DNA from: Vulcanimicrobiota bacterium
GTDB taxonomy: Bacteria; Vulcanimicrobiota; Xenobia; Xenobiales; JADMJV01
Direction of reading: 5' to 3'
Length of the DNA: 64,000 nt
Assembly (NCBI GenBank): GCA_050250895.1
Contig: JBFWNU010000001.1
Location: forward strand, 1,032,008-1,096,007
Shown here: positions 1 to 64,000 of the stretch, in pieces
How positions within the stretch are numbered: the first letter of the stretch is position 1
Layout: every line of letters starts with the position of its first letter
The notes under the pieces: generated by a model
What the model was told of the DNA's origin: nothing
What the model saw: only the letters and a program-made list of their open reading frames with translations
Database searches by the model: none
Position numbers and translations under genes: made by a program

Positions 1-991
1 CGAGGCCGACTGCCTGGTGGTCTCGTCCTTTGACGAACTCAAGCAGAAGGCCGACCAGGCGGCCGGCAAGATCGTGGTCTTTGACGCTCCCTTCACCAGC
101 TACGGCCAGACCGTGGCCTATCGCATTCGCGGCGGCATCGAGGCCGCCCGGGTCGGGGCGGTGGCCGCCCTGCTGCGGTCGGTCACTCCAACTTCCCTTG
201 GCACGCTGCACACGGGAGTGACCATTTACGACGAACAGGTGCCTAAGATCCCTTTTGCAGCCATCACTGTCGAGCAGGCCGAAATGATGCATCGCTGTGC
301 CCAACGGGGCCAGACCGTGCGAGTGCGCCTGAAGATGCAGGCCGAAACTCTGCCTCCGGCCACCTCTCGCAACCTGATCGGGGAACTGGTGGGCCGCGAA
401 AGCCCCGAAGAAGTCATCGTGCTGGGAGGCCACATCGACTCCTGGGACGTGGGCCAGGGGGCCCAGGACGACGGCGGCGGCTGCCTGGCCGCCTGGGAGG
501 CAGTGCGACTGCTCAAAGAGCTGGGGCTACGGCCGCGGCGCACCCTACGCGTCGTGCTTTTCACCAACGAAGAAAACGGCTCTCAAGGGGGCAAAACCTA
601 TGCGGCCTCGGTAGCCGGCCAGATCAACCAACACGTGCTGGCTATCGAGAGTGACTATGGGGTCTTCCGCCCCACCGGCTTTAGCTTCAGCGGCAACCCC
701 GAAGCAGCCAGGACCATTCGGGAAGTGGCCGGGTTATTGAGTTCCATCGGCGCCGACACGATCACCGAGCCGGGAGGAGCCACCGATATCCAACCCCTCA
801 TGGAGCAGGGCGTGCCCGGCCTGGGACTCAGTGTCGAACCGACTCGCTACTTCTACTATCATCACAGTCCGGCCGATACCATCGACAAAGTGGATGAGAG
901 CGAACTGCGCGCCTGCGTGGCCACCATGGCCGTGATGGCCTATGTGGTGGCGGACATGCCGGTGCGACTGCCTTTCGGATCGGCCAAATAG
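1..991 (+). CDS. M28-family metallopeptidase (carboxypeptidase Q-like), 5' truncated by the window edge
   Basis: Motifs GGHIDSWDVGQGAQDDGGG, FTNEENG and YHHSPADT; PA-domain-like N-terminal part; frame open from the window start. Confidence 0.9.
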   Translation, partial: EADCLVVSSFDELKQKADQAAGKIVVFDAPFTSYGQTVAYRIRGGIEAARVGAVAALLRSVTPTSLGTLHTGVTIYDEQVPKIPFAAITVEQAEMMHRCAQRGQTVRVRLKMQAETLPPATSRNLIGELVGRESPEEVIVLGGHIDSWDVGQGAQDDGGGCLAAWEAVRLLKELGLRPRRTLRVVLFTNEENGSQGGKTYAASVAGQINQHVLAIESDYGVFRPTGFSFSGNPEAARTIREVAGLLSSIGADTITEPGGATDIQPLMEQGVPGLGLSVEPTRYFYYHHSPADTIDKVDESELRACVATMAVMAYVVADMPVRLPFGSAK

Positions 992-1027
992 CAGGATTTC
1001 TTCACGTTCATGACAGAATTTTGGCAG

Positions 1028-1498
1028 ATGCGACATTATCTGGCCGCATTGCTCGTGCTCGCTTTCGGCTGGCCTGCTCTGGCCATCCCCGGCGGGGCGC
1101 CCATTCCTCAGGGAGTGGTCAAGTCTTCAGCCCCCCATCGAGAAATCAACGTGCTCAATCGCGACACGCCCGGCCAACAGGTCGATATCTCCTCGAACCT
1201 GGTCGAGGGCAAGACCAATATCGTCGTCTTCTACGCCGACTGGTGACCCTGCAACGAAGGTCCCCAGTTGGTGACCCTGACCGATAGAGACCCCGAGCTG
1301 GTGCTGCTGAAAATCGACATCCAAGAGCCCGGCTCGCCCGTGGCCCGCCAATACAAGGTCGATGTCGTTCCCTACTTTCGTATCTACGGACCCGACCGTG
1401 AACTCATCGCCGAGGGGAAGAAGGCCGAGCGCTGGCTTGACCGGGCGATGCTCAAAGCCAAAGGCAAAGAGATCCCCCCCGAACTCCAAGAGGAGTAG
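1028..1498 (+). CDS. Exported thioredoxin-fold protein with in-frame UGA (putative selenoprotein, FYADW-U-PC)
   Basis: ORFs 1010..1246 and 1268..1498 share one frame, separated only by TGA 1244-1246 at the first Cys position of the Trx motif; signal peptide; cis-Pro motif VVPYF downstream. Confidence 0.75.
1259..1276 (+). promoter_or_regulatory. Putative bacterial SECIS hairpin
   Basis: GGTC-C-CC-AGTT-GG-T-GACC stem-loop; the loop follows the UGA by 19 nt and has G at its second position. Confidence 0.5.
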
Positions 1499-1554
1499 GA
1501 ATCCTGGAGGATTCCCCGGTCCGGCCACAGAACGGCCGGGCCACGGGACGGGTC

Positions 1555-2625
1555 ATGTCGATGTTAATCAGAAAAACTCTAGCTTTGCTGTGTTTGCTGC
1601 TGGTGCTGGTGGCTCCGGCGCTGGCTCAGGAAGAACCTGACCAGGGGCTTCCAAGGCCGGCTCCGCAAGAACCAGATGAGGGGCTTCTCGACCTCAACCT
1701 CGAGGAACTCCTCAACATGGAGGTTATTCAAGTGACCATTCCCGGTGCTCACTGGCACTGGGAGGGCGACTGGATGGTCGGCTACCAGTACATGCAGCAG
1801 AACTGGGTCGGCCACCTCGAGGGAAGTCGTCGCGTCAGCGACCGCGAGGTCCTCAGCAAGTTTCCGCTCACCCACGAGCGGATGCGAATGGACATGCACA
1901 TGTTGATGTTCATGTACGGCGACAACGACGATCTGACCTACATGGTCATGGTTCCCTACATGGAAATGGACATGCCCCATCTCAGCCGCACCGGTTCGAC
2001 CTTCACCACCCGCTCGGAGGGCCTCGGAGATATCAGCGTCTCGGCCATTTTTCCCATCTTCGACGACTATCCCCACCGCTTGCAGGTCGAAGCCGGAATC
2101 AGCGCCCCCACCGGGCGCATCGACATGGAAGACCTCAACGGCCGGCCTGGCCGGCTGGAATACGCCATGCAGCTGGGTTCGGGCACCTTTGATCTCAAGC
2201 CGGCCCTGACCTATTTGGGCCAAACCGAAGACCTCACCTGGGGCGCCCAGCTCCGCGGCACCGTTCGTCTGGGACAAAATTCGGCCGGCTACCGCCGGGG
2301 TCACGAACTCGGGCTTACCGCCTGGATCTCGCCAGCGCTCTCCAAGTCGTTTAGCCCCTCGCTACGCATCGACGCCATGAAGTGGGGCAACGTTCACGGA
2401 ATCGACCCCAGGATATCTATCACCAATCCGGCCTCGGTGGCGACCCTCCAATCGGGCGAGCGCATCGACCTGCTGCTGGGCCTCAACTATGCGGCCGGCG
2501 TAAACGAAGAAGGTCACGGACACCGTTTCTCGATCGAGGGCGGAATGCCCATCTATCAACACCTGCGCGGTCCCCAGCTGCGCTCAGACTGGAGAATTGG
2601 AGGAGCCTGGCAATGGACTTTCTAA
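1555..2625 (+). CDS. His/Met-rich outer-membrane beta-barrel ('transporter'/MetA-pathway-like)
   Basis: Signal peptide; HWHWEGDWM and Met-rich segments; GLGDISV and QLGSGTFD motifs; C-terminal WQWTF. Confidence 0.7.
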   Translation: MSMLIRKTLALLCLLLVLVAPALAQEEPDQGLPRPAPQEPDEGLLDLNLEELLNMEVIQVTIPGAHWHWEGDWMVGYQYMQQNWVGHLEGSRRVSDREVLSKFPLTHERMRMDMHMLMFMYGDNDDLTYMVMVPYMEMDMPHLSRTGSTFTTRSEGLGDISVSAIFPIFDDYPHRLQVEAGISAPTGRIDMEDLNGRPGRLEYAMQLGSGTFDLKPALTYLGQTEDLTWGAQLRGTVRLGQNSAGYRRGHELGLTAWISPALSKSFSPSLRIDAMKWGNVHGIDPRISITNPASVATLQSGERIDLLLGLNYAAGVNEEGHGHRFSIEGGMPIYQHLRGPQLRSDWRIGGAWQWTF

Positions 2626-3119
2626 ATCGGCGGGCGCTCGCGCTTTTGCTGGCTGTGGCCTGCCTGAGCTCTGCCGTGGCCCAGACCCGCGAGTACCAGA
2701 TCAAGACGGCCTTCATCTACAACTTCATGAAGTTCGTGGAGTGGCCAGCCAACAATGGCCCGCTGAGGATCGGGGTGCTCGGCCAGGACCCCTTTGACGG
2801 AGCACTCAAACAGCTTGAGAGTCGCGACGTCGGAGGGCGGGCCCTGGTGGTCGGAACCGTCAAAAGCCCTGAAGACGCCAAGAATTTCCAGGTCGTGTTT
2901 GTAGCCGATCCGACCCAGTCCAGGGCTCTCATCAAAGCCGTCTCGGGCTTACCCGTGCTGACCATCAGCGATGCACCCGGCTTTTCTCAGGCCGGTGGAG
3001 GCATCACCTTCGTGTCCTCCAAAAACCGCATCCGCTTTCAGCTCAACGCGACAGCCCTGCAGAATGCCAAGCTCAAACCGAGTTCCAAACTACTGAGCCT
3101 GGCCTCCGACCTTTACTAG
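2613..3119 (+). CDS. YfiR/HmsC-like (DUF4154) periplasmic protein
   Basis: EYQIKTAFIYNFMKFVEWP and LKPSSKLLSLA signatures; ATG 2613 overlaps the end of the upstream gene. Confidence 0.9.
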   Translation: MDFLNRRALALLLAVACLSSAVAQTREYQIKTAFIYNFMKFVEWPANNGPLRIGVLGQDPFDGALKQLESRDVGGRALVVGTVKSPEDAKNFQVVFVADPTQSRALIKAVSGLPVLTISDAPGFSQAGGGITFVSSKNRIRFQLNATALQNAKLKPSSKLLSLASDLY

Positions 3120-3160
3120 TTACTAGAGGCCCCCTATCGCCCCCAGGCGAAACTGTCTCG

Positions 3161-3808
3161 ATGGGATCGGCTCTGCAGAAGTCTCTGGGCTTGCATGCGG
3201 TCATGCTGATCCTCTTATGGTTACTCTACCCTGGCGCCAGTTCCATCGCCGAACCCCCAGAAGAACTGTTGGTGGTCCGCCCCGTGGCCATCTCGTCGCC
3301 CCCAAAGCCGCCCCCCTTGCCGGCCCCTGCTCCGCTCGAGCCGCTAGTCTCGCCAGCCGGGAGGCCCAGGCAAGACCAACCCCGGCCCGAACCCGAGAAA
3401 CCCGCGAAGAAGGTTCCCCAACTGGCCCTCAAGGGGCCCGCCTACCCCGTCCACCATTCCAAGCTGGAAGCCGTTCGCCCAGATCAGGGCCGGCCGCCCC
3501 AGCCCCGGATCCCGAACGACGGCCACAACGCGGCGGCCGGGGAACAGGGCGACGATGCCTATCCGATCTATCATCCTCCGGTTGAAATCTTCCACCAGGG
3601 AACCATGGCCGCCCACTATCTCGAGGCCGAATTCCGTTTGCAGGCCAACGGCAACTTTCGCGTCCGGCTGCTGACCAGCCTGGGCAGTGCCAAATGGGAC
3701 GGGATCGCCTTAGCCACGCTGGAACGCTGGCGTTGGCAGCCGCGCCGGGTCGAGGGCAAGCCAGTTGCTTCTACCGAGGTCATTCGACTCACCACTCAGT
3801 CGCCGTAG
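3161..3808 (+). CDS. TonB-like energy transducer
   Basis: N-terminal TM with SxxxH (SLGLH), Pro-rich linker, TonB_C-like end (SLGSAKWDGIALATLERWRWQP). Confidence 0.7.
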   Translation: MGSALQKSLGLHAVMLILLWLLYPGASSIAEPPEELLVVRPVAISSPPKPPPLPAPAPLEPLVSPAGRPRQDQPRPEPEKPAKKVPQLALKGPAYPVHHSKLEAVRPDQGRPPQPRIPNDGHNAAAGEQGDDAYPIYHPPVEIFHQGTMAAHYLEAEFRLQANGNFRVRLLTSLGSAKWDGIALATLERWRWQPRRVEGKPVASTEVIRLTTQSP

Positions 3809-4089
3809 TCGACCACCAGGCCCAGTTTGGAAACCCGGCGCAAACACTCCAGGAAGTGCTCGTCGGTGCCCGGCAAAAGCTCGGCCCAGCGATGGCCGAG
3901 GGCGGTCTCGTACCCTCCCACGGGGATGCGAATGCGAAGGGGATTCAAAAACAGCTTCTCGAGAGCCTGGCGATAGTGGCGATCACGGCAGTCGATCGAG
4001 ACCGTCTCTCCGTCCCAATCGAGCCTGCCCACCGGAAACTCGCCCCGCTTGCGGCCGTCGCGAGCGTTGACCAGGGGATAGATAATCAC
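3796..4089 (-). CDS. Small hypothetical protein
   Basis: 97 aa; GTG start overlaps the TGA of the upstream gene (GTGA). Confidence 0.6.
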   Translation of the reverse strand: MIIYPLVNARDGRKRGEFPVGRLDWDGETVSIDCRDRHYRQALEKLFLNPLRIRIPVGGYETALGHRWAELLPGTDEHFLECLRRVSKLGLVVDYGD

Positions 4090-5402
4090 GCGTTCTGACG
4101 CCGAAAGAGATACTCGAGGTAGTCGTACATCGAGCGGTCAAAGTCGTAGAGATCCTCGCGCGTCCAAAACGGATCGGCGCAGTCGGACTCGGACAGGTAC
4201 GCCTCCACCGATTGGGCGAAATAGCGCACCGGCGAAGTCTCGGCCATGGCGTCCGAGAACTCGTGACCGAGCATGCCTTCCTGGCAGGCCTGGTAGCTGG
4301 CTTTGACAGCGGCCGACTTGAGACTGGCAAAGCCCGAATCGCCCACGGCATGGTCAAAGGCGTGAGCGAAATAGAACAAGACGGGGTGGAAGTGGCGAGG
4401 CGCTCGCAACAAGCACTCCTCTTCGATGACGCAGGTGCGCGAAGTGGGTAGATAGACGGCTCCGACAACCGCTTCGTCCCCGAAAGCCTCTTGCACGCCG
4501 GGATGGTTGGCCAATCCCTGGCCGGCCGGCCAAAGATGAACGCGGATCTTCTCGCTGACGCACAATCGCAACACTCCCAGCCCGAAGCGCCCCAACAGCC
4601 GCTGCAGACGAGCGTAAGCTGGCGAAGTGATGTCACCAGTGATCAGCTGGTTGGTAACCCGAGCCAGGGTCGGCTCGACCTCGAGTTCGGGGCTGGCTGG
4701 AAGCTCATCGGACTCGACCTCGATAGGACGGCAAGTCTCTTCTTCGGCCAGCAAGAATCCGTCCCCATGGTCAAGCAGAGAACTCCACTTGCTCTCTTCT
4801 CGCGGAGCTACCGGCGGGGCGGGCTCGGGCTGTTCAAGCTCCAACTTCTCGGCGGCCGGCGGGTCGGGCTGAGGCCGAGTCTCGGCTTCGGGTGGTTCAG
4901 GCTCGGCCGTGGGCTCATCCGACTCTTCAAAGTCTGGCTCGGCCTCTTCTCCTGACTCGGGATCGGCTTCGTAGCTCTGCCAGCGACCGTTTTCGAGTTC
5001 CTCTACCTGACCCTGGACCTCGGCCAGCGGCCGGCCTGGGCCCGGCTGCTCATCGGAGTGCTCGCCCTCGGACTCGTCGTCGCCCCCGAAGTAGAACTCC
5101 TCACCATCGTCGGGCTCTGGGTGGTCTTCGTAATCCTCGTAGTCTTCGAATTCCTCTTCCCAGGCCTCGGTGAAGGCCTGGGCCTGACTGCCGCTGCCGA
5201 AGAGGTCAGGATCCATCGAGCCGAGCATGTCCTCGTCCATGGCCCCACAATCGGCGGAAAGCTCGGAACTATCCCCGGTGGAGCGCGCCCTACGAGAACG
5301 AAGCTCTCGTTGCAACTGCGTGCGAAGCTGGTCACTCGACTTCTGAGTGTTGTCGATCATATTCCTCTGAGTCGAGGAGATGAGGTTTAGCAGAGGATCC
5401 AA
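4086..5402 (-). CDS. Acidic disordered protein with a degenerate anthrax-lethal-factor-like (M34/PPEP) metalloprotease domain
   Basis: C-terminal VLFYFAHAFDHA and SPVRYFAQSVEAYL resemble LHEFGHAxD and EYFAE motifs without the Zn/catalytic residues. Confidence 0.6.
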   Translation of the reverse strand: MDPLLNLISSTQRNMIDNTQKSSDQLRTQLQRELRSRRARSTGDSSELSADCGAMDEDMLGSMDPDLFGSGSQAQAFTEAWEEEFEDYEDYEDHPEPDDGEEFYFGGDDESEGEHSDEQPGPGRPLAEVQGQVEELENGRWQSYEADPESGEEAEPDFEESDEPTAEPEPPEAETRPQPDPPAAEKLELEQPEPAPPVAPREESKWSSLLDHGDGFLLAEEETCRPIEVESDELPASPELEVEPTLARVTNQLITGDITSPAYARLQRLLGRFGLGVLRLCVSEKIRVHLWPAGQGLANHPGVQEAFGDEAVVGAVYLPTSRTCVIEEECLLRAPRHFHPVLFYFAHAFDHAVGDSGFASLKSAAVKASYQACQEGMLGHEFSDAMAETSPVRYFAQSVEAYLSESDCADPFWTREDLYDFDRSMYDYLEYLFRRQNA

Positions 5403-5425
5403 ACCTGTTTCCAGCCCTTCGCGTA

Positions 5426-5452
5426 AAAAGGGGCCGAGTTGTCCCGGCCCCT
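5426..5452 (-). terminator. Intrinsic terminator after the S8 protease
   Basis: GGGGCCG...CGGCCCC hairpin with an A-run on the + side. Confidence 0.55.
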
Positions 5453-5457
5453 ATGGC

Positions 5458-7161
5458 TTACGCAGCTATATTCTCCGACTCTTTGCCCGGATCCTCGGGC
5501 GCCGGTGCTCCGCCTTCGGGAGGAGCCTCGGGGGCCTCGCCCTCTTTGGGTTCGCCCAGGAGCACTCCGCCGGCCGCCATCGCTTCTTCAATGGCCTTGC
5601 GCAGCAGGGCTTCCTGATCAATCTCGACGCGCTCGCCGGTGGTCGTCAAAGAGACCATCAGAGCCTCGTTGGGATCGACCATGCCGGCGCCCTGACTGTT
5701 GGCGCCCAGTCGCTTGTCGGGCAGCTTGTCGGCGGTGGTGGTCAGAATCTCTTTGACCTGATCGGGAGTCAAATCAGGGTTGGCTTCTAGCATCTGAGCC
5801 ACCACTCCGGCCACGATAGGGGTGGCCATCGAGGTGCCCGGCATTCCAATGTAGGCGCCCGACTCGTCCACCGGCAGTCGCGATGTGGCGTTGAGCAGCC
5901 GGTTGAACTGAGTGTCGGCAGACTCTTCCGACTCTTTGAGCTTCATCACCGTGTCGGGTGACAGGCCCATCAGAAGGAACGTCTCGGCCGGAATGTTCTT
6001 GAGTTCGTCGTGGTTCATCCCAGCATAGTATTTGATCGACTCGTGCATCAGCTTGAACTGCTGAGCCATCGCCTCCTTTGAGGTCATCGGGGCCATCGGG
6101 GCCATAATCGAGACCCCAGGAGCCACCAGGTCAGGCTTTTGCAGTCCCCCGGGAGTCGGGCCACGGCTCGAGAACTCGGCCATCGTGTCGTCGGACGGGT
6201 CGTCAGTGTTGTTGTCGTCGGCAGCACCCACCGTCAGGGCAAAGGGGCTATCGCCAGGAGCGGCGATCGTCTTGCGACCGGGACCCTCGTTGCCGGCGGC
6301 AGCGACCACTACGATGCCGGCCTCGTGAGCAGCTTGAACAGCCTGATTCACCGGATCGTTCTCGTAGTCTTTGCGAGCCGTGTGGCCGAGCGACATGTTG
6401 ATCACCCGAATGCCCATGCGATCCTTGTTTTCGATGGCGAACTGAATGGCTTTGATAATGCTCGAAGTGGCACCGCTACCGTCAGCGCCCAGCACCTTCA
6501 GGCTGAGAATCTTGGCGTCGGGAGCAGGGCCTTTGAAGCGCTCGTCAATCATCCCGGCGGCGGCGGCGTCGCCGGCCACGTGAGTGCCGTGGCCGTTGTC
6601 ATCATACGGAATGGTGCGTCCGTTGACGAAATCGATCTGGCCCAGCAGGCGGTCCTGCAGGTCGGGGTGAGGATGCACGCCCGTGTCGATGACGGCGATG
6701 GTCACGCCCTTGCCGGTAAAGCGGCGGGTCAGGTTGCTGTCGAAACGAGCGTTGGCCATCTCGGGGCGCTGCTTAAACTCTTTGGCCTCCTTGACCTTGG
6801 TGGGGTCGACCTCGCCCGACTCGAAGTCGGAAGGGTCGAAGGGAATGGGGGGCAAGAAGCGATCTTGCTCGTCAGAGACGACGGTGTAACCCTTTTTCTC
6901 GAGCTCCTTGACCTGTTTGTCGGTCAACTCGGCAACGTAGCCACCGATGACTCCGAGCTCTTCTTTGATGGTCACTCCAAAATCCTTGATTTCCTGAGTG
7001 TGAGATACGCCCGACTTGAAAAGCTGGTTCTGCTTGGGCGGCATCACGATGTAGGCGCTCGATCCGGCGCCGGCCGCGTCGAGTTGCACGCGGCCCATCC
7101 CCGCGGCTCCCGTAGGGCGGGTCGGTGTGTTCATTAGCTGGCGAATTCCCTGGAGGTCCAT
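5458..7161 (-). CDS. S8 subtilisin-like serine protease (AprX-like) with prodomain
   Basis: Catalytic motifs IDTG, NGHGTHVAG, AAGNEG and GTSMATP; helical insert before the catalytic Ser; no Sec signal peptide. Confidence 0.93.
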   Translation of the reverse strand: MDLQGIRQLMNTPTRPTGAAGMGRVQLDAAGAGSSAYIVMPPKQNQLFKSGVSHTQEIKDFGVTIKEELGVIGGYVAELTDKQVKELEKKGYTVVSDEQDRFLPPIPFDPSDFESGEVDPTKVKEAKEFKQRPEMANARFDSNLTRRFTGKGVTIAVIDTGVHPHPDLQDRLLGQIDFVNGRTIPYDDNGHGTHVAGDAAAAGMIDERFKGPAPDAKILSLKVLGADGSGATSSIIKAIQFAIENKDRMGIRVINMSLGHTARKDYENDPVNQAVQAAHEAGIVVVAAAGNEGPGRKTIAAPGDSPFALTVGAADDNNTDDPSDDTMAEFSSRGPTPGGLQKPDLVAPGVSIMAPMAPMTSKEAMAQQFKLMHESIKYYAGMNHDELKNIPAETFLLMGLSPDTVMKLKESEESADTQFNRLLNATSRLPVDESGAYIGMPGTSMATPIVAGVVAQMLEANPDLTPDQVKEILTTTADKLPDKRLGANSQGAGMVDPNEALMVSLTTTGERVEIDQEALLRKAIEEAMAAGGVLLGEPKEGEAPEAPPEGGAPAPEDPGKESENIAA

Positions 7162-7202
7162 TCAACCTGGTCCCTTCTCTGTTTTCTGTGTTCCCCTCGG
7201 AG

Positions 7203-7246
7203 AGTCTAACCCCAGGTAGGTAACAGCCAAGTGAACAGCCTGTTAA
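7203..7246 (-). promoter_or_regulatory. Three 11-bp-period direct repeats plus -10 (TAGACT)
   Basis: Minus strand reads TTAAC-N6-TTCAC-N6-GTTAC-N11-TAGACT. Confidence 0.5.
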
Positions 7247-7274
7247 CAAGCTCGCGGAAAGGCCAAAGCGACCT

Positions 7275-8552
7275 CTACTGCTGGAGAAGTTCAGGGGCGA
7301 GAAGGCCCACGGCGCGATAGAGTCGACCCAGGGCCAACTGCACGTCAAAGCGCGCTTGAACCTCCTGAGCGCGCGCTTCGACCAGGGCTCGTTGAGCCTG
7401 GCTGACCTCGATCGACGAACCGACTCCCACGCGATAGCGCTCCGAGGCCAGGCGAAACGACTCCTCGGCGGCCAGACGCGCGCTCTCGGCCGCTTCACTA
7501 CGCTGGCGCGACTCTTCCAGGTTGAGCTGACCTTCGGCCACCTGCTGGCGAATCTGCAGTTCCAGCGAATCACGCCGCCCTTTAGCCGCCTCGAGGCTGG
7601 CCTCGGCCAGTTGCACGGCCGCACTCAAGGTAGGCTCGTTGAGGATCGGCACTTCAAGGGTCAGGCCCAGGTTCCAGCTGGTTTGATTGGGCGGAAAACG
7701 ATCGTCGTTCCAATTGTAGCCGCCACTGGTCGCTAGCACCGGCCGATACTCGGCAGACGCCGCCGACACCGAAGAGCGACCGGCCATCACCCGGGCGTCG
7801 GCAGCCACCAGATCGGGACGCTCAGCCAGGGCTCGATCGACCACGGCTCGCTGCCAGTCGGGGTTGGGCAAACTCTGATTCACCAATTCGCGGTCCGGGG
7901 GCCCGGGCAGGCCCATTGCGCCGCCCAGCGCAACCAGCGCCTTTTGATGAGCGTTGCGAGCCTGAATCAGACCCACCCGGGCATTGGCCAGATCGGCCTC
8001 GGCTCGCGTCACCTCGATCTTGGCGCGGGTACCCGCTTCGAGAAACCCCTGGGCCTGCTCGAGCTGAACGCGAGCGTTCTCGAGATTGGCTTCATTGATT
8101 TCCACCGATTGAGCCTCACGCAGGGCTTGATAATAGCTTTCGACCACTCTCAAGGTGAGAGACTGAGCCGAATCTGCCAGATCGGCCCGGGCAGCCAACA
8201 ACTCGAGTTCGGCAGCTCTGACCCGATGGTGGGTCTGGCCGAAATCGGTCAACTGTTGACGGGCAGCAAATCCATAGGAATAAGAGGTCTGCTCGCCCGA
8301 GCGAATGATGTTCTGGCCACCCACCTGACCGCTGGCTCCGCTGCGCCGCACTCCGGCCGTGGCGCTAAAGCCCGGATACCAGTTCGCCGTCGAGCTACGC
8401 AAACGGGCTTGCTGGGCTTCAACGCTACTATCAGCGATGCGCAGGTCCGGGTGATTAGCCAGGGCGGTCAGCACCGCCTCTTGCAAACTCAAGGGCTCAG
8501 CCCAGGAAAGGCTGCTGGTGAGAAGGAGAAAGAAGAACACCAGGCCGCGCAT
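7275..8552 (-). CDS. TolC-family outer membrane efflux protein
   Basis: Signal peptide, LSLQEAVLTALANHP, duplicated OEP repeats, RYRVGVGS. Confidence 0.92.
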   Translation of the reverse strand: MRGLVFFFLLLTSSLSWAEPLSLQEAVLTALANHPDLRIADSSVEAQQARLRSSTANWYPGFSATAGVRRSGASGQVGGQNIIRSGEQTSYSYGFAARQQLTDFGQTHHRVRAAELELLAARADLADSAQSLTLRVVESYYQALREAQSVEINEANLENARVQLEQAQGFLEAGTRAKIEVTRAEADLANARVGLIQARNAHQKALVALGGAMGLPGPPDRELVNQSLPNPDWQRAVVDRALAERPDLVAADARVMAGRSSVSAASAEYRPVLATSGGYNWNDDRFPPNQTSWNLGLTLEVPILNEPTLSAAVQLAEASLEAAKGRRDSLELQIRQQVAEGQLNLEESRQRSEAAESARLAAEESFRLASERYRVGVGSSIEVSQAQRALVEARAQEVQARFDVQLALGRLYRAVGLLAPELLQQ

Positions 8553-8591
8553 CGCCCGAGAGTTATCTACCCGGATCCAGGTTCCTCTTTT

Positions 8592-9569
8592 TTATTTGAG
8601 CAGGCTGCCGCTCAGGTCTTTGGCGATCTGCAGGTATTTGAGGAACTCGCCCCCCAGGGTCTCGCTGTCTTGCGAAATGCGGTTGTAGAGTTCCGTGGTT
8701 ACCGAGTCATAGAGGGCTACGCGAGCTCCGACTTCGGGCAACTCTCTGGCCGAGGCGTCCACCAATTTCGTCGACTCGGCCAAAGCCTCGGCGTAGGTCC
8801 GCACCACCTCGTAGTCGATCTTGGGATTCTGCTTGACTTGCTCGGGCAACTGGTCGACGTGGAGCAGGGCTTCTTGATAGGCTTTCTCCTTGGCCTGTGC
8901 CAGAAAGCCGCCGGCCGATTGAGGAGCCAGTTCATCAAAGCGAGCTCCGATGCTTAGCCCGGCCTCGGCCAGCACCTTGAACTTGGCTTCGGGACCCTTG
9001 ACCTCGACCTTGCTGATCCCTTCGAGATACTCGCGCAAAAGGTCGCGCTGGGCGGCCGGGTCGCCATTGTGGTCGAACTTCTCGAGGGCCTCCCGGGCCA
9101 GATCGGCCATCGGCTTGGCAGCCTCGGACTGCTGCTGGGAAATGGTCTGGAAAATGTGCGTGTAGTAGTTGGCCTCGGCCAGGTCGAAATAGGCGTCCTT
9201 GTTCTGGGTCGAAAGAACCTTGAGGCGCTCGACAGTGGTCTCGGCGGTGGGCAGGGTGCCGTCGCTCTGACCCGGTTGGGTAGTGCTTCCGGTCCCAGGA
9301 ATAGGCACACCAGGCAAGGTGCCTTCGCCGCAGCCCGTCAGCAGACTGGCGCCCACCAGGCCCAAAGCCAGCATTCCCGCCAGGCGCAGGCCCGAGCGAC
9401 GCGCGGTGGGTTCGGTGGCCTCGGTGGGCACCGCCGGCGCCTCCGGGACAGCGCCACTGAGCGTGACCCTCTCGGCCGGTCCGGCCGACTCGGCCGGAGG
9501 GGAAGCGTTAGCGACGGCGCCCCGAACGGGAGCAAAAGCTAGCCTGGTCTGCGAAACTGAGCCTATCAT
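8592..9569 (-). CDS. Hypothetical lipoprotein with a long N-terminal extension
   Basis: ARRSGLR plus hydrophobic segment and lipobox LLTGC at residue 80; helical C-domain. Confidence 0.65.
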   Translation of the reverse strand: MIGSVSQTRLAFAPVRGAVANASPPAESAGPAERVTLSGAVPEAPAVPTEATEPTARRSGLRLAGMLALGLVGASLLTGCGEGTLPGVPIPGTGSTTQPGQSDGTLPTAETTVERLKVLSTQNKDAYFDLAEANYYTHIFQTISQQQSEAAKPMADLAREALEKFDHNGDPAAQRDLLREYLEGISKVEVKGPEAKFKVLAEAGLSIGARFDELAPQSAGGFLAQAKEKAYQEALLHVDQLPEQVKQNPKIDYEVVRTYAEALAESTKLVDASARELPEVGARVALYDSVTTELYNRISQDSETLGGEFLKYLQIAKDLSGSLLK

Positions 9570-9690
9570 ATCCGCACCCTACCACCACTTCATAAAAAAA
9601 GGCTGAAACAGCGAAAAAACCTTCGAAAGGATTGCCCTGGTCCGATCGCCAACTTGAAATGAAATCCACTCAATTTTCTTGGGAGCCCCT

Positions 9691-12600
9691 TTGTCGAACT
9701 TCGTCCACCTGCACTGCCACACTGAGTACAGCCTGCTCGACGGGTGCAACAAGATTCCTGATATGGTCAGCCGGGCTAAAGAACTCGGCATGCCGGCCGT
9801 GGCCATGACCGACCATGGAGTGATGTACGGCACGGTCCAATTCTACAAGGAGTGCAAGAAACAAGAAATCAAGCCGCTCATCGGCTGCGAGGTCTATGTG
9901 GCTCCTCGCACCATGCAAGACAAGCAACCGGGCATCGACGGTCGCCCCTACCACTTCACCCTGCTGGCTCAAAATCAAGAGGGTTATCGCAACCTGCTGC
10001 AACTGGTCAGCCGCGGCCACCTCGAGGGCTACTACTACAAGCCGCGCGTTGATCGCGCCCTGCTCGAGAAACACTCCAAAGGGCTGGTGGCGCTCTCGGG
10101 CTGTCTGCGGGGCGAGGTCAACGACGCTTTGCTCGAAGACAACTATGACCTGGCCAAAAAGCGTCTGGGCGAGTTGCGCGACATCTTTCAAGACAATCTT
10201 TTCGTCGAACTGATGGACCACGGTCTGCCCGAGCAGAAAAAGACCAACCAGGACCTGATCCGGCTGGCCCGCCACATGAATCTTCCGCTGGTGGGCACCA
10301 ACGACGCCCACTACGGCATGCGGTGTGATGCGTCGGTGCAAGACACTCTGGTCTGCATCCAAACCGGCAAGATGCTCGACGATCCCAACCGAATGAAGTT
10401 CTTCGCGCCCGAGTTCTATCTCAAGAGCGCCGACGAGATGGCCCGGGTCTTTGACGGGCTACCCGAGGCTTTGAGCAACACCCTGGTGGTGGCCGAACGG
10501 TGCAACCTCGACCTGGATCTCTCCACCGTCTACCTGCCCGTCTTTCCAGTGCCCGAGGGGCACACTCCCGAGACCTATCTGCGCGAGCTTTGTCGCGAGG
10601 GCTTCATCAAGCGCTTCGGTACCGCAAACCCCGGCTCCGAGTACCTCGAACGGCTCGAAGTCGAACTCGAGGTGATCAACACCAAAGGCTTCGCACCCTA
10701 CTTCTTGATCATCTGGGACTTCATCAAATACGCTCAGGAGAACGACATCCCGGTGGGGCCGGGGCGCGGGTCGGCGGCCGGCAGCCTGGTCGCCTATCTG
10801 ACCAACATCACGCGTCTGGATCCGCTCAAACACCAGCTGCTCTTCGAGCGTTTCCTCAACCCCGAGCGGACCGAATTGCCCGATGTCGATACCGACTTCT
10901 GCGTCGAGCGGCGTGAAGAAGTCATCGCCTACTGCCGTCGCAAATACGGCGAAGACAAGGTGGCCCAGATCATCACCTTCGGCCGCATGAAGGCCCGGGC
11001 CGCCATCCGCGACGTGGGCCGGGTGATGGACGTGCCCCTGGCCAAGGTCGACAAAGTGGCTAAAACCGTGCCCGAGGGCCCTAAGGTCAAGCTCAAGGAC
11101 GCCCTCGAGTCGCCCGAATTCAAAAAGCTCTACGACGAAGATGCCGAGACCCGCCAGATGGTCGATCTCGCCATCAAGGTCGAGGGAATGGCTCGCAACG
11201 CCGGGATCCACGCTGCCGGTGTCGTCATGTCGAGCCACCCCATCTCGCACATCGTGCCGCTGCAACGCATGAACGGCGACGAGGTGGTGGCCCAGTTCGA
11301 CATGAACGACGTGGCCGAAGTCGGCCTGGTCAAGATGGACTTCCTGGGCCTGCGCAACCTCACCGTGATCAACCACTGCCTCAAGATCATCGAGCGTTCT
11401 CAGGGCAAAACGCTCGACCTCGAGGCCCTGGCCTACGACGACCCGACCACCTACCAACTGCTGGCCGATGCCGACACCAACGGGGTTTTCCAGCTCGAAT
11501 CCGACGGCATGAAGCGCTATCTGCGCCAGCTTCGCCCCGACAAGTTCTCGGACATCGTGGCCTTTCTGGCGCTCTATCGCCCCGGGCCCCTCCAGGGCGG
11601 AGTGGTCGACGAATACATCCGGCGTCGTCACGGCAAGGGCGGACCGGTGGTCTACCCCCACGAACGCCTCGAAGAGATCCTGGCCGAGACCTACGGCTTC
11701 TTCCTCTACCAAGAGCAGGTGATGCTCACCGCCAACATCCTGGCCGGCTACACCATGGCAATGGCCGACGGGCTCCGTAAAGCCATGGGGAAAAAGAAGA
11801 TGGACGTGATGGCCAAGCATCGCCAGATCTTCGTCGAGGGGGCGGTCGAGCGCGGGGTCGACAAAAAGACCGCCGAAGATATCTTCGAGACGATGGAGAA
11901 GTTCGCCGCCTACGGCTTCAACAAGTCGCACAGCGCGGCCTATGCCATCGTCAGCTATCAAACCGCCTATCTCAAGGCCAATTATCGCCGCGAGTATATG
12001 GCAGCCCTTTTGACCAGCGTCATTTCGAGCCTCGACAAGGTGTCGTTCTTCATCAAAGAGTGCACCAACTCGGGCATCGAGGTGCTGGGTCCCGACCTCA
12101 ACGAATCGCAGGCCGAATTCTCGGTCGTGCCGGCCGGGATCCGCTGGGGTTTGGCGGCCATCCGCAATGTCGGCAAAGGCGCCGTCGACTCGCTGCTCGA
12201 GTCGCGAGCCAGGGAGGGGCCTTTCCAGGACCTGGCCGAGTTGTGCTGTCGCGTCGATCTGCGCCAGGTGAATAAGCGCGTCCTCGAAGGCTTGATCAAA
12301 GCCGGGGCCCTCGATAGCTTTGGCGAAACTCGGGCCACTCTCTTGGAGAACATCGACCTCTGTATCGAGCAGGGCCAACGAGCCCAAAGAGAGGCCGAAA
12401 CCGGGCAGTTCTCGCTTTTCGAGGCTCTGGCCCCCAGCAATACCCGCTTTGCCGACCTCGATATCACCCGCAAGCCCGAAATCGAGAAGCGCCAGTTGCT
12501 TGACCTCGAGCGCGAGATGCTGGGGATCTATCTTACCGATTCACCGCTGACCGATGTGCGCGAGGCTTTGCAGCGAAACACCTCTCACCGGATCGCCGAC

Positions 12601-13173
12601 CTGGCCAACGCCGAAGACGGCACCCCGGTCAGCATCGGTGGCATGATCAACTCCGTCCGCAAGATCATGACTCGCTTCAAGACGCCCATGGCCTTTCTCG
12701 AGGTTGAAGACTTCTCGGGCTCGATCGAGGTCAGCGTGCGTCCGGCCGCCTACGAGAAAGTGGCTCCGCTGCTCGAATCGGGCGGTCTGGTAGTGGTCAA
12801 AGGCCGAGCCGAGCTGCGCCAGCGGCGCGGCGAAGAGCAGGAGGAGATCCCTTCTGAAGAGGTGAAAGTCCAGGCCGAAGACATCCTTTGCCTTGAGCGT
12901 TTGGCCGAAGCCGGCCGAGGCGGGGGCAGGGAGAAACCCAAGCCCGGAGTGCACATTCGCGTTCAGCTATTCCAAAGCGAATCTCTACCGCAGCTGCGTA
13001 ATCTTCTGTTGAAACATCGCGGGGGGCAAACCGTTTACCTTCACCTGTGCAGCCCGAAGGGCGAGACTGTGATGCATCTATCGCAGACATTCGGAGTCAA
13101 GCACAGTGATGCGTTCGCCCTGGAGGTACAGACGCTGTTGGGACGAGAGGCGCTATGGGCCGAGGCCAGCTGA
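9691..13173 (+). CDS. dnaE: DNA polymerase III alpha subunit
   Basis: PHP motif HLHCHTEYSLLDG, GRGSAAGS, PDVDTDF, YGFNKSH, clamp motif QFSLF, OB fold; TTG 9691 after GGGAG. Confidence 0.98.
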   Translation: MSNFVHLHCHTEYSLLDGCNKIPDMVSRAKELGMPAVAMTDHGVMYGTVQFYKECKKQEIKPLIGCEVYVAPRTMQDKQPGIDGRPYHFTLLAQNQEGYRNLLQLVSRGHLEGYYYKPRVDRALLEKHSKGLVALSGCLRGEVNDALLEDNYDLAKKRLGELRDIFQDNLFVELMDHGLPEQKKTNQDLIRLARHMNLPLVGTNDAHYGMRCDASVQDTLVCIQTGKMLDDPNRMKFFAPEFYLKSADEMARVFDGLPEALSNTLVVAERCNLDLDLSTVYLPVFPVPEGHTPETYLRELCREGFIKRFGTANPGSEYLERLEVELEVINTKGFAPYFLIIWDFIKYAQENDIPVGPGRGSAAGSLVAYLTNITRLDPLKHQLLFERFLNPERTELPDVDTDFCVERREEVIAYCRRKYGEDKVAQIITFGRMKARAAIRDVGRVMDVPLAKVDKVAKTVPEGPKVKLKDALESPEFKKLYDEDAETRQMVDLAIKVEGMARNAGIHAAGVVMSSHPISHIVPLQRMNGDEVVAQFDMNDVAEVGLVKMDFLGLRNLTVINHCLKIIERSQGKTLDLEALAYDDPTTYQLLADADTNGVFQLESDGMKRYLRQLRPDKFSDIVAFLALYRPGPLQGGVVDEYIRRRHGKGGPVVYPHERLEEILAETYGFFLYQEQVMLTANILAGYTMAMADGLRKAMGKKKMDVMAKHRQIFVEGAVERGVDKKTAEDIFETMEKFAAYGFNKSHSAAYAIVSYQTAYLKANYRREYMAALLTSVISSLDKVSFFIKECTNSGIEVLGPDLNESQAEFSVVPAGIRWGLAAIRNVGKGAVDSLLESRAREGPFQDLAELCCRVDLRQVNKRVLEGLIKAGALDSFGETRATLLENIDLCIEQGQRAQREAETGQFSLFEALAPSNTRFADLDITRKPEIEKRQLLDLEREMLGIYLTDSPLTDVREALQRNTSHRIADLANAEDGTPVSIGGMINSVRKIMTRFKTPMAFLEVEDFSGSIEVSVRPAAYEKVAPLLESGGLVVVKGRAELRQRRGEEQEEIPSEEVKVQAEDILCLERLAEAGRGGGREKPKPGVHIRVQLFQSESLPQLRNLLLKHRGGQTVYLHLCSPKGETVMHLSQTFGVKHSDAFALEVQTLLGREALWAEAS

Positions 13174-13183
13174 GGAGGCCCTT

Positions 13184-13654
13184 TTGCCGCGAGACATCGA
13201 TGCTCTGACCCAGCTCTATACCGCCGCCTACATCGAAGACGACCTGGCGGATGAAATGAGTCGAGCGCGTCGTTTTGGCCGGGACCTCGGTCTGTTGCTG
13301 CTAGAGCCTATTATCCCGGATACGCTGCGTCTGGACATGAACTATCCGGTGCTCAAGCGCCTGGCCCAGACCTGCCGCCAATGCACCCGTCAAGTCGACG
13401 ACGGGGTCCGTCTGGCCAATCAGATCCTGCTCGTACTGCCCGAGACTTCAGCAGAAGGCATCGAGACCATCGCGGGCAAAATCGCAAACAGTTTCGAGGA
13501 GTACACCTTCACCCACTCGAACACCGGCCAGACGTTCGTTGGCAGGTTTCACGACGCTCGAGTGGTGTTTCCGAACGAAATCGAGGATGCTCACCAATTG
13601 GTGGATATGCTCAAGGCTCAACTCAACGAGTCGAAAAACGCGAGCAAAGGATAG
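13184..13654 (+). CDS. Degenerate GGDEF-domain protein 1
   Basis: DALTQLY..EMSRARR..LKRLA..RQVD..VRLANQILLVLPET; RBS GAGGAGG overlaps the dnaE stop. Confidence 0.75.
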   Translation: MPRDIDALTQLYTAAYIEDDLADEMSRARRFGRDLGLLLLEPIIPDTLRLDMNYPVLKRLAQTCRQCTRQVDDGVRLANQILLVLPETSAEGIETIAGKIANSFEEYTFTHSNTGQTFVGRFHDARVVFPNEIEDAHQLVDMLKAQLNESKNASKG

Positions 13655-13663
13655 GAGTTTACC

Positions 13664-14131
13664 GTGCCACTCCCTCAAGACCGTTTAACCAAGCTGATTC
13701 ACGAAAGTGAACTCGACGAGCAGTTGAACTATGAGATGGAACGTGCTCGTCGTTACGAGTGGGACCTGGGGCTCATTCTGGTGGTGCCGCGACTGCCCGA
13801 GAATAACGCCGATATGATGTATCCCGCCCTCAAGCGCCTGGCACTAGCCTGTAGCTCCATCATGCGGGTGGTGGACCGCGGCATTCGTTGGGGCAACGGC
13901 ATCTTCTTCATCCTACCAGAGACCCCGGCCGAGGGCGTGGATGTGGCCGCCAGAAAAATCCAGGAGGAGTTCGAGCGGACCGAGATTGCCCACCCGACCA
14001 CCGGCGAAACCTTCTTGTGCGGCATGGGCAAATCCATCCGAGTCTACAACGGCAAGCACGCCAAAGCCAATCCTGGTGAGGCCATGGACTTCAAGCAGAT
14101 GAAGCAGGCCATCAAAGAGGGTCTCGAGTAG
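13664..14131 (+). CDS. Degenerate GGDEF-domain protein 2 (paralog of the previous gene)
   Basis: DRLTKL..EMERARR..LKRLA..RVVD..IRWGNGIFFILPET; RBS AGGAG. Confidence 0.75.
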   Translation: MPLPQDRLTKLIHESELDEQLNYEMERARRYEWDLGLILVVPRLPENNADMMYPALKRLALACSSIMRVVDRGIRWGNGIFFILPETPAEGVDVAARKIQEEFERTEIAHPTTGETFLCGMGKSIRVYNGKHAKANPGEAMDFKQMKQAIKEGLE

Positions 14132-14134
14132 GCC

Positions 14135-14806
14135 CTAGAGTCGCTGCTGAATGAAGACACGAGTGCTGCCCCAGGAGTAGTTGCGCGACTGTTCGCTCAG
14201 AGTGGTCCAGGCCAACTTCGGTAGCGGGCTACTCAGGGTGACACAGCGAGCCCCGCTTGGTGCTTCGTGCATCAAGGTTTGCAGCGTCTTCCAGGAATCG
14301 TCCTCGAGGGTGGTGGGCGACAAGAAATAGAGAGTGCCTTGAGGCAACGGCCCGTCCAGATAGTTGCGCTGTTCGAAGGTCAGCCCCTCGAGCCCGAGCC
14401 GCCGCACTTGCAGGCTGCATCGATCCACGAAACCGCCCATGACCTCCTGGCCGGAGCCCTGGCAGCCAAAGGCCAGAGCCCCGACGAATAGCAGATTGGC
14501 TCGACCGCATCCGAGTTCTACCAGATGATCCTCGGGACCGGCTCGCAACTCTTGCAACAACTGCCAGGCGGTGAGAATGGGCGTCTCTCCATAGATGCAG
14601 TCGTTCTCGGAGAGCTCACTGGCCCGACCCTCGCGGCGGGCCAACCCGAACGGTCCGCGCGGATACGTCAGCCGGCGAGCCAGCCGCAATCGCCACCACC
14701 AACGTTCTCGCCCCAGGACCCGCGCCTCTTTGAGATCGAGCCTCAGATTGTAGAGGGAGTTCTCGAGTCCCACGCCCAGCAGGGTGAACCACTCACCAAC
14801 CGACAT
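14135..14806 (-). CDS. Class I SAM-dependent methyltransferase (DOT1-like)
   Basis: IYGETP followed by VELGCGRA motif I. Confidence 0.8.
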   Translation of the reverse strand: MSVGEWFTLLGVGLENSLYNLRLDLKEARVLGRERWWWRLRLARRLTYPRGPFGLARREGRASELSENDCIYGETPILTAWQLLQELRAGPEDHLVELGCGRANLLFVGALAFGCQGSGQEVMGGFVDRCSLQVRRLGLEGLTFEQRNYLDGPLPQGTLYFLSPTTLEDDSWKTLQTLMHEAPSGARCVTLSSPLPKLAWTTLSEQSRNYSWGSTRVFIQQRL

Positions 14807-14877
14807 CCTGGGGCTGTTCGTCTCGGCGGGCCCGATTCATCCCAGGACGTGCCTGGCGAGGCAGCGAAACTGGGCCG

Positions 14878-16005
14878 ATGAACGCCCGCGCCGGCCTGGC
14901 CAACACCCGCACCCTGGTGGTCAAACTGGGCACTTCCGTGTGCCTGAACGAAAAGGGCGCGCCCAACGGCGAGGTCCTGTTGCCCCTGGCCCGCGAGATC
15001 GCCGAGTTGAGACGCCGAGGCCTTCAGGTGGTGGTGGTCAGCTCGGGAGCCGTCGGCATGGGCCGCGCCCTCGATGTGCACGGTCAAATCGGCAATCAGA
15101 ACCTGGCTCAGAAACAAGCCCTGGCCGCTCTGGGTCAGGTAGAACTGATGAACGTCTATCGTCGCATCTTCGAACTTCTGGGGGTACTGGTTGCCCAGGT
15201 GCTCCTAACCCGACGCGATCTCGACAGCCGCGAACGCTACCTCAACGCTCGCAACACTCTGCTGACTCTGTTGCGAGCCGACGTGCTGCCGGTCATCAAT
15301 GAAAACGACTCGGTGGCCACCGACGAGATTCGCTTTGGCGACAACGACATTCTGGCTTGCCTGGTCGGCTCGGTGGTAGAAGCCGACCTGGTGGTCAACC
15401 TTACCCAAGCAGAGGGCTTGTTGGCCCCGGTCGCGGGAGGCCATCGCGTCGTCCCACAGGTCGCCGGTGTCAGCGACGAGACCTTCAGCCTGGTGGAGGA
15501 AGGTACTTCCCGGGGCGGCACCGGTGGCATGCGTTCCAAACTGCTGGCCGCCCAGGCGGCTGAGGACTATGGTGGAGCCATGGTCATTGCCCGAGCCCAA
15601 GAGCCCAATGTACTGGTGCGTTTGCTAGCCGGCGAAGAACTGGGAACACTCTTTATCCCGCCAGCGCGCAAGCCGCGCAGCCGCAAGCGCTGGCTGGCCG
15701 CCGGTGCGGTCTGCAAGGGCACGCTGGTGGTCGACGCCGGCGCGCGCCAGGCCCTGGTCCACGACGGTCGCAGCTTATTGCCGGTTGGAGTCAAGGCCGT
15801 CGAAGGAGAATTTACGGTCGGCGATGTGGTGGCCATTGCCGACCTCGAGGGCGCCCCACTCGGTCGAGGCCTCACCAACTACAACTCTGAGGACCTGGCC
15901 CGAATCAAGGGCCAGCCAACGCAGGGGCTCGAAGAGATTCTGGGTTTTCGCGGCTACGACGAAGTCATCCACCGAGACAACCTATTCATCAGGAAGGACG
16001 GCTAA
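14878..16005 (+). CDS. proB: Glutamate 5-kinase
   Basis: VVKLGTS, SSGA, NENDSV..FGDND, GTGGMRSKL, C-terminal PUA domain. Confidence 0.97.
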   Translation: MNARAGLANTRTLVVKLGTSVCLNEKGAPNGEVLLPLAREIAELRRRGLQVVVVSSGAVGMGRALDVHGQIGNQNLAQKQALAALGQVELMNVYRRIFELLGVLVAQVLLTRRDLDSRERYLNARNTLLTLLRADVLPVINENDSVATDEIRFGDNDILACLVGSVVEADLVVNLTQAEGLLAPVAGGHRVVPQVAGVSDETFSLVEEGTSRGGTGGMRSKLLAAQAAEDYGGAMVIARAQEPNVLVRLLAGEELGTLFIPPARKPRSRKRWLAAGAVCKGTLVVDAGARQALVHDGRSLLPVGVKAVEGEFTVGDVVAIADLEGAPLGRGLTNYNSEDLARIKGQPTQGLEEILGFRGYDEVIHRDNLFIRKDG

Positions 16006-16388
16006 ATCTGCATCGGAAGACCCAGCACCGACTCGACGATGGTCAATAGTTCGCGGGGTTCGAACGGCTTCTTGACGAAGTAGTCAGCGCCTGACTCCAG
16101 GGTCTGCAAGGCGCTCGAATCTTCCGAACGGGCCGTCAGCATAATCACAGGCAGAGTTTGATTTTGAGGCGAACTTCGCACCGCCTCAAGCACCTCGAGA
16201 CCGGTCATCTCAGGCATCATGAAATCGAGCACCAGCAGATCAAAGCCCCCCGGAGCCAGCAACTCTAGCGCCTCAGCCCCGCTGGCCGCCTGCTCGATCT
16301 CTAACTGGTCACTACCGAGCGTCAGGATGCGGCAAACCATGCGACGGATGGGATGGTCGTCGTCAACGACCAGAATCCTTTTGGCCAC
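16002..16388 (-). CDS. Single-domain response regulator (CheY-like)
   Basis: ILVVDDD, LLVLDFMMP, IMLTA, KPF; GTG start after GGAGG. Confidence 0.92.
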   Translation of the reverse strand: MAKRILVVDDDHPIRRMVCRILTLGSDQLEIEQAASGAEALELLAPGGFDLLVLDFMMPEMTGLEVLEAVRSSPQNQTLPVIMLTARSEDSSALQTLESGADYFVKKPFEPRELLTIVESVLGLPMQI

Positions 16389-16434
16389 AGCGCACCTCCC
16401 CAATCTAACCCGTTTTGCTTCCTGGTTTTGCCGC

Positions 16435-17193
16435 TTGATCCCTACTTTGTTGGTTTTGGGCTTGCTCCAACGAGGTCTGGCTGCTCCCTCGCAGGTCACG
16501 GGCGTGGTCCTGTCGGTGGAAGGCCCGCGGGTCAGCCTGCGCAGCGCCGATGGGGCAACGATTCAAGTGACCGTCACCAGGCCTCCGGCTAATCTCCAAG
16601 CTGGAGACTTGGTAGAAGTCCAGCCAGGCAATCCGGGCTCGAGGTTGACCATCCGACCTTCTAACTCGAATCCTGGAACAGGCAGGATCTACGCGGTCGA
16701 CCCCAGCCGGAAGATCGTGCAGGTGGATACTGCCCGGGGCCGAGTCGAGCTGACCGTGATACCGGCCACGGTCGTCTTCAAAGAGCACCGGGCCACCACC
16801 TGGCGCAACCTGCATCGGGGTGAAACCGTGGCTTTCGTCCCCCAGGGAGTCAGCCCGAACGGCCCTGTCCTGATCATCTATGACACCACCAGCTACGCCA
16901 TCCGCCTGCTCTCGCCCACCCACGGGGGACTGTTGGCGTGGGGCGAGGTCACTCGAGTCGAGCGCGAAGCCGGCGGCCTGGAGGGCTCGCTCACCCTCGA
17001 GAGCCTCGACGGCGAAAGCATCACGGTTCGATTCGACCAGCAAACGCGTTGGCGGCTCGGAGCCCGCTTCAAGGAACCGGCCGACTTTCAAGATGTTGAA
17101 AGCCTGGTATTCGGGTCCAACAAAAACCAGGCCCGCCTGATCCTCAGCCGCCGGGCCGCCCGCTTTCTCCTCGATAGCTCCCTGGCGCCCTAG
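16435..17193 (+). CDS. Exported hypothetical protein with repeated OB-like beta units (DUF5666-like)
   Basis: Signal peptide; repeated GxVxxV beta-strand units; start uncertain. Confidence 0.55.
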   Translation: MIPTLLVLGLLQRGLAAPSQVTGVVLSVEGPRVSLRSADGATIQVTVTRPPANLQAGDLVEVQPGNPGSRLTIRPSNSNPGTGRIYAVDPSRKIVQVDTARGRVELTVIPATVVFKEHRATTWRNLHRGETVAFVPQGVSPNGPVLIIYDTTSYAIRLLSPTHGGLLAWGEVTRVEREAGGLEGSLTLESLDGESITVRFDQQTRWRLGARFKEPADFQDVESLVFGSNKNQARLILSRRAARFLLDSSLAP

Positions 17194-17196
17194 CGC

Positions 17197-17232
17197 AAAA
17201 AGAAAAGGCCCCCCAAACTCGGAGGACCTTTC
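17197..17232. terminator. Putative terminator between convergent genes
   Basis: A-rich tract plus imperfect AAAGGCCCCCC...GGAGGACCTTT hairpin. Confidence 0.4.
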
Positions 17233-17263
17233 CTACCCATTTGCCTCCCGTGAAGGGAGAGGA

Positions 17264-17812
17264 CTAGCGCTTGTAGACCTGACGCGGGTGGGGTTCAGCC
17301 AACACCGAGTCGACCGGGTCCCAGATGCGCATCTTCAGATCCCAATTGACCTCAGAGTCACTCTCGATTTTCACCACGATGCGCTCATAGTCGTTTCCAT
17401 CGCGGGGAATGCTGTAACGAATGTTACCGCGTGCTTCGGGAAATGCTCCGAGGAGTTTCATGTCGGGAGTGTAGAAGTAAACGCTCAGTTTCTCAGGTCG
17501 CAGGGCGCGATAGCCATGCCCCATGGGAAACACGTCATACAGGCCGAGTCGAGGAATGATCTCATACCGCATGCGGTGAGATTCAATCTCCCAATACTTC
17601 CCGTTGATCGCGTCGAACGTCACGTAGCTCTTCGGATAGAAGAAGAAGTTAGTGACGTGGGACGGATACTGGTACACTTTGTACCGGTAAGGTCCATGCT
17701 CGGTGATGTCAGAGCGTGTGCCCAAGTCGTCTTCCGCCGCGGCGGGAGAGAGACAAAAGAGCCCTACGGCCACGACGGCAGCGAACACCGACAACAAAGA
17801 TTTACATCTCAT
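17264..17812 (-). CDS. Exported aromatic-rich hypothetical protein
   Basis: ATG 17812 after AAGGAGA; signal peptide ending PAAA. Confidence 0.7.
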   Translation of the reverse strand: MRCKSLLSVFAAVVAVGLFCLSPAAAEDDLGTRSDITEHGPYRYKVYQYPSHVTNFFFYPKSYVTFDAINGKYWEIESHRMRYEIIPRLGLYDVFPMGHGYRALRPEKLSVYFYTPDMKLLGAFPEARGNIRYSIPRDGNDYERIVVKIESDSEVNWDLKMRIWDPVDSVLAEPHPRQVYKR

Positions 17813-17983
17813 CCGGGCCTTCTCCTTGTCGATATTTTCCTTCGAGAAGGCAGAGGCCGAAACCCCAGTCCCCTCGATATCTTGAATTTCCATCAGAAAT
17901 CCAGAGATTCCCCTCCAGTTTCAACGGGACCCAGAAAACTCCTTCCCCCTTCCCCTGGGGCGGCGATGCCTTTATTTAAAGAC

Positions 17984-18910
17984 TTAGCGCGCCTTTCCAA
18001 GAAAGTCCTGGTCTTCAGCATAAGAGACTATCGAACATCCTTCCGCTTGAAGCAGCTTCAAAAGTGTGGTAAAGGCGTTGACGTCACCGTCGTAGAGAAA
18101 TCGGACCAGGTTGCCCGTCTGGGTCGAAACCGACAGGTGATACACTTGCTCATTGCGCTCGAGAAATCGCACGGCCGCCCGAAACCCCGCCTCGAACTGA
18201 ACCTGCATCATCCTGAAGTTCACCAGCTTGGGCAACAGGTCCCTGACGCGCCCACAAGCCAGCACTCGATCAGCCACCAGGATGCAGACATGACTGCACA
18301 GTTCCGACAACTCGGCCAGCGTCTCGGAGCACAACACCAGGGCCCGCCCGCGCCCCCTCAACTCGGACAAAATCTCGACCAGCTGGGTCCGTTCGGCACG
18401 CTCGAGCTTGACCAGACAATCGTCCATCAAGAAAAGGTCGGGATCATGGATGAGGGCCCGGGCCATTCCCAACCAGCGACGAGAACCGTAACTCATGGTC
18501 GAGACGAGCTTGTCCTGAAAGCCGTCCAGCCGAACCAGCCGAAGACATTCGCGAATCAAGTAGGGTCGGTAGTGAAGATCGACCTCGAAGGCCTCGGCAA
18601 AAAACTCGAGATACTCCTGACAGGAAAGCTCTTCATAAACTCCCGGCGTGCTCGAGACATAGCCGGTCAGGCTGCGAGTGCTCGGACCTACCGGCCAGCC
18701 ACAGATCTCGACCTTCCCGGTAAAATCCGTGCGCAGCCCCGCCAATATCGCCAGCAGGCTCGACTTGCCCGAACTCGGGGGGCCCACCACGCCCATCACC
18801 TGACCGGCCTCGAGGCGAAAGTCCAGACCCTCTGGCTCACGCCCCCTCACCGTCTTGAGCACTAGACCGCTAACGTCGAGTATGGGAGAATCGGGAGATT
18901 TACGGCTCAA
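17984..18910 (-). CDS. ABC-type ATP-binding protein (DrrA-like) with divergent motifs
   Basis: Walker A GPPSSGKS, signature MSYGS, Walker B LFLMDD. Confidence 0.85.
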   Translation of the reverse strand: MSRKSPDSPILDVSGLVLKTVRGREPEGLDFRLEAGQVMGVVGPPSSGKSSLLAILAGLRTDFTGKVEICGWPVGPSTRSLTGYVSSTPGVYEELSCQEYLEFFAEAFEVDLHYRPYLIRECLRLVRLDGFQDKLVSTMSYGSRRWLGMARALIHDPDLFLMDDCLVKLERAERTQLVEILSELRGRGRALVLCSETLAELSELCSHVCILVADRVLACGRVRDLLPKLVNFRMMQVQFEAGFRAAVRFLERNEQVYHLSVSTQTGNLVRFLYDGDVNAFTTLLKLLQAEGCSIVSYAEDQDFLGKAR

Positions 18911-20633
18911 GGTGATGAATCACGATGCTGTCCAGTTCGCTCACCTTCAAAGCCGTGTTCAAGCGGTCGCGCATCGCTTCCACCTGATCGTCGGCCAGAG
19001 ACTGGTTGGCCGTCACCGTGATGATCCGCCCTCCCCCGGGCTTGGACTGGACCTGGATGGTCACTCCAAAATCGCGCTCCAGAGAGGTCACCGGGTCTAC
19101 CACAGCCACTTGAGGAACCGCCCCGGCCCCGGACTGCCGCCCAGAAGCACGAGCCCCGGGAACACCCAGACTATCTTCGACTCCGATATTACTGACCACG
19201 TTCGGTTTGGCACTGGCCACCGGAGCACTGCGAGGAGCGTTGGCGTGATAGCTGGCCCCAGAACTCGTCTCTCCCACCGCCATCCCGCTCACCGTCTCGC
19301 TGGCCGGGGTCTGAGCCGTTTCGCGTCTCCCTTGATAGCCGGCGCTGAGCTTGGCGCGTTCATTGGCAGGCTCGTCGCGGCGAACCTCGCTTTCGACGCT
19401 CTTCTTGGGCTTTAGGGCCGAGACGGCATTGCCGGTTTGGTCCCGCTCGTCGGCGAACTGGTCGGCCCCGGGCTGGCTGGCAGCCGGTGCGGCAGCCGCA
19501 ACCTTGGCCTCCTGCGCTTTTGGCGTTTCGGGCATCTTCTTGACGGCCGGAACGCGGGGCTTGATCACGGGCTCGGGCAGCTTCTCGAGGTCGAATTCCT
19601 CCTCGTCTCCCTCAAGAATCCCATCATCCATCTGACCGGCTACCACCCGCCGGCGGCGGGTATAGTCCACGGCCGGAAGCAACTCTGCGTCCTTGTCTTG
19701 CGGGGCGTCTAGATCCTCAGCCAACTGTTCTTCGCGAGCCATCTTGGCGCGAGACTTGTAGCGCTCGGGCACGACCACGGCCACTTCCTTGGCCTGGGGC
19801 TCGTCGGTCTTGGCGGTCGACTCGGCCGGGGGCGACTTGAGCTGCTCCAGCGCCTCTCGAGCCCGCGTCTCCTCGTCGCTGGTGACATACAGGCCCTCGC
19901 CTTTGACCGCATACTTGACCTTGTGGTCGAGCAACTGGCGAGCCTGCTTGCGCAACTCCTCGGGATTCTCCGAGTCGGACACCCGCACCCCGAAGGTCAG
20001 TGGCTCAGGGGCCTCGGCCTCGGGACTGGGACGAGTCATGGTGGCCACCCCGGGCTCGGCTGTAGGCCTGTTCTTGTTGGTATAGACCATGCCGAAACAA
20101 AGCGCCACCAGACAAGTGGCTACGGCCACGAACGGCTTGGGATTAAGCGTACCTAGAGCGGCCAGCAAGCGCGGCCACCAGCCCACCTCTCGCTTCTCTT
20201 TGGCCGGGGTACCGTGATTGGCCAGGAAAGCCTTCCGGAGCGCCTCTGGCATGGACCCGGGACTAGCTTCGCCAGCCTCAGCCCGGGCCATTTCCTGGTC
20301 GAGCTCGCGCAACAGCACAGCTTCTCTCTGGGCCGAAGGAGAGTCCGCCAGTTTCAGCCGCAGAGACTTGCGCTCGTCGGGCGATAGATCGTCGGCCTGA
20401 TAGACTAGCTTGAGTAACTCGTCGGGAGTCACCACCGCCTCGGGCAGGCCGTGGCCAGCGATGCGATAAGCCGCCCGCAGCGACCCAATCGCCTCTTCGA
20501 TGCCCGCCAACTCCTCGGCCGCTCCACTGTCGGTCCGCAACAGTTCTTCTACCTCTTCGGCCTCGGCAGGGTTGAGCACCCCTTCGAGGTAGGGCACGAA
20601 TCGCTCGGATAGTTTATCTTGGTCCGATTCCAC
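18900..20633 (-). CDS. Putative membrane-anchored anti-sigma factor
   Basis: Follows an ECF sigma; N-terminal YLEGVLNPAEAEEVEELL anti-sigma-like helix; single TM; long low-complexity external part. Confidence 0.65.
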   Translation of the reverse strand: MESDQDKLSERFVPYLEGVLNPAEAEEVEELLRTDSGAAEELAGIEEAIGSLRAAYRIAGHGLPEAVVTPDELLKLVYQADDLSPDERKSLRLKLADSPSAQREAVLLRELDQEMARAEAGEASPGSMPEALRKAFLANHGTPAKEKREVGWWPRLLAALGTLNPKPFVAVATCLVALCFGMVYTNKNRPTAEPGVATMTRPSPEAEAPEPLTFGVRVSDSENPEELRKQARQLLDHKVKYAVKGEGLYVTSDEETRAREALEQLKSPPAESTAKTDEPQAKEVAVVVPERYKSRAKMAREEQLAEDLDAPQDKDAELLPAVDYTRRRRVVAGQMDDGILEGDEEEFDLEKLPEPVIKPRVPAVKKMPETPKAQEAKVAAAAPAASQPGADQFADERDQTGNAVSALKPKKSVESEVRRDEPANERAKLSAGYQGRRETAQTPASETVSGMAVGETSSGASYHANAPRSAPVASAKPNVVSNIGVEDSLGVPGARASGRQSGAGAVPQVAVVDPVTSLERDFGVTIQVQSKPGGGRIITVTANQSLADDQVEAMRDRLNTALKVSELDSIVIHHLEP

Positions 20634-20696
20634 GTTCTACCATCTCACATTCCCGGCTTCTGCCAACTTTGTCGCAAACCGGAGACGTACATTCCC

Positions 20697-21296
20697 CTAA
20701 ACTTTTTCTTTCTTCTCGAGTTTCGCCCTCAGCTTGGTCAGGCATCGTTTGAGTCGCGAACAAACCGTGCCCAGCGGCAGTTCGAGGATGTCGCAAATCT
20801 CGTTGTAAGACAACTCACGATAGTAGCGAAGCTTGATGATCTGCTGGCAGTCGCCGCCCAGGGCTTCGAGGCAATCCATCACTCGTCCGGCGTCGTCGTC
20901 CGACATCACCAACTCCTCGGGTCCAGGACCCGGCTCCACCGCCAACGCACGCGGCCCGTCCTGATGACCCTTGCCCTCTTCCAGCTCGTAGCCGAGTTCT
21001 TCCTGACCCCGTTTGAGCGCGGTCTTGCGACGCAAATTCGAAATGCACCGGTTGCGAGCCAGGCGATCGAGAAAGGTTCCGAGTTTGGCATCACCACGAA
21101 AACGAGGCAAACTGCGAACGAGTTCAAGAAAGACCTCTTGAACGGCGTCCTCGACCTCGTTTACGGAAAACCCCCATCGCTTCCACCCGATGACTCGACG
21201 AACCCGTGAATAATAGCTCTTGTAGAGCATCTCCCAGGCGGTGGAATCACCATCGAGACAGCGCTGGATCAACTCAGCCTCGCTAGGTTTGGTCAT
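20697..21296 (-). CDS. ECF RNA polymerase sigma factor
   Basis: AWEMLY, EDAVQEVF (region 2); LSYNEICDILELPLGTVCSRLKR (region 4). Confidence 0.95.
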   Translation of the reverse strand: MTKPSEAELIQRCLDGDSTAWEMLYKSYYSRVRRVIGWKRWGFSVNEVEDAVQEVFLELVRSLPRFRGDAKLGTFLDRLARNRCISNLRRKTALKRGQEELGYELEEGKGHQDGPRALAVEPGPGPEELVMSDDDAGRVMDCLEALGGDCQQIIKLRYYRELSYNEICDILELPLGTVCSRLKRCLTKLRAKLEKKEKV

Positions 21297-21431
21297 GGTG
21301 CACTGGCCCAGGATTTTTGGACTTTAGCGATCGATTCCTCCAACTCGCGATCGAACAAACCGGAGGAGATACGATCCTGCCAGAGAATAAGAGGCGTGCG
21401 CTCGTGACGGGCGCTCCAAGAGGAGGAAAGA

Positions 21432-22193
21432 ATGTTAGGAGATACGATCACACTCGCCTATAACATGAGAGAGGGGGAGTCTCTGCGTTATAAGACCGAG
21501 GTCCTCTCCGAGCAAACCATGAAAGAGGATGGCAAATCGCCTCAAACCGGCACTTCCCTCCTCGAGATGACCATGTTGCAGGCGGTCAAGCAAGTCACCC
21601 CCGATGGCCAGATGAAAGTGGCTGTCACCATCGAGAGTGGCTCAATAAAGAAAGACGGCCAGGTAGCTCCCCTGCCTTCGGTCGGTCAGACCATTAACAT
21701 CGTGATGGAGAAGTCGGGCAAAATCGTCCAAACCGACGTGCCCTTCCCCTTCAGCCAACCGGCCTTCCCCACCGATCCCGTCGGTATGAACCAGAGCTGG
21801 ACCGGCAAGTCCGAGATGGACATCCCTTTGTATGACGACGCTGGCAACGAGACCGGCAAGAAACAGGTCACGCTCAACTACGAGTACACCCTGGGCGGCT
21901 TCGAGCATCAACTCGGCTACGAAACCGCCGTCATCAATGTGAAGTGTCCATCCACCAGCATCGAGCTTCAAGAGGGCATCACCCAGACCATTAAAGCCAA
22001 CGGTGTCACCAACTTCGGCCACAAACAGGGCCGCTTGATTCGGTCCAAGGTATCCACCGAGACCGAGATCACAGCCCCTGGCGCCACTGTCGGCACCAAG
22101 ATCAAAGTGAACGTAGAATTGGTAGACGCCAGCAGCGGTCCTAGCGAGGGCGGCGGCGGCATCGGCTCCGACGAGCAGTTCATCATCCGCTAA
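21432..22193 (+). CDS. Beta-rich hypothetical protein (DUF6263-like), no signal peptide
   Basis: Strong RBS AGGAGGA; LAYNMREGESLRY and FPTDPVGMNQSW motifs. Confidence 0.65.
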   Translation: MLGDTITLAYNMREGESLRYKTEVLSEQTMKEDGKSPQTGTSLLEMTMLQAVKQVTPDGQMKVAVTIESGSIKKDGQVAPLPSVGQTINIVMEKSGKIVQTDVPFPFSQPAFPTDPVGMNQSWTGKSEMDIPLYDDAGNETGKKQVTLNYEYTLGGFEHQLGYETAVINVKCPSTSIELQEGITQTIKANGVTNFGHKQGRLIRSKVSTETEITAPGATVGTKIKVNVELVDASSGPSEGGGGIGSDEQFIIR

Positions 22194-22210
22194 TCCCGGA
22201 TCGACAACCG

Positions 22211-22242
22211 AAAAGAGAGAGAGGCCTGTCTCTCTCTTTTTT
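22211..22242 (+). terminator. Intrinsic terminator
   Basis: AAAAGAGAGAGA...TCTCTCTCTTTTTT inverted repeat right after the stop codon. Confidence 0.75.
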
Positions 22243-22283
22243 CATTTAACGCTCTTGTGACGCCGGGGCGGTAAAGTTTCCTC

Positions 22284-22341
22284 AGTGAGATGAGATTGGT
22301 TGGACCTAACGCCCCGGCGAAAGCCGGGGCTTTTTCTTTTT
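22284..22341 (+). ncRNA. Candidate ~55-nt small RNA
   Basis: -10-like TAAAGT at 22272-22277; strong GCCCCGGC-GAAA-GCCGGGGC-TTTTTCTTTTT terminator with no ORF to terminate. Confidence 0.4.
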
Positions 22342-22515
22342 CCACCGAGGTTTCCTGACTTCATTGCATCCGCTGCCGAGCACTATACGCCTCACCCCTC
22401 AACTTCTCAGGGATGCGAAGCTTTCATTCCGGCGGGCCGCCAGTGTGGCTCGCCAGTGGCGCGCCTGAGAAATAAACCGCGGAGATCAGATCAGGGGGCG
22501 GTGGGTGAGCGTCCT

Positions 22516-22880
22516 GGCGACCACCTGGTGCCGCACCGCCGCCGTCAGCCTGGGTGGCTCGACCACGGGGCCGGCCGACTTCCGCACGGAAGAGCAACCT
22601 CGACCGAGTACGGCGCTACCACGTGCCGAATCCGGCACCAACTGGTGCCGTACCCGTACCGCCGCGGCAGCCTGGGTGGCTCGATCACGGTCGCGGGCAA
22701 GCCGACTTCCGCGCGGAAGAGCAACCTCGACCAAGTACGGCGCTACCAAGTGCCGAATCCGGCACCACCTGGTGCCGTACCGCCGCCGGCCGCCGGCCAG
22801 CCTGGCTAGTGGGTAGTTCGGCGACGGTCGCGGGGCAAGCCGACTTCCGCACGGAAGAGGGGAAGAGCAAACTCGCCCGA
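22516..22880. repeat. Imperfect tandem array of about three 117-127 bp palindrome-containing units (REP/BIME-like)
   Basis: CCA(C/A)CTGGTGCCG at 22521, 22638 and 22765; GCCGACTTCCGC(A/G)CGGAAGAG at 22574, 22701 and 22839. Confidence 0.85.
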
Positions 22881-22934
22881 CCTCCCCGCGGAAGCCGCGG
22901 TTCGTCTTAAACCTTGAGCCAGACAGCGCAAAAC

Positions 22935-22965
22935 AAAAAAGGCCCCACTCGAAACGAGTGGGGCC
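22935..22965 (-). terminator. Intrinsic terminator of SLH-porin 1
   Basis: AAAAAA-GGCCCCACTCG-AAA-CGAGTGGGGCC. Confidence 0.85.
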
Positions 22966-22979
22966 TTCCTAGACAAGGC

Positions 22980-25703
22980 CTAGAACTTCACTGACACCGA
23001 CGAGGTGATCTGGATGCCTTCCCAACTGAAGGGATGGACAGCCTGAGCACCGTTGTTGATGTTCAGTGAGGGCAGGGTAGGATTGCTGAAGACGTAAGCC
23101 GGAACGTGGTCCTTGAAGCTGTAGTAGCGGGCATCCGCACTCCAGATCACGTCATCGTGAATCTCCCAGTCGAAGCCAATCTCGGGCCAGGTTTCGGTGA
23201 TGTCAACGTTGTTAAAACGGGTCTGACCAGAAGCCTCGGCAAAGAGGTTGTCTACGCCGAGCGGGTCGAGATGGCCGTAAATGTCGACATTGGTGAAACC
23301 GATGCGGCCGGTGAAGTCTTCGGAGAAGTCGTAATCAGCCTCGACATGCCAACCGACGAACGACAGGTCCACGAAGTTCTGGTTCTCGGCTTGGGTGCCG
23401 GCACCAGGGAATCCGAGGTTGCGCCCGATGGCCTGCATGTTGCTGGCACGCTCGAAGTCGAGCCACTTGAATCCACCTTTGAGGGTAAATCCGCGGTTGT
23501 TGTTAGCTTCGTCGAACAGCCACTTGTGGCCGGCCGAGAAGTAGAGGTTCTCGACTTTACCCTTGTTGTCTTCGAGGGGCACGGCGAACGCGTTGCCGCC
23601 AGAAGCAGCGAACGTGGCCGGGTGATAACCGCCGAAGAGGGGCTCCATCCAACCGGGCGAGAAGCCGAGCACCGGGGTGTTGGGCGTGCCTGGAGCGATG
23701 GAATTGGTCGAAAAACGGACATCCTGCAACGAGCTGACCTTCTGGGTCAGGTTACCGTACTCGATGCTGGCCCGACCGGTGGGCCGGAACTTCCAGGTCG
23801 CCTTGGCCCGGAAGCCCTCACGGTTGTGAGGCAGAGCCTTGGTGTTGTGCAACGAGTAGAGGTTGTTGAAGTAGTGGAAGTCCGGAGTGTGCCACAAAGG
23901 CGTCGAGATTCCACCGATGGTGGGAATCTGAATCAAGAAGGGCGAGTAACGGGGATCGACAGACAGGTAGTGGATGTCGACATCGAGGTCACCGTTCAAC
24001 AGAAGGGCACTAGCACCGAGCTTGAAGGCGTCGCCGTCAGCTGAGTAGCTGGAGTTCTTCTGGGGACGGTACTCGGAGTGACCGTACTCACCATAGATCT
24101 TGGGCTGAAACTCGTTATCGAACTCATAGGAGAATCCGATACCATAGCTGGTCTGGTCCTGAGGACCAACACCACCGACGTTGGGGACGCCCTGCGGAAG
24201 CAGGCCGGCGTTTACGGCGGCGGCCAGAGAGCCGTCAGCATTGAACACGGCGTTGGTGGGCACCGGGCGAACGTCGCCCGTGCTGCCAATACCGCCCACG
24301 TTCAGGCTGCCAACTCCACCGATCTGGTTCACGTAGAATCCGTTGGGATTGACCCAGTTCACCAGGGTGTTCAGGTTCGGGTTCTGAATCAGACCCACGG
24401 TCCGAGCCGCTCCGTTAGAAGCGTCATCGGCGGCGTGCAAAAAGTTGAAGCTGATGTGACCGCGCTCCTGATGGAAACGCAGCGCCAGCTTCAGACCTTC
24501 GGCGTGACTGAAGTAGGAAGCACCGACGCCCGGCGTGCCGGGGGTGACCGAACCGGTGTTGCCGTCAGGCAAAACCGTGCCCATCACCTGCCACTCGATG
24601 TTCATGTCTTCTTCGTCATCGATGGGGAACTCGCCGTCGACCAGGAAACCGTAGTTTTCCAGGTGCTCCGGCCCGTACTGATTGGGGTTGAGCATGCCGA
24701 CGTAGATCGAGTCGTTGAACTCGTGCTCGGAATAGGCGCCCAGAATCAGCTTGGTCTTGCTAGGATGGTGCTCGATCCAGAAGCGGTCGAGGGTCATCCG
24801 AGTGAACGGCTGATTGTTGAGCGGCTGAACACCGGCGAAACCGTTGACCGAAGTCGCGGTAAAGTTGTTCGACAGGTAGGGAGCCTGAACACCATAGTAG
24901 GCATCCACGATGGCATCGCCCTGCGAACTGTATGCGCTGAACTCGGCGCCAGCATCAATCTCGTCGTTGATCTTGATGTTGAGACCGAGAATACCACGCA
25001 TGGTGAAACCGGTCCCGCTGGTGAGCGGACGGCCGGTTTGCCAGTTGGTGGTGGTCAAGGCACCCGTTGCAAACGGATTGAAGACGGGAACGGGCCGCTG
25101 CATGGTCGGCGGGCCGCCCGGGGCTTCAGCCGGCACGGGGGCCGGGAAGCCTGGCAACAGGCCACCGGCTGCAACCGTCGAGCCAACGGCGGCATTATAG
25201 TCAAGGGTGTTGAAAGTGATGCCGGGCAGCAAACTGCGCATGGCATCGCGACCGGAATTCCGGAAGCTCTGGAAAGCTACGCGGGTGTCCACGGAGCCGT
25301 AGAACGTGATGCGCTCGAGTTCGGTAACTCGCTTGTCGATGCGACCGACGTTCTCCTCAAGATTTGTAACACGAACGCCGAGGGCGTCCAGTTCTTCGCG
25401 CAAGGCGTCGGCAAGTTTCCTGAGTTCCTCGAGCTCAGCTTTGGTTGCAAAGGTCGCGTGCGCCTGCTCCATCTTGGCCAGCAGGCGGGCAACGATCATG
25501 GCAACTTCCCAACGGGAAGCGGCCCGATCACCTTTGAACGTTCCATCCGGATATCCCTCGACCAGACCCTTAGCCGCCAAAGCGGCCACAGCGTCCTTCG
25601 CCCAGTGGGCGTCGGGAACATCCGGAAACAGCGGAGCCGAGAAAGCAGGACCAACAAGCGCGACACAAAGCAGCGTTACTATCGCAGCGATATGACGTCT
25701 CAC
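22980..25703 (-). CDS. SLH-domain outer-membrane beta-barrel protein (OmpM/SomA-like), paralog 1
   Basis: Signal peptide; SLH motif FPDVPDAHWA..GLVEGYPDGTFKG; coiled coil; barrel ending VSVKF; GTG 25703 after AAGGAGG. Confidence 0.9.
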   Translation of the reverse strand: MRRHIAAIVTLLCVALVGPAFSAPLFPDVPDAHWAKDAVAALAAKGLVEGYPDGTFKGDRAASRWEVAMIVARLLAKMEQAHATFATKAELEELRKLADALREELDALGVRVTNLEENVGRIDKRVTELERITFYGSVDTRVAFQSFRNSGRDAMRSLLPGITFNTLDYNAAVGSTVAAGGLLPGFPAPVPAEAPGGPPTMQRPVPVFNPFATGALTTTNWQTGRPLTSGTGFTMRGILGLNIKINDEIDAGAEFSAYSSQGDAIVDAYYGVQAPYLSNNFTATSVNGFAGVQPLNNQPFTRMTLDRFWIEHHPSKTKLILGAYSEHEFNDSIYVGMLNPNQYGPEHLENYGFLVDGEFPIDDEEDMNIEWQVMGTVLPDGNTGSVTPGTPGVGASYFSHAEGLKLALRFHQERGHISFNFLHAADDASNGAARTVGLIQNPNLNTLVNWVNPNGFYVNQIGGVGSLNVGGIGSTGDVRPVPTNAVFNADGSLAAAVNAGLLPQGVPNVGGVGPQDQTSYGIGFSYEFDNEFQPKIYGEYGHSEYRPQKNSSYSADGDAFKLGASALLLNGDLDVDIHYLSVDPRYSPFLIQIPTIGGISTPLWHTPDFHYFNNLYSLHNTKALPHNREGFRAKATWKFRPTGRASIEYGNLTQKVSSLQDVRFSTNSIAPGTPNTPVLGFSPGWMEPLFGGYHPATFAASGGNAFAVPLEDNKGKVENLYFSAGHKWLFDEANNNRGFTLKGGFKWLDFERASNMQAIGRNLGFPGAGTQAENQNFVDLSFVGWHVEADYDFSEDFTGRIGFTNVDIYGHLDPLGVDNLFAEASGQTRFNNVDITETWPEIGFDWEIHDDVIWSADARYYSFKDHVPAYVFSNPTLPSLNINNGAQAVHPFSWEGIQITSSVSVKF

Positions 25704-26026
25704 AACGTCTGCCTCCTTTGTTAGGTTCGTTCTGACAAGACAGGAGAGCGTCGCGCGAGCTTCTCGAAGTTTCCTCTGCGACCCAGAGACCCTATCCCCA
25801 TCAAAACCACTCCAATGATCTCGCCCCCCCACAAGGATGCCAATCCAGGCCGGTTAGCCTCTACCACATACCAGGTGGTTGAGCGAGTTGAAAATTGAGA
25901 AAAGCTCAATTTTCCGGCTTGACCCCTTCGTCGCAGATTTCCCCTTCTCCTCTAGGAGGAACGAGAACTTTGATACTGGCCCAAATCGTGTTGACCGGCC
26001 CGCCCCGTAGTTCAAGACGCCGCCGG

Positions 26027-26075
26027 CCAGGTGGTGCCGTCCTCGGGCGAGGTTTGCTCTTCCGTGCTTCCGTGC
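26027..26075 (-). repeat. Inverted partial copy of the 22.5-kb repeat unit
   Basis: Minus strand reads GCACGGAAGAGCAAACCTCGCCCGAGGACGGCACCACCTGG. Confidence 0.7.
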
Positions 26076-26356
26076 TTGAGCGCCTGAGAGTGGTCTCCAT
26101 ATTGATAGGGATCGGGCAACCACCGAGCCACCGCCGTTTTGAGCACCCCGTTCGATGGGGCAAACCCCAAACCCATAAATTCGCCAGGACGCTCACCCCA
26201 CGCCCCCCCACAACCCTCTCCGTGCTCTCCCGATCTCCGCGGTCGATTTCTCAGGCGCCCCACTGGCGTGCCACACCGACCTGTGCTTCGACCACGCGCC
26301 GCGCCGCCACGACAGACGCGCTTCAGGCACCGCTTACCTGGTGGGGTCTAAAAAAT

Positions 26357-26384
26357 AAAAAAAGAGCCCGCCGAAGCGGGCTCT
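26357..26384 (-). terminator. Intrinsic terminator of SLH-porin 2
   Basis: A-run then AGAGCCCGC-CGAA-GCGGGCTCT. Confidence 0.85.
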
Positions 26385-26405
26385 CCTATCCAGTTTGGCC
26401 TAGTA

Positions 26406-28973
26406 TTAGAACTTGACGCGGAACTGGGTGCTGACCTGCCAGCCATTCCACTCGAACGGGTTCTGAGTGCGGCCGATGGCGTCGTTGGTCAGGGTCGTAG
26501 GAACGTTGCTGCCGCTGTCCGTGCTGTAGTAGCGGAAGTCCATGTTCCAGGTGGTGTTTTCCGACACGTCGTAGTCGAACCCGATGAACGGGATGAACTG
26601 ATCGCTGTCGATATTGGTGAACGTGCTGCTGCCGGTGGAGATGGCGAAGTTGTTGTAAACACCAGCCGGGTCGTAGTGACCGTCGATGGTTACGACATCA
26701 GCACCGCCACGGAGCGTCCACTGGTCGCTGGCTTCCCAAGCGACTTCGCCGTGGATGTTCTGAACGTTCAGGTCGATGTGGTTCTGGCTGCCGCCGAAGC
26801 CGGGGGCCAGGCTGGTGCGACGGAGATACTCGTTGCGCTCGAAGCCCAGGTCGAGTTTGACCCGAGGATCGTCGAACTTGTAGGTCACGCCGAGACCATA
26901 CTGGTCGTGGCTACCGGAGGGATTCTCCAGGGGCTGCAGGCTGTTGGTGAACGAGTTACCCGAACCGGCGCCATAGATGGCGGGGTGAGCGTAACCGGCG
27001 AACACCGGGTCGATGAAACCAGGGGACATACCGATGACGACGTTGGTCGGGGCACCATTGCCCAGGCCATTGGTCAGCACGCGGACGTCATAGAGGCTGG
27101 TCTCTTTCTGGTCCAGGAAGCCGAGCTTGGCCCAAACGGCGCCGCGACGCTCAGCAAAGCGCCAGGTGCCTTTGAGGCGGAAACCTTCACGGTTGTGAGG
27201 GTATTTCTCGGTGTCGTGGAGCGAGTAGAGGTTGGTGAAGTAGTGAATGTTGGGGAGACGAACCACGCCCAGCCCGCCGTAAGACAGGATGAAGGGGTCG
27301 TAGGTCGCATCCACGGTCAGGTACTCAGCCGCGATGTCCAGGTCGCCGTCGAACAGGTTGGCGCCGACGCCGAAGCGGACAGCGTCACCGTCCACGTCGT
27401 AGGACGAGTTGCGGTTAGGCTTGTAGACCGAGTGGGCCCAGTCAGCGTTGATGTAGACCTGGTCGCCATCAGCGATGTCCCACTTATATTCGCCGGAGAT
27501 ACCGTAGCTGTTCATCGACTGGGGGCCGAGGCCGCCGCCGGCGCCACCGATGCTGTTGTCAGCAACGGTGTTCCAACCAGGAATCGGGCGCTGATCGACG
27601 GTCGAGCCGAAGCCGCCGTTGATCTGGTTAAACTGCGAGGTCTGCGCGGCGAAGAAGCCGGGCGGGTTGACCCACTGCAGCGGGGTGAAACCGGTGGAAC
27701 CGGCGTAGTCGACGTTGACGGGGAAGAAACCACCGCCACCGACGCCACCGACGGTCAGAGGAGCACCAGCGGCCGACTCTTGAGCCACGCGGGCAAAGTT
27801 GACTTTGACGTAGCCACCCTCGAACTCGAGAGCAGCGTCAGCGCCGAGCAGGAAGTTTTCGTAACCGATGAAGTTGGCGCCGGTAGCGGCGTCACCCAGG
27901 CGGGTGCCGAGAACTTCCCAGTGGAACACACCCCAGTCCTCGAGGTCTACGTGACCGCTGAGGTCGAAACCATAGCTGTCGTTGTAGCGAGAACCGAAAG
28001 CGCTGGGATTGTACTGGCCGGCGTAAATGACGTCGTCCAGCATATCTTCACCGAAAGCACCGAGAACCAACTTGGTCTGGGACGGGTTGTGAACCACCCA
28101 GAAGTTGTCCAGGTTCATGCGGGTGAAAGGAGCGTTGGTGAGGTTCTGGCCGGTAGCGAAGCTCGCACCGGTGAACGGGTTCGAAAGGAACGGAGCCTGA
28201 GCGCCCCAGAAAGCGTCGACAACGGCGTCGCCCTGGGAACTGTAGGCCGAGAACTCAGCGCCGGCGTCGATGTCTTCGGAAACGCGGATGCGCAGACCGA
28301 GGACAGCGTTCATGGTGAAGCCGGTACCGTTGGTGAGAGGACGACCGTTACGGAAGTCGATCACCGGGAGAACACCGTTGACGGCCGGATTGAGGGCGGC
28401 GCCGCCGCCACTGCCGACGAGGGTGTTATAGTTGAGGAAGCCGGTGGTGCCGATGGGGCCGGGGCCGGGCACGGCAACATTGCCGCCGCCGTTGCGCAGA
28501 CCGTCGTTATCAAAACGACCGCCATTGCTGAACGACTGGAACACGGCAACCGCTTCGACTTCACCATAGAAGGTGATCCGCTCGAGTTCGGTGACTCGCT
28601 TGTCGATGCGGCTAACTTTCTCTTCGAGGTTGGTCACGCGCACGCCGAGAGCGTCGAGCTCTTCACGGAGGGCGTTGACCAGTTTGCGCAGTTCTTCTAG
28701 CTCTGCCTTGGTAGCGAAGGTAGCGTGAGCTTGCTCCATCTTCGCCAGGAGACGAGCGACGATCATCGCTACTTCCCAGCGGGTAGCAGCGCGGTCACCT
28801 TTGAACGTCCCGTCGGGATAACCTTCGACCAGACCCTTAGCAGCGAGAGCCGCTACGGCGTCTTTGGCCCAGTGGTTATCGGGCACGTCGGGGAACAAAG
28901 GAGCCGACATCGCCGGCAGCGCCATGGCAAAAAGCAGCACAGAAGCAACTAGCGACAGTACATGTCTCTTCAT
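26406..28973 (-). CDS. SLH-domain outer-membrane beta-barrel protein, paralog 2
   Basis: SLH and coiled coil nearly identical to paralog 1; shared PHNREGFR motif; ends FRVKF. Confidence 0.92.
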   Translation of the reverse strand: MKRHVLSLVASVLLFAMALPAMSAPLFPDVPDNHWAKDAVAALAAKGLVEGYPDGTFKGDRAATRWEVAMIVARLLAKMEQAHATFATKAELEELRKLVNALREELDALGVRVTNLEEKVSRIDKRVTELERITFYGEVEAVAVFQSFSNGGRFDNDGLRNGGGNVAVPGPGPIGTTGFLNYNTLVGSGGGAALNPAVNGVLPVIDFRNGRPLTNGTGFTMNAVLGLRIRVSEDIDAGAEFSAYSSQGDAVVDAFWGAQAPFLSNPFTGASFATGQNLTNAPFTRMNLDNFWVVHNPSQTKLVLGAFGEDMLDDVIYAGQYNPSAFGSRYNDSYGFDLSGHVDLEDWGVFHWEVLGTRLGDAATGANFIGYENFLLGADAALEFEGGYVKVNFARVAQESAAGAPLTVGGVGGGGFFPVNVDYAGSTGFTPLQWVNPPGFFAAQTSQFNQINGGFGSTVDQRPIPGWNTVADNSIGGAGGGLGPQSMNSYGISGEYKWDIADGDQVYINADWAHSVYKPNRNSSYDVDGDAVRFGVGANLFDGDLDIAAEYLTVDATYDPFILSYGGLGVVRLPNIHYFTNLYSLHDTEKYPHNREGFRLKGTWRFAERRGAVWAKLGFLDQKETSLYDVRVLTNGLGNGAPTNVVIGMSPGFIDPVFAGYAHPAIYGAGSGNSFTNSLQPLENPSGSHDQYGLGVTYKFDDPRVKLDLGFERNEYLRRTSLAPGFGGSQNHIDLNVQNIHGEVAWEASDQWTLRGGADVVTIDGHYDPAGVYNNFAISTGSSTFTNIDSDQFIPFIGFDYDVSENTTWNMDFRYYSTDSGSNVPTTLTNDAIGRTQNPFEWNGWQVSTQFRVKF

Positions 28974-29388
28974 GGCTTTACTCCCTTATAGAGTTTAATA
29001 TCGTGCCTGGAAGAGCCGAGTCGTCTCGAAGATTACGCTGAGCATCTAATGTTACCTCAAACGCGCCTTTCGATGGCCTCGACCACCCCAGAACACTTTC
29101 CACAAAACGAGAATGAATTTCATCCTCGCCAAAGTAGACCTTATTTATAATCTCCGAACCGGAGAAGGTCAAGTGCGAAACAATGTTCGCGTATATGTTT
29201 ACGCCCCACGCGGTCTTCCCTTCTGTGGAGACGAATTTTTTTCACTTTTCCCCCGATAGCGCCGAAGTTTCGACGACTATCTTGGGCGTTCCTTCTTGAC
29301 CCAAGGATTGAATATTCCCGTGCCCACAACGTTTGGCCGAGAACATCGAAATTATTATCGAACAGCTCTTCCCCAGAAAGCTCAGAAG

Positions 29389-30523
29389 CTAATCATCCAT
29401 GTCGGCGCCACCCGGCTGGGGCTCGCGACCGAGTCTGGCGCAGGCCTCGAGGAAAGCCCGCATGAAAGGGTTGAGGTCTCCGTCGAGAACGGCCTGGACG
29501 TTGGACTCCTCTACTCCCGTGCGGCGATCCTTCACTACACTATAAGGATGGAGCACATAGTTCCTGATCTGATGACCCCAGGCGGCATCGGTGTTCTCGC
29601 CCCTGAGATCGGCCAGCCTTTCCGTGCGCGATTGCTGCTCGAGTTCAAACAGCCTGGCTTTGAGAATCCGCATGGCCGTGTCGCGGTTGGCATGCTGAGA
29701 ACGCTCGTTTTGGCAGGCGACCACCAGACCGGTGGGCAGATGGGTGAGCCTCACCGCCGAGTCGGTCTTGTTGACATGCTGTCCCCCCGCCCCAGACGAG
29801 CGAAAAGTGTCCACCCTGAGGTCTTCGGCCCGCACCTCGACCTCTTTGGCCTCTTCAATCTCGGGCACGATATCCACTTTGGCAAAGGAGGTGTGACGCC
29901 GTCGGGCCTGGTCAAACGGAGAGATCCGCACCAGGCGATGAACCCCGCGCTCGGAACGAAGGCGTCCATAAGCCTGAGGCCCCGTGATAAACACGGTCGC
30001 CGAATGGATGCCGGCCTCGGCGGGAGACGAATCGGCCAGTTCCACCTTGAAACCCTCCGCCTCCCCCCAGCGCAGATACATGCGCAAGAGGATCTGAGCC
30101 CAATCCTGGGCATCGGTCCCTCCCGAGCCGGCATGAATGGTCAAGATGGCCGGAGATTCGTCGAACTCGCCCGACAGCAGAGCGGTGGTCTCGGCCCTCT
30201 CGAGCTCTCTTTCGAGGCGCGCCGAGGTCTGTTCGACCTCAGCCATCTCCTCGGCCTTGTCTTCGTCGGCCAGATCGAGATAGACCTCGAGTTCCTGAAT
30301 GCGCTCGGAAAGCGAGTTCCAGGTCTCGACGCGCCCTTTGTGACGTCCGAGTTCAGAGACCAGACGACGACCCTTTTCGGGATCATCCCAGGCATCGGGA
30401 GCCGATAGCCGGCTTTCTAGCTCGTCTACCTTCTGTTGACTGAGTTCCAGGTCAAAGATATTCGCGCATCCGGGACATGCGGGCGCGAAATTCCTCCAAC
30501 CGACCTTCGTACTGACTGAGCAC
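29389..30523 (-). CDS. prfB: Peptide chain release factor 2 with programmed +1 frameshift
   Basis: GTG 30523, 23 codons to TAT CTT TGA C (CTT 30457-30455); +1 frame continues DLELSQQK..WDDP into the ORF carrying SPF and GGQ; directly after secA. Confidence 0.95.
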
Positions 30524-30555
30524 GATTTCCCTCCTAAGAGCCAGGCCTTGAGATC

Positions 30556-33159
30556 CTATCCCTCATCGGGATAGTGACACTTCTTCCACTTCTTGCCACT
30601 GCCGCACCAGCACGGATCGTTGCGACCAATCTTCTTGCTGACCCGGCGGAAGGTGTTGCCCCGGCCCGAGTCGTCGCGATTGGTGCCAGTGACCCGCACC
30701 GACCGTTCTGCCTGCACTTCCTGGTCCGACTTGACCTCGAGCTTGAAGAGGTAGCGGACAGTGTCTTCCAGGATGCGATGCTTGAGGGCCTCGAACATCT
30801 CGAAGGCTTCTTTGATAAACTCGAGCTGCGGGTCCTTCTGACCGTAGCCGCGCAGCCCGATACCCTCCTTGAGCCGGTCGATGGACTGAAGGTGGTCGAT
30901 CCACTTCTGGTCCAGTGTCTGCAACAAGCACCACTTTTCGAAGGCGCGGGTCGTCTCTTCGCCGAGGGCCTCTTCCTTGGCATCGTAATAGTCCCGAGCC
31001 CAGCGGCACATCAGGTCGACCATTTGTTCCCGCGTCTGACAGCCTTCCAGTTCCTCGAAGGTGGCTTCTTCGGGCAGGTTCAAGACCTCGATAGCGTCAT
31101 CCCACAGCCCGTCGATATCCCACTGGTCCGGTGGCAACTCGGAGGAACAGTTGGCCCGCGCCCAAGCTTCTACCAGGGTCCGCACGAAGTCGTAAATGTG
31201 GGGCTTGAGTTCCTCGCCGGCCAGGATACGGTCGCGCTCCTCATAGATGATGCGGCGCTGCTCGTTCATGGTGTCGTCGTAACGCAAGACGCTCTTGCGA
31301 ATATCGAAGTGGTGTCCTTCGACCTTCATCTGGGCGTTCTCGATGCCCTTGGTGACCATCTTGCTCTCGATGGGAACGTCGTCTTCGACCTTGAGCCACT
31401 CCATGGCGTTCTTGATCCGCTCCGAGCCGAACAGGCGCATCAATTCGTCGTCGAGCCCCACGTAAAAACGAGAAGAGCCCGGGTCGCCCTGACGGCCGGA
31501 ACGTCCACGGAGCTGGTTGTCGATGCGGCGGGATTCGTGACGCTCAGTGCCGATGATACACAGGCCGCCGGCCTCTTTTACCCGCTTGGAGTCCTCGGGG
31601 TTGGGGGGGTTACCCCCCAGCACGATGTCCACCCCGCGGCCGGCCATGTTGGTGGCGATGGTGACGGCCCCAGGGCGCCCGGCTTGAGCGATGATCTCGG
31701 CCTCGCGCTCGTGGTGCTTGGCGTTGAGGACCTCGTGCTTGATTCCCTTGCGGGTGAGGTAGGCCGACAGCTTCTCGGACTGCTCGATGGAACGAGTACC
31801 CACCAACACCGGGCGCCCGGCCTGATGATTCTCGATGATGTCACCAAGAACGGCCTCGAACTTGCATTTCTCGTCTTTGTAGATCAGGTCCGGATAGTCA
31901 ATACGAGCGATCGGCTTGTTGGTCGGAATGACGACCACGTCGACGCCGTAGATCTCGCGAAACTCGCGCTCTTCGGTGGCGGCGGTTCCGGTCATTCCGG
32001 CCAGCTTGGTGTACATCTTGAAATAGTTCTGGAACGTGATCGAAGCCAGAGTCTGGTCCTCGGAGCGAATCTTGACGTTCTCTTTGGCCTCGATGGCCTG
32101 ATGCAGACCGTCGGAATACCGGCGCCCGAACATCAAACGGCCGGTGAACTCGTCGACGATGACGATCTCGCTGTCTTTCACCACGTACTCGATGTCGTTG
32201 CGATAGCACTCCTTGGCCCGCAAAGCGTTGGCGATGTGGTGAGCGGCGTCGGAATTCTCGTAGTCGAAGAGATTCTCGATACCCAGCAGCTCTTCCACCC
32301 GCTCGGTGCCCTCCTCGGTGAGAGGGACCGACTTGGATTTCTCCTCGACCGTATAGTCCTCATCTCTTTTGAGAGTCTCGACCAGCTTGGAATATTTGCG
32401 ATAATCGTCGGTGGACTTTTCGCCGCGCCCGGAGATGATCAAAGGGGTGCGGGCCTCGTCGATGAGAATCGAGTCGACCTCGTCGACGATGGTGTAGTGA
32501 TGACCTCGCTGCACCTTGTCTTCGAGATTCCAGACCATGTTGTCGCGCAGGTAGTCGAATCCGAACTCGTTATTGGTGCCGTAGGTGATGTCGGCCCCGT
32601 AGGCCTCGCGCCGGTGCACCGGCCGAACCGGATCGAGCTTGCCGCCCTGGGTGTCGATGCTCGGATCGAACAGGTAGGCCGTATCGTGGTTGATGATGCC
32701 CACCGACATGCCCAGGGCGTGATAGATGGGACCCATCCACATCGCGTCGCGCTTGGCCAGATAATCGTTGACGGTGATCAGGTGCGCGCCTTTGCCCTCG
32801 AGAGCGTTGAGGTACATCGCGCTGGTGGCCACCAATGTCTTACCTTCGCCGGTCTTCATTTCGGCGATGCGGCCCTGGTGGAGAACCAGTCCGCCCACCA
32901 GCTGCACGTCGTAGTGGCGCATTCCCATCACGCGACGACCGGTCTCGCGCACGGTGGCAAAGGCCTCGGGCTGGATGTCGTCGAGGGTCTCGCCTTTGGC
33001 CAATCGGTCTTTGAATTCTTGCGTCTTGGCCCGCAAGGCCTCGTCGTCGAGCGCCTTGAACTTCTCCTCGAGCGCGTTGACGTCATCTACCATACGGCGT
33101 AGCTTTTTCACTTCACGTTCATTGGCGTCGAAGAGATTCTTGATCAATGTTGCTAACAT
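30556..33159 (-). CDS. secA: Preprotein translocase ATPase SecA
   Basis: MKTGEGKT, DEVDSILIDEARTP, QLRGRSGRQGDPG, C-terminal GRNDPCWCGSGKKWKKCH. Confidence 0.99.
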   Translation of the reverse strand: MLATLIKNLFDANEREVKKLRRMVDDVNALEEKFKALDDEALRAKTQEFKDRLAKGETLDDIQPEAFATVRETGRRVMGMRHYDVQLVGGLVLHQGRIAEMKTGEGKTLVATSAMYLNALEGKGAHLITVNDYLAKRDAMWMGPIYHALGMSVGIINHDTAYLFDPSIDTQGGKLDPVRPVHRREAYGADITYGTNNEFGFDYLRDNMVWNLEDKVQRGHHYTIVDEVDSILIDEARTPLIISGRGEKSTDDYRKYSKLVETLKRDEDYTVEEKSKSVPLTEEGTERVEELLGIENLFDYENSDAAHHIANALRAKECYRNDIEYVVKDSEIVIVDEFTGRLMFGRRYSDGLHQAIEAKENVKIRSEDQTLASITFQNYFKMYTKLAGMTGTAATEEREFREIYGVDVVVIPTNKPIARIDYPDLIYKDEKCKFEAVLGDIIENHQAGRPVLVGTRSIEQSEKLSAYLTRKGIKHEVLNAKHHEREAEIIAQAGRPGAVTIATNMAGRGVDIVLGGNPPNPEDSKRVKEAGGLCIIGTERHESRRIDNQLRGRSGRQGDPGSSRFYVGLDDELMRLFGSERIKNAMEWLKVEDDVPIESKMVTKGIENAQMKVEGHHFDIRKSVLRYDDTMNEQRRIIYEERDRILAGEELKPHIYDFVRTLVEAWARANCSSELPPDQWDIDGLWDDAIEVLNLPEEATFEELEGCQTREQMVDLMCRWARDYYDAKEEALGEETTRAFEKWCLLQTLDQKWIDHLQSIDRLKEGIGLRGYGQKDPQLEFIKEAFEMFEALKHRILEDTVRYLFKLEVKSDQEVQAERSVRVTGTNRDDSGRGNTFRRVSKKIGRNDPCWCGSGKKWKKCHYPDEG

Positions 33160-33266
33160 GTGGTCACCTGTTTTCGAGACCTTATACCACAGATCCCCAG
33201 CTATGCCAACCTAAAAGAAGCGCACCGATTGGCCCTCGGTGCTGTCGGGGGGGTCAGACCGCCTGG

Positions 33267-34763
33267 TCAGGGCCGGACGGCCAACCCGAAAGGACTCGAA
33301 TTTGGCATAGGGTCGGTGGTGTGCTCGAGGGCTCCGGTGGCAGCGTTGATGGTCACCACCGTGCCCGAATCTTTGCAGGTCACGAAAGCCTTGCTGCTGT
33401 CGAGGGCTACAGCCACCCCCAGCGGACCTTTACTGACCGGGATGCTGGCCAGCACCTGGTGCGAGCGCCCGTCGATGATACTGACCGAGTTGCTGCCCTT
33501 GTTGGTCACGAAAATGCGGGCTCCGTTGGGCGCGACGGCCACTTTTTGTGGGTTAACCCCCACCCCGATGTCGCCGGCCGCAGTCAGGCTCCAGGCATCG
33601 AGCACCGTCAGGGTGCCCGAACTGGCGTTGGGAACATAAAGAAATCGACCATCGGGCGAGATGGCCACTCCGGTCGGGTTGGCTCCCACCTGAGCCGTGC
33701 CCAGGGCCTGGCCCGAATAGACGTCGATCATGGTGACCTCGCCCGACTGAAGCGTGCCGGTGACCACATACATACGGTCACCCTGAGGATTCATCACCAC
33801 CGCCCGGGGCTGACTGCCGCCGGGGGCCTGGACAGGAATGAAGGCTTGGGGGGTATGGGTTCGCGTCTCGATCATCATGACGCCGGGGGTGGCGGCCATG
33901 ATGGGGGCCAGAACGTATTCGCCGTTCGGCGAAAGCTGCAAGTCGGTGATGACCCCGCGCGCCGGAATATTGCTGATCAGACGGTTCTCATGAGCGGCAT
34001 CAAAGACCTGAATCTGTTTGTTGCTGTTGCTCACATATAAGATAGTGCCCGGCTTGTTGAAGCAAACCCAGAACGGAGAGCTGGTCAGATTGTGAAAACC
34101 GGTGCTGGTAGGGTTGTTGGGGGGCAAAATCATCAGGCTGTTGGGGGCGAAATTGGTGGGGTTCCACTCGTAGGTGCCCGGCATCCGCTGGGCCGGTGGA
34201 CCGTTGGTCTCGAGCGCCAGCGGGTCAGCCCCGGCCGCAATGGCTGAGCGATAGACGTGAGGGTTCTTGGGCATGCCGCTGCGGGTGCCCACCTCGGCCT
34301 GGTTGACCTGGCGCCCGGCAAAAGCCACATAGAGCGTGCCGGGACCGGTGGGGGTATCCCCAACCATCTGGGTGCCGGCCGGATTCATTACCAGTCGAAC
34401 GTTCTCGGCAAAAGTCCCGTTGGTTACGTTCACCTTTTTGGTGACGGTACCCCAGCCGTCCTTGCTGCAGACGATGGTGCACTCCCCCTCGGGCGCCCCT
34501 TCGAAATAAAACATCCCGCGTTCGGTGGTGGTGGTGACCCAATCGGTCCCCTGAATGCGCACCTCGACCCCAACCACAGGGTCGTAGCCTCCGGTCATCT
34601 GGGTATTGTTCTTGGTGGCCGTGGTATAAATCAGTCCGGCCAGGTTGATCTGCTTGGTGGATTTCTTTTTCTCGTCTTCCTTCTTCTTCTTGGCCAGGGC
34701 CGCAGGGGCCAGGGCCAGCACCAAGAGCAGGGTCAATATCAGTCCTAGGCGACTTTTGCGCAT
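33267..34763 (-). CDS. Exported YVTN-type beta-propeller protein with an N-terminal carboxypeptidase-regulatory-like domain
   Basis: Signal peptide; repeats VGANPTGVAISPDGRFLYV and FVTNKGSNSVSIID. Confidence 0.85.
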   Translation of the reverse strand: MRKSRLGLILTLLLVLALAPAALAKKKKEDEKKKSTKQINLAGLIYTTATKNNTQMTGGYDPVVGVEVRIQGTDWVTTTTERGMFYFEGAPEGECTIVCSKDGWGTVTKKVNVTNGTFAENVRLVMNPAGTQMVGDTPTGPGTLYVAFAGRQVNQAEVGTRSGMPKNPHVYRSAIAAGADPLALETNGPPAQRMPGTYEWNPTNFAPNSLMILPPNNPTSTGFHNLTSSPFWVCFNKPGTILYVSNSNKQIQVFDAAHENRLISNIPARGVITDLQLSPNGEYVLAPIMAATPGVMMIETRTHTPQAFIPVQAPGGSQPRAVVMNPQGDRMYVVTGTLQSGEVTMIDVYSGQALGTAQVGANPTGVAISPDGRFLYVPNASSGTLTVLDAWSLTAAGDIGVGVNPQKVAVAPNGARIFVTNKGSNSVSIIDGRSHQVLASIPVSKGPLGVAVALDSSKAFVTCKDSGTVVTINAATGALEHTTDPMPNSSPFGLAVRP

Positions 34764-34767
34764 TCGC

Positions 34768-35172
34768 TCACTCCTTCGCAACGGGCTTCTCCAAAAACTC
34801 CTCTGCCATCACCACCGCCGCGTAGTCGTCGTATGGCCCCGGCGGTATCTGAAGGCCCAGGGGAACCAGCCTCCAAAAGCCCCGCGGAGGATGGTCCTGA
34901 AAGTATCGATAGCGGGCTCGCTCGGTGGTGTGCCGCTCGTCGACAATGGTGGGCTTAATCTCTAATTCGTTCTTTAACCGGCCCACCACCTCTTTGCTGC
35001 CTGTGCTGCCCCCCACCAGCACCGTGTCTACCGAGTGCTGCTGGGTCCACTGTCGCACGCGCTCGATCAGTTCTTCCGTGGCCACGACTTCGCGCTGGAT
35101 CACACCCTGGCTTCGGCTGACTACGGCCAGACCACACTTGCGCTTGCCGGGATCGACGGCCAGTACCGTCAA
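34768..35172 (-). CDS. yqgF: YqgF/RuvX family nuclease
   Basis: VLAVDPGKRKCGLA, VDERHTT, DDYAAVVMA. Confidence 0.88.
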   Translation of the reverse strand: MTVLAVDPGKRKCGLAVVSRSQGVIQREVVATEELIERVRQWTQQHSVDTVLVGGSTGSKEVVGRLKNELEIKPTIVDERHTTERARYRYFQDHPPRGFWRLVPLGLQIPPGPYDDYAAVVMAEEFLEKPVAKE

Positions 35173-36134
35173 CGATGCAACCCCGAGGCAGCCAGGTCGG
35201 CCGGCAGCACCTCGATGCGAACGTCGAGGGTGCTACTTTCATAAAGATCGCGATTAGCGATAGCCACCAGGCGCGAAGGCCCTTGTCGGGACTCGATCTT
35301 GTTACTGATGGCCAGCAACTGTTCGTTGGTCAACCCGCCGCCCAGGCTATCGTTCATCTCGAGCATGCCTTTGCGCAAAGCATTGTAGCGCAGCCGGTCA
35401 AGAAACTCATACCAGTTGACCAGCGACTGGCCCGGCTCGACCTCGAGCTCGCAGACCACTTCGCCCTCGGAAAACACTTTCTTGACAGGGAACGGCTCGA
35501 CCGAGACGGGGACCTGGTCGCGGTAGAGGCAGTTCTTGCCCACCACCAGCCAGACGCCAACCGTCTCCTCGCCATCCGACAGCTCGGTAACCCAACGCTG
35601 AAAGTCGTCAAGCTCATACTCTACTAAAACCGACCCGGTCTCGAGAGGTTCCTCTCGACGGGTGGTTGCGATGCGATTGTTCTTGATCAGGCTGAGCATG
35701 TTGGCCGTGACCAGCATCGAACGCATGTTGCGGGCCACCACCTCGGGCTCGGAATGGGCCGGCACGGTCCCCAGCGCGATGCGCTCGCCATAGTTCCAAA
35801 CGATGGTCCCCTTTTGCACCTCGCGCTGCAAAGCCAGAACCTCACTGTTGAGTTGACGCTCGCGCTCGCGCAGCAGATTGATTCGATTGTTCGTTTCGAA
35901 CACCAAATCGCGGATATCCTGAGAGGCCACAATGGCTAGACTCAGGGTCAATAGCGCGATGAGGATGCCAGTCAGAGTAGTGATGAAGATCGAGGTGTGG
36001 CGCGGGCGCATGCCAAACACGCTCATTTTTCGGCGGCCAATGCGGCGGCCGAGCTGATTTCCGAGCATGGCGATGCCACCAGAAACCAGCGCTACCAGAA
36101 GATATATGCCGACCACCCGAAGAACGGAACCCAC
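35169..36134 (-). CDS. DUF3084-domain membrane protein
   Basis: GGIAMLGNQLGRRIGRRKMSVFGMRPRHTS signature. Confidence 0.88.
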   Translation of the reverse strand: MGSVLRVVGIYLLVALVSGGIAMLGNQLGRRIGRRKMSVFGMRPRHTSIFITTLTGILIALLTLSLAIVASQDIRDLVFETNNRINLLRERERQLNSEVLALQREVQKGTIVWNYGERIALGTVPAHSEPEVVARNMRSMLVTANMLSLIKNNRIATTRREEPLETGSVLVEYELDDFQRWVTELSDGEETVGVWLVVGKNCLYRDQVPVSVEPFPVKKVFSEGEVVCELEVEPGQSLVNWYEFLDRLRYNALRKGMLEMNDSLGGGLTNEQLLAISNKIESRQGPSRLVAIANRDLYESSTLDVRIEVLPADLAASGLHR

Positions 36135-36190
36135 GGGATTTAGTGCACCTCATCCAGGGCCGATTGCGAGGTCATGATACCACAGCCGCG

Positions 36191-37315
36191 TTATCGGCGG
36201 GAAGCATCTAACAAAAGGCCGATTCCCATCACTCCGAATACCAGGTTGGGCAGCCAGGCACCCGCTTGGGGGTCGAGACTGCCGGACTCGCCCAGTACCA
36301 TTCCCATCGTCATTAGCACGTAGTAGACCAGAATGAACAGCAGGGACAGGCCCAGGCCCATGGAGCGGCTGGCCCGGTGGGGGCGCACCCCGAGCGGGAT
36401 CGCGAAGGCGCCGAAGATCAGAGGAGTCCAGGGAAGGGCCGCCTTCTGGTGCAGCATCACGCGAAAGCGGTTGCGCTGGCGTACAGCTTTGTCGTCTTCG
36501 TGCTGGGGGGCCGGCAGCATCTTGAGACTCTGACGCAACTCTGCCTGACTGAGTTCTTCGGGCCGAAACTCGCGTTTGTTCAACTCATCGGGGGCGGGAG
36601 GCGATTCATCCGGGGACAGGGCTGTCCAGCCCTCCTCGCTAACCGCCTCCATGATCGGTTCCTGCCAACGATCGTATTCCACCGTGCGCATGTGGTGAAG
36701 CACCCAGACCTGACCGTCCCAACGAGCTTTCTCGGCATAAATCTCGCGGCGTCGCATGCTCTCGTAGAAATAGTGGATGAAGACACCCTGCATGGTCTGC
36801 TCTTCCAGGTTGATCTTGTGGGCGTAGACCATTTGCTCCATGCCGTTCTTCATCGGTTTGGGGGCGGTCAGAAGAGCTTGTCGGAAGGTGTCTTCGTTGG
36901 TCTGGGTCGAGAGCAAGATATCAAAAGCCCGCTTCATCCGATCGGGCACGATCTGTTCGTTGAGCCAGTGGGAGAAGAGGCTCACCGCCAGGCAGAACCC
37001 CAGGGCCGGCAGGGCGATGCGCACAAAGCTGATGCCTGAGGCTTTGAGAGCCGTCAGTTCCGACTCGCCCGACAGACGTCCGAAGGCCAACAGGCAGCTC
37101 AACAGCACCGCCATCGGGAAAGTAAAGACCAGTACCTGAGGCAGTCGACAAAGCAGATACTCCATGACCAGCTCCAAGCCGGCCTTGGATTCCGCCACCA
37201 TGCGGGCCACTCCCATCAGGGTCTCGACCGAAAAGAACAAGATCGTGAAGGCTCCCAGGCCGAACAGAAAAGGCCCCAGCAGCTCCCGGACGATATAGCG
37301 GTCGAGAATCTTCAC
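36191..37315 (-). CDS. LPS export ABC permease, LptF/LptG family
   Basis: [30 protein letters not shown]. Confidence 0.93.
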
Positions 37316-38115
37316 GAAACCGTCTCGGTAACCGCCTCGGCCACTGCCTCTGGCTTTGAGACCACTTCGGGGGCCGGCTCGTTGGCCGACTCGAATCCGG
37401 TCTGAAACTTCTCCCCCAGGTAGTATTTGCGGGCCAGACGACTGTCCGCGATGATCTTGGGCTCGCCCGCCACCAGAATCTGTCCCTCGCGGATGATGTA
37501 GGCCCGGTCGGTGATGGCTAGCGTCTCGCGCACATTGTGGTCGGTGATGAGCACGCCGATGCCGCGCTCGCGCAGTCGCCCGATAATCTCCTGAATTTCG
37601 GCCACGGCGATGGGGTCGACTCCGGTAAAAGGCTCGTCGAGCAAGAGAAACTTGGGTTCGAGGGCCAGGCTGCGGGCGATCTCTACGCGGCGGCGCTCGC
37701 CACCTGAGAGTTCACAGCCCTTGCTCTTGCGCACACGGTCGAGGGCAAACTCGTCGAGTAGCCGGGCCAGACGCTCTTTCTGCTCGCTGCGGCCGACTCT
37801 GTTGAGTTGCCACACCAGGCGCAGGTTGTCTTCCACGCTCAAGGCTCGAAAAACCGAGGCTTCTTGCGCCAGATAGGAAACGCCCAGCCGAGCGCGTTTG
37901 TGCATCGGATAACGGGCCATGTTCTTGCCGCCCAGCAGGATCGAGCCTCCGTCGGGCTTGACCAATCCCACCACCATAGAAAAGGTGGTGGTCTTGCCGG
38001 CGCCGTTGGAACCGAGCAGTCCGACCACTTCGCCCTGCGACACCTCAAGGCTGACCCCGTCGACGACGCGGCGGCGGCCGTAGCTCTTGACGAGGTCTTG
38101 AACCTCGATTTTCAT
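37312..38115 (-). CDS. lptB: LPS export ABC ATPase
   Basis: [45 protein letters not shown]. Confidence 0.96.
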
Positions 38116-38693
38116 CGCTCGTCTCCTTCGTTACCCCTCTGGAACACGGTCCGAGCCCGAACGTTTCCCTCGAGTTCGACATGTTCGAGATGGGCGGTCG
38201 CCTCCATGGTGTCCCCGACCACGGTGGAGAACCCTTTGATCCAACGCACTCCCTCTGTACCGTAGAACATCTTCTTCTTGCCATCCCAGAGCAGATGGTT
38301 AACTTTCAGCAAATCTCCGTGTTCCACCCGGGTGGCCACCGTCTGCCCAAAAAATTCGACCGTCTCGGTCTCGAGGTCAAACTCGGCCGAAGGCGCCTTG
38401 ACGTTCACGGCTGGCTGCTCTTTCTCGTCGAGCAGATCCCAATCGACGTCGTAGGCCTTGGCCTTGCGCCGACCCTCGAACCAGTCGATCTTGGTGGCAT
38501 CCAGGGCCCAACGCTCGCCCTTCTTGGTGCGCACGGTGGTCTTGGCCAGATTGATGTCTTTATTCACGTCAGGGGTGGGCGAACTGGCCTCCGGCGCAGG
38601 GCTGGCCACGGCTTGTTCGGCGGGCTCCGGGGTAGGCTCGGAGGCGCAACCCACCCAAAGAAAACACAGCCAGCATAGCAGAACCAGACGCAT
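38112..38693 (-). CDS. lptC: LptC-like periplasmic beta-jellyroll lipoprotein
   Basis: Lipobox-like VGC, beta-rich domain, coupled to lptB. Confidence 0.7.
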
Positions 38694-38792
38694 AGCCTTT
38701 TCCATTCTGGGAAAGAACACGCAATTCCTTACCCGGAGCGACACACAAGAAAACGGCAGGTGCCCGGGAGTTGGTCCGGAATTTGCCCCAGA

Positions 38793-41700
38793 GTGAGGCG
38801 ACCACGGATTTTTGCTCTAATGCTGGGACTGCTGTTGCTGGGCCTGGCTGTCCCCCCCTATGGACAAACCTTCACCCCTCGCGCCGGCCAGCGTGGCTAC
38901 GGCCTGACCGTCTTTTCGGGCACCACCGTCACCCGCTTTGACGTGACCGTGCTGGGGGTCGCCCGGCGTGCCCTGCGCGGCAGCGACATGGTCCTGATTC
39001 GCATCGACAACTCGGTGCTAAATCGCCACCACACCGGAGTGGTAGCCGGAATGAGCGGGTCTCCGGTTTATATCGACGGCCAGTTGATCGGGGCCATCGG
39101 TTACGGCTGGACCGGCTCCCAGGAGCCCATCGGGGGCGTGACCCCCCTGCCCAGCATGCTGGCCGACCTGCCTCTCGCTGAAAGCCAGACTGGGGGCCGC
39201 CTTGAACAACCCCTGCGCGTGGCCGGCCAGACCTATGACCAGGTGACCATCAGCCCTAAACCCGACGCGGTGGGTTCAAGCACCCTCAACCTGACCCCGG
39301 TGGCCAGCCTGGTTCAGGCTAACGGAATCGGACCCGAGGCCCTGAGGTTCTTGAGCGGACAGCTCGAACCCCTGGGCATGCAGACTCTGGCCGCCAGCGG
39401 CTCGGGCCGGCGCAGCGGCGCAGGGATCCCCCGGCTGGTGCCGGGATCGGCAGTAGGCATCCAACTCATCGACGGAGACATCGACCTGGCCAGCACCGGC
39501 ACCCTGACCTGGCGCCAGGGTGACAAGGTCCTCGCCTTTGGCCACAGCCTGGCCCAGTTGGGACCGGTGCGACTGCCCATGACGGCCGCCACCATCAACA
39601 CGATCCACCCCAGCTACGAGCGCTCCTGGAAGATGGCCACCCAGCTGGGATTGGTGGGCGAGATCAACAACGATCGCTTCCACGCCGTGGCCGGTCGCCT
39701 TCACGCTCCCTCGCAGATGCTGCCCGCCACCTTCGCCATCTCGGGCTCACCCCCATTCCGGGTGAAGGTAGCCCAGCATCCGATGCTGACCCCCGGGCTA
39801 CTGGCCACTTCAGCCCTGGAAGCGATGGCCACTCGGGTCACCGACAACGAGGACACCACCGCCCGAGTGAGCTTCCACTTCAAGGTCGAAGGGCGCGAAC
39901 CCGTCACCCTCACCACCATGGCCAGCGGCAAAGACATCAGCAAAGAGGTGGCCGCGGATCTATCGGCGTTGCTGTCCCCCCTGGTCAACAACCCCCTCGA
40001 GCCCGTCACCCTCGAGTCGCTGTCCACCGAAATTCGCCTCGAGCCGGGCCGAAAGACCGCCCGGGTCACCCGCATCAGCACCGACAAGGACCGCTATCGT
40101 CCCGGTGAGGTGGTCAAGCTCGAGGTCGAGTTGACACCCTTCGGGCAACGCCCCCGCCTCGAGCATTTCGAACTGCCTATTCCCGAGGATGCCAGCAAGG
40201 GTCGAGCAAAACTGGCCGTGGGCGGAGGAGCCAGCCAGTCGACTCTGTTAAAGACGGTGGGATTCAGCCAGCCCGCTCCGACGTCCGTCGACTCTCTGCT
40301 CGACTATTTCAAGGACCTGTCGCCAAGCAATTCGCTCGTGGCTGCCCTGGGAGCCGGCCCCGACGAGTTGGCCGTGCACGGGCGACCCTTGCCAGAACTG
40401 CCGCCCGCCCAGCGCGCCTGGCTGAGCAGTCTAGAGAATCGTTGGCTGACCACCACCCACCCCGCTATTCGCCGAGCCCGCCCTCTGGACTGGGTCATCG
40501 AGGGAAGTGAAACCGCCACCATCGAAGTGCTGGCCGCCCCCAGCCTGGCCATCGAGCCACTCTTTGAAGAAAAGAAGAAAGCCGCCACGGCCACGTCCAA
40601 GACGCCGGCTGAAAACCAGCTCATCCAGTTGCCGGGCGGAGGCTACCGAATCTCGGTCAACAGCTATGAAGATTTGCGCGCCGGCGAGTTGCACGGGCTC
40701 GGGCTCGAGGCCCAGGGCGGCCTCTCCCCCGGCGTGGCCCCCAGCCCGCTGGGGGCCCCCCTGGCCGAGGTGGCCACTGCCCTGATCAGCGACGGTCAGA
40801 CCGTGGACGTAGGCTGGACCGGTGGCCAGGTGTGGGCCGGCCACCAACGCCTCGAGACCGGCCAGGGCATGGTCACCGCCCTGCTGCGCGACGGCCCCGA
40901 CCTTTGGGTGGCCACTTCGCCGGGAGCTCGCCTGCTGCGCTTTCGCGAGGGTGAGCTGGCTCAGACGGTGGAACTGCCGTCCACCTACGTGTGGGGTCTG
41001 TGCTCGGCCCCAGAAGGCGGCTTGCTGATCGCCTGCGGGCGGCCGGGGGGGCTCTACAGCCTCAAGGCCGACGGTAAGCCGCGCCTGGTTTGCCCGGCCG
41101 ACGACCAGCATGTTAGCGCCCTGGTGCGCCATCAGCAAGAGGTCTACTTCGGAACCTCGCCGGCCGGACTGCTGTGGAAGCTCACCCCGGCCGGGCCCAG
41201 CCGGGTCGGGTTGTATCAGGGGGGGATCGGCGCCCTGACCTGGCATGCCGACGAACTGCTGGTGGGGGCCGGTCAGGCCCTCTATCGCGTCGATGGTTCG
41301 CGTATTCCCCTGCCCGACGCCAGCGTGGTGGCGCTCGCCTCACAGGGTGGGCAGGTCTGGGCCGCCACCAGTCGGGGTCTGTTCCGGGTGGACCCCGAGG
41401 CCGGCACCTATCGGTTGCTGAGCAAAAACCCCTCTGCCACCCTGGCGGCCGAGACCGGGGCCACTCTGGAAGGGTCGAACCGGCTGATGCGCTGGTCGGC
41501 CAGCTCCAACGGCACTTATGAATCCAAGGTGCTCGACGCCACCCGCCAGTCCCGCTGGGGAAACCTGCGCTGGCAGGCCGACCCCCCGGCAAGCCAGATG
41601 GTGGTGCGCACTCGCAGCGGACCCACCCCCCAGCCAGACAGTAGCTGGAGCGACTGGTCCAGCCCACTATTGGCGGCCAGCGGCAGCCCGATCACTTCAC

Positions 41701-42326
41701 CGCCGGCCCGCTATTTGCAGCTTCAGGCTCAGCTGACCCAGGGAGCCCTGGAGAGCTTCGACGTGACCTTCAAGCCCGAGCGCGGCCAACCCCGGGCGAC
41801 CTTTGTCGAACCGGCCGGAGGAGAGTGCTGGGGAGGGGTGCGGACTATCCGCTGGAAGCTCGAACAGGGCAGCGCCGAGGGCCTCAGCTATCGCCTCGAG
41901 GCCTCGCTCGATGGCCGCGACTGGAGGTCGTTGGGCGCACCCCGCCCGGTCGAAGACCGCGACCCCGAATTTCGCTGGGCCACCGCCAGTCTGGCCGATG
42001 GGTCTTACCAGCTCCGTCTGACCCTGTTCGAAGGCCAGGAGCAGCTGGCCCAGAGCCTATCCAAGCGCGTCTATGTCTCGAATACCCCTCCCCAGGTCGC
42101 CTGGCTGGGAGGCGGCAAGGGCGTGGCCACCACCCGCGGCCCGGTGGCCATCGTCGAGGTACTCTATCGGGCCCGCGGACAGAGATGGCAGCTGGCTCGA
42201 GCCCGCGACGGCCTGTTTGATTCCTCACGCGAAGAGTTTCTGGTCCCCCTCCCCAGCGGCACTGAAGTGGAGCTGGAAATTCGCGACGAGACGGGCCAGA
42301 AAACCACGCTGTCACGCCAAATCTAG
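38793..42326 (+). CDS. SpoIVB (S55) peptidase fused to a beta-propeller and Ig/FN3-like domains
   Basis: GVVAGMSGSPVYIDG..IGA and AFGH motifs; C-terminal propeller repeats; start uncertain. Confidence 0.85.
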   Translation: MRRPRIFALMLGLLLLGLAVPPYGQTFTPRAGQRGYGLTVFSGTTVTRFDVTVLGVARRALRGSDMVLIRIDNSVLNRHHTGVVAGMSGSPVYIDGQLIGAIGYGWTGSQEPIGGVTPLPSMLADLPLAESQTGGRLEQPLRVAGQTYDQVTISPKPDAVGSSTLNLTPVASLVQANGIGPEALRFLSGQLEPLGMQTLAASGSGRRSGAGIPRLVPGSAVGIQLIDGDIDLASTGTLTWRQGDKVLAFGHSLAQLGPVRLPMTAATINTIHPSYERSWKMATQLGLVGEINNDRFHAVAGRLHAPSQMLPATFAISGSPPFRVKVAQHPMLTPGLLATSALEAMATRVTDNEDTTARVSFHFKVEGREPVTLTTMASGKDISKEVAADLSALLSPLVNNPLEPVTLESLSTEIRLEPGRKTARVTRISTDKDRYRPGEVVKLEVELTPFGQRPRLEHFELPIPEDASKGRAKLAVGGGASQSTLLKTVGFSQPAPTSVDSLLDYFKDLSPSNSLVAALGAGPDELAVHGRPLPELPPAQRAWLSSLENRWLTTTHPAIRRARPLDWVIEGSETATIEVLAAPSLAIEPLFEEKKKAATATSKTPAENQLIQLPGGGYRISVNSYEDLRAGELHGLGLEAQGGLSPGVAPSPLGAPLAEVATALISDGQTVDVGWTGGQVWAGHQRLETGQGMVTALLRDGPDLWVATSPGARLLRFREGELAQTVELPSTYVWGLCSAPEGGLLIACGRPGGLYSLKADGKPRLVCPADDQHVSALVRHQQEVYFGTSPAGLLWKLTPAGPSRVGLYQGGIGALTWHADELLVGAGQALYRVDGSRIPLPDASVVALASQGGQVWAATSRGLFRVDPEAGTYRLLSKNPSATLAAETGATLEGSNRLMRWSASSNGTYESKVLDATRQSRWGNLRWQADPPASQMVVRTRSGPTPQPDSSWSDWSSPLLAASGSPITSPPARYLQLQAQLTQGALESFDVTFKPERGQPRATFVEPAGGECWGGVRTIRWKLEQGSAEGLSYRLEASLDGRDWRSLGAPRPVEDRDPEFRWATASLADGSYQLRLTLFEGQEQLAQSLSKRVYVSNTPPQVAWLGGGKGVATTRGPVAIVEVLYRARGQRWQLARARDGLFDSSREEFLVPLPSGTEVELEIRDETGQKTTLSRQI

Positions 42327-42414
42327 CCCGCCGGGGGGCTTCCCCAGCCAGACAGGAAGGCCGGTCACCTCGTGGAAAGCGACTCCGAGATAGAACTTTT
42401 TTCAAGGAGTGACC

Positions 42415-43023
42415 ATGGCCCACGAAATCAATCTCAAGGAAGCGGTCAAGCTCTCGGGCAAATCCGAGAAGACCTTGCGCCGTAAAATCGAGGCGGGCCT
42501 GTTACAGGGCCGCCGCGAGGATCTCGAATACGGTGGCTTCATGTGGCTCATCGATCTGACTTCGCTGGAGGAGCTGTACCCCGGGTCAGCACCCAGGGCG
42601 ATGCTAGAAATCGAGAGCCCGGACGAGCCCCCGCCGACCAGGCTGGAGCCCACCCCCAGCAGCGCCGTCACCCCGGCGCAGGCCGAAGAAGCCCCGCCTG
42701 TCCCGCCGTCCAACCAGCAATTCTTCGACTATCTGCTCGAAGAGAACCGCAACCTCAAAGAAGAAGTTCGCCAACGCGACGCCCGCATCACCTCGATGCA
42801 GGAGGCGCAGGCGCGTCTCGAGCGTTCGTTGGGCGAACAACAAGGGACGGCTGCCACCCAGAGCCGGGTGCTGGAGTGGTTTCAGCAACAAGAGCGACCG
42901 GCTCTGCCCCCCGGGCCCCAGGACGTGCCGTCTCAAGAACCCTCGGGCGCGGTGTCGGCGGGTACCGGCCTGCTGGTTCTGATCGCCCTGACCGTCGGCG
43001 GATTGCTTTCTTACCTCTTCTGA
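42415..43023 (+). CDS. HTH - coiled coil - C-terminal TM protein
   Basis: LKEAVKLSGKSEKTLRRKIEAG HTH, heptad region, hydrophobic tail; RBS AAGGAG. Confidence 0.8.
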   Translation: MAHEINLKEAVKLSGKSEKTLRRKIEAGLLQGRREDLEYGGFMWLIDLTSLEELYPGSAPRAMLEIESPDEPPPTRLEPTPSSAVTPAQAEEAPPVPPSNQQFFDYLLEENRNLKEEVRQRDARITSMQEAQARLERSLGEQQGTAATQSRVLEWFQQQERPALPPGPQDVPSQEPSGAVSAGTGLLVLIALTVGGLLSYLF

Positions 43024-43027
43024 CCGG

Positions 43028-43066
43028 AAAAAAAGGAGGCGCCCGGCGGGGCGCCTCTTTTTTTTT
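43028..43066. terminator. Bidirectional intrinsic terminator
   Basis: A-run, GAGGCGCCC...GGGCGCCTC hairpin, T-run, between convergent genes. Confidence 0.9.
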
Positions 43067-43107
43067 GGCTGGATGATGACGTCGGTTTTGTTCGAGGTTT
43101 TGTTCGA

Positions 43108-43749
43108 TTACCGGGCCGATCGAAACGACTCCTGAAGGAAGGGGTTGCTCCGCATCTCTGCCTCGACCGTAGTCGCCGGTCCGTGCCCCGGATAAAGACG
43201 GCACCCTTTGCCCAAAGGCACGATCTTATCCCAAATCGAGCCCAAAAGTGTCTTCAAATCGCCGCCCGGAAGGTCGGTTCGGCCTATAGATCCCGCGAAA
43301 ATGACATCTCCAGAGAACGCCAGGCCCTCGGAAACCAGCGTCACCGAGCCCGGAGAGTGTCCGGGCGTATGCAGGATCTCAAACCAGAGGGTTCCGGCTT
43401 CGACCCGCTGGCCCGCCTCGAGGGTTCCGTCGATTCTGGGCACCGGCCCCGGTGGCAAGCCGAACATGGCGGCCTGCTGCGGCGCTGCTTGCGCCATCTG
43501 GTGGTCATCGGGATGCAAAAGCATCGGGACCTTCAGTTCTTGGTGCAGGTCTTCGGCAAAGGCCACGTGATCGATGTGGCCGTGCGTCAGCAAGATATAG
43601 TGGACTTTGAGTTTCTCTTGGCGAATCTCGGTCAGGAGACTGTCGATCTCGTCTCCCGGGTCGATCACCACCGCGTCTTTGGTGGCAGGGTCAAAGACCA
43701 GATAGGCGTTCATTTGAAATGGCCCGACGGGCCGTTGGCGTATTTCCAT
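43108..43749 (-). CDS. MBL-fold metallo-hydrolase (YcbL/glyoxalase II-like)
   Basis: THGHIDH, HTPGHSPG, FSGDVIF..GRTDL, YPGHG. Confidence 0.93.
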   Translation of the reverse strand: MEIRQRPVGPFQMNAYLVFDPATKDAVVIDPGDEIDSLLTEIRQEKLKVHYILLTHGHIDHVAFAEDLHQELKVPMLLHPDDHQMAQAAPQQAAMFGLPPGPVPRIDGTLEAGQRVEAGTLWFEILHTPGHSPGSVTLVSEGLAFSGDVIFAGSIGRTDLPGGDLKTLLGSIWDKIVPLGKGCRLYPGHGPATTVEAEMRSNPFLQESFRSAR

Positions 43750-43819
43750 ACCCGCTTGTCCCACCTCGAGCTCGGGAAGTCCTGCAGGAGCGCGTGGTGC
43801 CGGTTCGGAAACGGCCGGC

Positions 43820-44656
43820 ATGTCAGGACCTCTGCTAGGCGCCCACGTGTCCACCGCCGGCGGCCACCACAAGTGCTTCGAGCGAGCCGCCGAGCTGGGC
43901 TGCGAAGCCCTGCAAATCTTCACGCGAGCGCCCGGTCGCTGGCAGGGTCCGGCCCTGACGGCCGGGGGCATCCAGCAATTTCACGAGCAACGCGCTCACT
44001 ACGGATCTCTGCCCGTCATCGCCCACGACATCTACCTTTCGAACCTGGCGGCGGCCGATGAGGTGATCCGCCAACGCTCGATCCAGTCGATGCTCACCGA
44101 GTTGGACCGTTGCCAGGCCCTTGGAATCGACGGCCTGGTCTGCCATATGGGCTCGCACAGTAACGAAGAGGAAGGTCTCAACCGTTACAGCCAGGCCATC
44201 TCCGAGATTCTGAGCAAAACGGAAGGCTGCCCCATCCTATTAGAAACCACGGCCGGACAAGGAACTTGCCTGGGGCATCGTCTCGAGCATCTGGCCCACG
44301 TCATCCAAGCCAATCAGGGACACCCGCGCCTGGGTGTCTGCCTCGACACCTGCCATGTCTTCGCAGCCGGCTACGACTTACGCGAGCCGGCTGCCTATGA
44401 GGCCTTCTGGTCAGAATTCGAAACCGTGGTCGGGCTCGACCGCCTGAAAGCCCTACACCTGAACGACTCCAAGAAGCCGTTGGCCAGCCGAGTCGACCGC
44501 CACGCCCACATCGGCCAGGGCGAAATTGGGGCCAACGCCTTTCGTCTGCTGGTCAATGACTCCCGCCTGAAAGGGCTGCCCATGCTGCTGGAAACGGCCG
44601 AAGCGGACGGCATGCATCGGGTCAACCTCGACCTGCTGAAAAGCTACAGAACCTAA
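43820..44656 (+). CDS. nfo: Endonuclease IV
   Basis: GAHVS, LLETTAGQG, CLDTCHVFAAGYD, HLNDSK..DRH. Confidence 0.96.
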   Translation: MSGPLLGAHVSTAGGHHKCFERAAELGCEALQIFTRAPGRWQGPALTAGGIQQFHEQRAHYGSLPVIAHDIYLSNLAAADEVIRQRSIQSMLTELDRCQALGIDGLVCHMGSHSNEEEGLNRYSQAISEILSKTEGCPILLETTAGQGTCLGHRLEHLAHVIQANQGHPRLGVCLDTCHVFAAGYDLREPAAYEAFWSEFETVVGLDRLKALHLNDSKKPLASRVDRHAHIGQGEIGANAFRLLVNDSRLKGLPMLLETAEADGMHRVNLDLLKSYRT

Positions 44657-45165
44657 CCCTTTTTGCGTCGTTTGCGCGATTTGGGGGCCCGTCCCTCGAG
44701 CACCTCTCGCAGCAGATCCAACAGTGAGCGGACGGCTCGCGTCGAATCCCCCGGCAAAAGACGCTCGAGGGCGTCAGCCGCCAGGGGTGTCACCTGGTCG
44801 CGAATCTCGGCCAACCGCTCGGCCGCGAAATCCGAGCGCGACTTCCAGCGGTGGTCGCGCGTATCCCAAAACGCATCCTCGGGGTCGTAGTAGAAGGGGG
44901 GCTGCAACTGGCCGAGCTTCTCCTTGAGAGAGGGCACGGTGAATCCCTGATCCACGATCATGGCCTTGATGAACCGCAGTTCTACCAGATCGTAGGTGGT
45001 GTAGCGCCGGCTGCGCCCATCCATCGGCAGTTCGGGATTGAGCAAGCCCTGACTTTCCCAGTATTGAATCATTCGAGTGGTGATCCCCAGGGCCCGGGCC
45101 GCGTCCGACTGGGAAAGATAGAGGAGGGCTCCCTCGAAAAGATCAAGTTGACGATCCTGTGGCAT
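44653..45165 (-). CDS. MerR-family HTH regulator with N-terminal QLDLF motif
   Basis: AARALGITTRMIQYWESQGLL..RRYTTYDL; basic C-terminal tail; start 45165 or 45177. Confidence 0.88.
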   Translation of the reverse strand: MPQDRQLDLFEGALLYLSQSDAARALGITTRMIQYWESQGLLNPELPMDGRSRRYTTYDLVELRFIKAMIVDQGFTVPSLKEKLGQLQPPFYYDPEDAFWDTRDHRWKSRSDFAAERLAEIRDQVTPLAADALERLLPGDSTRAVRSLLDLLREVLEGRAPKSRKRRKKG

Positions 45166-45227
45166 GCGACGAAGCATCCCGGATCAGTTCGCCCATCACT
45201 CCGAAATTCTTCCAAATGGTCCCTTAG

Positions 45228-45258
45228 TTATCCCGTTATCCACAAAATTTGTGGATAA
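45228..45258. promoter_or_regulatory. Inverted pair of perfect DnaA boxes plus one degenerate box
   Basis: TTATCCACA 45236-45244, TGTGGATAA 45250-45258, TTATCCCGT 45228-45236. Confidence 0.85.
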
Positions 45259-45294
45259 GTTGCAAAACTTGTTTAAAATCGAACAGTAGTTGGC

Positions 45295-45323
45295 TTGACA
45301 GTTCTTCAAGGGGGAACTAGAAT
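45295..45323 (+). promoter_or_regulatory. Near-consensus sigma70 promoter
   Basis: TTGACA-N17-TAGAAT. Confidence 0.85.
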
Positions 45324-45329
45324 GAGGCT

Positions 45330-45470
45330 ATCGATGGAGTGAGTTCGACAAGACCAACTTCCCTACGCGACGGGAGTCCTCTGAATTAACTGGTCAAGTT
45401 CCTCAACCTGGTCGAACTACTGGTTCCTCCACGTGATTCGCTCCGCCCTCGAAAGGGGGCGTTTTTTTTT
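45330..45470 (+). ncRNA. Unassigned structured non-coding RNA (~140 nt)
   Basis: Lies between the promoter and a CGCCCTC-GAAA-GGGGGCG-T9 terminator; nested complementary segments; no credible ORF. Confidence 0.7.
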
Positions 45471-45494
45471 GCCCAAATGACGCTGAGCGTCCGA

Positions 45495-47897
45495 CTATTG
45501 GCGCGAGCCTTTTTGGCGACGCAACAAAAGGGGAGCCGGGATGCGAGATACGCGCGGCGGAGGAGCCTCGGGGAAGTCGCTATCGGGAGGCACCGACGAC
45601 GGCGGCGGCTCGGCCGGCCGGCTCGGAGCACGGCGGGGCAGACTGCCAGGGCTGGCGGGGCTGGGGGGAGCGGCACTGGGAGTGAACGGTTCGAACTCGC
45701 TCTGACGCGAGAGGGAAGCCGGCGTAAACTCCTTGGCTTGACCGGCCATGTAGGCGGCCGGAGGTGGAGCCGCCGGCTCTGGCTCGACCTCGTTCTTGGC
45801 CAGCGGCCGCGGCTTGAACGTCGGTCCGGGCTTCGGGGGCGGAGCACCAAACACCCGACCCGAGGTGGGACGATCGGGAAACGGACCCGGCCGAGCCGCA
45901 GGGGGTTGCGAAGGAGCCTGACCAAAAGCGGAGGCTGCGGGGGTGGCCGGCGCGGCCGGAGAACTGGGAGCCACTGGCTCGAGAGACGTCGCGCGCCGCG
46001 GGAAAGCCCCTTCGGCAGTCTCGGCCGAAACCGTCGGGAAGACGCTGGGAGGGGGGGTCAGCGGAGCCACCGGCGCGCGGACGGGCGGTGCTGGCGGCGC
46101 CACCGGGATGGCCCGATCCGGCCGAATGCGGCTCGAAAACCGCAAGCAGCCGGCCCGATCGTGATGAAGCTCGAAGGCCACGTCGCCCTCACCCTGGACC
46201 AGCCATTCCAGGTGCAGTCGTTGCTGCTCGTCGACACCCTCGAACCAGACCGCATCCTGAGACCGGACCAGATGAGCCGTGCTCGAGCCGGCCAACTGAC
46301 CGACTCGCACCACCGCTTGACCCATCAACAAAGAGACATCATCAGCCGGGGCGACCCGAACCTCGAGCGGGGCCACACTGCCGTCCTGAAGCGCCCGGCG
46401 CGTTACCCAGGTCGAAAGAAACCCCTGATTCTCGAGTTCGACACGAATGCGGCGCAAAGGTTGACGGTCGGCTCCGCCCTCAGCCCCCCCGCCGGCGTTG
46501 CGAGCCCCAAAATTGGGAGATTCGTTGACGCGGACGGCCCGCCCGCCCTCGGTATAGCCCAGCACGGCATCGTCGACTCTATGAACGGCCAGTCGGGGAC
46601 AGGTCGCTGCCAGCGCCATCACCAGCTTGGCGTATTTGTCCATCTCGGCCTTGAGCAAAGGGCCCGGAGGTGGGTTCAACCAGGTATTGAGAACATCCCA
46701 ACCGCCGATTTCCACTGGCCCCAATTGAGGGTGTTCGAAAGGACGCCAGGCGGTGAAGCCGCGCCCTTCGCACTCGCGATCCAGCCAGCGCAACACGGTG
46801 ACATTTTCGATCTCGGAGCGTGAGCCGAGCAAGCGGCTGGGCTCACTGACGTCAAGGCCGGCCGCCCGGGGCAGGCACCAGAGTTGACAGCGAAACGCTA
46901 GCACTCCAGTGCTTTCGTAGATCCAATCCTGGAAACTGCCGTTGCGTCGCAACTCGGTGGCCCCTTCCGAAGCCGCCTGCTCGAAGCTATAGCCACTGAC
47001 TTCGGCCATTCTCGAGCCGAGCATCTCGTAGAGCTCGGCATCCTCCGCGGGCATGCTGCGAGCACCGGCCTGGGGCTGCAAAATCATGCCCCCGAACGTG
47101 TGGCAACTCAGGGCACAAAACAGATTGGGGTGGGTCCGGAAAAAGTCGGCGATGGCACGGGTCTCGGACTCGGAGAGAGGGAACGGTCCTCCACCTCGGT
47201 TCTCGACGTCGTGCTTCCACTGGAAGGGGAAGTTCTCGTCAAAATCGAGCCGAAAGCGGTCGGCAGCCAGCTGCACAGGGCCGCTCGCCCCCCCCTCGAT
47301 GTAGCCCTCGCGATACAGACGATAAAACGGGCCCTCCCGGTCGTCGGGAGCCCGGCGCACCAGCAGACGGGGGTCACGCTTGGACACCTTCCACTCGCCC
47401 AGTGGGTCCTGGATCCGCATCTGCCGGATCCAGCCGTCGCCATCCACGTCGGCCGGCACCAGCCCGCGTGGATTCTCTTCAAACGGATAGGGGCGAGTGG
47501 CCGAGCGAATCAACTCACCCCGGGTCAGGCAGCGTTCGGCCGCGTCGGGCGAGAGCCGAGGGCAGATGTAGAACGTGCAGTTATCGAGTAAATCGGTGAC
47601 GAACTCGTCGCGCCCATGGGCCGAGGCCAGCACTCTGAGCACTTCCAGGCACGCCATCGAACTGGCGAGCTCGGGGGCGTGGAGATTGCCATCCAGCCAG
47701 ATGGCCGGCTTCTCGAGACCCTCTCGAGTGCCCCGATTGGTGACCTCGGCCAGCAACAGGGGGCGACCCTCATAGGAAGAGCCGATCGTAAACAGACGAA
47801 CTAGATGAGGAACCGCCTGCTCGACAGCCCTCAGATACTCGGCCAGACCCTGGTAAGAGAGATACCGGTCGCTATCGAGGGGGGGTACGACAGGCAA
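45495..47897 (-). CDS. M14 zinc carboxypeptidase with Pro-rich C-terminal tail
   Basis: IGSSYEGR, DGNLHAPE, ENFP, GPFPLSESETRA, SCHT. Confidence 0.88.
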   Translation of the reverse strand: MPVVPPLDSDRYLSYQGLAEYLRAVEQAVPHLVRLFTIGSSYEGRPLLLAEVTNRGTREGLEKPAIWLDGNLHAPELASSMACLEVLRVLASAHGRDEFVTDLLDNCTFYICPRLSPDAAERCLTRGELIRSATRPYPFEENPRGLVPADVDGDGWIRQMRIQDPLGEWKVSKRDPRLLVRRAPDDREGPFYRLYREGYIEGGASGPVQLAADRFRLDFDENFPFQWKHDVENRGGGPFPLSESETRAIADFFRTHPNLFCALSCHTFGGMILQPQAGARSMPAEDAELYEMLGSRMAEVSGYSFEQAASEGATELRRNGSFQDWIYESTGVLAFRCQLWCLPRAAGLDVSEPSRLLGSRSEIENVTVLRWLDRECEGRGFTAWRPFEHPQLGPVEIGGWDVLNTWLNPPPGPLLKAEMDKYAKLVMALAATCPRLAVHRVDDAVLGYTEGGRAVRVNESPNFGARNAGGGAEGGADRQPLRRIRVELENQGFLSTWVTRRALQDGSVAPLEVRVAPADDVSLLMGQAVVRVGQLAGSSTAHLVRSQDAVWFEGVDEQQRLHLEWLVQGEGDVAFELHHDRAGCLRFSSRIRPDRAIPVAPPAPPVRAPVAPLTPPPSVFPTVSAETAEGAFPRRATSLEPVAPSSPAAPATPAASAFGQAPSQPPAARPGPFPDRPTSGRVFGAPPPKPGPTFKPRPLAKNEVEPEPAAPPPAAYMAGQAKEFTPASLSRQSEFEPFTPSAAPPSPASPGSLPRRAPSRPAEPPPSSVPPDSDFPEAPPPRVSRIPAPLLLRRQKGSRQ

Positions 47898-47900
47898 GGG

Positions 47901-48842
47901 CTAGCCGTCGGATTCTTGGGCGCTTTCCAGAGTCTGGTAAAAGGCCAAGGTGGTGTGCTGTATCTTTTGGGTCGCTAACATCAAAGCCATCCAACCCTGG
48001 TTGAGGTGCTCAGGATCCCCGTCGCTGGCGAACAATTGCATTTCGGCGAGGGCCTCTAGAGCCTGATCGAGGCTCTCAACCACTTCGTCTGCCTCTTCCA
48101 CTAGATTAGGAATCGACTCCAGCAAATCCTGGTGAGAACGGACCTGATCGTGAATCTGTTGACTGGCCTGGTTGAACCGATCGTTGAAAAAGTCGATGTG
48201 TCGCTGCCAATCCTCGAGTGCAATCTCGTCGGCCGCGACTTTATCGCAAGCCTCGTACAGGTCGACGTACTCTTTGGGGACCATGATCAGGTCGGAAGTA
48301 CCGCTCGTGTTGGCGCTGGCCGCGGCCGCCACCATGGTCTTGGGCAAAGTGGCGTTGCACTTGATACAGGCAGACAGGTTAGGCGTGTTGAGATGGCCGC
48401 ACATCAGGCATTCGACCATCTGCTCGCGTTGCTGGTGCTCGAGAAAGGCCTGATTAGCCTCCACCAGATTGAAGGTAGCCTCTTTGCAGACCTCGATGCC
48501 GTGACGAACCGAGGCCACATCGGCCTTCTCCATCTCGACCAATCCACCGCGAAACTCTTCGTAGGCGTCGTCGGCCTTCTCGGCCAGACCCCGCAATTCG
48601 GGGGTGAGCTCGGAATTCTGATAGTGGGAGCGGTGCTCGGCCAGTGCTTGCTCGAGCCTGTCGAGGGTCTGATAGACCTCGTCGAGGAATTCTTCTTGTT
48701 CGACTTTCTTATCGAGAAATCTCCGGGCTGTGCGAATCAAGATATTGACGTTCGGAGCCGCGGTTTCATCAGGATAAGCGTCCTCCTCGCCAACCTCATC
48801 GTCTCCCCAAGCCGAGACGATATTATCTAAGAAATCAGCCAT
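47901..48842 (-). CDS. Helical hypothetical protein with a central zinc ribbon
   Basis: CLMC-x10-CIKC between two acidic helical halves. Confidence 0.75.
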   Translation of the reverse strand: MADFLDNIVSAWGDDEVGEEDAYPDETAAPNVNILIRTARRFLDKKVEQEEFLDEVYQTLDRLEQALAEHRSHYQNSELTPELRGLAEKADDAYEEFRGGLVEMEKADVASVRHGIEVCKEATFNLVEANQAFLEHQQREQMVECLMCGHLNTPNLSACIKCNATLPKTMVAAAASANTSGTSDLIMVPKEYVDLYEACDKVAADEIALEDWQRHIDFFNDRFNQASQQIHDQVRSHQDLLESIPNLVEEADEVVESLDQALEALAEMQLFASDGDPEHLNQGWMALMLATQKIQHTTLAFYQTLESAQESDG

Positions 48843-48885
48843 CCAAGCTTCCGCCTTTCCGCTGCCGACTTCGCGTCAAGGCAGG

Positions 48886-50565
48886 CTAATCCTCCGAGAG
48901 AAAGCCGATGAAAGCATCGAGAGGATCGGCCTGCTGCCGTTTCATCTCGAGAATCAGAGTGGTGCCGTGTTCGCCTGTGGTCAGGTGCAGCCGATCGACG
49001 AGTTCGAGCAAGATGGAATAGCCCATTCCCAGAGAGGGAGCGGTGGAGTAGCCGGCCGTCAACACGGCGCTGGGCAGGTGAGCAAAGTCGATGCCCGGAC
49101 CGTCGTCCTCGACCAGGACCCGCAGACAGTCGGCGTTGCCGCGAATCTCGACGGCGCCGCGGTCGGCGTGCTTGACCACGTTGCCCACGGCTTCGGTGGC
49201 GCACAGGGCCATGTCGGCCACCCGATCTTCATTTAGCCCCTCGGCCGCGAGGGCCGCCTCGACCAGATGTCGCACCCGAGGCACGTCGGCCAACTCGGTG
49301 ACCTCGTGGCGCCCCAGCAACTCGCCGGCTGCCTCCCACACCTCACGCAACTCGGAAGGCTCGCAAAGGGCCAGCTTGCCCTGGGTCACGGCGCACAAAG
49401 CATCGCGATAGAAGCGCCTTCTCTCGGCCTCGGCCTGTAATTGTTGCTCGACGTGGCGCAAATTCTCGATCACCGTCACCAACTGGCTGGCGATGGAGAT
49501 CAACAGGGACACCACTTCCCGAGAGAAGTTACCCTCTTCGTGAGAAGCAAACCAGAGACTGCCCATGACCTCGCTGCCCGAACGCAGCGAGACAGCCGCA
49601 AAGCCGTGCCAGCCTTCAGCGTGAAAAGGATGCCCGGCGGGGACCTCGCGCCACACCCGAGCCTTCTTTTTGCCCGGCATGGGGCGGCACTCTTCGCTCA
49701 AGGTGGTCAGCAGCTCACCACCTGGCTCGACCCCACGACAAGCAGCCAGCTGCTGGTCCAAGAAGATGCCGCCAGCCGAAAGGTCGAGTAGCTCCATGGT
49801 GTGGCGCACCACCGTCCGCAGGGTCTTCTCCAAGCCGTGACACTGGCTGATGGCCGAGGCGATAGAGTACAAAGCGAACAGCTCTCGCCCTCTCTCCAAC
49901 TGAGAATCCTCGCGCCCCACTCCTCGGAACACGATGGAAGAGCCCAGTTGCTTGCCTTCGGAGTCAAAGCGAGGATTGGCATCGACCTCGACCAGTTGAC
50001 CGCTTCGCAGGCGAATGGGAAAGGGCACGACCACGCCGGCCATGTGCTGATGGCGCAGGGTGCGCAAACGGAACAGGTCATCCGAGTCGACGGCTTGCTC
50101 GAGCTTGGCTCCCACCACCTGCTCGCCCAGGGCCTGACGAAAGGTGGCGTTGGCCCAGCGAATCGTATCCGAAGCATCCACCTCGACCACTCCGTCGGCC
50201 ACCCGATTGAGCAACTTGCGATAGCGGTCGTAAGGTTCGCCCCCGCGTTCGTTGAGCTCCCACCAGTTGCCGGTGCGCTCGAACAGGCGAAAAGCAAACT
50301 TGTGGGTGCCGAAACGAACCCGCCCATAATAGAACAGGTCTTGATAAGCGAACAACACGGCGATCTCCAGGCCCGCCTGCTCAGCCTGGGCCAGCAACGG
50401 GTTGTCGCCTTCGGCCACCAGCAAGACGTCGACCGTCCCCAGCGCAAAGCCATCCGATCCAGTGACCAGCTGATGATGTCCGCCCACCCCCTCGAACGCG
50501 GTAATCACCTCGGCCGCTCTAGTCCGGGAATCTACCAGCAGAGTGCTCAGACTCTCGAGAGACAT
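48886..50565 (-). CDS. PAS-GAF-HATPase (RsbW/SpoIIAB-type) signalling protein
   Basis: PAS (LLNRVADGVVEVD..WAN), GAF (ELFALYSIASAISQ), TEAVGNVVKHA, DDGPG, LGMG. Confidence 0.82.
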   Translation of the reverse strand: MSLESLSTLLVDSRTRAAEVITAFEGVGGHHQLVTGSDGFALGTVDVLLVAEGDNPLLAQAEQAGLEIAVLFAYQDLFYYGRVRFGTHKFAFRLFERTGNWWELNERGGEPYDRYRKLLNRVADGVVEVDASDTIRWANATFRQALGEQVVGAKLEQAVDSDDLFRLRTLRHQHMAGVVVPFPIRLRSGQLVEVDANPRFDSEGKQLGSSIVFRGVGREDSQLERGRELFALYSIASAISQCHGLEKTLRTVVRHTMELLDLSAGGIFLDQQLAACRGVEPGGELLTTLSEECRPMPGKKKARVWREVPAGHPFHAEGWHGFAAVSLRSGSEVMGSLWFASHEEGNFSREVVSLLISIASQLVTVIENLRHVEQQLQAEAERRRFYRDALCAVTQGKLALCEPSELREVWEAAGELLGRHEVTELADVPRVRHLVEAALAAEGLNEDRVADMALCATEAVGNVVKHADRGAVEIRGNADCLRVLVEDDGPGIDFAHLPSAVLTAGYSTAPSLGMGYSILLELVDRLHLTTGEHGTTLILEMKRQQADPLDAFIGFLSED

Positions 50566-50640
50566 TGAGCTAGCTTCGCAGCCGGCCCGATCCCTCCTCC
50601 ACAGGTCGTAGCCCGCTCCAGGTCGTAAACCTTCGGTAGC

Positions 50641-52014
50641 ATGTTTCCCAAGGATTTCCGGTGGGGTTCGGCGACGGCCGCCATCCAGATCGAGGGGGCC
50701 GCCTCGGCCGACCGCAAAGGACCCTCGGTTTGGGACACCTTCTGCCGAGTGCACCCCGAGCGTATCCATCAGCAAGCGACCCCCGAGATCGCCTGCGATC
50801 ACTATCACCGGTATGCCGACGATGTCCGCCTGATCGGGCAACTCGGTCACAATGCCTACCGATTCTCGATCAGCTGGCCGCGGGTGCTGCCCCAGGGTAG
50901 TGGCTGGGTCAACCCGGCCGGCCTCGACTTCTATGACAAACTGGTGGACGCTCTCTGCCAGACCGGTATCTCGCCCAACGCCACCCTCTATCACTGGGAT
51001 CTGCCCGAAGCCCTGGGCATCCTGGGGGGGTGGGAGAACCCCCGAACGGTAGACGCCTACCTGGAGTTTGCCGAGCTTTGCTTTGACCGCCTGGGCGACC
51101 GGGTCGACTACTGGTGCACCTTCAACGAGCCCGCCTGGAGTCTGCTCAACGGCTACATCACGGCCTTACACCCGCCCTGCCGCCATGATCCGGCGGCGGC
51201 GGTGCTGGCCTCGCACCACATCATGCTGGCCCACCACCTGGCCCACCACCTCTACACCGGCCCGGGCAAGGTCGGCATGGCCCTCAACCTCTCGCCGATC
51301 TATCCGGCCACCGACCAGAGCGACGATATTAAAGCGGCTCGCATCGCCGACGGCGTGCTCAACCGCTGGTTCCTGGAAGCGCTGGTCGAGGGGCGCTACC
51401 CCGACGAGGTGGTGGCCCACTACGACCGACGCGGCATCCTGCCGGCCGGTTACGCCACTTTGTCAGGCTCGCGCCCAGGCTTTATCGGCGTCAACTACTA
51501 CTATCCTCACCACGCTGTGGCCCCTCCCCAGCACAACGAGTTTCACCTCAACAACGACGGCAATCCAAACGATAAGTGCCGCTTCTCGCTGGCCGGCTGC
51601 TTTGCTTTCGTGGCCAACAACCGGGGCCGATTCACCGACTGGAATTGGGAAATCCATCCCGAGTCGCTCGAGAAACTCTTGCTCGACCTGCACGAACGCT
51701 GGCCCGGACTCGAATTACTGGTGACCGAGAACGGCCTCGGCCTGCCCGATGAACCCGGCCCCAACGGGGTCGACGACCAACCCCGCATCGATTTCGTGAG
51801 CGAACACCTGCGCGCCATCGCGGGGGCCCTCAAAGCCGGGGTCAAAGTCGGCGGCTACTACATGTGGTCACTGATGGACAACTTCTCATGGATCAACGGC
51901 TACAAGAAGCGCTACGGCTTTCTCTATGTAGACCGCGAGACCATGCAGCGCACCCCCAAAAAGAGCGCCGACTGGTATCGGCGCCTCATTCAAGAGAACC
52001 GCCTGCCGGGCTAG
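50641..52014 (+). CDS. Glycoside hydrolase family 1 (beta-glucosidase)
   Basis: FRWGSATAAIQIEG, YRFSISWPR, TFNEP, VTENG, WSLMDNFSW. Confidence 0.96.
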   Translation: MFPKDFRWGSATAAIQIEGAASADRKGPSVWDTFCRVHPERIHQQATPEIACDHYHRYADDVRLIGQLGHNAYRFSISWPRVLPQGSGWVNPAGLDFYDKLVDALCQTGISPNATLYHWDLPEALGILGGWENPRTVDAYLEFAELCFDRLGDRVDYWCTFNEPAWSLLNGYITALHPPCRHDPAAAVLASHHIMLAHHLAHHLYTGPGKVGMALNLSPIYPATDQSDDIKAARIADGVLNRWFLEALVEGRYPDEVVAHYDRRGILPAGYATLSGSRPGFIGVNYYYPHHAVAPPQHNEFHLNNDGNPNDKCRFSLAGCFAFVANNRGRFTDWNWEIHPESLEKLLLDLHERWPGLELLVTENGLGLPDEPGPNGVDDQPRIDFVSEHLRAIAGALKAGVKVGGYYMWSLMDNFSWINGYKKRYGFLYVDRETMQRTPKKSADWYRRLIQENRLPG

Positions 52015-52066
52015 AGCCCACGTTCACGAAAGATTCACAAGCTGTTTACGTCCCGGCAACAGTTTC

Positions 52067-52224
52067 GGGGCGTATCCATTCTTGAGCCGTCCTCGGGCGG
52101 CTATTCTTAGGGCACATAAAGCGGACACGACGACGACCCTCCTGCACAATCGAAGTCGTGTCCAGCCGCTAAGAGGAAATTGGCGTGGACTCTTACGGCG
52201 TTCATAGATGACCATACGGACCTC
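52067..52224 (+). ncRNA. ssrS: Probable 6S RNA
   Basis: ~160-nt rod: CGTAT/ATACG, GCCGT/ACGGC, central bubble, CTTAG/CTAAG, GGACACGAC/GTCGTGTCC; 6S-like CTTGAGCCG and GTTCA segments; followed by a hairpin. Confidence 0.75.
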
Positions 52225-52256
52225 AATGACCCGCGAACCCCGCGGGTCATTTACTT
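52225..52256 (+). terminator. Hairpin terminator after the putative 6S RNA
   Basis: AATGACCCGCG-AACCC-CGCGGGTCATT-TACTT. Confidence 0.7.
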
Positions 52257-52295
52257 ATGCGCAGGGGAGTGACTCCACGCGTTGAAAAATTCTCA

Positions 52296-52853
52296 ATGCA
52301 AAAGTCACGCACCCGTCGCACCCGCAAGGTGGTCGCTCCAGAACCCCCAAATCTGGCCATCCCCCCTCAGGCGACTTTCGTAGCTATCGACTTCGAAACG
52401 GCTGACTACACCCGCGACAGCGCTTGTTCCGTGGCCCTGGTGCGAGTGGAGCAGGGGCGGGTCGTGGACCGAGTCCACACTTTGCTCAGGCCCCCCGGGG
52501 GACGAGTGCGCAACACCCACATCCACGGAATCACCTGGGCCCAGGTGCGCAATGCCCCAACTTTTGGTCAGGTGTGGCCTCATCTAGCTCGACGCCTGGT
52601 CGGGGCCGAATATCTAGCCGCCCACAACGCCCCCTTTGACCGCTCGGTTCTGGCGGCCTGCTGTCGCCGCGCGGGCTTAAGTCTGCCGGCCCAGCCCTTC
52701 GTGTGCACCCTCGCCTTAGCACGCCAACAGTGGGGCAAACCGGCCAGCCTCGACGCGGTCTCGCAGCGACTGGGTATCCCCCTTCAGCATCATCAGGCCC
52801 TATCTGACGCCGAAGCTTGCGCCCGGATCCTGATTCATCTGGCCGCCGCCTGA
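52296..52853 (+). CDS. DEDDh 3'-5' exonuclease (DnaQ-like)
   Basis: AIDFETA, AHNAPFD, HQALSDA. Confidence 0.92.
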   Translation: MQKSRTRRTRKVVAPEPPNLAIPPQATFVAIDFETADYTRDSACSVALVRVEQGRVVDRVHTLLRPPGGRVRNTHIHGITWAQVRNAPTFGQVWPHLARRLVGAEYLAAHNAPFDRSVLAACCRRAGLSLPAQPFVCTLALARQQWGKPASLDAVSQRLGIPLQHHQALSDAEACARILIHLAAA

Positions 52854-52864
52854 ACGTCAGAAAG

Positions 52865-52891
52865 TGTCACACCCCCGGCCCGGTCTTCGTC
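52865..52891 (+). promoter_or_regulatory. ECF-type promoter (ECF41-like)
   Basis: Exact TGTCACA-N16-CGTC. Confidence 0.6.
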
Positions 52892-52932
52892 CTACAATAG
52901 GACTAAGATACTAGGGAAGACACCAACCAACC

Positions 52933-53052
52933 ATGACTATCGATCCACCAAATCCCAACCCCTATCAACAAGCCCAGATTCGACTGGCCGCCACCTTACC
53001 CCCCATGACCGAAGTCGACCTGGCCATCATCAAGGCCAGCCTGGGCGGCTGA
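52933..53052 (+). CDS. 39-aa small protein MTIDPPNPNPYQQAQIRLAATLPPMTEVDLAIIKASLGG
   Basis: ATG to TGA fills the intergenic gap behind the ECF-like promoter; AGGGAAG upstream; typical GC3 in its 3' half. Confidence 0.5.
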   Translation: MTIDPPNPNPYQQAQIRLAATLPPMTEVDLAIIKASLGG

Positions 53053-53124
53053 CCGGACGCCTGTTCTGAAGGATATTCAATCTCGAGTGATTAATTCTCA
53101 AGGAGGACGAATCGGGACACCTCC

Positions 53125-56100
53125 TTGTACCTCAAGCGGCTTGAACTATACGGTTTTAAGACATTCTCGCGAAAAACCGAGATCGAATTTCCGCACGGCT
53201 TTCTGGCCGTGGTCGGACCTAACGGGTCCGGCAAAAGCAATCTCACCGACGCCATCCGTTTCTGCCTGGGCGAGTCCAACGTCAAATTTCTGCGGGCTAC
53301 CCGACTCGAAGAACTGATCTTCGCTGGCACTCCTACCCGCAACCCCTGTCCTTACGCCGAAGTAACGGCTGTTTTCGACAACAGCGACCAGAAGTTGCCG
53401 GTGGAACTGTCCGAGGTGGCCATCACCCGCCGCCTTGATCGCGACGGCGGCTCGCGTTTTGCCATCAATCGGACCAACTGTCGCCTCAAGGACGTGCACG
53501 AGTTGCTGATGGGTAGCGGTATCGGTCCCGGCTCCTTCTCGGTCCTGGGCGGCAAAGAGGTGGACCGCGTCCTGTCCTCAGACCCCAAAGACCGCCGCCT
53601 GATGCTCGAAGAGACGGCCGGCGTCAATCGCTACAAGTTTCGCAAAAAAGAAGCCAAACGCCGCCTCGAGAAGACCGAAGACAACCTGACCCGCTTGCGC
53701 GACATTCTCAAAGAGGTCGAAGACCAGCTCGTCGAGAGCCAGAAGCAGCTACAACGCTATGAGCGCTACAAAAAGAGCCAGGACGAGCTCAAGACCCTCG
53801 ATCGCCGGGTCGCCCAGCACGAACTCGACGAGATGGGTTGCCAGCGCACCGAACTCGAGAACCGGCTGGCGGAGATGGCCACCCAGCGGGACCAGGCTCA
53901 GGTAGCCGAAGTTCAACAACGCCAGAGTCTCGAGCGACTCCGGCTTCGGAAACACGAACTCGACCTGGAAAAAGAAAACCGGGCCAACGAAATCGCCGGC
54001 CTGCGCGAACAGGCGGGCGCGACCCGGGCCGCTCACGAGGGCATCTTCCGGCGAGCCAGCGAACTCGAACACAGCGCCCGGGCGGCCCAGGCCCGACTGG
54101 GTAGCAGCGGCCAGCGCATCGAGGCCCAAGACCAGCGTCTGCAAGAGCTGCGCGAGCGTCGCCCCGACCTTGAACAACAGGTTGAACGAGCTCGCCTCGA
54201 GGTCGAGCGCCTACTCGAGCAACTGCAGCAATTGCCTGCCCCCGACCAGGGTCCCAATGCCGAGATCCGGGTCAAGCTCTCCCAGCTCGAGCGCCAGAAG
54301 AACGCGCTGGTAGCCGCCGTCTCGCAGCTGCAGGCCAGGCTCGAGAGCGACCAGGCCCGACTCGAAGAGATCGAACTCCAGTGGAGCCAGCTCGACAACG
54401 AGCTGGGCCAACTGTTACCCGGCGAGCTACCCATCGAAGCCGCCCGCCAGGCCTTGACCGAGGCCGAAGCCGAAGTGCAGAAGGCCCGGGCCCAGCAGAC
54501 CGCCTGGCAAGAAGAGCGCCGCAGCCTGGCGGGTCAGCGTCAAGAACTCGAGCGCAAGCGGCGTCCAGCCGTAAGTCGGGTGGCCGAACTGGAAGCCCTG
54601 CTTGAAGACCGAAGTGGGCTACCTCCGGCGGTGCGCCAGGTGATGGCCTGGAAAGTCGATGGCACGGTCGGTCTGTTGGGTGAACTCGTGCGAGTGCCCG
54701 AGGGGCTCGAACAAGCCTATGAGGCCGCTCTGGGCGGCCATATCAACGATATCGTCACCCGCGACCGGCGGGTGGCTTCGGACCTGATCGAACGCCTCAA
54801 GCAAGAGCGCATCGGCCGGGTCACCTTCTGGCCGCTCGACCTGTCCCGGCGCCCGGGCAAGCCACCCGAACTGCCCGACCGGCGTGGGGTGGTCGGCCGG
54901 GCTCTCGAACTGCTGGGCTATCCGCCCGAAATCGAGGTGGTGCTCAACGAAATTCTCGGCAAGACAGTCATCATGGAGAACCTGCCGGTGGCCCTGGCCC
55001 TCTATGACCGCTGTTTCGGACGGCGCCCCCATCTGGTCACCCGCGAAGGCGAGTATCTCAATCCTTCGGGCGCGCTGACCGGCGGTCGGCGGCGCCAATC
55101 GGGAGTGGGGGTGCTGGCCCGGCGCCGCATGCTCGAAGAGGCTCGCAGCGAACTGTTGACCCTCGACAACGGCCTGATCAGCCTATCCGAGAAAGAAGAG
55201 AAAGCCCAGGCTGCTCAGGCGGCCGCCTCCGAGAAACTCAACGGACTGCAAGAAGCGGTCCACCAGCGACGCCGCACCCTGGTCGAACTCGAGGCCGAAG
55301 AGAAACGCCGTCAGTCGGACCAGCAAAGGGTCGAGCAGCGCAAGCAGCGCCTGACGGAAGAGAAGGCCAAGCTGGTCGAGCGTGGGCAGAACGCCCGTCT
55401 CGAACTCGATAAGCACGCCCAGACCCAGTCCGAAACCGAAACCGAGCAAGCGCGCCTGCAGTCCGAGTTCGAACGCAACCAGGAAGAAGAGAGTCGCCTC
55501 AATCGCCTGCGCGAGACCCTGCACCAACAACGAATGGAAGCCAAGCTCGAGTTCGAGCGTCGCCAGCAGCTTCTTCGCGATCTCGAGCGCGAATGCGAGC
55601 GCGAGGCCACCCGTCGCCAAGAATTGGTCAACGACCAGAAAGAGGCCGAAGCCGAGCACCAGCGCTGTCTTGAGGCCCGAGCCAAGCTCGAAATCGAGGG
55701 TCAAGAGCTACAGGGCAAATTGACCACCCTCGAGCAAGAACTGACCGCCAAGAACGCTGCCCTAGAAGAACTGCGTCGCTCGACCCAGACCCTCGACCGC
55801 CAGACCAGCGACGCCGCCGACGCCTACGAGCGAGCCGCTGCCGCCACCCAGAAATGGACCGGCAAGATCGCCAACCTGCAGGTCGACCTGGCTCGGGTGG
55901 TGGCCCACTATGAAGAGGCCGAGGCGCGCCTCGAACAATATGGCCCGGCCCCCGAGGGCGAAACCGCGCCCTTGACCGCCGAAGAACTGGAGAACGCGCG
56001 GGGTCGCATCAAGCGGCTCAAGAACTTCCTGGACAACTTCGGCGGAGTCAATCTGGGTGCCCGCGAAGACCATGAGCGGCTGACCGAGCGCCACCTGCAT

Positions 56101-56661
56101 CTCAAGACTCAGATCGACGATCTGACCGAGGGGGCGGCCAGCCTCAAGAAGATCATGGCCGAGCTGGATAAAGCCACGGTCAGCCAGTTTGAAAAGACTT
56201 TCCATGAAGTCAACAACACCTTTTCCCGCCTGTTTACCGACCTGTTCAGTGGTGGCCAGGCGCGCCTGGAGCTGTGCGACCCGGAAGACGTGCTCGAATC
56301 GGGGGTCGAAATCGTGGCCTGCCCGCCCGGTAAGCGGATGCAGAACATGACCTTGCTCTCGTCGGGCGAACGCGCTCTTACGGCTATCGCCTTCCTCATG
56401 TCGTTGCTGGCTTGCAAGCCCAGTCCGATCGTGATCCTCGACGAACTCGATGCGCCCCTCGACGAGCGCAACGTCGAAAAGGTGGCCACCCGATTGCTGG
56501 AGTTCTCGACCTCGTCGCAATTTCTGGTCATTACGCACAACCGCAAGACGATGGAATTTGCCGACCGACTCTATGGAGTGACCATGGTCGAACCCGGCAT
56601 CAGTAAGGTGCTGTCGGTGGAACTGGCCACCGTAGAACAAGAATTGGGAGCTTTGGGATGA
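53125..56661 (+). CDS. smc: Chromosome segregation protein SMC
   Basis: GFKTF, GPNGSGKSN, coiled coils, hinge (GRVTFWPL), LSSGE, ILDELDAPLD. Confidence 0.96.
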   Translation: MYLKRLELYGFKTFSRKTEIEFPHGFLAVVGPNGSGKSNLTDAIRFCLGESNVKFLRATRLEELIFAGTPTRNPCPYAEVTAVFDNSDQKLPVELSEVAITRRLDRDGGSRFAINRTNCRLKDVHELLMGSGIGPGSFSVLGGKEVDRVLSSDPKDRRLMLEETAGVNRYKFRKKEAKRRLEKTEDNLTRLRDILKEVEDQLVESQKQLQRYERYKKSQDELKTLDRRVAQHELDEMGCQRTELENRLAEMATQRDQAQVAEVQQRQSLERLRLRKHELDLEKENRANEIAGLREQAGATRAAHEGIFRRASELEHSARAAQARLGSSGQRIEAQDQRLQELRERRPDLEQQVERARLEVERLLEQLQQLPAPDQGPNAEIRVKLSQLERQKNALVAAVSQLQARLESDQARLEEIELQWSQLDNELGQLLPGELPIEAARQALTEAEAEVQKARAQQTAWQEERRSLAGQRQELERKRRPAVSRVAELEALLEDRSGLPPAVRQVMAWKVDGTVGLLGELVRVPEGLEQAYEAALGGHINDIVTRDRRVASDLIERLKQERIGRVTFWPLDLSRRPGKPPELPDRRGVVGRALELLGYPPEIEVVLNEILGKTVIMENLPVALALYDRCFGRRPHLVTREGEYLNPSGALTGGRRRQSGVGVLARRRMLEEARSELLTLDNGLISLSEKEEKAQAAQAAASEKLNGLQEAVHQRRRTLVELEAEEKRRQSDQQRVEQRKQRLTEEKAKLVERGQNARLELDKHAQTQSETETEQARLQSEFERNQEEESRLNRLRETLHQQRMEAKLEFERRQQLLRDLERECEREATRRQELVNDQKEAEAEHQRCLEARAKLEIEGQELQGKLTTLEQELTAKNAALEELRRSTQTLDRQTSDAADAYERAAAATQKWTGKIANLQVDLARVVAHYEEAEARLEQYGPAPEGETAPLTAEELENARGRIKRLKNFLDNFGGVNLGAREDHERLTERHLHLKTQIDDLTEGAASLKKIMAELDKATVSQFEKTFHEVNNTFSRLFTDLFSGGQARLELCDPEDVLESGVEIVACPPGKRMQNMTLLSSGERALTAIAFLMSLLACKPSPIVILDELDAPLDERNVEKVATRLLEFSTSSQFLVITHNRKTMEFADRLYGVTMVEPGISKVLSVELATVEQELGALG

Positions 56662-57341
56662 AACTGTTAGAAGTCTTGAAAGACGGGTTTCTGCTGATGG
56701 TCAGCTTGCCTCGCAACTGTCCCGAGCTGGCGCGGGCGGCGGTCGAGGCCGGGGCGGGCTGCATCAAGGTGCACCTCAACTGTCACCACTTCGCCAGCGA
56801 CACCCGTTTCGGCAGCTGGAGCGAAGAAAAAGCGGTCCTGCAAGAGATCCTGGCGGCGGTCGACGTGCCCGTGGGGGTGGTCACCGGCGAGAGCGTGCAG
56901 CCCGGTCCCGACGAGATGGCGGCCCTGGCTGGGGCGGGCTTCGACTTCTGGGATCTTTTTGCGAAGTTCGCCCCTCCTGACTATCTCAGGCTCCCCAGGT
57001 TGGGGAGCATGGTAGCCATCGACAGCAGCTGGACTCCGTCGCTCGTCAAGCAGCTGGGCCGACTGGGGGTGGGCGTGATCGAGTCTTCGATCATCCCCCG
57101 CAGCGAGTATCGCAGCCCGCTCAACCTGATCGACCTGTGCGCCTATGCCAACCTGGCGGAGGCCTCCCCCATGCCGATCCTGATTCCCACCCAGAAGGCA
57201 GTCTTGCCCCATCAGGTCCAGGATCTGGCCCGGATCGGAGCAGCCGGCATCACCATTGGAGCGGTCGTCACCGGGCTCGAAGCCGACGGCCTGAAAGCCG
57301 CCACCAGCGCCTTTCGACGGGCCATCGATGCCATCGCTTAG
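56658..57341 (+). CDS. TIM-barrel hypothetical protein (possible sugar-phosphate enzyme)
   Basis: LMVSLP, IKVHLN, IPTQK and ITIGAVVTG motifs; ATGA overlap with smc. Confidence 0.65.
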   Translation: MKLLEVLKDGFLLMVSLPRNCPELARAAVEAGAGCIKVHLNCHHFASDTRFGSWSEEKAVLQEILAAVDVPVGVVTGESVQPGPDEMAALAGAGFDFWDLFAKFAPPDYLRLPRLGSMVAIDSSWTPSLVKQLGRLGVGVIESSIIPRSEYRSPLNLIDLCAYANLAEASPMPILIPTQKAVLPHQVQDLARIGAAGITIGAVVTGLEADGLKAATSAFRRAIDAIA

Positions 57342-58725
57342 CCTGATTCCGCTCGACGACCGACCGTGTTGCCTCGACTTCGTCGAACGGTTGGCTGCCC
57401 TGGCCGGGGTCAAAGTCAAGACGCCACCCCGGGACCTGCTGGGCAGCTTCACCCGGCCGGGTCAACCAGAAGCTTTGTTGGACTGGCTCGAAGCCCAATC
57501 GGATCGGCGCGTGCTGGCCTCCCTGGACATGGTTTGCTGGGGAGGGCTGGTGGCTTCGCGCCAGCCACACCACCGCCTGGACTCGGCCCTGGCCAGGTTG
57601 GAACGCTTTCACGCCATCACGGCCGGCCGCCAGGTCTATGCTTTCAACGCCATCTTGCGCACAGCCCCCACCCAGACCAGCCCAGAGGAGGTAACCGAAG
57701 CCGAGAAACTGGTGGACCTGTCCGAGATTGCGGCCCGCCTGCACCAGGGCGAAGAACGGCTGCGGGCTGAGTTCGAACGGATTCAAGCCGCCATTGCGCC
57801 CCAACGCCTCGAGGCCTATCACCGCACCCGCCAGCGCAATCATCAGCTCAATGCCCGAGCTATCGAACTTTCGGCCGACTGGAAGGCGCTGCTGATCGGG
57901 GTTGACGACAGCCGCACCGAAGGCTGGAATCTGATGGAACTGGCCCACCTGCAGTCTCAGGCCGGCGGCCTGCCGGTGTGGTTTGCTCCCGGCACCGACG
58001 AGATGGCCCACCTGCTGTTGGTGCGCGCCCTGGGGGTCAAATCCGCCATCTGGCCCGTCTGGAGCCACCCCGGATTGGCAGAGCGGGTGGGCCGCTACGA
58101 GGATCGGCCCATGGGCGCCTTGCTCGAAGCCCAGGCGGCCGCCGCCGGCCTCAAGCTGGGACCCTCCCTACGCAAGCTGTTTCTCTTTGGCCCGCGCGGC
58201 CACCAACGCGAGGCGGACACCCAGAACCGCGGCTCAGGGGCCCGAGCCGAGCGTTTCGCCCGCGAAATCGCAGCCGCCCTCGACGAGGGCGCTCTGGTGA
58301 CCGTGGCCGATGTGAGCTATGCCAACGGGGCGGACCGAGGTTTGGTGCGCTGCCTGCGAACCCACCGCCTATTGTCTCACCTGGTAGGGTTTTCTGCCTG
58401 GAACACCGCTGGCAACACCGTCGGCACGGCCCTGGCGACGCTGGCGCTGTTCGACCCTAAGCGCCGGGCCGAGGCGCGCCGATTTCTGCTCGAGCGACTG
58501 GGGGATGACTTTCTCTATCAGAGCGTGGTGCGCAATCGTCTCAAGGCCCGGTTGGGCGCGGGACTCAAGCTCGAAGGGGCGGCCCTGGCTCAGGCCCAGC
58601 AATTGCTAGACCAGGAAATGAGCGAGCCCTTCGCCCGCCTGAGCCGGGATGTCGGCCTGGAGGACACCCGGGCCCGCTTCGAATTGCCGTGGGGCCGGCT
58701 TTTCGAGGTCAGAGTGACCACCTGA
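57328..58725 (+). CDS. DUF4127 family protein
   Basis: IPLDDRP, SLDMVCWGGLVASR, ADVSYANGAD, AWNTAGNTVG, LPWGRLFE. Confidence 0.88.
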   Translation: MPSLSLIPLDDRPCCLDFVERLAALAGVKVKTPPRDLLGSFTRPGQPEALLDWLEAQSDRRVLASLDMVCWGGLVASRQPHHRLDSALARLERFHAITAGRQVYAFNAILRTAPTQTSPEEVTEAEKLVDLSEIAARLHQGEERLRAEFERIQAAIAPQRLEAYHRTRQRNHQLNARAIELSADWKALLIGVDDSRTEGWNLMELAHLQSQAGGLPVWFAPGTDEMAHLLLVRALGVKSAIWPVWSHPGLAERVGRYEDRPMGALLEAQAAAAGLKLGPSLRKLFLFGPRGHQREADTQNRGSGARAERFAREIAAALDEGALVTVADVSYANGADRGLVRCLRTHRLLSHLVGFSAWNTAGNTVGTALATLALFDPKRRAEARRFLLERLGDDFLYQSVVRNRLKARLGAGLKLEGAALAQAQQLLDQEMSEPFARLSRDVGLEDTRARFELPWGRLFEVRVTT

Positions 58726-59485
58726 GCGAACGACCATCCAGCAAAGCGGGAAAGCGCTCGCGATAGGCTCGCAACTCGGCTCCATCGAAACTGGCCTTCA
58801 GATACGCCGGTTGCGGGCCCGCTTCGGCCACCACCCGCCCCTGCTCGTCGATCAGCATCGAGGCTCCGGGATAGGGGTTGAAGGGATCCTGGCCACAGCG
58901 ATTGACCCCCACCACCACCGCCTGGTTCTCGATAGCCCGAGCCTTGAGCAGGGCGCGCCAATGCTCGACCCGGGGAGCGGGCCAGTTGGCCGGCACCAAA
59001 AACATGTCCACCCCGCGGGCCAGAGCAAGCTCTCTAAAGAGCTCAGGAAAGCGCAGGTCGTAGCAAATCAGGGGCGCCACCGTGAAGCCGTTCCAGGCGA
59101 ACCAGACAAACCGGTCACCGGGTTCGTAATGCCGGCCTTCTTCGCCAAAAGTGAACGGCCGGCGCTTGTCGTAGCGCGCCAGGCGGCCTTCGGGAGAAAA
59201 CACCAGCACGGCGTTGCGCGGCCGAGGCGTGTGGCGCAACGGCACCCCGCCGACGATGGTGATCCCCAGGCGACGCGCCGTCTCGGCCAGAAAGGACGCG
59301 CTGGGACCCTCTTCGGCCTCGGTGACTTCGGCCGTGTTCATCGAGAAGCCCCAGGCGAACATCTCGGGCAAGACGATCAGATCACCGGCCTGAGGCGCGG
59401 CCAGGGCCAGCAACTCCTCCACCCGCTCGAAATTGGCCTCGGGGTCTTCCCAGGCGATGTCGGTCTGCAGGGCGATGACGTGCAT
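58709..59485 (-). CDS. Carbon-nitrogen hydrolase (nitrilase/omega-amidase family)
   Basis: LPEMF, YDK, ICYDLRFPE, ARAIENQ. Confidence 0.93.
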   Translation of the reverse strand: MHVIALQTDIAWEDPEANFERVEELLALAAPQAGDLIVLPEMFAWGFSMNTAEVTEAEEGPSASFLAETARRLGITIVGGVPLRHTPRPRNAVLVFSPEGRLARYDKRRPFTFGEEGRHYEPGDRFVWFAWNGFTVAPLICYDLRFPELFRELALARGVDMFLVPANWPAPRVEHWRALLKARAIENQAVVVGVNRCGQDPFNPYPGASMLIDEQGRVVAEAGPQPAYLKASFDGAELRAYRERFPALLDGRSLRWSL

Positions 59486-59511
59486 GAAGAGATGGTAAGC
59501 TACCCGCTCTT

Positions 59512-61221
59512 TCACCGCAACCACTGGCTCCAACCCCGGCCAGGCCGATGCTCGACCGGCACCGGTAGAGGGGGCTTCACGGGGCGGGCCAGGATGGTTA
59601 CCCGGTCGGGTCCGGCCACGCCATGATCAAGCAGCATCTGGCGGGCTCGGCCCTCAACCCAGGGCTTCTCTAGATAGAGGGTGTGGCGACCGTGATCGGC
59701 CTTCCACACCACCTGGGCCCCCAGGTCGACCACCCGAACGAAGCTGTCGGGGCCCGACGGCAGCTTGACCAGGGCCCCCAGCACCAGGGCCAGAGCCAGC
59801 CACCAGCGAGCTTTGCCGTCCTCGAGCCAGTAGTGCAAGGCGACCCCCAGCGCCAGCAGGGCCAGCAATCCAACCGGGTGCGGGCGCGCCAGAATCAACT
59901 CCGGCGAGACCAGGGCCAGTTTGCCCACCACCCACAGCAGATAATCGGCCAGCGGCTTGAGGGGCCAATACAGCCAGGGGTGACCAAGCAAAGAAGCCAG
60001 CAGTCCCAGCGGCAGGATCAACTCGGCCACCGGGCCCATCAGCAGGTTGGCCACCAAGCCCGTCACCGCCAGCCGGTGAAAGTTCCACCAGGCCACCGGC
60101 AACACCGCCAGGGTGGCCGCCAGCGTCATGGCCGTCGGTTTGGCCAACCAGGCCGGTAGTCGGGACAGGCGGCGCTCCAAACCGGGGGCGAACAGCATCA
60201 GCCCCAGCACGGCCAACACGCTCATCTGAAAGCCCAGATCGAAGAGATAGCCGGGCTTGTAGAGCAAGCAACCCAGGATCGACAGCGACAGCGAGCCGGA
60301 AAGGTCCGAACGGCGCCCCACCGCTGCCGCCAATAAACCCAGGCAAGCCATCACGGCCGCCCGCACCACCGACGGCGAAGCTCCGGCCAGCAAGGCGTAA
60401 AAGCAGGCCCCCACCATGGCCGCAGGAGCCATCCGCCAACTAGCCAATCCCAACGGACGCCCCAACCACAAAATCAAGCCGGCCACGATGGCCACGTTAA
60501 GCCCCGACGCGGCTAACAGGTGGGTCGTCCCGGTCCGCCGGAACTGCTCGAGCAGCTCCGCGTCGAGACCCCTGGTCTCGCCGAAGACGATGCCCGCGAT
60601 CAAGGCCAGACGCCGCGCTTTGAGCCGGCGGGACAAGTTCGCCAGCATGCGGGCTCGAGCGGCCCAGGCCAGCCCGGCCAGACTGGTCGGCCGGGCCGGA
60701 CCCAGACGGTCGGCGAAGCCCTTGAACCGACCCAGGCAAAGTTTGTGTCGCACCCCCTCACGGGCCAGCCAGTCAGCCTGGTCAAAGCCTCCCGGATAGG
60801 CAGCCGCCGAGGGGGCCACCAGCTTGCCGACCAACAACCAGCGGTCTCCCGGCCACAGGTCGAGGGGCTGGTCCGACTCGACGAAGAGCCGGACCGCGCC
60901 CAGGCGGGGACGTCCTTCGAAGTGCTCGGCCAGGAAATGAAAAGCCACTCCCTGGCCGTGACGCCGAGGGGCCTCCAGCACGATGCCGCTGACTTCCACT
61001 TCGAGCCCGTCACAACCGATTAGCGGATCGGGGGGCTGCCAGGCCGCTCGCCCAAATCCGAGCCCGAGAAAGAGGGCCACGACCAGCCCCTGGCGAGCCA
61101 GCGAGGGATAGATCAGACCAAGCCCGGCCAGGCCTACCAGGGCCACCAGCAGTTCTGTTCGAGTCGGCATCATAAGACCCGCCACCAGGCCGGCGCAGGC
61201 CCACCAGTTCCAGCGTTGCAT
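59512..61221 (-). CDS. comEC: ComEC/Rec2 competence membrane protein lacking a full MBL domain
   Basis: DUF4131-like OB region (YPGGFD), THLLAASGLN, SVVRA, GFQMS. Confidence 0.88.
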   Translation of the reverse strand: MQRWNWWACAGLVAGLMMPTRTELLVALVGLAGLGLIYPSLARQGLVVALFLGLGFGRAAWQPPDPLIGCDGLEVEVSGIVLEAPRRHGQGVAFHFLAEHFEGRPRLGAVRLFVESDQPLDLWPGDRWLLVGKLVAPSAAAYPGGFDQADWLAREGVRHKLCLGRFKGFADRLGPARPTSLAGLAWAARARMLANLSRRLKARRLALIAGIVFGETRGLDAELLEQFRRTGTTHLLAASGLNVAIVAGLILWLGRPLGLASWRMAPAAMVGACFYALLAGASPSVVRAAVMACLGLLAAAVGRRSDLSGSLSLSILGCLLYKPGYLFDLGFQMSVLAVLGLMLFAPGLERRLSRLPAWLAKPTAMTLAATLAVLPVAWWNFHRLAVTGLVANLLMGPVAELILPLGLLASLLGHPWLYWPLKPLADYLLWVVGKLALVSPELILARPHPVGLLALLALGVALHYWLEDGKARWWLALALVLGALVKLPSGPDSFVRVVDLGAQVVWKADHGRHTLYLEKPWVEGRARQMLLDHGVAGPDRVTILARPVKPPLPVPVEHRPGRGWSQWLR

Positions 61222-61396
61222 ACTCTCAGCTAAGCCCAGGAATGTTGCCAAAAGTCCGACCAATTGCTTAGCAGAACGTGACCGGAATGTTGCCTGTTGA
61301 TGAACCGCGAACACACGACCGAGCAAGCCAGGAAACCGCGTCGCGAAGCGAGAAAAGAGAGATTGTGAGAAAATTCACAATCTCGGGGAGTGACCG

Positions 61397-62692
61397 ATGC
61401 CGCTGACTCATAGCCGTTCTCAGGCTCTGGTTGCCGAAGCCAGACAATTTCTGCCCGGGGGCGTCAACAGTCCCGTCCGCGCCTTCAAGGCCGTGGGCGG
61501 AGAACCCCTGGTCTTCGAGCGCGCCCACGGAGCCCGGATGGTCGATGTCGATGGCAACGAGTATATCGACTGCGTCGGCTCCTGGGGCCCGATGCTGCTG
61601 GGCCATGCTCACCCCCGGGTGATGAGCAGCGTGGCCGAGGTGCTAACCAACGGACTCTCCTTTGGAGCCACCTGCCCCCACGAGATCGAACTGGCTCGCT
61701 TGATCACCGAACTGATGTCCGGTATCGAAATGGTTCGCCTCGTCAATTCGGGCACCGAGGCCACCATGAGTGCCATTCGGTTAGCCCGCGGGCACACCGG
61801 CCGGGCTGACATCGTCAAGTTCGAGGGCTGCTATCACGGCCACAGCGACTGCCTGTTGGCCAAAGCCGGCTCGGGAGCCATGACCCTGGCCCTACCCGAT
61901 AGCGCCGGCGTGCCAGCCGCCGTCACCCAGAACACCATCATCCTGCCCTTCAACGACCTCGACGCTTTGCGCCGAGTCTTCCAAGAAAAAGGGTCGCAAA
62001 TCGCCGCCGTCATCGTCGAGCCAGTGGCCGGCAACATGGGGGTGGTGCCCCCCAGGCCCGGTTATCTCGAGGGGTTACGCGAGCTGACGGCCGAGTTCGA
62101 GAGCCTGCTGATCTTCGACGAAGTGATGACTTGTTTTCGCGTGGCCCGAGGCGGCGCTCAGGCTCGCTTCGGCATCGAGCCCGACCTGACGTGTCTGGGC
62201 AAAATCGTGGGCGGAGGCATGCCGCTGGCCGCCTATGGTGGCAAACGTGCGATTATGCAGTCGATCGCCCCCCTCGGTCCCGTCTATCAGGCCGGCACGT
62301 TGTCGGGCAACCCGGTGGCCACCACGGCCGGCCGGGCCACGCTCGAGATTCTCAAGGCGCAACCGGAGCTCTATGACCAGCTCGAAGAACGAGGCGCCCA
62401 GCTCGAGGACGCCCTCCAGGCCGCCATCGCCCGCCACCGGTTGACGGCGACCGTCCAACGGGTCGGTTCGATGATGACCCTCTTCTTTGCCGAGGGCCCC
62501 ATTCACGACTACGCCGACGCCAAGCGCTCGGATACCGAGCGCTACGCAACCTACTTTCAAGCCATGCTGGCAGAAGGGATCTACCTGGCGCCGTCGCAGT
62601 TTGAAGCCGCCTTCCTGGGCATCGCCCACGGGGCCCCCGAAATTGAACAGATCATCAGAGCGGCCGACAAAGTCCTGGCAGGATTTGCTTAG
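61397..62692 (+). CDS. hemL: Glutamate-1-semialdehyde 2,1-aminomutase
   Basis: PGGVNSPVRAF, NSGTEATM, GCYHGH, FDEVMT, YQAGTLSGNP. Confidence 0.97.
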   Translation: MPLTHSRSQALVAEARQFLPGGVNSPVRAFKAVGGEPLVFERAHGARMVDVDGNEYIDCVGSWGPMLLGHAHPRVMSSVAEVLTNGLSFGATCPHEIELARLITELMSGIEMVRLVNSGTEATMSAIRLARGHTGRADIVKFEGCYHGHSDCLLAKAGSGAMTLALPDSAGVPAAVTQNTIILPFNDLDALRRVFQEKGSQIAAVIVEPVAGNMGVVPPRPGYLEGLRELTAEFESLLIFDEVMTCFRVARGGAQARFGIEPDLTCLGKIVGGGMPLAAYGGKRAIMQSIAPLGPVYQAGTLSGNPVATTAGRATLEILKAQPELYDQLEERGAQLEDALQAAIARHRLTATVQRVGSMMTLFFAEGPIHDYADAKRSDTERYATYFQAMLAEGIYLAPSQFEAAFLGIAHGAPEIEQIIRAADKVLAGFA

Positions 62693-62708
62693 CCGGAAAG
62701 GTGGAAAT

Positions 62709-63680
62709 GTGGTAATCGCTCCGCTACGGGGTTTGGAGGACGACCTCCAGCTGGTCGAAGCGGCGCTATTGAACATCCTCGAAACCCGCGGGGGCAACCT
62801 CAGATGCCCCGCGGAAGTGCTGTTCCGAACGGGCGGAAAACGATTGCGACCGGCGCTGGTCCTGCTAGCCAGTCGAGCCACCGCAGGGCAATCGCAGGGG
62901 GCTATCCGACTGGCGGCCGCAGTGGAGATGATCCATGGCGCATCCCTCCTGCATGACGATGTGCTCGACGGCACCACGGTGCGTCGAGGAGCTGAAACGC
63001 TCAATTCGACCCACGGGAATCACTTCACCGTCTTGCTGGGCGACTGGCTGCTGTGCCAGGCTTTGCTGGCCATCGCCGAACTGGGTCAGGTCGAGTTGCT
63101 ACAAGTGATTTCGGCCGCCGTGGCCGACATGACCAACGGCCAGATCCTCGAAGCCAACCTGCAAGGCCGAATCGATGTCGCCACCGACCAATATCTGGCC
63201 GTGGTCGAAGGTAAAACCGCCGCCCTGATGGCGGCCGGATGTCGCCTGGCCGCCCTGCTGAGCGGCGCCCCTGACGATCAAGTGGAAGCCCTCACCAGGT
63301 TCGGTCGCAAGCTGGGCCTCGCTTTCCAGATCGTGGATGACGTGCTAGACTACTGGGGGGATGCGAGTGTCCTGGGCAAGCCCACGGGCTCAGACCTGCG
63401 AGAACGGAAATACACCCTGCCGTTCCTAGACGCCTTCTGGCGCTCGGCACCCCACGAACAAACCAAGATCCGCACCCTCTTGGGCAATGGCAAGCTCGAC
63501 AACGGCGGGCTGCTCGAGGTGGTCGAATGGATGGAAGGCTACCAGGCGCGAGAACGGGCCCTACAGATGGCCGTCGATTTCGCTAACGAAGCGCGGGCAG
63601 CGCTGGCAACCCTGCCGCCCAGCCCGGCCAAGGAGTCCCTCGAGCAACTGTTGGCCTACATCACCGAGCGAGAGCGCTAA
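62709..63680 (+). CDS. Polyprenyl diphosphate synthase
   Basis: GGKRLRP, LLHDDVLD..RRG, FQIVDDVLD. Confidence 0.93.
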   Translation: MVIAPLRGLEDDLQLVEAALLNILETRGGNLRCPAEVLFRTGGKRLRPALVLLASRATAGQSQGAIRLAAAVEMIHGASLLHDDVLDGTTVRRGAETLNSTHGNHFTVLLGDWLLCQALLAIAELGQVELLQVISAAVADMTNGQILEANLQGRIDVATDQYLAVVEGKTAALMAAGCRLAALLSGAPDDQVEALTRFGRKLGLAFQIVDDVLDYWGDASVLGKPTGSDLRERKYTLPFLDAFWRSAPHEQTKIRTLLGNGKLDNGGLLEVVEWMEGYQARERALQMAVDFANEARAALATLPPSPAKESLEQLLAYITERER

Positions 63681-64000
63681 TGGAACACTTTGGTGAATAC
63701 GGCTACGTAGCCATCTTCCTGCTAGGAGGAATGGCGTTTGTCGTTTTCAACTTCGGGTTGGCGGCTTTCATCACTCGACTGCTGGCAAGTCACCGCCCCC
63801 ACGCCAGCAAACTCATCGCCTACGAGTGTGGTGAGGCTCCGACCACCGAAGCCTGGGTCCAATACAACGTTCGCTACTATATTTTCGCGATGCTCTTCGT
63901 CTTGTTCGACGTCGAGGCGGCCTTCTTGATCCCCTGGGCGGTTGGTTTCAAAGCCATGGTGGCCGGCCCGCTGGGCCTGTTGGCCCTGGTCGAAATGCTG
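63680..64000 (+). CDS. nuoA: NADH-quinone oxidoreductase subunit A, 3' truncated by the window edge
   Basis: Translation from ATG 63680 gives YECGE..RYYIFAMLFVLFDVEAAFLIPWAV. Confidence 0.93.
   Translation, partial: MEHFGEYGYVAIFLLGGMAFVVFNFGLAAFITRLLASHRPHASKLIAYECGEAPTTEAWVQYNVRYYIFAMLFVLFDVEAAFLIPWAVGFKAMVAGPLGLLALVEML

Follow-up and report, generated by a model that had tools for sequence, protein, structure and literature searches.

A co-inherited MerR-type regulator and small RNA near the replication origin of Eremiobacterota, with a plausible tie to dnaA and dnaN

In the OxyR-OxyS and GcvA-GcvB systems a small RNA and the gene of its controlling factor are transcribed in opposite directions, away from an intergenic operator that serves both. 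Canonical activators of the MerR superfamily bind an operator placed inside a promoter with an over-long spacer of 19-20 bp. TnrA and GlnR, unlike canonical MerR proteins, act at promoters of optimal -35/-10 spacing and form dimers through an N-terminal helix, according to the available part of the published account (PMC4335299). The ways in which bacteria limit the initiator DnaA also differ between lineages, and in Bacillus subtilis they include ArrA, an antisense RNA under DnaA control, as the accessible portion of that report describes (PMC12112137). In Sinorhizobium meliloti the small RNA EcpR1 reportedly uses a conserved loop to pair with and repress dnaA, and gcrA as well (PMC4414408). 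Here we describe a locus within a 64,000-nt stretch of Vulcanimicrobiota DNA (the window) in which a MerR-type gene and a small RNA diverge from a palindrome of DnaA-box character. All the sequence features that an earlier note had listed between 44653 and 45470 were present where it placed them, and the parts of the locus are as follows.

44653..45177, minus strand: gene of an atypical MerR-superfamily regulator of 174 aa, from its open reading frame and Pfam match
45136..45150, minus strand: QLDLF codons (residues 10-14), a possible beta-clamp-binding motif or part of a TnrA/GlnR-type dimerisation helix
45206..45211, minus strand: candidate -10 element (AAGAAT on this strand) of the regulator's own putative promoter
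45236..45258, no strand: perfect 23-bp palindrome of two head-to-head DnaA-box 9-mers, TTATCCACAAAATTTGTGGATAA, the presumed operator
45295..45323, plus strand: sigma-70-type promoter of the RNA, TTGACA-17-TAGAAT, 11 of 12 matches
45330..45470, plus strand: small non-coding RNA of ~140 nt, its 5' end placed from the -10 element
45374..45382, plus strand: motif A, GAGUCCUCU, with complementarity to AGAGGACUC, the ribosome-binding site of dnaA
45422..45430, plus strand: seed B, GGUUCCUCC, anti-Shine-Dalgarno-like, single-stranded, invariant across most of the order
45444..45470, plus strand: intrinsic terminator with a 7-bp GC-rich stem (45444-45461), a GAAA loop and a T9 run

The MerR-type gene is present in 37 of the 41 genomes of the order (Eremiobacterota/Vulcanimicrobiota), and the test of ortholog co-conservation which the earlier note had proposed for QLDLF, boxes and RNA came out positive inside it. 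Each of the 30 loci read has an N-terminal motif of the form Q-[LFIM]-[DE]-[LFM]-[FL], a palindrome with the core CACA-N5-TGTG, a near-consensus promoter in divergent orientation, and an RNA of 90-145 nt that ends at a terminator and invariably contains (G)UUCCUCC; 15 metagenome loci, those with upstream DNA available, show the same set from motif to terminator. Because the relatives are not independent of one another, percentages like these should not simply be multiplied. Beyond this one order the module reaches two other families of the phylum, and the regulator family is narrow: of 1.84 billion representatives searched, only 14 clusters match at E<=1e-30. Weak phylum-wide matches in a further family, f15, are SoxR-type proteins with a CIGCGC motif and a SoxR-like operator and not orthologs (4 of 11 inspected). 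One genome of 96% completeness (G017) keeps the RNA and a degenerate palindrome, and the regulator gene is not detectable in it. Across the loci compared the regulator-RNA pair is the sole constant part of the neighbourhood: endonuclease IV adjoins it only in genus g1, homologs of M14 peptidase are found in g1, g4 and g8 loci to the RNA side of the regulator gene (one g3 locus has a weak match), and the neighbours are variable outside g1, g4 and g8. The regulator gene, RNA, DnaA-box-like palindrome, near-consensus promoter and terminator are co-inherited. The earlier note had named this its best candidate for an undescribed system, and in our judgment the regulator-small RNA module is real and undescribed. 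Its proposed tie to replication is plausible from the sequence signals considered below.

The gene does encode a MerR-type helix-turn-helix protein as previously claimed, but it does not begin at MPQ; the conserved start lies four codons upstream, at MLRRMPQDRQLDLF, and relatives keep (M/V)LRRIPQ there. A 17-19 residue N-terminal extension is followed by a winged helix-turn-helix, and beyond it the protein has a block of conserved sequence, PYYYDP..FWD..WKSR, then long helices in its C-terminal part and a tail of basic character. Among the Pfam models tested (PF13411/PF00376), MerR_1 matches with E 2.9e-14 and 53.4 bits (cut-off 21.6) and MerR with 30.4 bits (cut-off 28.2), and all 13 matches to the NCBIfam named equivalogs (CueR, SoxR, HspR, ZntR, MerR, FtsR, TnrA) fall far below their cut-offs, the best being CueR (33 bits vs 147.4) and the TnrA model scoring 12.9 bits vs 140. 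The AF2 model (pLDDT 84.7) retrieved MerR-family chains only in structure searches; fold searches gave nothing informative for the C-terminal half, and the protein atlas search returned only generic MerR clusters of other phyla (score 0.91). Helices are modelled at residues 114-140 and 145-160 of the single chain. Upstream of the gene a GAATTCTT-like sequence is kept, by eye, at the candidate -10 position in g1 and g3, and no good -35 was found for this promoter. The RNA promoter lacks the over-long spacer of canonical MerR targets: its spacer is 17 bp long in this locus and ranges from 16 to 18 bp across 39 loci. The palindrome stands upstream of the -35, at a distance of 26-84 bp.

The pentapeptide QL[SD]LF is the beta-clamp-binding consensus and is carried by proteins such as Hda, polymerases and MutS. 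Set against this consensus, the regulator's QLDLF resembles the motif of clamp-binding proteins in being terminal and conserved among orthologs: Q10 is invariant (23 of 23 aligned orthologs), L11, L13 and F14 are conserved, and F14 is kept in at least 90%. Within the order the variants are QLDLF, QFELF, QLEFF, QLELF, QIDMF, QIDLF and QMEFL; more distant members of the regulator family have QLPLF, QLGLF or QLEFF, the two other families carry QLPLF at the motif position, and the most distant relatives (P0108-P0110) have lost it. A model of the complex docks regulator residues 5-14 into the peptide-binding region of the clamp, in contact with DnaN residues 173-178, 244, 249, 322, 324, 348, 350 and 364-371, which we take, by E. 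coli numbering, to be the canonical cleft between domains II and III. The docking score was 0.64 (runs 0.67, 0.64 and 0.64) against 0.12 for the best control, at a mark reached for 116 of 157 solved complexes but for only 2 of 215 mismatched pairs, with at least 78% of contacts agreeing between runs and a partner pLDDT of at least 49, although this pass may show only likeness because many clamp-peptide complexes have already been solved.

The same segment may also be viewed as part of a dimerisation helix. AF2 places a helix at residues 7-13, with a mean pLDDT of 85 for residues 1-10 and 73 for residues 11-20, and this N-terminal helix superposes on GlnR (VIA Z 8.1, model residues 11-92) and on TnrA (VIA Z 7.6, model residues 8-92), the structures compared being 7tea and 4r22. 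The regulator has the extension of ~11-20 extra residues with a hydrophobic helix that marks the TnrA/GlnR type, and the TnrA/GlnR operator TGTNAN7TNACA is absent, the core here being CACA-N5-TGTG. Literature searches found no MerR-type protein with a clamp-binding motif (with the query word 'merr' probably also matching an author surname) and no relevant report of a transcription factor binding the sliding clamp. To our knowledge no transcription factor of this fold binds the clamp.

Between gene and promoter lie the two perfect DnaA boxes described by the earlier note, both TTATCCACA, and they are the only matches with at most one mismatch in the window. The whole 9.5 Mb genome has 15 perfect boxes, of which 8 fall at 0.95-1.34 Mb of contig C1, around the origin. 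DnaA boxes have the relaxed form TT[AT]TNCACA. In 30 relatives, the 3408 bp of DNA between regulator and RNA hold 42 boxes with at most one mismatch, a density of 12.3 per kb against 0.07 per kb in the rest of the same loci. The enrichment is 176-fold, with at least one box in 22 and at least two in 19 of the 30 intergenic regions. The CACA-N5-TGTG core is kept at 8 of 8 bases in 27 loci and at 7 of 8 in the other 3. The distance from its centre to the RNA -35 is 26 bp at 13 loci and 28 bp at 5 others; at 9 more it is 47-49 bp, at one 69 bp, and in g5 62 or 84 bp. The palindrome keeps its helix-face position relative to the RNA promoter (26-28, 47-49 or 69 bp). The arms co-vary symmetrically, as in TTGATTGACACAA-CTT-TTGTGTCAATCAA of locus L115, and extend to 17 nt in g9. 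Five of the six g2 loci, both g5 loci and L015 lack any box with at most one mismatch, yet core and spacing are still kept; a dimer operator fits better than DnaA, because the arms co-vary symmetrically and the boxes are lost in g2, g5 and L015. Extra boxes in direct orientation nevertheless stand beside the palindrome in g3, g4, g8 and G049, and in g3, g8, g6 and G049 boxes abut one another in arrays of 3-6. A two-plus-two head-to-head arrangement of boxes is also found upstream of dnaA in this genome, where the second of two genome copies of CCACA-N5-TGTGG lies, and the spacing of the inverted boxes there is not kept across relatives (4, 5, 15 or 16 bp). A wider regulon was rejected, CACAANNNTTGTG occurring three times in the genome against a roughly estimated 4-5 expected by composition, with the other two sites uninformative; so was a CRP-type site, the orientation being the reverse of TGTGA-N6-TCACA. 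A literature search on DnaA boxes with the MerR family found nothing relevant.

The divergent TTGACA-N17-TAGAAT promoter was found as described, and promoter-like sites number 2 against 0.3 expected. A search pattern of TTGACN and TAnnnT spaced by 16-18 nt, with TTCCTCC and a T-run after them, matched in 39 of 41 loci (L009-L049); the two unmatched are L036, where the promoter is seen by eye, and L049. The transcript has, as proposed, no credible open reading frame (none of at least 30 aa starts on the plus strand between 45331 and 45470) and ends in the stem and T9 run, a hairpin plus T-run being present in every relative read. The comparison with Rfam which the earlier note had suggested returned no family: a search of 44900-45700 against release 15 gave two sub-threshold matches only, Esr41 and a betaproteobacterial sRNA, both on the terminator, and the better, Esr41, reached 18.3 bits against a gathering score of 102 (E 0.85). 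The RNA is single-copy in the genome (nhmmer, g1+g3 alignment), and a supposed second copy inside dnaN was not significant (E 8.3). Its structure shows covariation. In the g3 RNA, 95.2% of the cells of 19 pairs are paired against 27-47% with the partner slid, and 7 of the 19 pairs have changed on both sides, a figure reached by 0 of 500 shuffles; in the g2 RNA 9 of 31 pairs are compensatory. The RNA folds into covariation-supported helices, with the anti-Shine-Dalgarno seed B single-stranded just before the terminator and motif A in a loop of the g1 and g3 RNAs. With its own promoter and terminator, conserved structure and conserved single-stranded seed, it has the marks of a base-pairing trans-acting small RNA.

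The analysis of GC skew that had been proposed places the locus near the origin, 68 kb from dnaA/oriC, with dnaA at the skew minimum. In 7 relatives with both genes on one contig, regulator and dnaA are 30-108 kb apart. YabA is not seen in this genome, and no Hda-like paralog was found because the genome has only one DnaA-domain gene.

The predicted complementarity of the RNA to the ribosome-binding sites of dnaA and dnaN is new here. It extends over 8-11 nt to dnaA and/or dnaN in 7 of 8 genera, against 5-8 nt only for the regulator's own leader. Motif A is conserved in the g1 and g3 RNAs, and the pairing it can form with the cognate dnaA leader is 9-11 nt long in G000, G001, G005, G007 and G013, with a compensatory swap of U:A to A:U between G000 and G001; GAGGACTC is the sole invariant block of these dnaA leaders. 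Seed B, which has the variant AGUUCCUCC in g5, offers 8-11 nt of possible pairing to the dnaA leader (g2, g6, g8, g9) and to the dnaN leader (g1, g2, g4), and g2 dnaA leaders keep a GACUC too close for a Shine-Dalgarno site. The longest perfect match to the cognate dnaA leader averages 8.32 nt (19 genomes) against 7.22 for RNAs of other genera, that to the cognate dnaN leader 7.65 (23 genomes) against 5.91, and that to the regulator's own leader, the control, 5.73 (30 genomes) against 5.94. Only the cognate RNA reaches 9-11 nt on g4 dnaN and 8-9 nt on g2 dnaN. Elsewhere the matches are shorter, at 6-7 nt on dnaA and 6 nt on dnaN in g5, 5-7 nt on dnaA in g4, and 5-7 nt on dnaN in g3, g8 and g9. 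The RNAs of the distant families add no support: that of G069 matches its two candidate dnaA starts over 8 and 7 nt and dnaN over 7 and 6 nt, and that of G049 has 6 nt on dnaA and lacks the CCUCC motif.

An anti-Shine-Dalgarno seed pairs with any strong Shine-Dalgarno site. Among 4057 start regions of this genome with such a site, 2.37% reach at least 9 nt, 0.74% reach 10 nt and 0.20% reach 11 nt, and other start regions pair as well as dnaA or better. The genome has 40 copies of AGAGGACTC, 6 of which precede a possible start of an open reading frame of at least 100 aa, dnaA among them, and ~1% of its genes carry GGAGGAAC at the start. The argument for the targets rests on conservation and co-variation, because the complementarity of the whole G000 RNA is by itself unremarkable (2.6% of 24,704 crude start windows reach at least 9 nt).

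We favor, at a probability of about 50%, the reading that this is a lineage-specific MerR-type regulator with a divergent, structured small RNA which pairs in trans with dnaA and dnaN and thereby feeds back on replication. A protein bound to the palindrome, most likely a dimer of the regulator and possibly also, or in competition, DnaA, would set RNA synthesis from an activator-like position. The RNA would then act in trans by pairing with ribosome-binding sites, its best-supported candidate targets being dnaA and dnaN, which encode initiator and sliding clamp and lie at the origin, at a distance of 68 kb, and the module may in this manner feed back on replication initiation and clamp supply. 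More speculatively, the QLDLF segment would bind the beta clamp, which would then be the regulator's signal, as the clamp is the product of the target operon. A closed homeostatic loop of this kind is rather unlikely in our estimation: free DnaN would bind the QLDLF helix, the counterpart of the TnrA/GlnR dimerisation helix, and would switch binding to a DnaA-box-like operator perhaps shared or contested with DnaA; the resulting level of small RNA would mask the dnaA and dnaN ribosome-binding sites, so that the supply of initiator and clamp would be sensed through the clamp itself. The earlier note had proposed a DnaA-controlled, replication-coupled pair. The coupling gains from co-conservation, the position near the origin, the dnaA/dnaN complementarity and the modelled docking, and loses from the missing boxes of g2 and the TnrA/GlnR-like helix; the term 'DnaA-controlled' stays provisional because each signal has an ordinary alternative and binding is predicted.

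That ordinary alternative is the most serious one, doubtful but quite possible: a common regulator-small RNA pair, with a dimer operator of its own that happens to resemble TTATCCACA, a QLDLF that forms the hydrophobic face of a TnrA/GlnR-like dimerisation helix, and a general anti-Shine-Dalgarno RNA whose dnaA and dnaN matches would be by-products of strong Shine-Dalgarno sites. The symmetric co-variation of the arms points this way, as does the loss of DnaA-box character in g2 and g5 with retention of CACA-N5-TGTG, and the variable spacing of the inverted boxes upstream of dnaA agrees with it. So do the confidently modelled N-terminal helix that superposes on GlnR and TnrA, the 16-18 bp spacers, which recall the optimal promoter spacing of TnrA/GlnR in the part of that report available (PMC4335299), the pairing of the seed with many other start regions, and the absence of dnaA/dnaN pairing in G049 and its weakness in G069. 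However, a pair of this kind leaves several observations unexplained, namely the extra direct-orientation boxes of g3, g4, g8 and G049, the genus-specific dnaN matches of g2 and g4 with the compensatory change between G000 and G001, the GACUC of the g2 dnaA leaders, the conserved origin-proximal position, and a docking of residues 5-14 well above controls; the missing TGTNAN7TNACA operator and the low score of the TnrA model also count against it.

It is improbable that the palindrome is primarily a regulatory or titration site for DnaA near the origin, under a view in which DnaA alone would control both promoters with the MerR-type protein as a regulated passenger. DnaA-box clusters near oriC occur in other bacteria, and the two perfect boxes, the 176-fold enrichment, the abutting arrays of g3, g8, g6 and G049, the matching arrangement upstream of dnaA, the concentration of 8 of the 15 perfect genome boxes around the origin and the retention of the RNA without a regulator gene in G017 would all be in keeping with such a site. 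DnaA binds 9-mers as a monomer, however, so the fixed N5 head-to-head spacing and the symmetric co-variation go unexplained, and g2 (5 of 6 loci), g5 and L015 keep core and spacing with no box; perfect long palindromes unlike DnaA sites exist (L115), and the tight linkage in 37 of 41 genomes suggests that the regulator takes part. The accessible portion of the ArrA report does provide a precedent, a promoter repressed by DnaA (PMC12112137). It is hardly credible, finally, that the transcript is not trans-acting but is a small-protein mRNA, a cis leader of a downstream gene or a protein-sequestering RNA. The M14 peptidase homologs on the RNA side in g1, g4 and g8, and weakly in one g3 locus, count in favor of such a reading, but a strong terminator of its own closes the RNA, the gene that follows in the window runs convergently, and the neighbours vary outside those three genera; a small-protein gene is rejected because there is no conserved open reading frame, and the compensatory substitutions in the helices would scramble a reading frame.

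Eremiobacterota (WPS-2) are widespread in soils, and we know of no experimental work on gene regulation in them. A literature search on the phylum and small RNA, by titles and the openings of abstracts, found nothing on topic. If the favored reading is true, the phylum would have its first described family of conserved riboregulators, and a small RNA aimed at dnaA and dnaN would be a new solution to an old problem, the more so if a promoter with DnaA boxes drives it and its partner regulator has a clamp-binding-like motif. Should the clamp be the signal, the regulator would be the first transcription factor to read the sliding clamp. The model is directly testable in vitro and with E. coli reporters, because all its parts are short and portable.

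The module shares features with each of the systems closest to it. Its divergent layout is that of OxyR-OxyS and GcvA-GcvB, whose regulators, unlike the one here, are LysR-type and have no link to replication genes. With clamp-binding proteins (Hda, polymerases, MutS) the regulator has in common a terminal, family-conserved Q-L-[DE]-L-F, and its segment is modelled in the domain II/III cleft by the C-terminal MPV(K/R)LR strand of the clamp, which may reflect likeness; it differs from them in being modelled as a helix in the free protein. Like TnrA and GlnR, in the available part of the source, the regulator has a winged helix-turn-helix after ~11-20 extra residues with a hydrophobic helix, and where their activity is set by binding of a partner protein, glutamine synthetase, the partner here would putatively be the beta clamp (PMC4335299). 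Their operator is TGTNAN7TNACA, against a presumed CACA-N5-TGTG core here, and their C-terminal region has no coiled coil, whereas the regulator has the PYYYDP..FWD..WKSR block and long C-terminal helices. EcpR1 is likewise trans-encoded, structured and conserved over several families, and the consulted text reports its targets as experimentally confirmed whereas those here are predicted (PMC4414408). In sequence it is unrelated to the RNA described here, for which the Rfam search of the locus gave only the sub-threshold Esr41 and betaproteobacterial matches, and it has neither a DnaA-box palindrome nor an adjacent regulator, unlike the present module. ArrA, as far as the accessible portion of its report goes, is cis-antisense to the dnaA 5' UTR, is under DnaA control and is conserved only in some Bacillus species without a dedicated regulator gene, while the RNA here is encoded 68 kb away, would pair by short seeds, is only putatively controlled by DnaA and has a MerR-type partner; the regulatory logic of ArrA is nonetheless the same as that proposed here (PMC12112137).

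The regulator and the small RNA at this locus form a module that is real, conserved and undescribed. The earlier note, made from the sequence alone, had described a MerR gene, two perfect DnaA boxes arranged as a palindrome, a divergent promoter, about 140 nt without a credible ORF and a T9 terminator, and all of these were confirmed in the window:

44653..45177, minus strand: regulator ORF, 174 aa, MerR_1 domain at residues 24-88 (E 2.9e-14)
45236-45258: perfect palindrome TTATCCACAAAATTTGTGGATAA, 60 bases upstream of the regulator ORF
45295-45323, strand opposite the regulator: RNA promoter, TTGACA-17-TAGAAT
45444-45470: RNA terminator, a 7-bp GC-rich hairpin and a T9 run

The regulator protein begins MLRRMPQDRQLDLF, and the two TTATCCACA boxes within the palindrome are the sole matches at one mismatch or fewer in a window-wide box search. 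An ORF scan found none in the ~140 nt downstream of the promoter. The Rfam check suggested for the RNA returned no model near threshold, the top score being 18.3 bits against 102 and confined to the terminator, so that the RNA has no sequence relation to a known Rfam family. The regulator adjoins an endonuclease-IV-like gene (43820-44656, plus strand; Pfam AP_endonuc_2, E 1.1e-52), with which it shares a convergent 4-bp overlap of stop regions (44653-44656); this neighbor is retained within genus g1 only. A 204-aa ORF at 42409-43023 (plus strand) drew no Pfam match at E<=0.01; its N-terminus is HTH-like (..KEAVKLSGKSEKTLRRKIEAGLL..), its middle resembles a coiled coil and its C-terminus carries a hydrophobic segment.

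The regulator is present in 37 of the 41 genomes of the order, the source genome included. All 30 loci whose upstream DNA was read combine an N-terminal Q-[LFIM]-[DE]-[LFM]-[FL] motif, a CACA-N5-TGTG palindrome, a divergent TTGACN-16/18-TAnnnT promoter and a 90-145 nt RNA with UUCCUCC (mostly as GGUUCCUCC) and a terminator, and the identical layout recurs in 15 metagenome loci with upstream DNA. The conservation of motif, palindrome and RNA together, which the earlier note had proposed to examine in relatives, is upheld within the order. A pattern search over the 41 loci L009-L049 picked up promoter, seed and T-run together in 39; the non-matches were L049 and L036, the latter having an interrupted T-run in a layout still visible by eye. 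A sample of 301 genomes from the phylum has full-length orthologs in the order and in two further families, whose representatives G069 and G049 carry, as read from sequence, QLPLF plus a divergent small terminated transcript. Weak matches in the large family f15 were rejected as orthologs, being SoxR-type proteins. Only 14 clusters among 1.84 billion representative proteins match the regulator at E<=1e-30, and relatives beyond these retain the HTH and a PY.Y..FWD..W block without the N-terminal motif. The g5 genome G017 (96% complete) has a diverged RNA with promoter, seed, terminator and a degenerate palindrome (L126, G017:C1:9525-12560), its divergent neighbor being an unrelated ORF of >365 aa; a search across this genome found no regulator gene. 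Lineage-specific features were also seen in the protein. All g4 orthologs (L018, L019, L020, L022, L023) have a 7-residue insertion (QDDAGKD or VDMKGKE) between the two HTH helices, and the C-terminal tails range from an AT-hook-like RGRPRK in g3 to P[SA]P[LI][LF] and then acidic residues in g8, g9 and g6, possibly a further short linear motif.

The RNA is single copy in the genome. Its 5' domain varies by genus around a constant design, in which, after a closing helix, (U)GGUUCCUCC is left single-stranded and a short variable stretch leads to the terminator; g1 and g3 RNAs share a second invariant motif, GAGUCCUCU(G), in a loop. Three helices, one forming a pseudoknot, were named in the g3 RNA (11 distinct sequences), with 95.2% of cells paired vs 27-47% after shifting the 3' partner by 1-3 columns; both sides have changed in 7 of 19 pairs, and the observed values were reached by none of 500 shuffles. 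RNAalifold gave 31 pairs for the g2 RNA, 9 of them compensatory.

The palindrome lies with its center 26 bp (13 loci), 28 bp (5), 47-49 bp (9) or 69 bp (1) from the RNA -35, or 62 or 84 bp in g5. As these distances step by about two helical turns while that to the regulator start codon varies (50-133 bp), the palindrome is tied to the RNA promoter, in a position that we take to be typical of upstream activators. A dimeric factor acting there would most simply be the neighboring regulator, whose binding we give a probability of about 0.6; DnaA, whose binding is compatible with that of the regulator, falls somewhat short of an even chance. DnaA is favored by the two perfect boxes in the source genome, by a density of boxes (one mismatch or fewer) of 12.3 per kb in the 30 intergenic regions vs 0.07 per kb elsewhere in the same loci, by additional direct-orientation boxes in g3, g4, g8, g6 and G049, and by a two-plus-two head-to-head array upstream of dnaA itself (TTTTCCACAATTGTCCACAGAGCCTGTGGACATTGTGGATTA), with an N5 center as in the palindrome. 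A dimeric factor better suits the N5 spacing, constant in 30/30 loci where inverted boxes upstream of relatives' dnaA are 4, 5, 15 or 16 bp apart, and the co-changing arms (e.g., G/G, A/A and C/C at the free fifth position of the box). L115 has a perfect but non-DnaA-like 13+3+13 palindrome, and g9 arms reach 17 nt. The palindrome core is also kept where boxes are absent at one mismatch or fewer, in g2 (5/6 loci), g5 (2/2) and L015.

The seed GGUUCCUCC complements a Shine-Dalgarno site plus spacer (GGAGGAACC) with which many genes of the source genome start, and so names no target alone; dnaA was tested first because of the DnaA boxes at the locus. Its leader (..AAGAGGACUCUCCUGAAUG) contains AGAGGACUC, an exact complement of RNA motif A over 9 nt, extending to 11 bp if one G-U pair is counted. 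Of 40 genome copies of AGAGGACTC, only 6 lie ahead of a potential ORF start, counting ORFs of at least 100 aa. RNA GGAGUCCUCA and leader UGAGGACUCC in genome G001 form 10 bp, in which a U:A pair of the source genome has become A:U, g3 matches span 9-11 nt, and GAGGACTC is the sole invariant block of aligned g1 and g3 dnaA leaders. In g8, g9 and g6 the leader AGGAGGAAC(C/U) pairs with the invariant seed over 8-11 nt, while the g2 leader offers AGGAACCA (8 nt with the seed) and GACUC one base before AUG. The dnaN leader, intended as a control, matched too: 9-11 nt in g4 (CCUCCUUGAUC), 8-9 nt in g2 (CCUCCAUG) and 8-9 nt in g1, those of g4 and g2 with the RNA of the cognate genus only. GGACUC is common to dnaA leaders of g1-g3, and GGAGGUACUC to dnaN leaders of g2 and one g4 genome (G018). 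A second pairing block beside the seed is possible in g2, whose RNA itself contains GGGUACUCUGG.

Mean longest match of leaders to the RNA
dnaA leader, 19 genomes: cognate 8.32 nt, other-genus 7.22 nt
dnaN leader, 23 genomes: cognate 7.65 nt, other-genus 5.91 nt
Regulator's own leader (control), 30 genomes: cognate 5.73 nt, other-genus 5.94 nt

As relatives share ancestry, we count about four independent signals at lineage level here rather than nineteen. Across 4057 SD-bearing start regions of the source genome, complementarity of at least 8, 9, 10 and 11 nt occurs in 8.6, 2.37, 0.74 and 0.20%, respectively. Several other genes equal or beat dnaA, among them phosphoserine-aminotransferase-like and peroxiredoxin-like genes (names read from N-termini) with 11 nt. 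Also against targeting are the short matches in g5 (6-7 nt on dnaA, 6 nt on dnaN), on g4 dnaA and on g3, g8 and g9 dnaN (5-7 nt each), in G069 (8 and 7 nt on two candidate dnaA starts, 7 and 6 nt on dnaN) and on G049 dnaA (6 nt). Overall, we rate it slightly less likely than not that the targets of the RNA include dnaA and/or dnaN.

The regulator pentapeptide QLDLF (residues 10-14) fits the clamp-binding consensus QL[SD]LF; it is terminal, and conserved wherever the full regulator family occurs. It is a candidate clamp-binding motif. A regulator-DnaN complex model, built with family alignments for both chains, sets residues 5-14 against DnaN 173-178, 244, 249, 322, 324, 348, 350 and 364-371, which we take, by E. 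coli numbering, to be the canonical peptide cleft. The model scored 0.64 (runs 0.67, 0.64 and 0.64; at least 78% contact agreement, partner pLDDT at least 49) vs 0.12 for the top control; 116/157 solved complexes and 2/215 mismatched pairs attain that mark. Since solved structures include many clamp-peptide complexes, this speaks for likeness to a clamp-binding peptide, not for binding. The same segment may instead be a structural helix, being predicted helical at residues 7-13 by AF2 (mean pLDDT 85 for residues 1-10, 73 for 11-20). A Foldseek-independent structural comparison placed GlnR best (Z 8.1, rmsd 3.4 over 77 residues, model residues 11-92), with TnrA at Z 7.6 (residues 8-92), both matches taking in the N-terminal helix. 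The excerpted text of PMC4335299 describes for TnrA/GlnR an extra hydrophobic N-terminal helix forming a weak dimer required for DNA binding, action at optimally spaced promoters and switching by a partner protein. Clamp binding and a structural helix can be combined, in that a partner capturing the helix would control dimerization, although this is not our base case.

The source genome (9.5 Mb, 17 contigs), which the source names of homologous proteins assign to Eremiobacterota/Vulcanimicrobiota, carries dnaA and dnaN on the same contig as the window (C1:1032008-1096007):

C1:1144563: dnaA
about C1:1146300 (ORF from 1146283): dnaN

Three relaxed DnaA boxes cluster at their junction (C1:1146144-1146310), and the cumulative GC skew of C1 has its minimum at about 1.12 Mb. 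By these markers the locus is ~68 kb (~0.7% of the genome) from the origin region, so the nearness to oriC that was to be sought by GC skew is upheld. The regulator-dnaA distance is 30-108 kb in the 7 relatives with both genes on one contig (G005, G016, G018, G020, G021, G029 and G034), the genes of other relatives being on separate contigs. Perfect TTATCCACA boxes are not enriched genome-wide (15 copies vs 23 for the reversed control word), and 8 of the 15 sit at 0.95-1.34 Mb of C1, around the origin. Outside the window, at least 7 DnaA-box-like 9-mers, those of the head-to-head array among them, lie upstream of dnaA (C1:1144280-1144460; L050/L007). Some 10 kb from dnaA, a second box cluster (..CCACAATTAATGT..TGTGGATAAAGCCGTGGATATGTGGATAA..; C1:1154690-1154760, L008 about 1465-1535) occupies a 310-bp intergenic gap beside an AT-rich stretch; this cluster may belong to oriC or mark a further promoter under DnaA control.

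Of the proposal of a regulator/ncRNA pair coupled to replication, the conserved pair is established. The proposed replication link draws on four independent kinds of sequence evidence, namely the boxes, origin nearness, dnaA/dnaN complementarity and clamp-motif docking, each with an ordinary alternative. Known clamp-linked DnaA regulators were not found in two genome searches, which returned no YabA and only one DnaA-domain gene. Literature searches turned up no work on small RNAs of the phylum, and none on MerR-type proteins that carry a clamp motif or have an operator with DnaA boxes. The module is a regulator-sRNA pair that probably belongs with the riboregulators of replication genes. In Sinorhizobium, the trans-sRNA EcpR1 represses dnaA and gcrA via a conserved loop (PMC4414408, in excerpt). 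ArrA of B. subtilis, an RNA with a DnaA-repressed promoter that lowers dnaA-dnaN expression, is the closest in regulatory logic, but is a cis-antisense RNA confined to some Bacillus species (PMC12112137, in excerpt). As these excerpts present them, ArrA and EcpR1 each act without a dedicated regulator gene, a promoter-phased DnaA-box palindrome or a clamp-motif protein.
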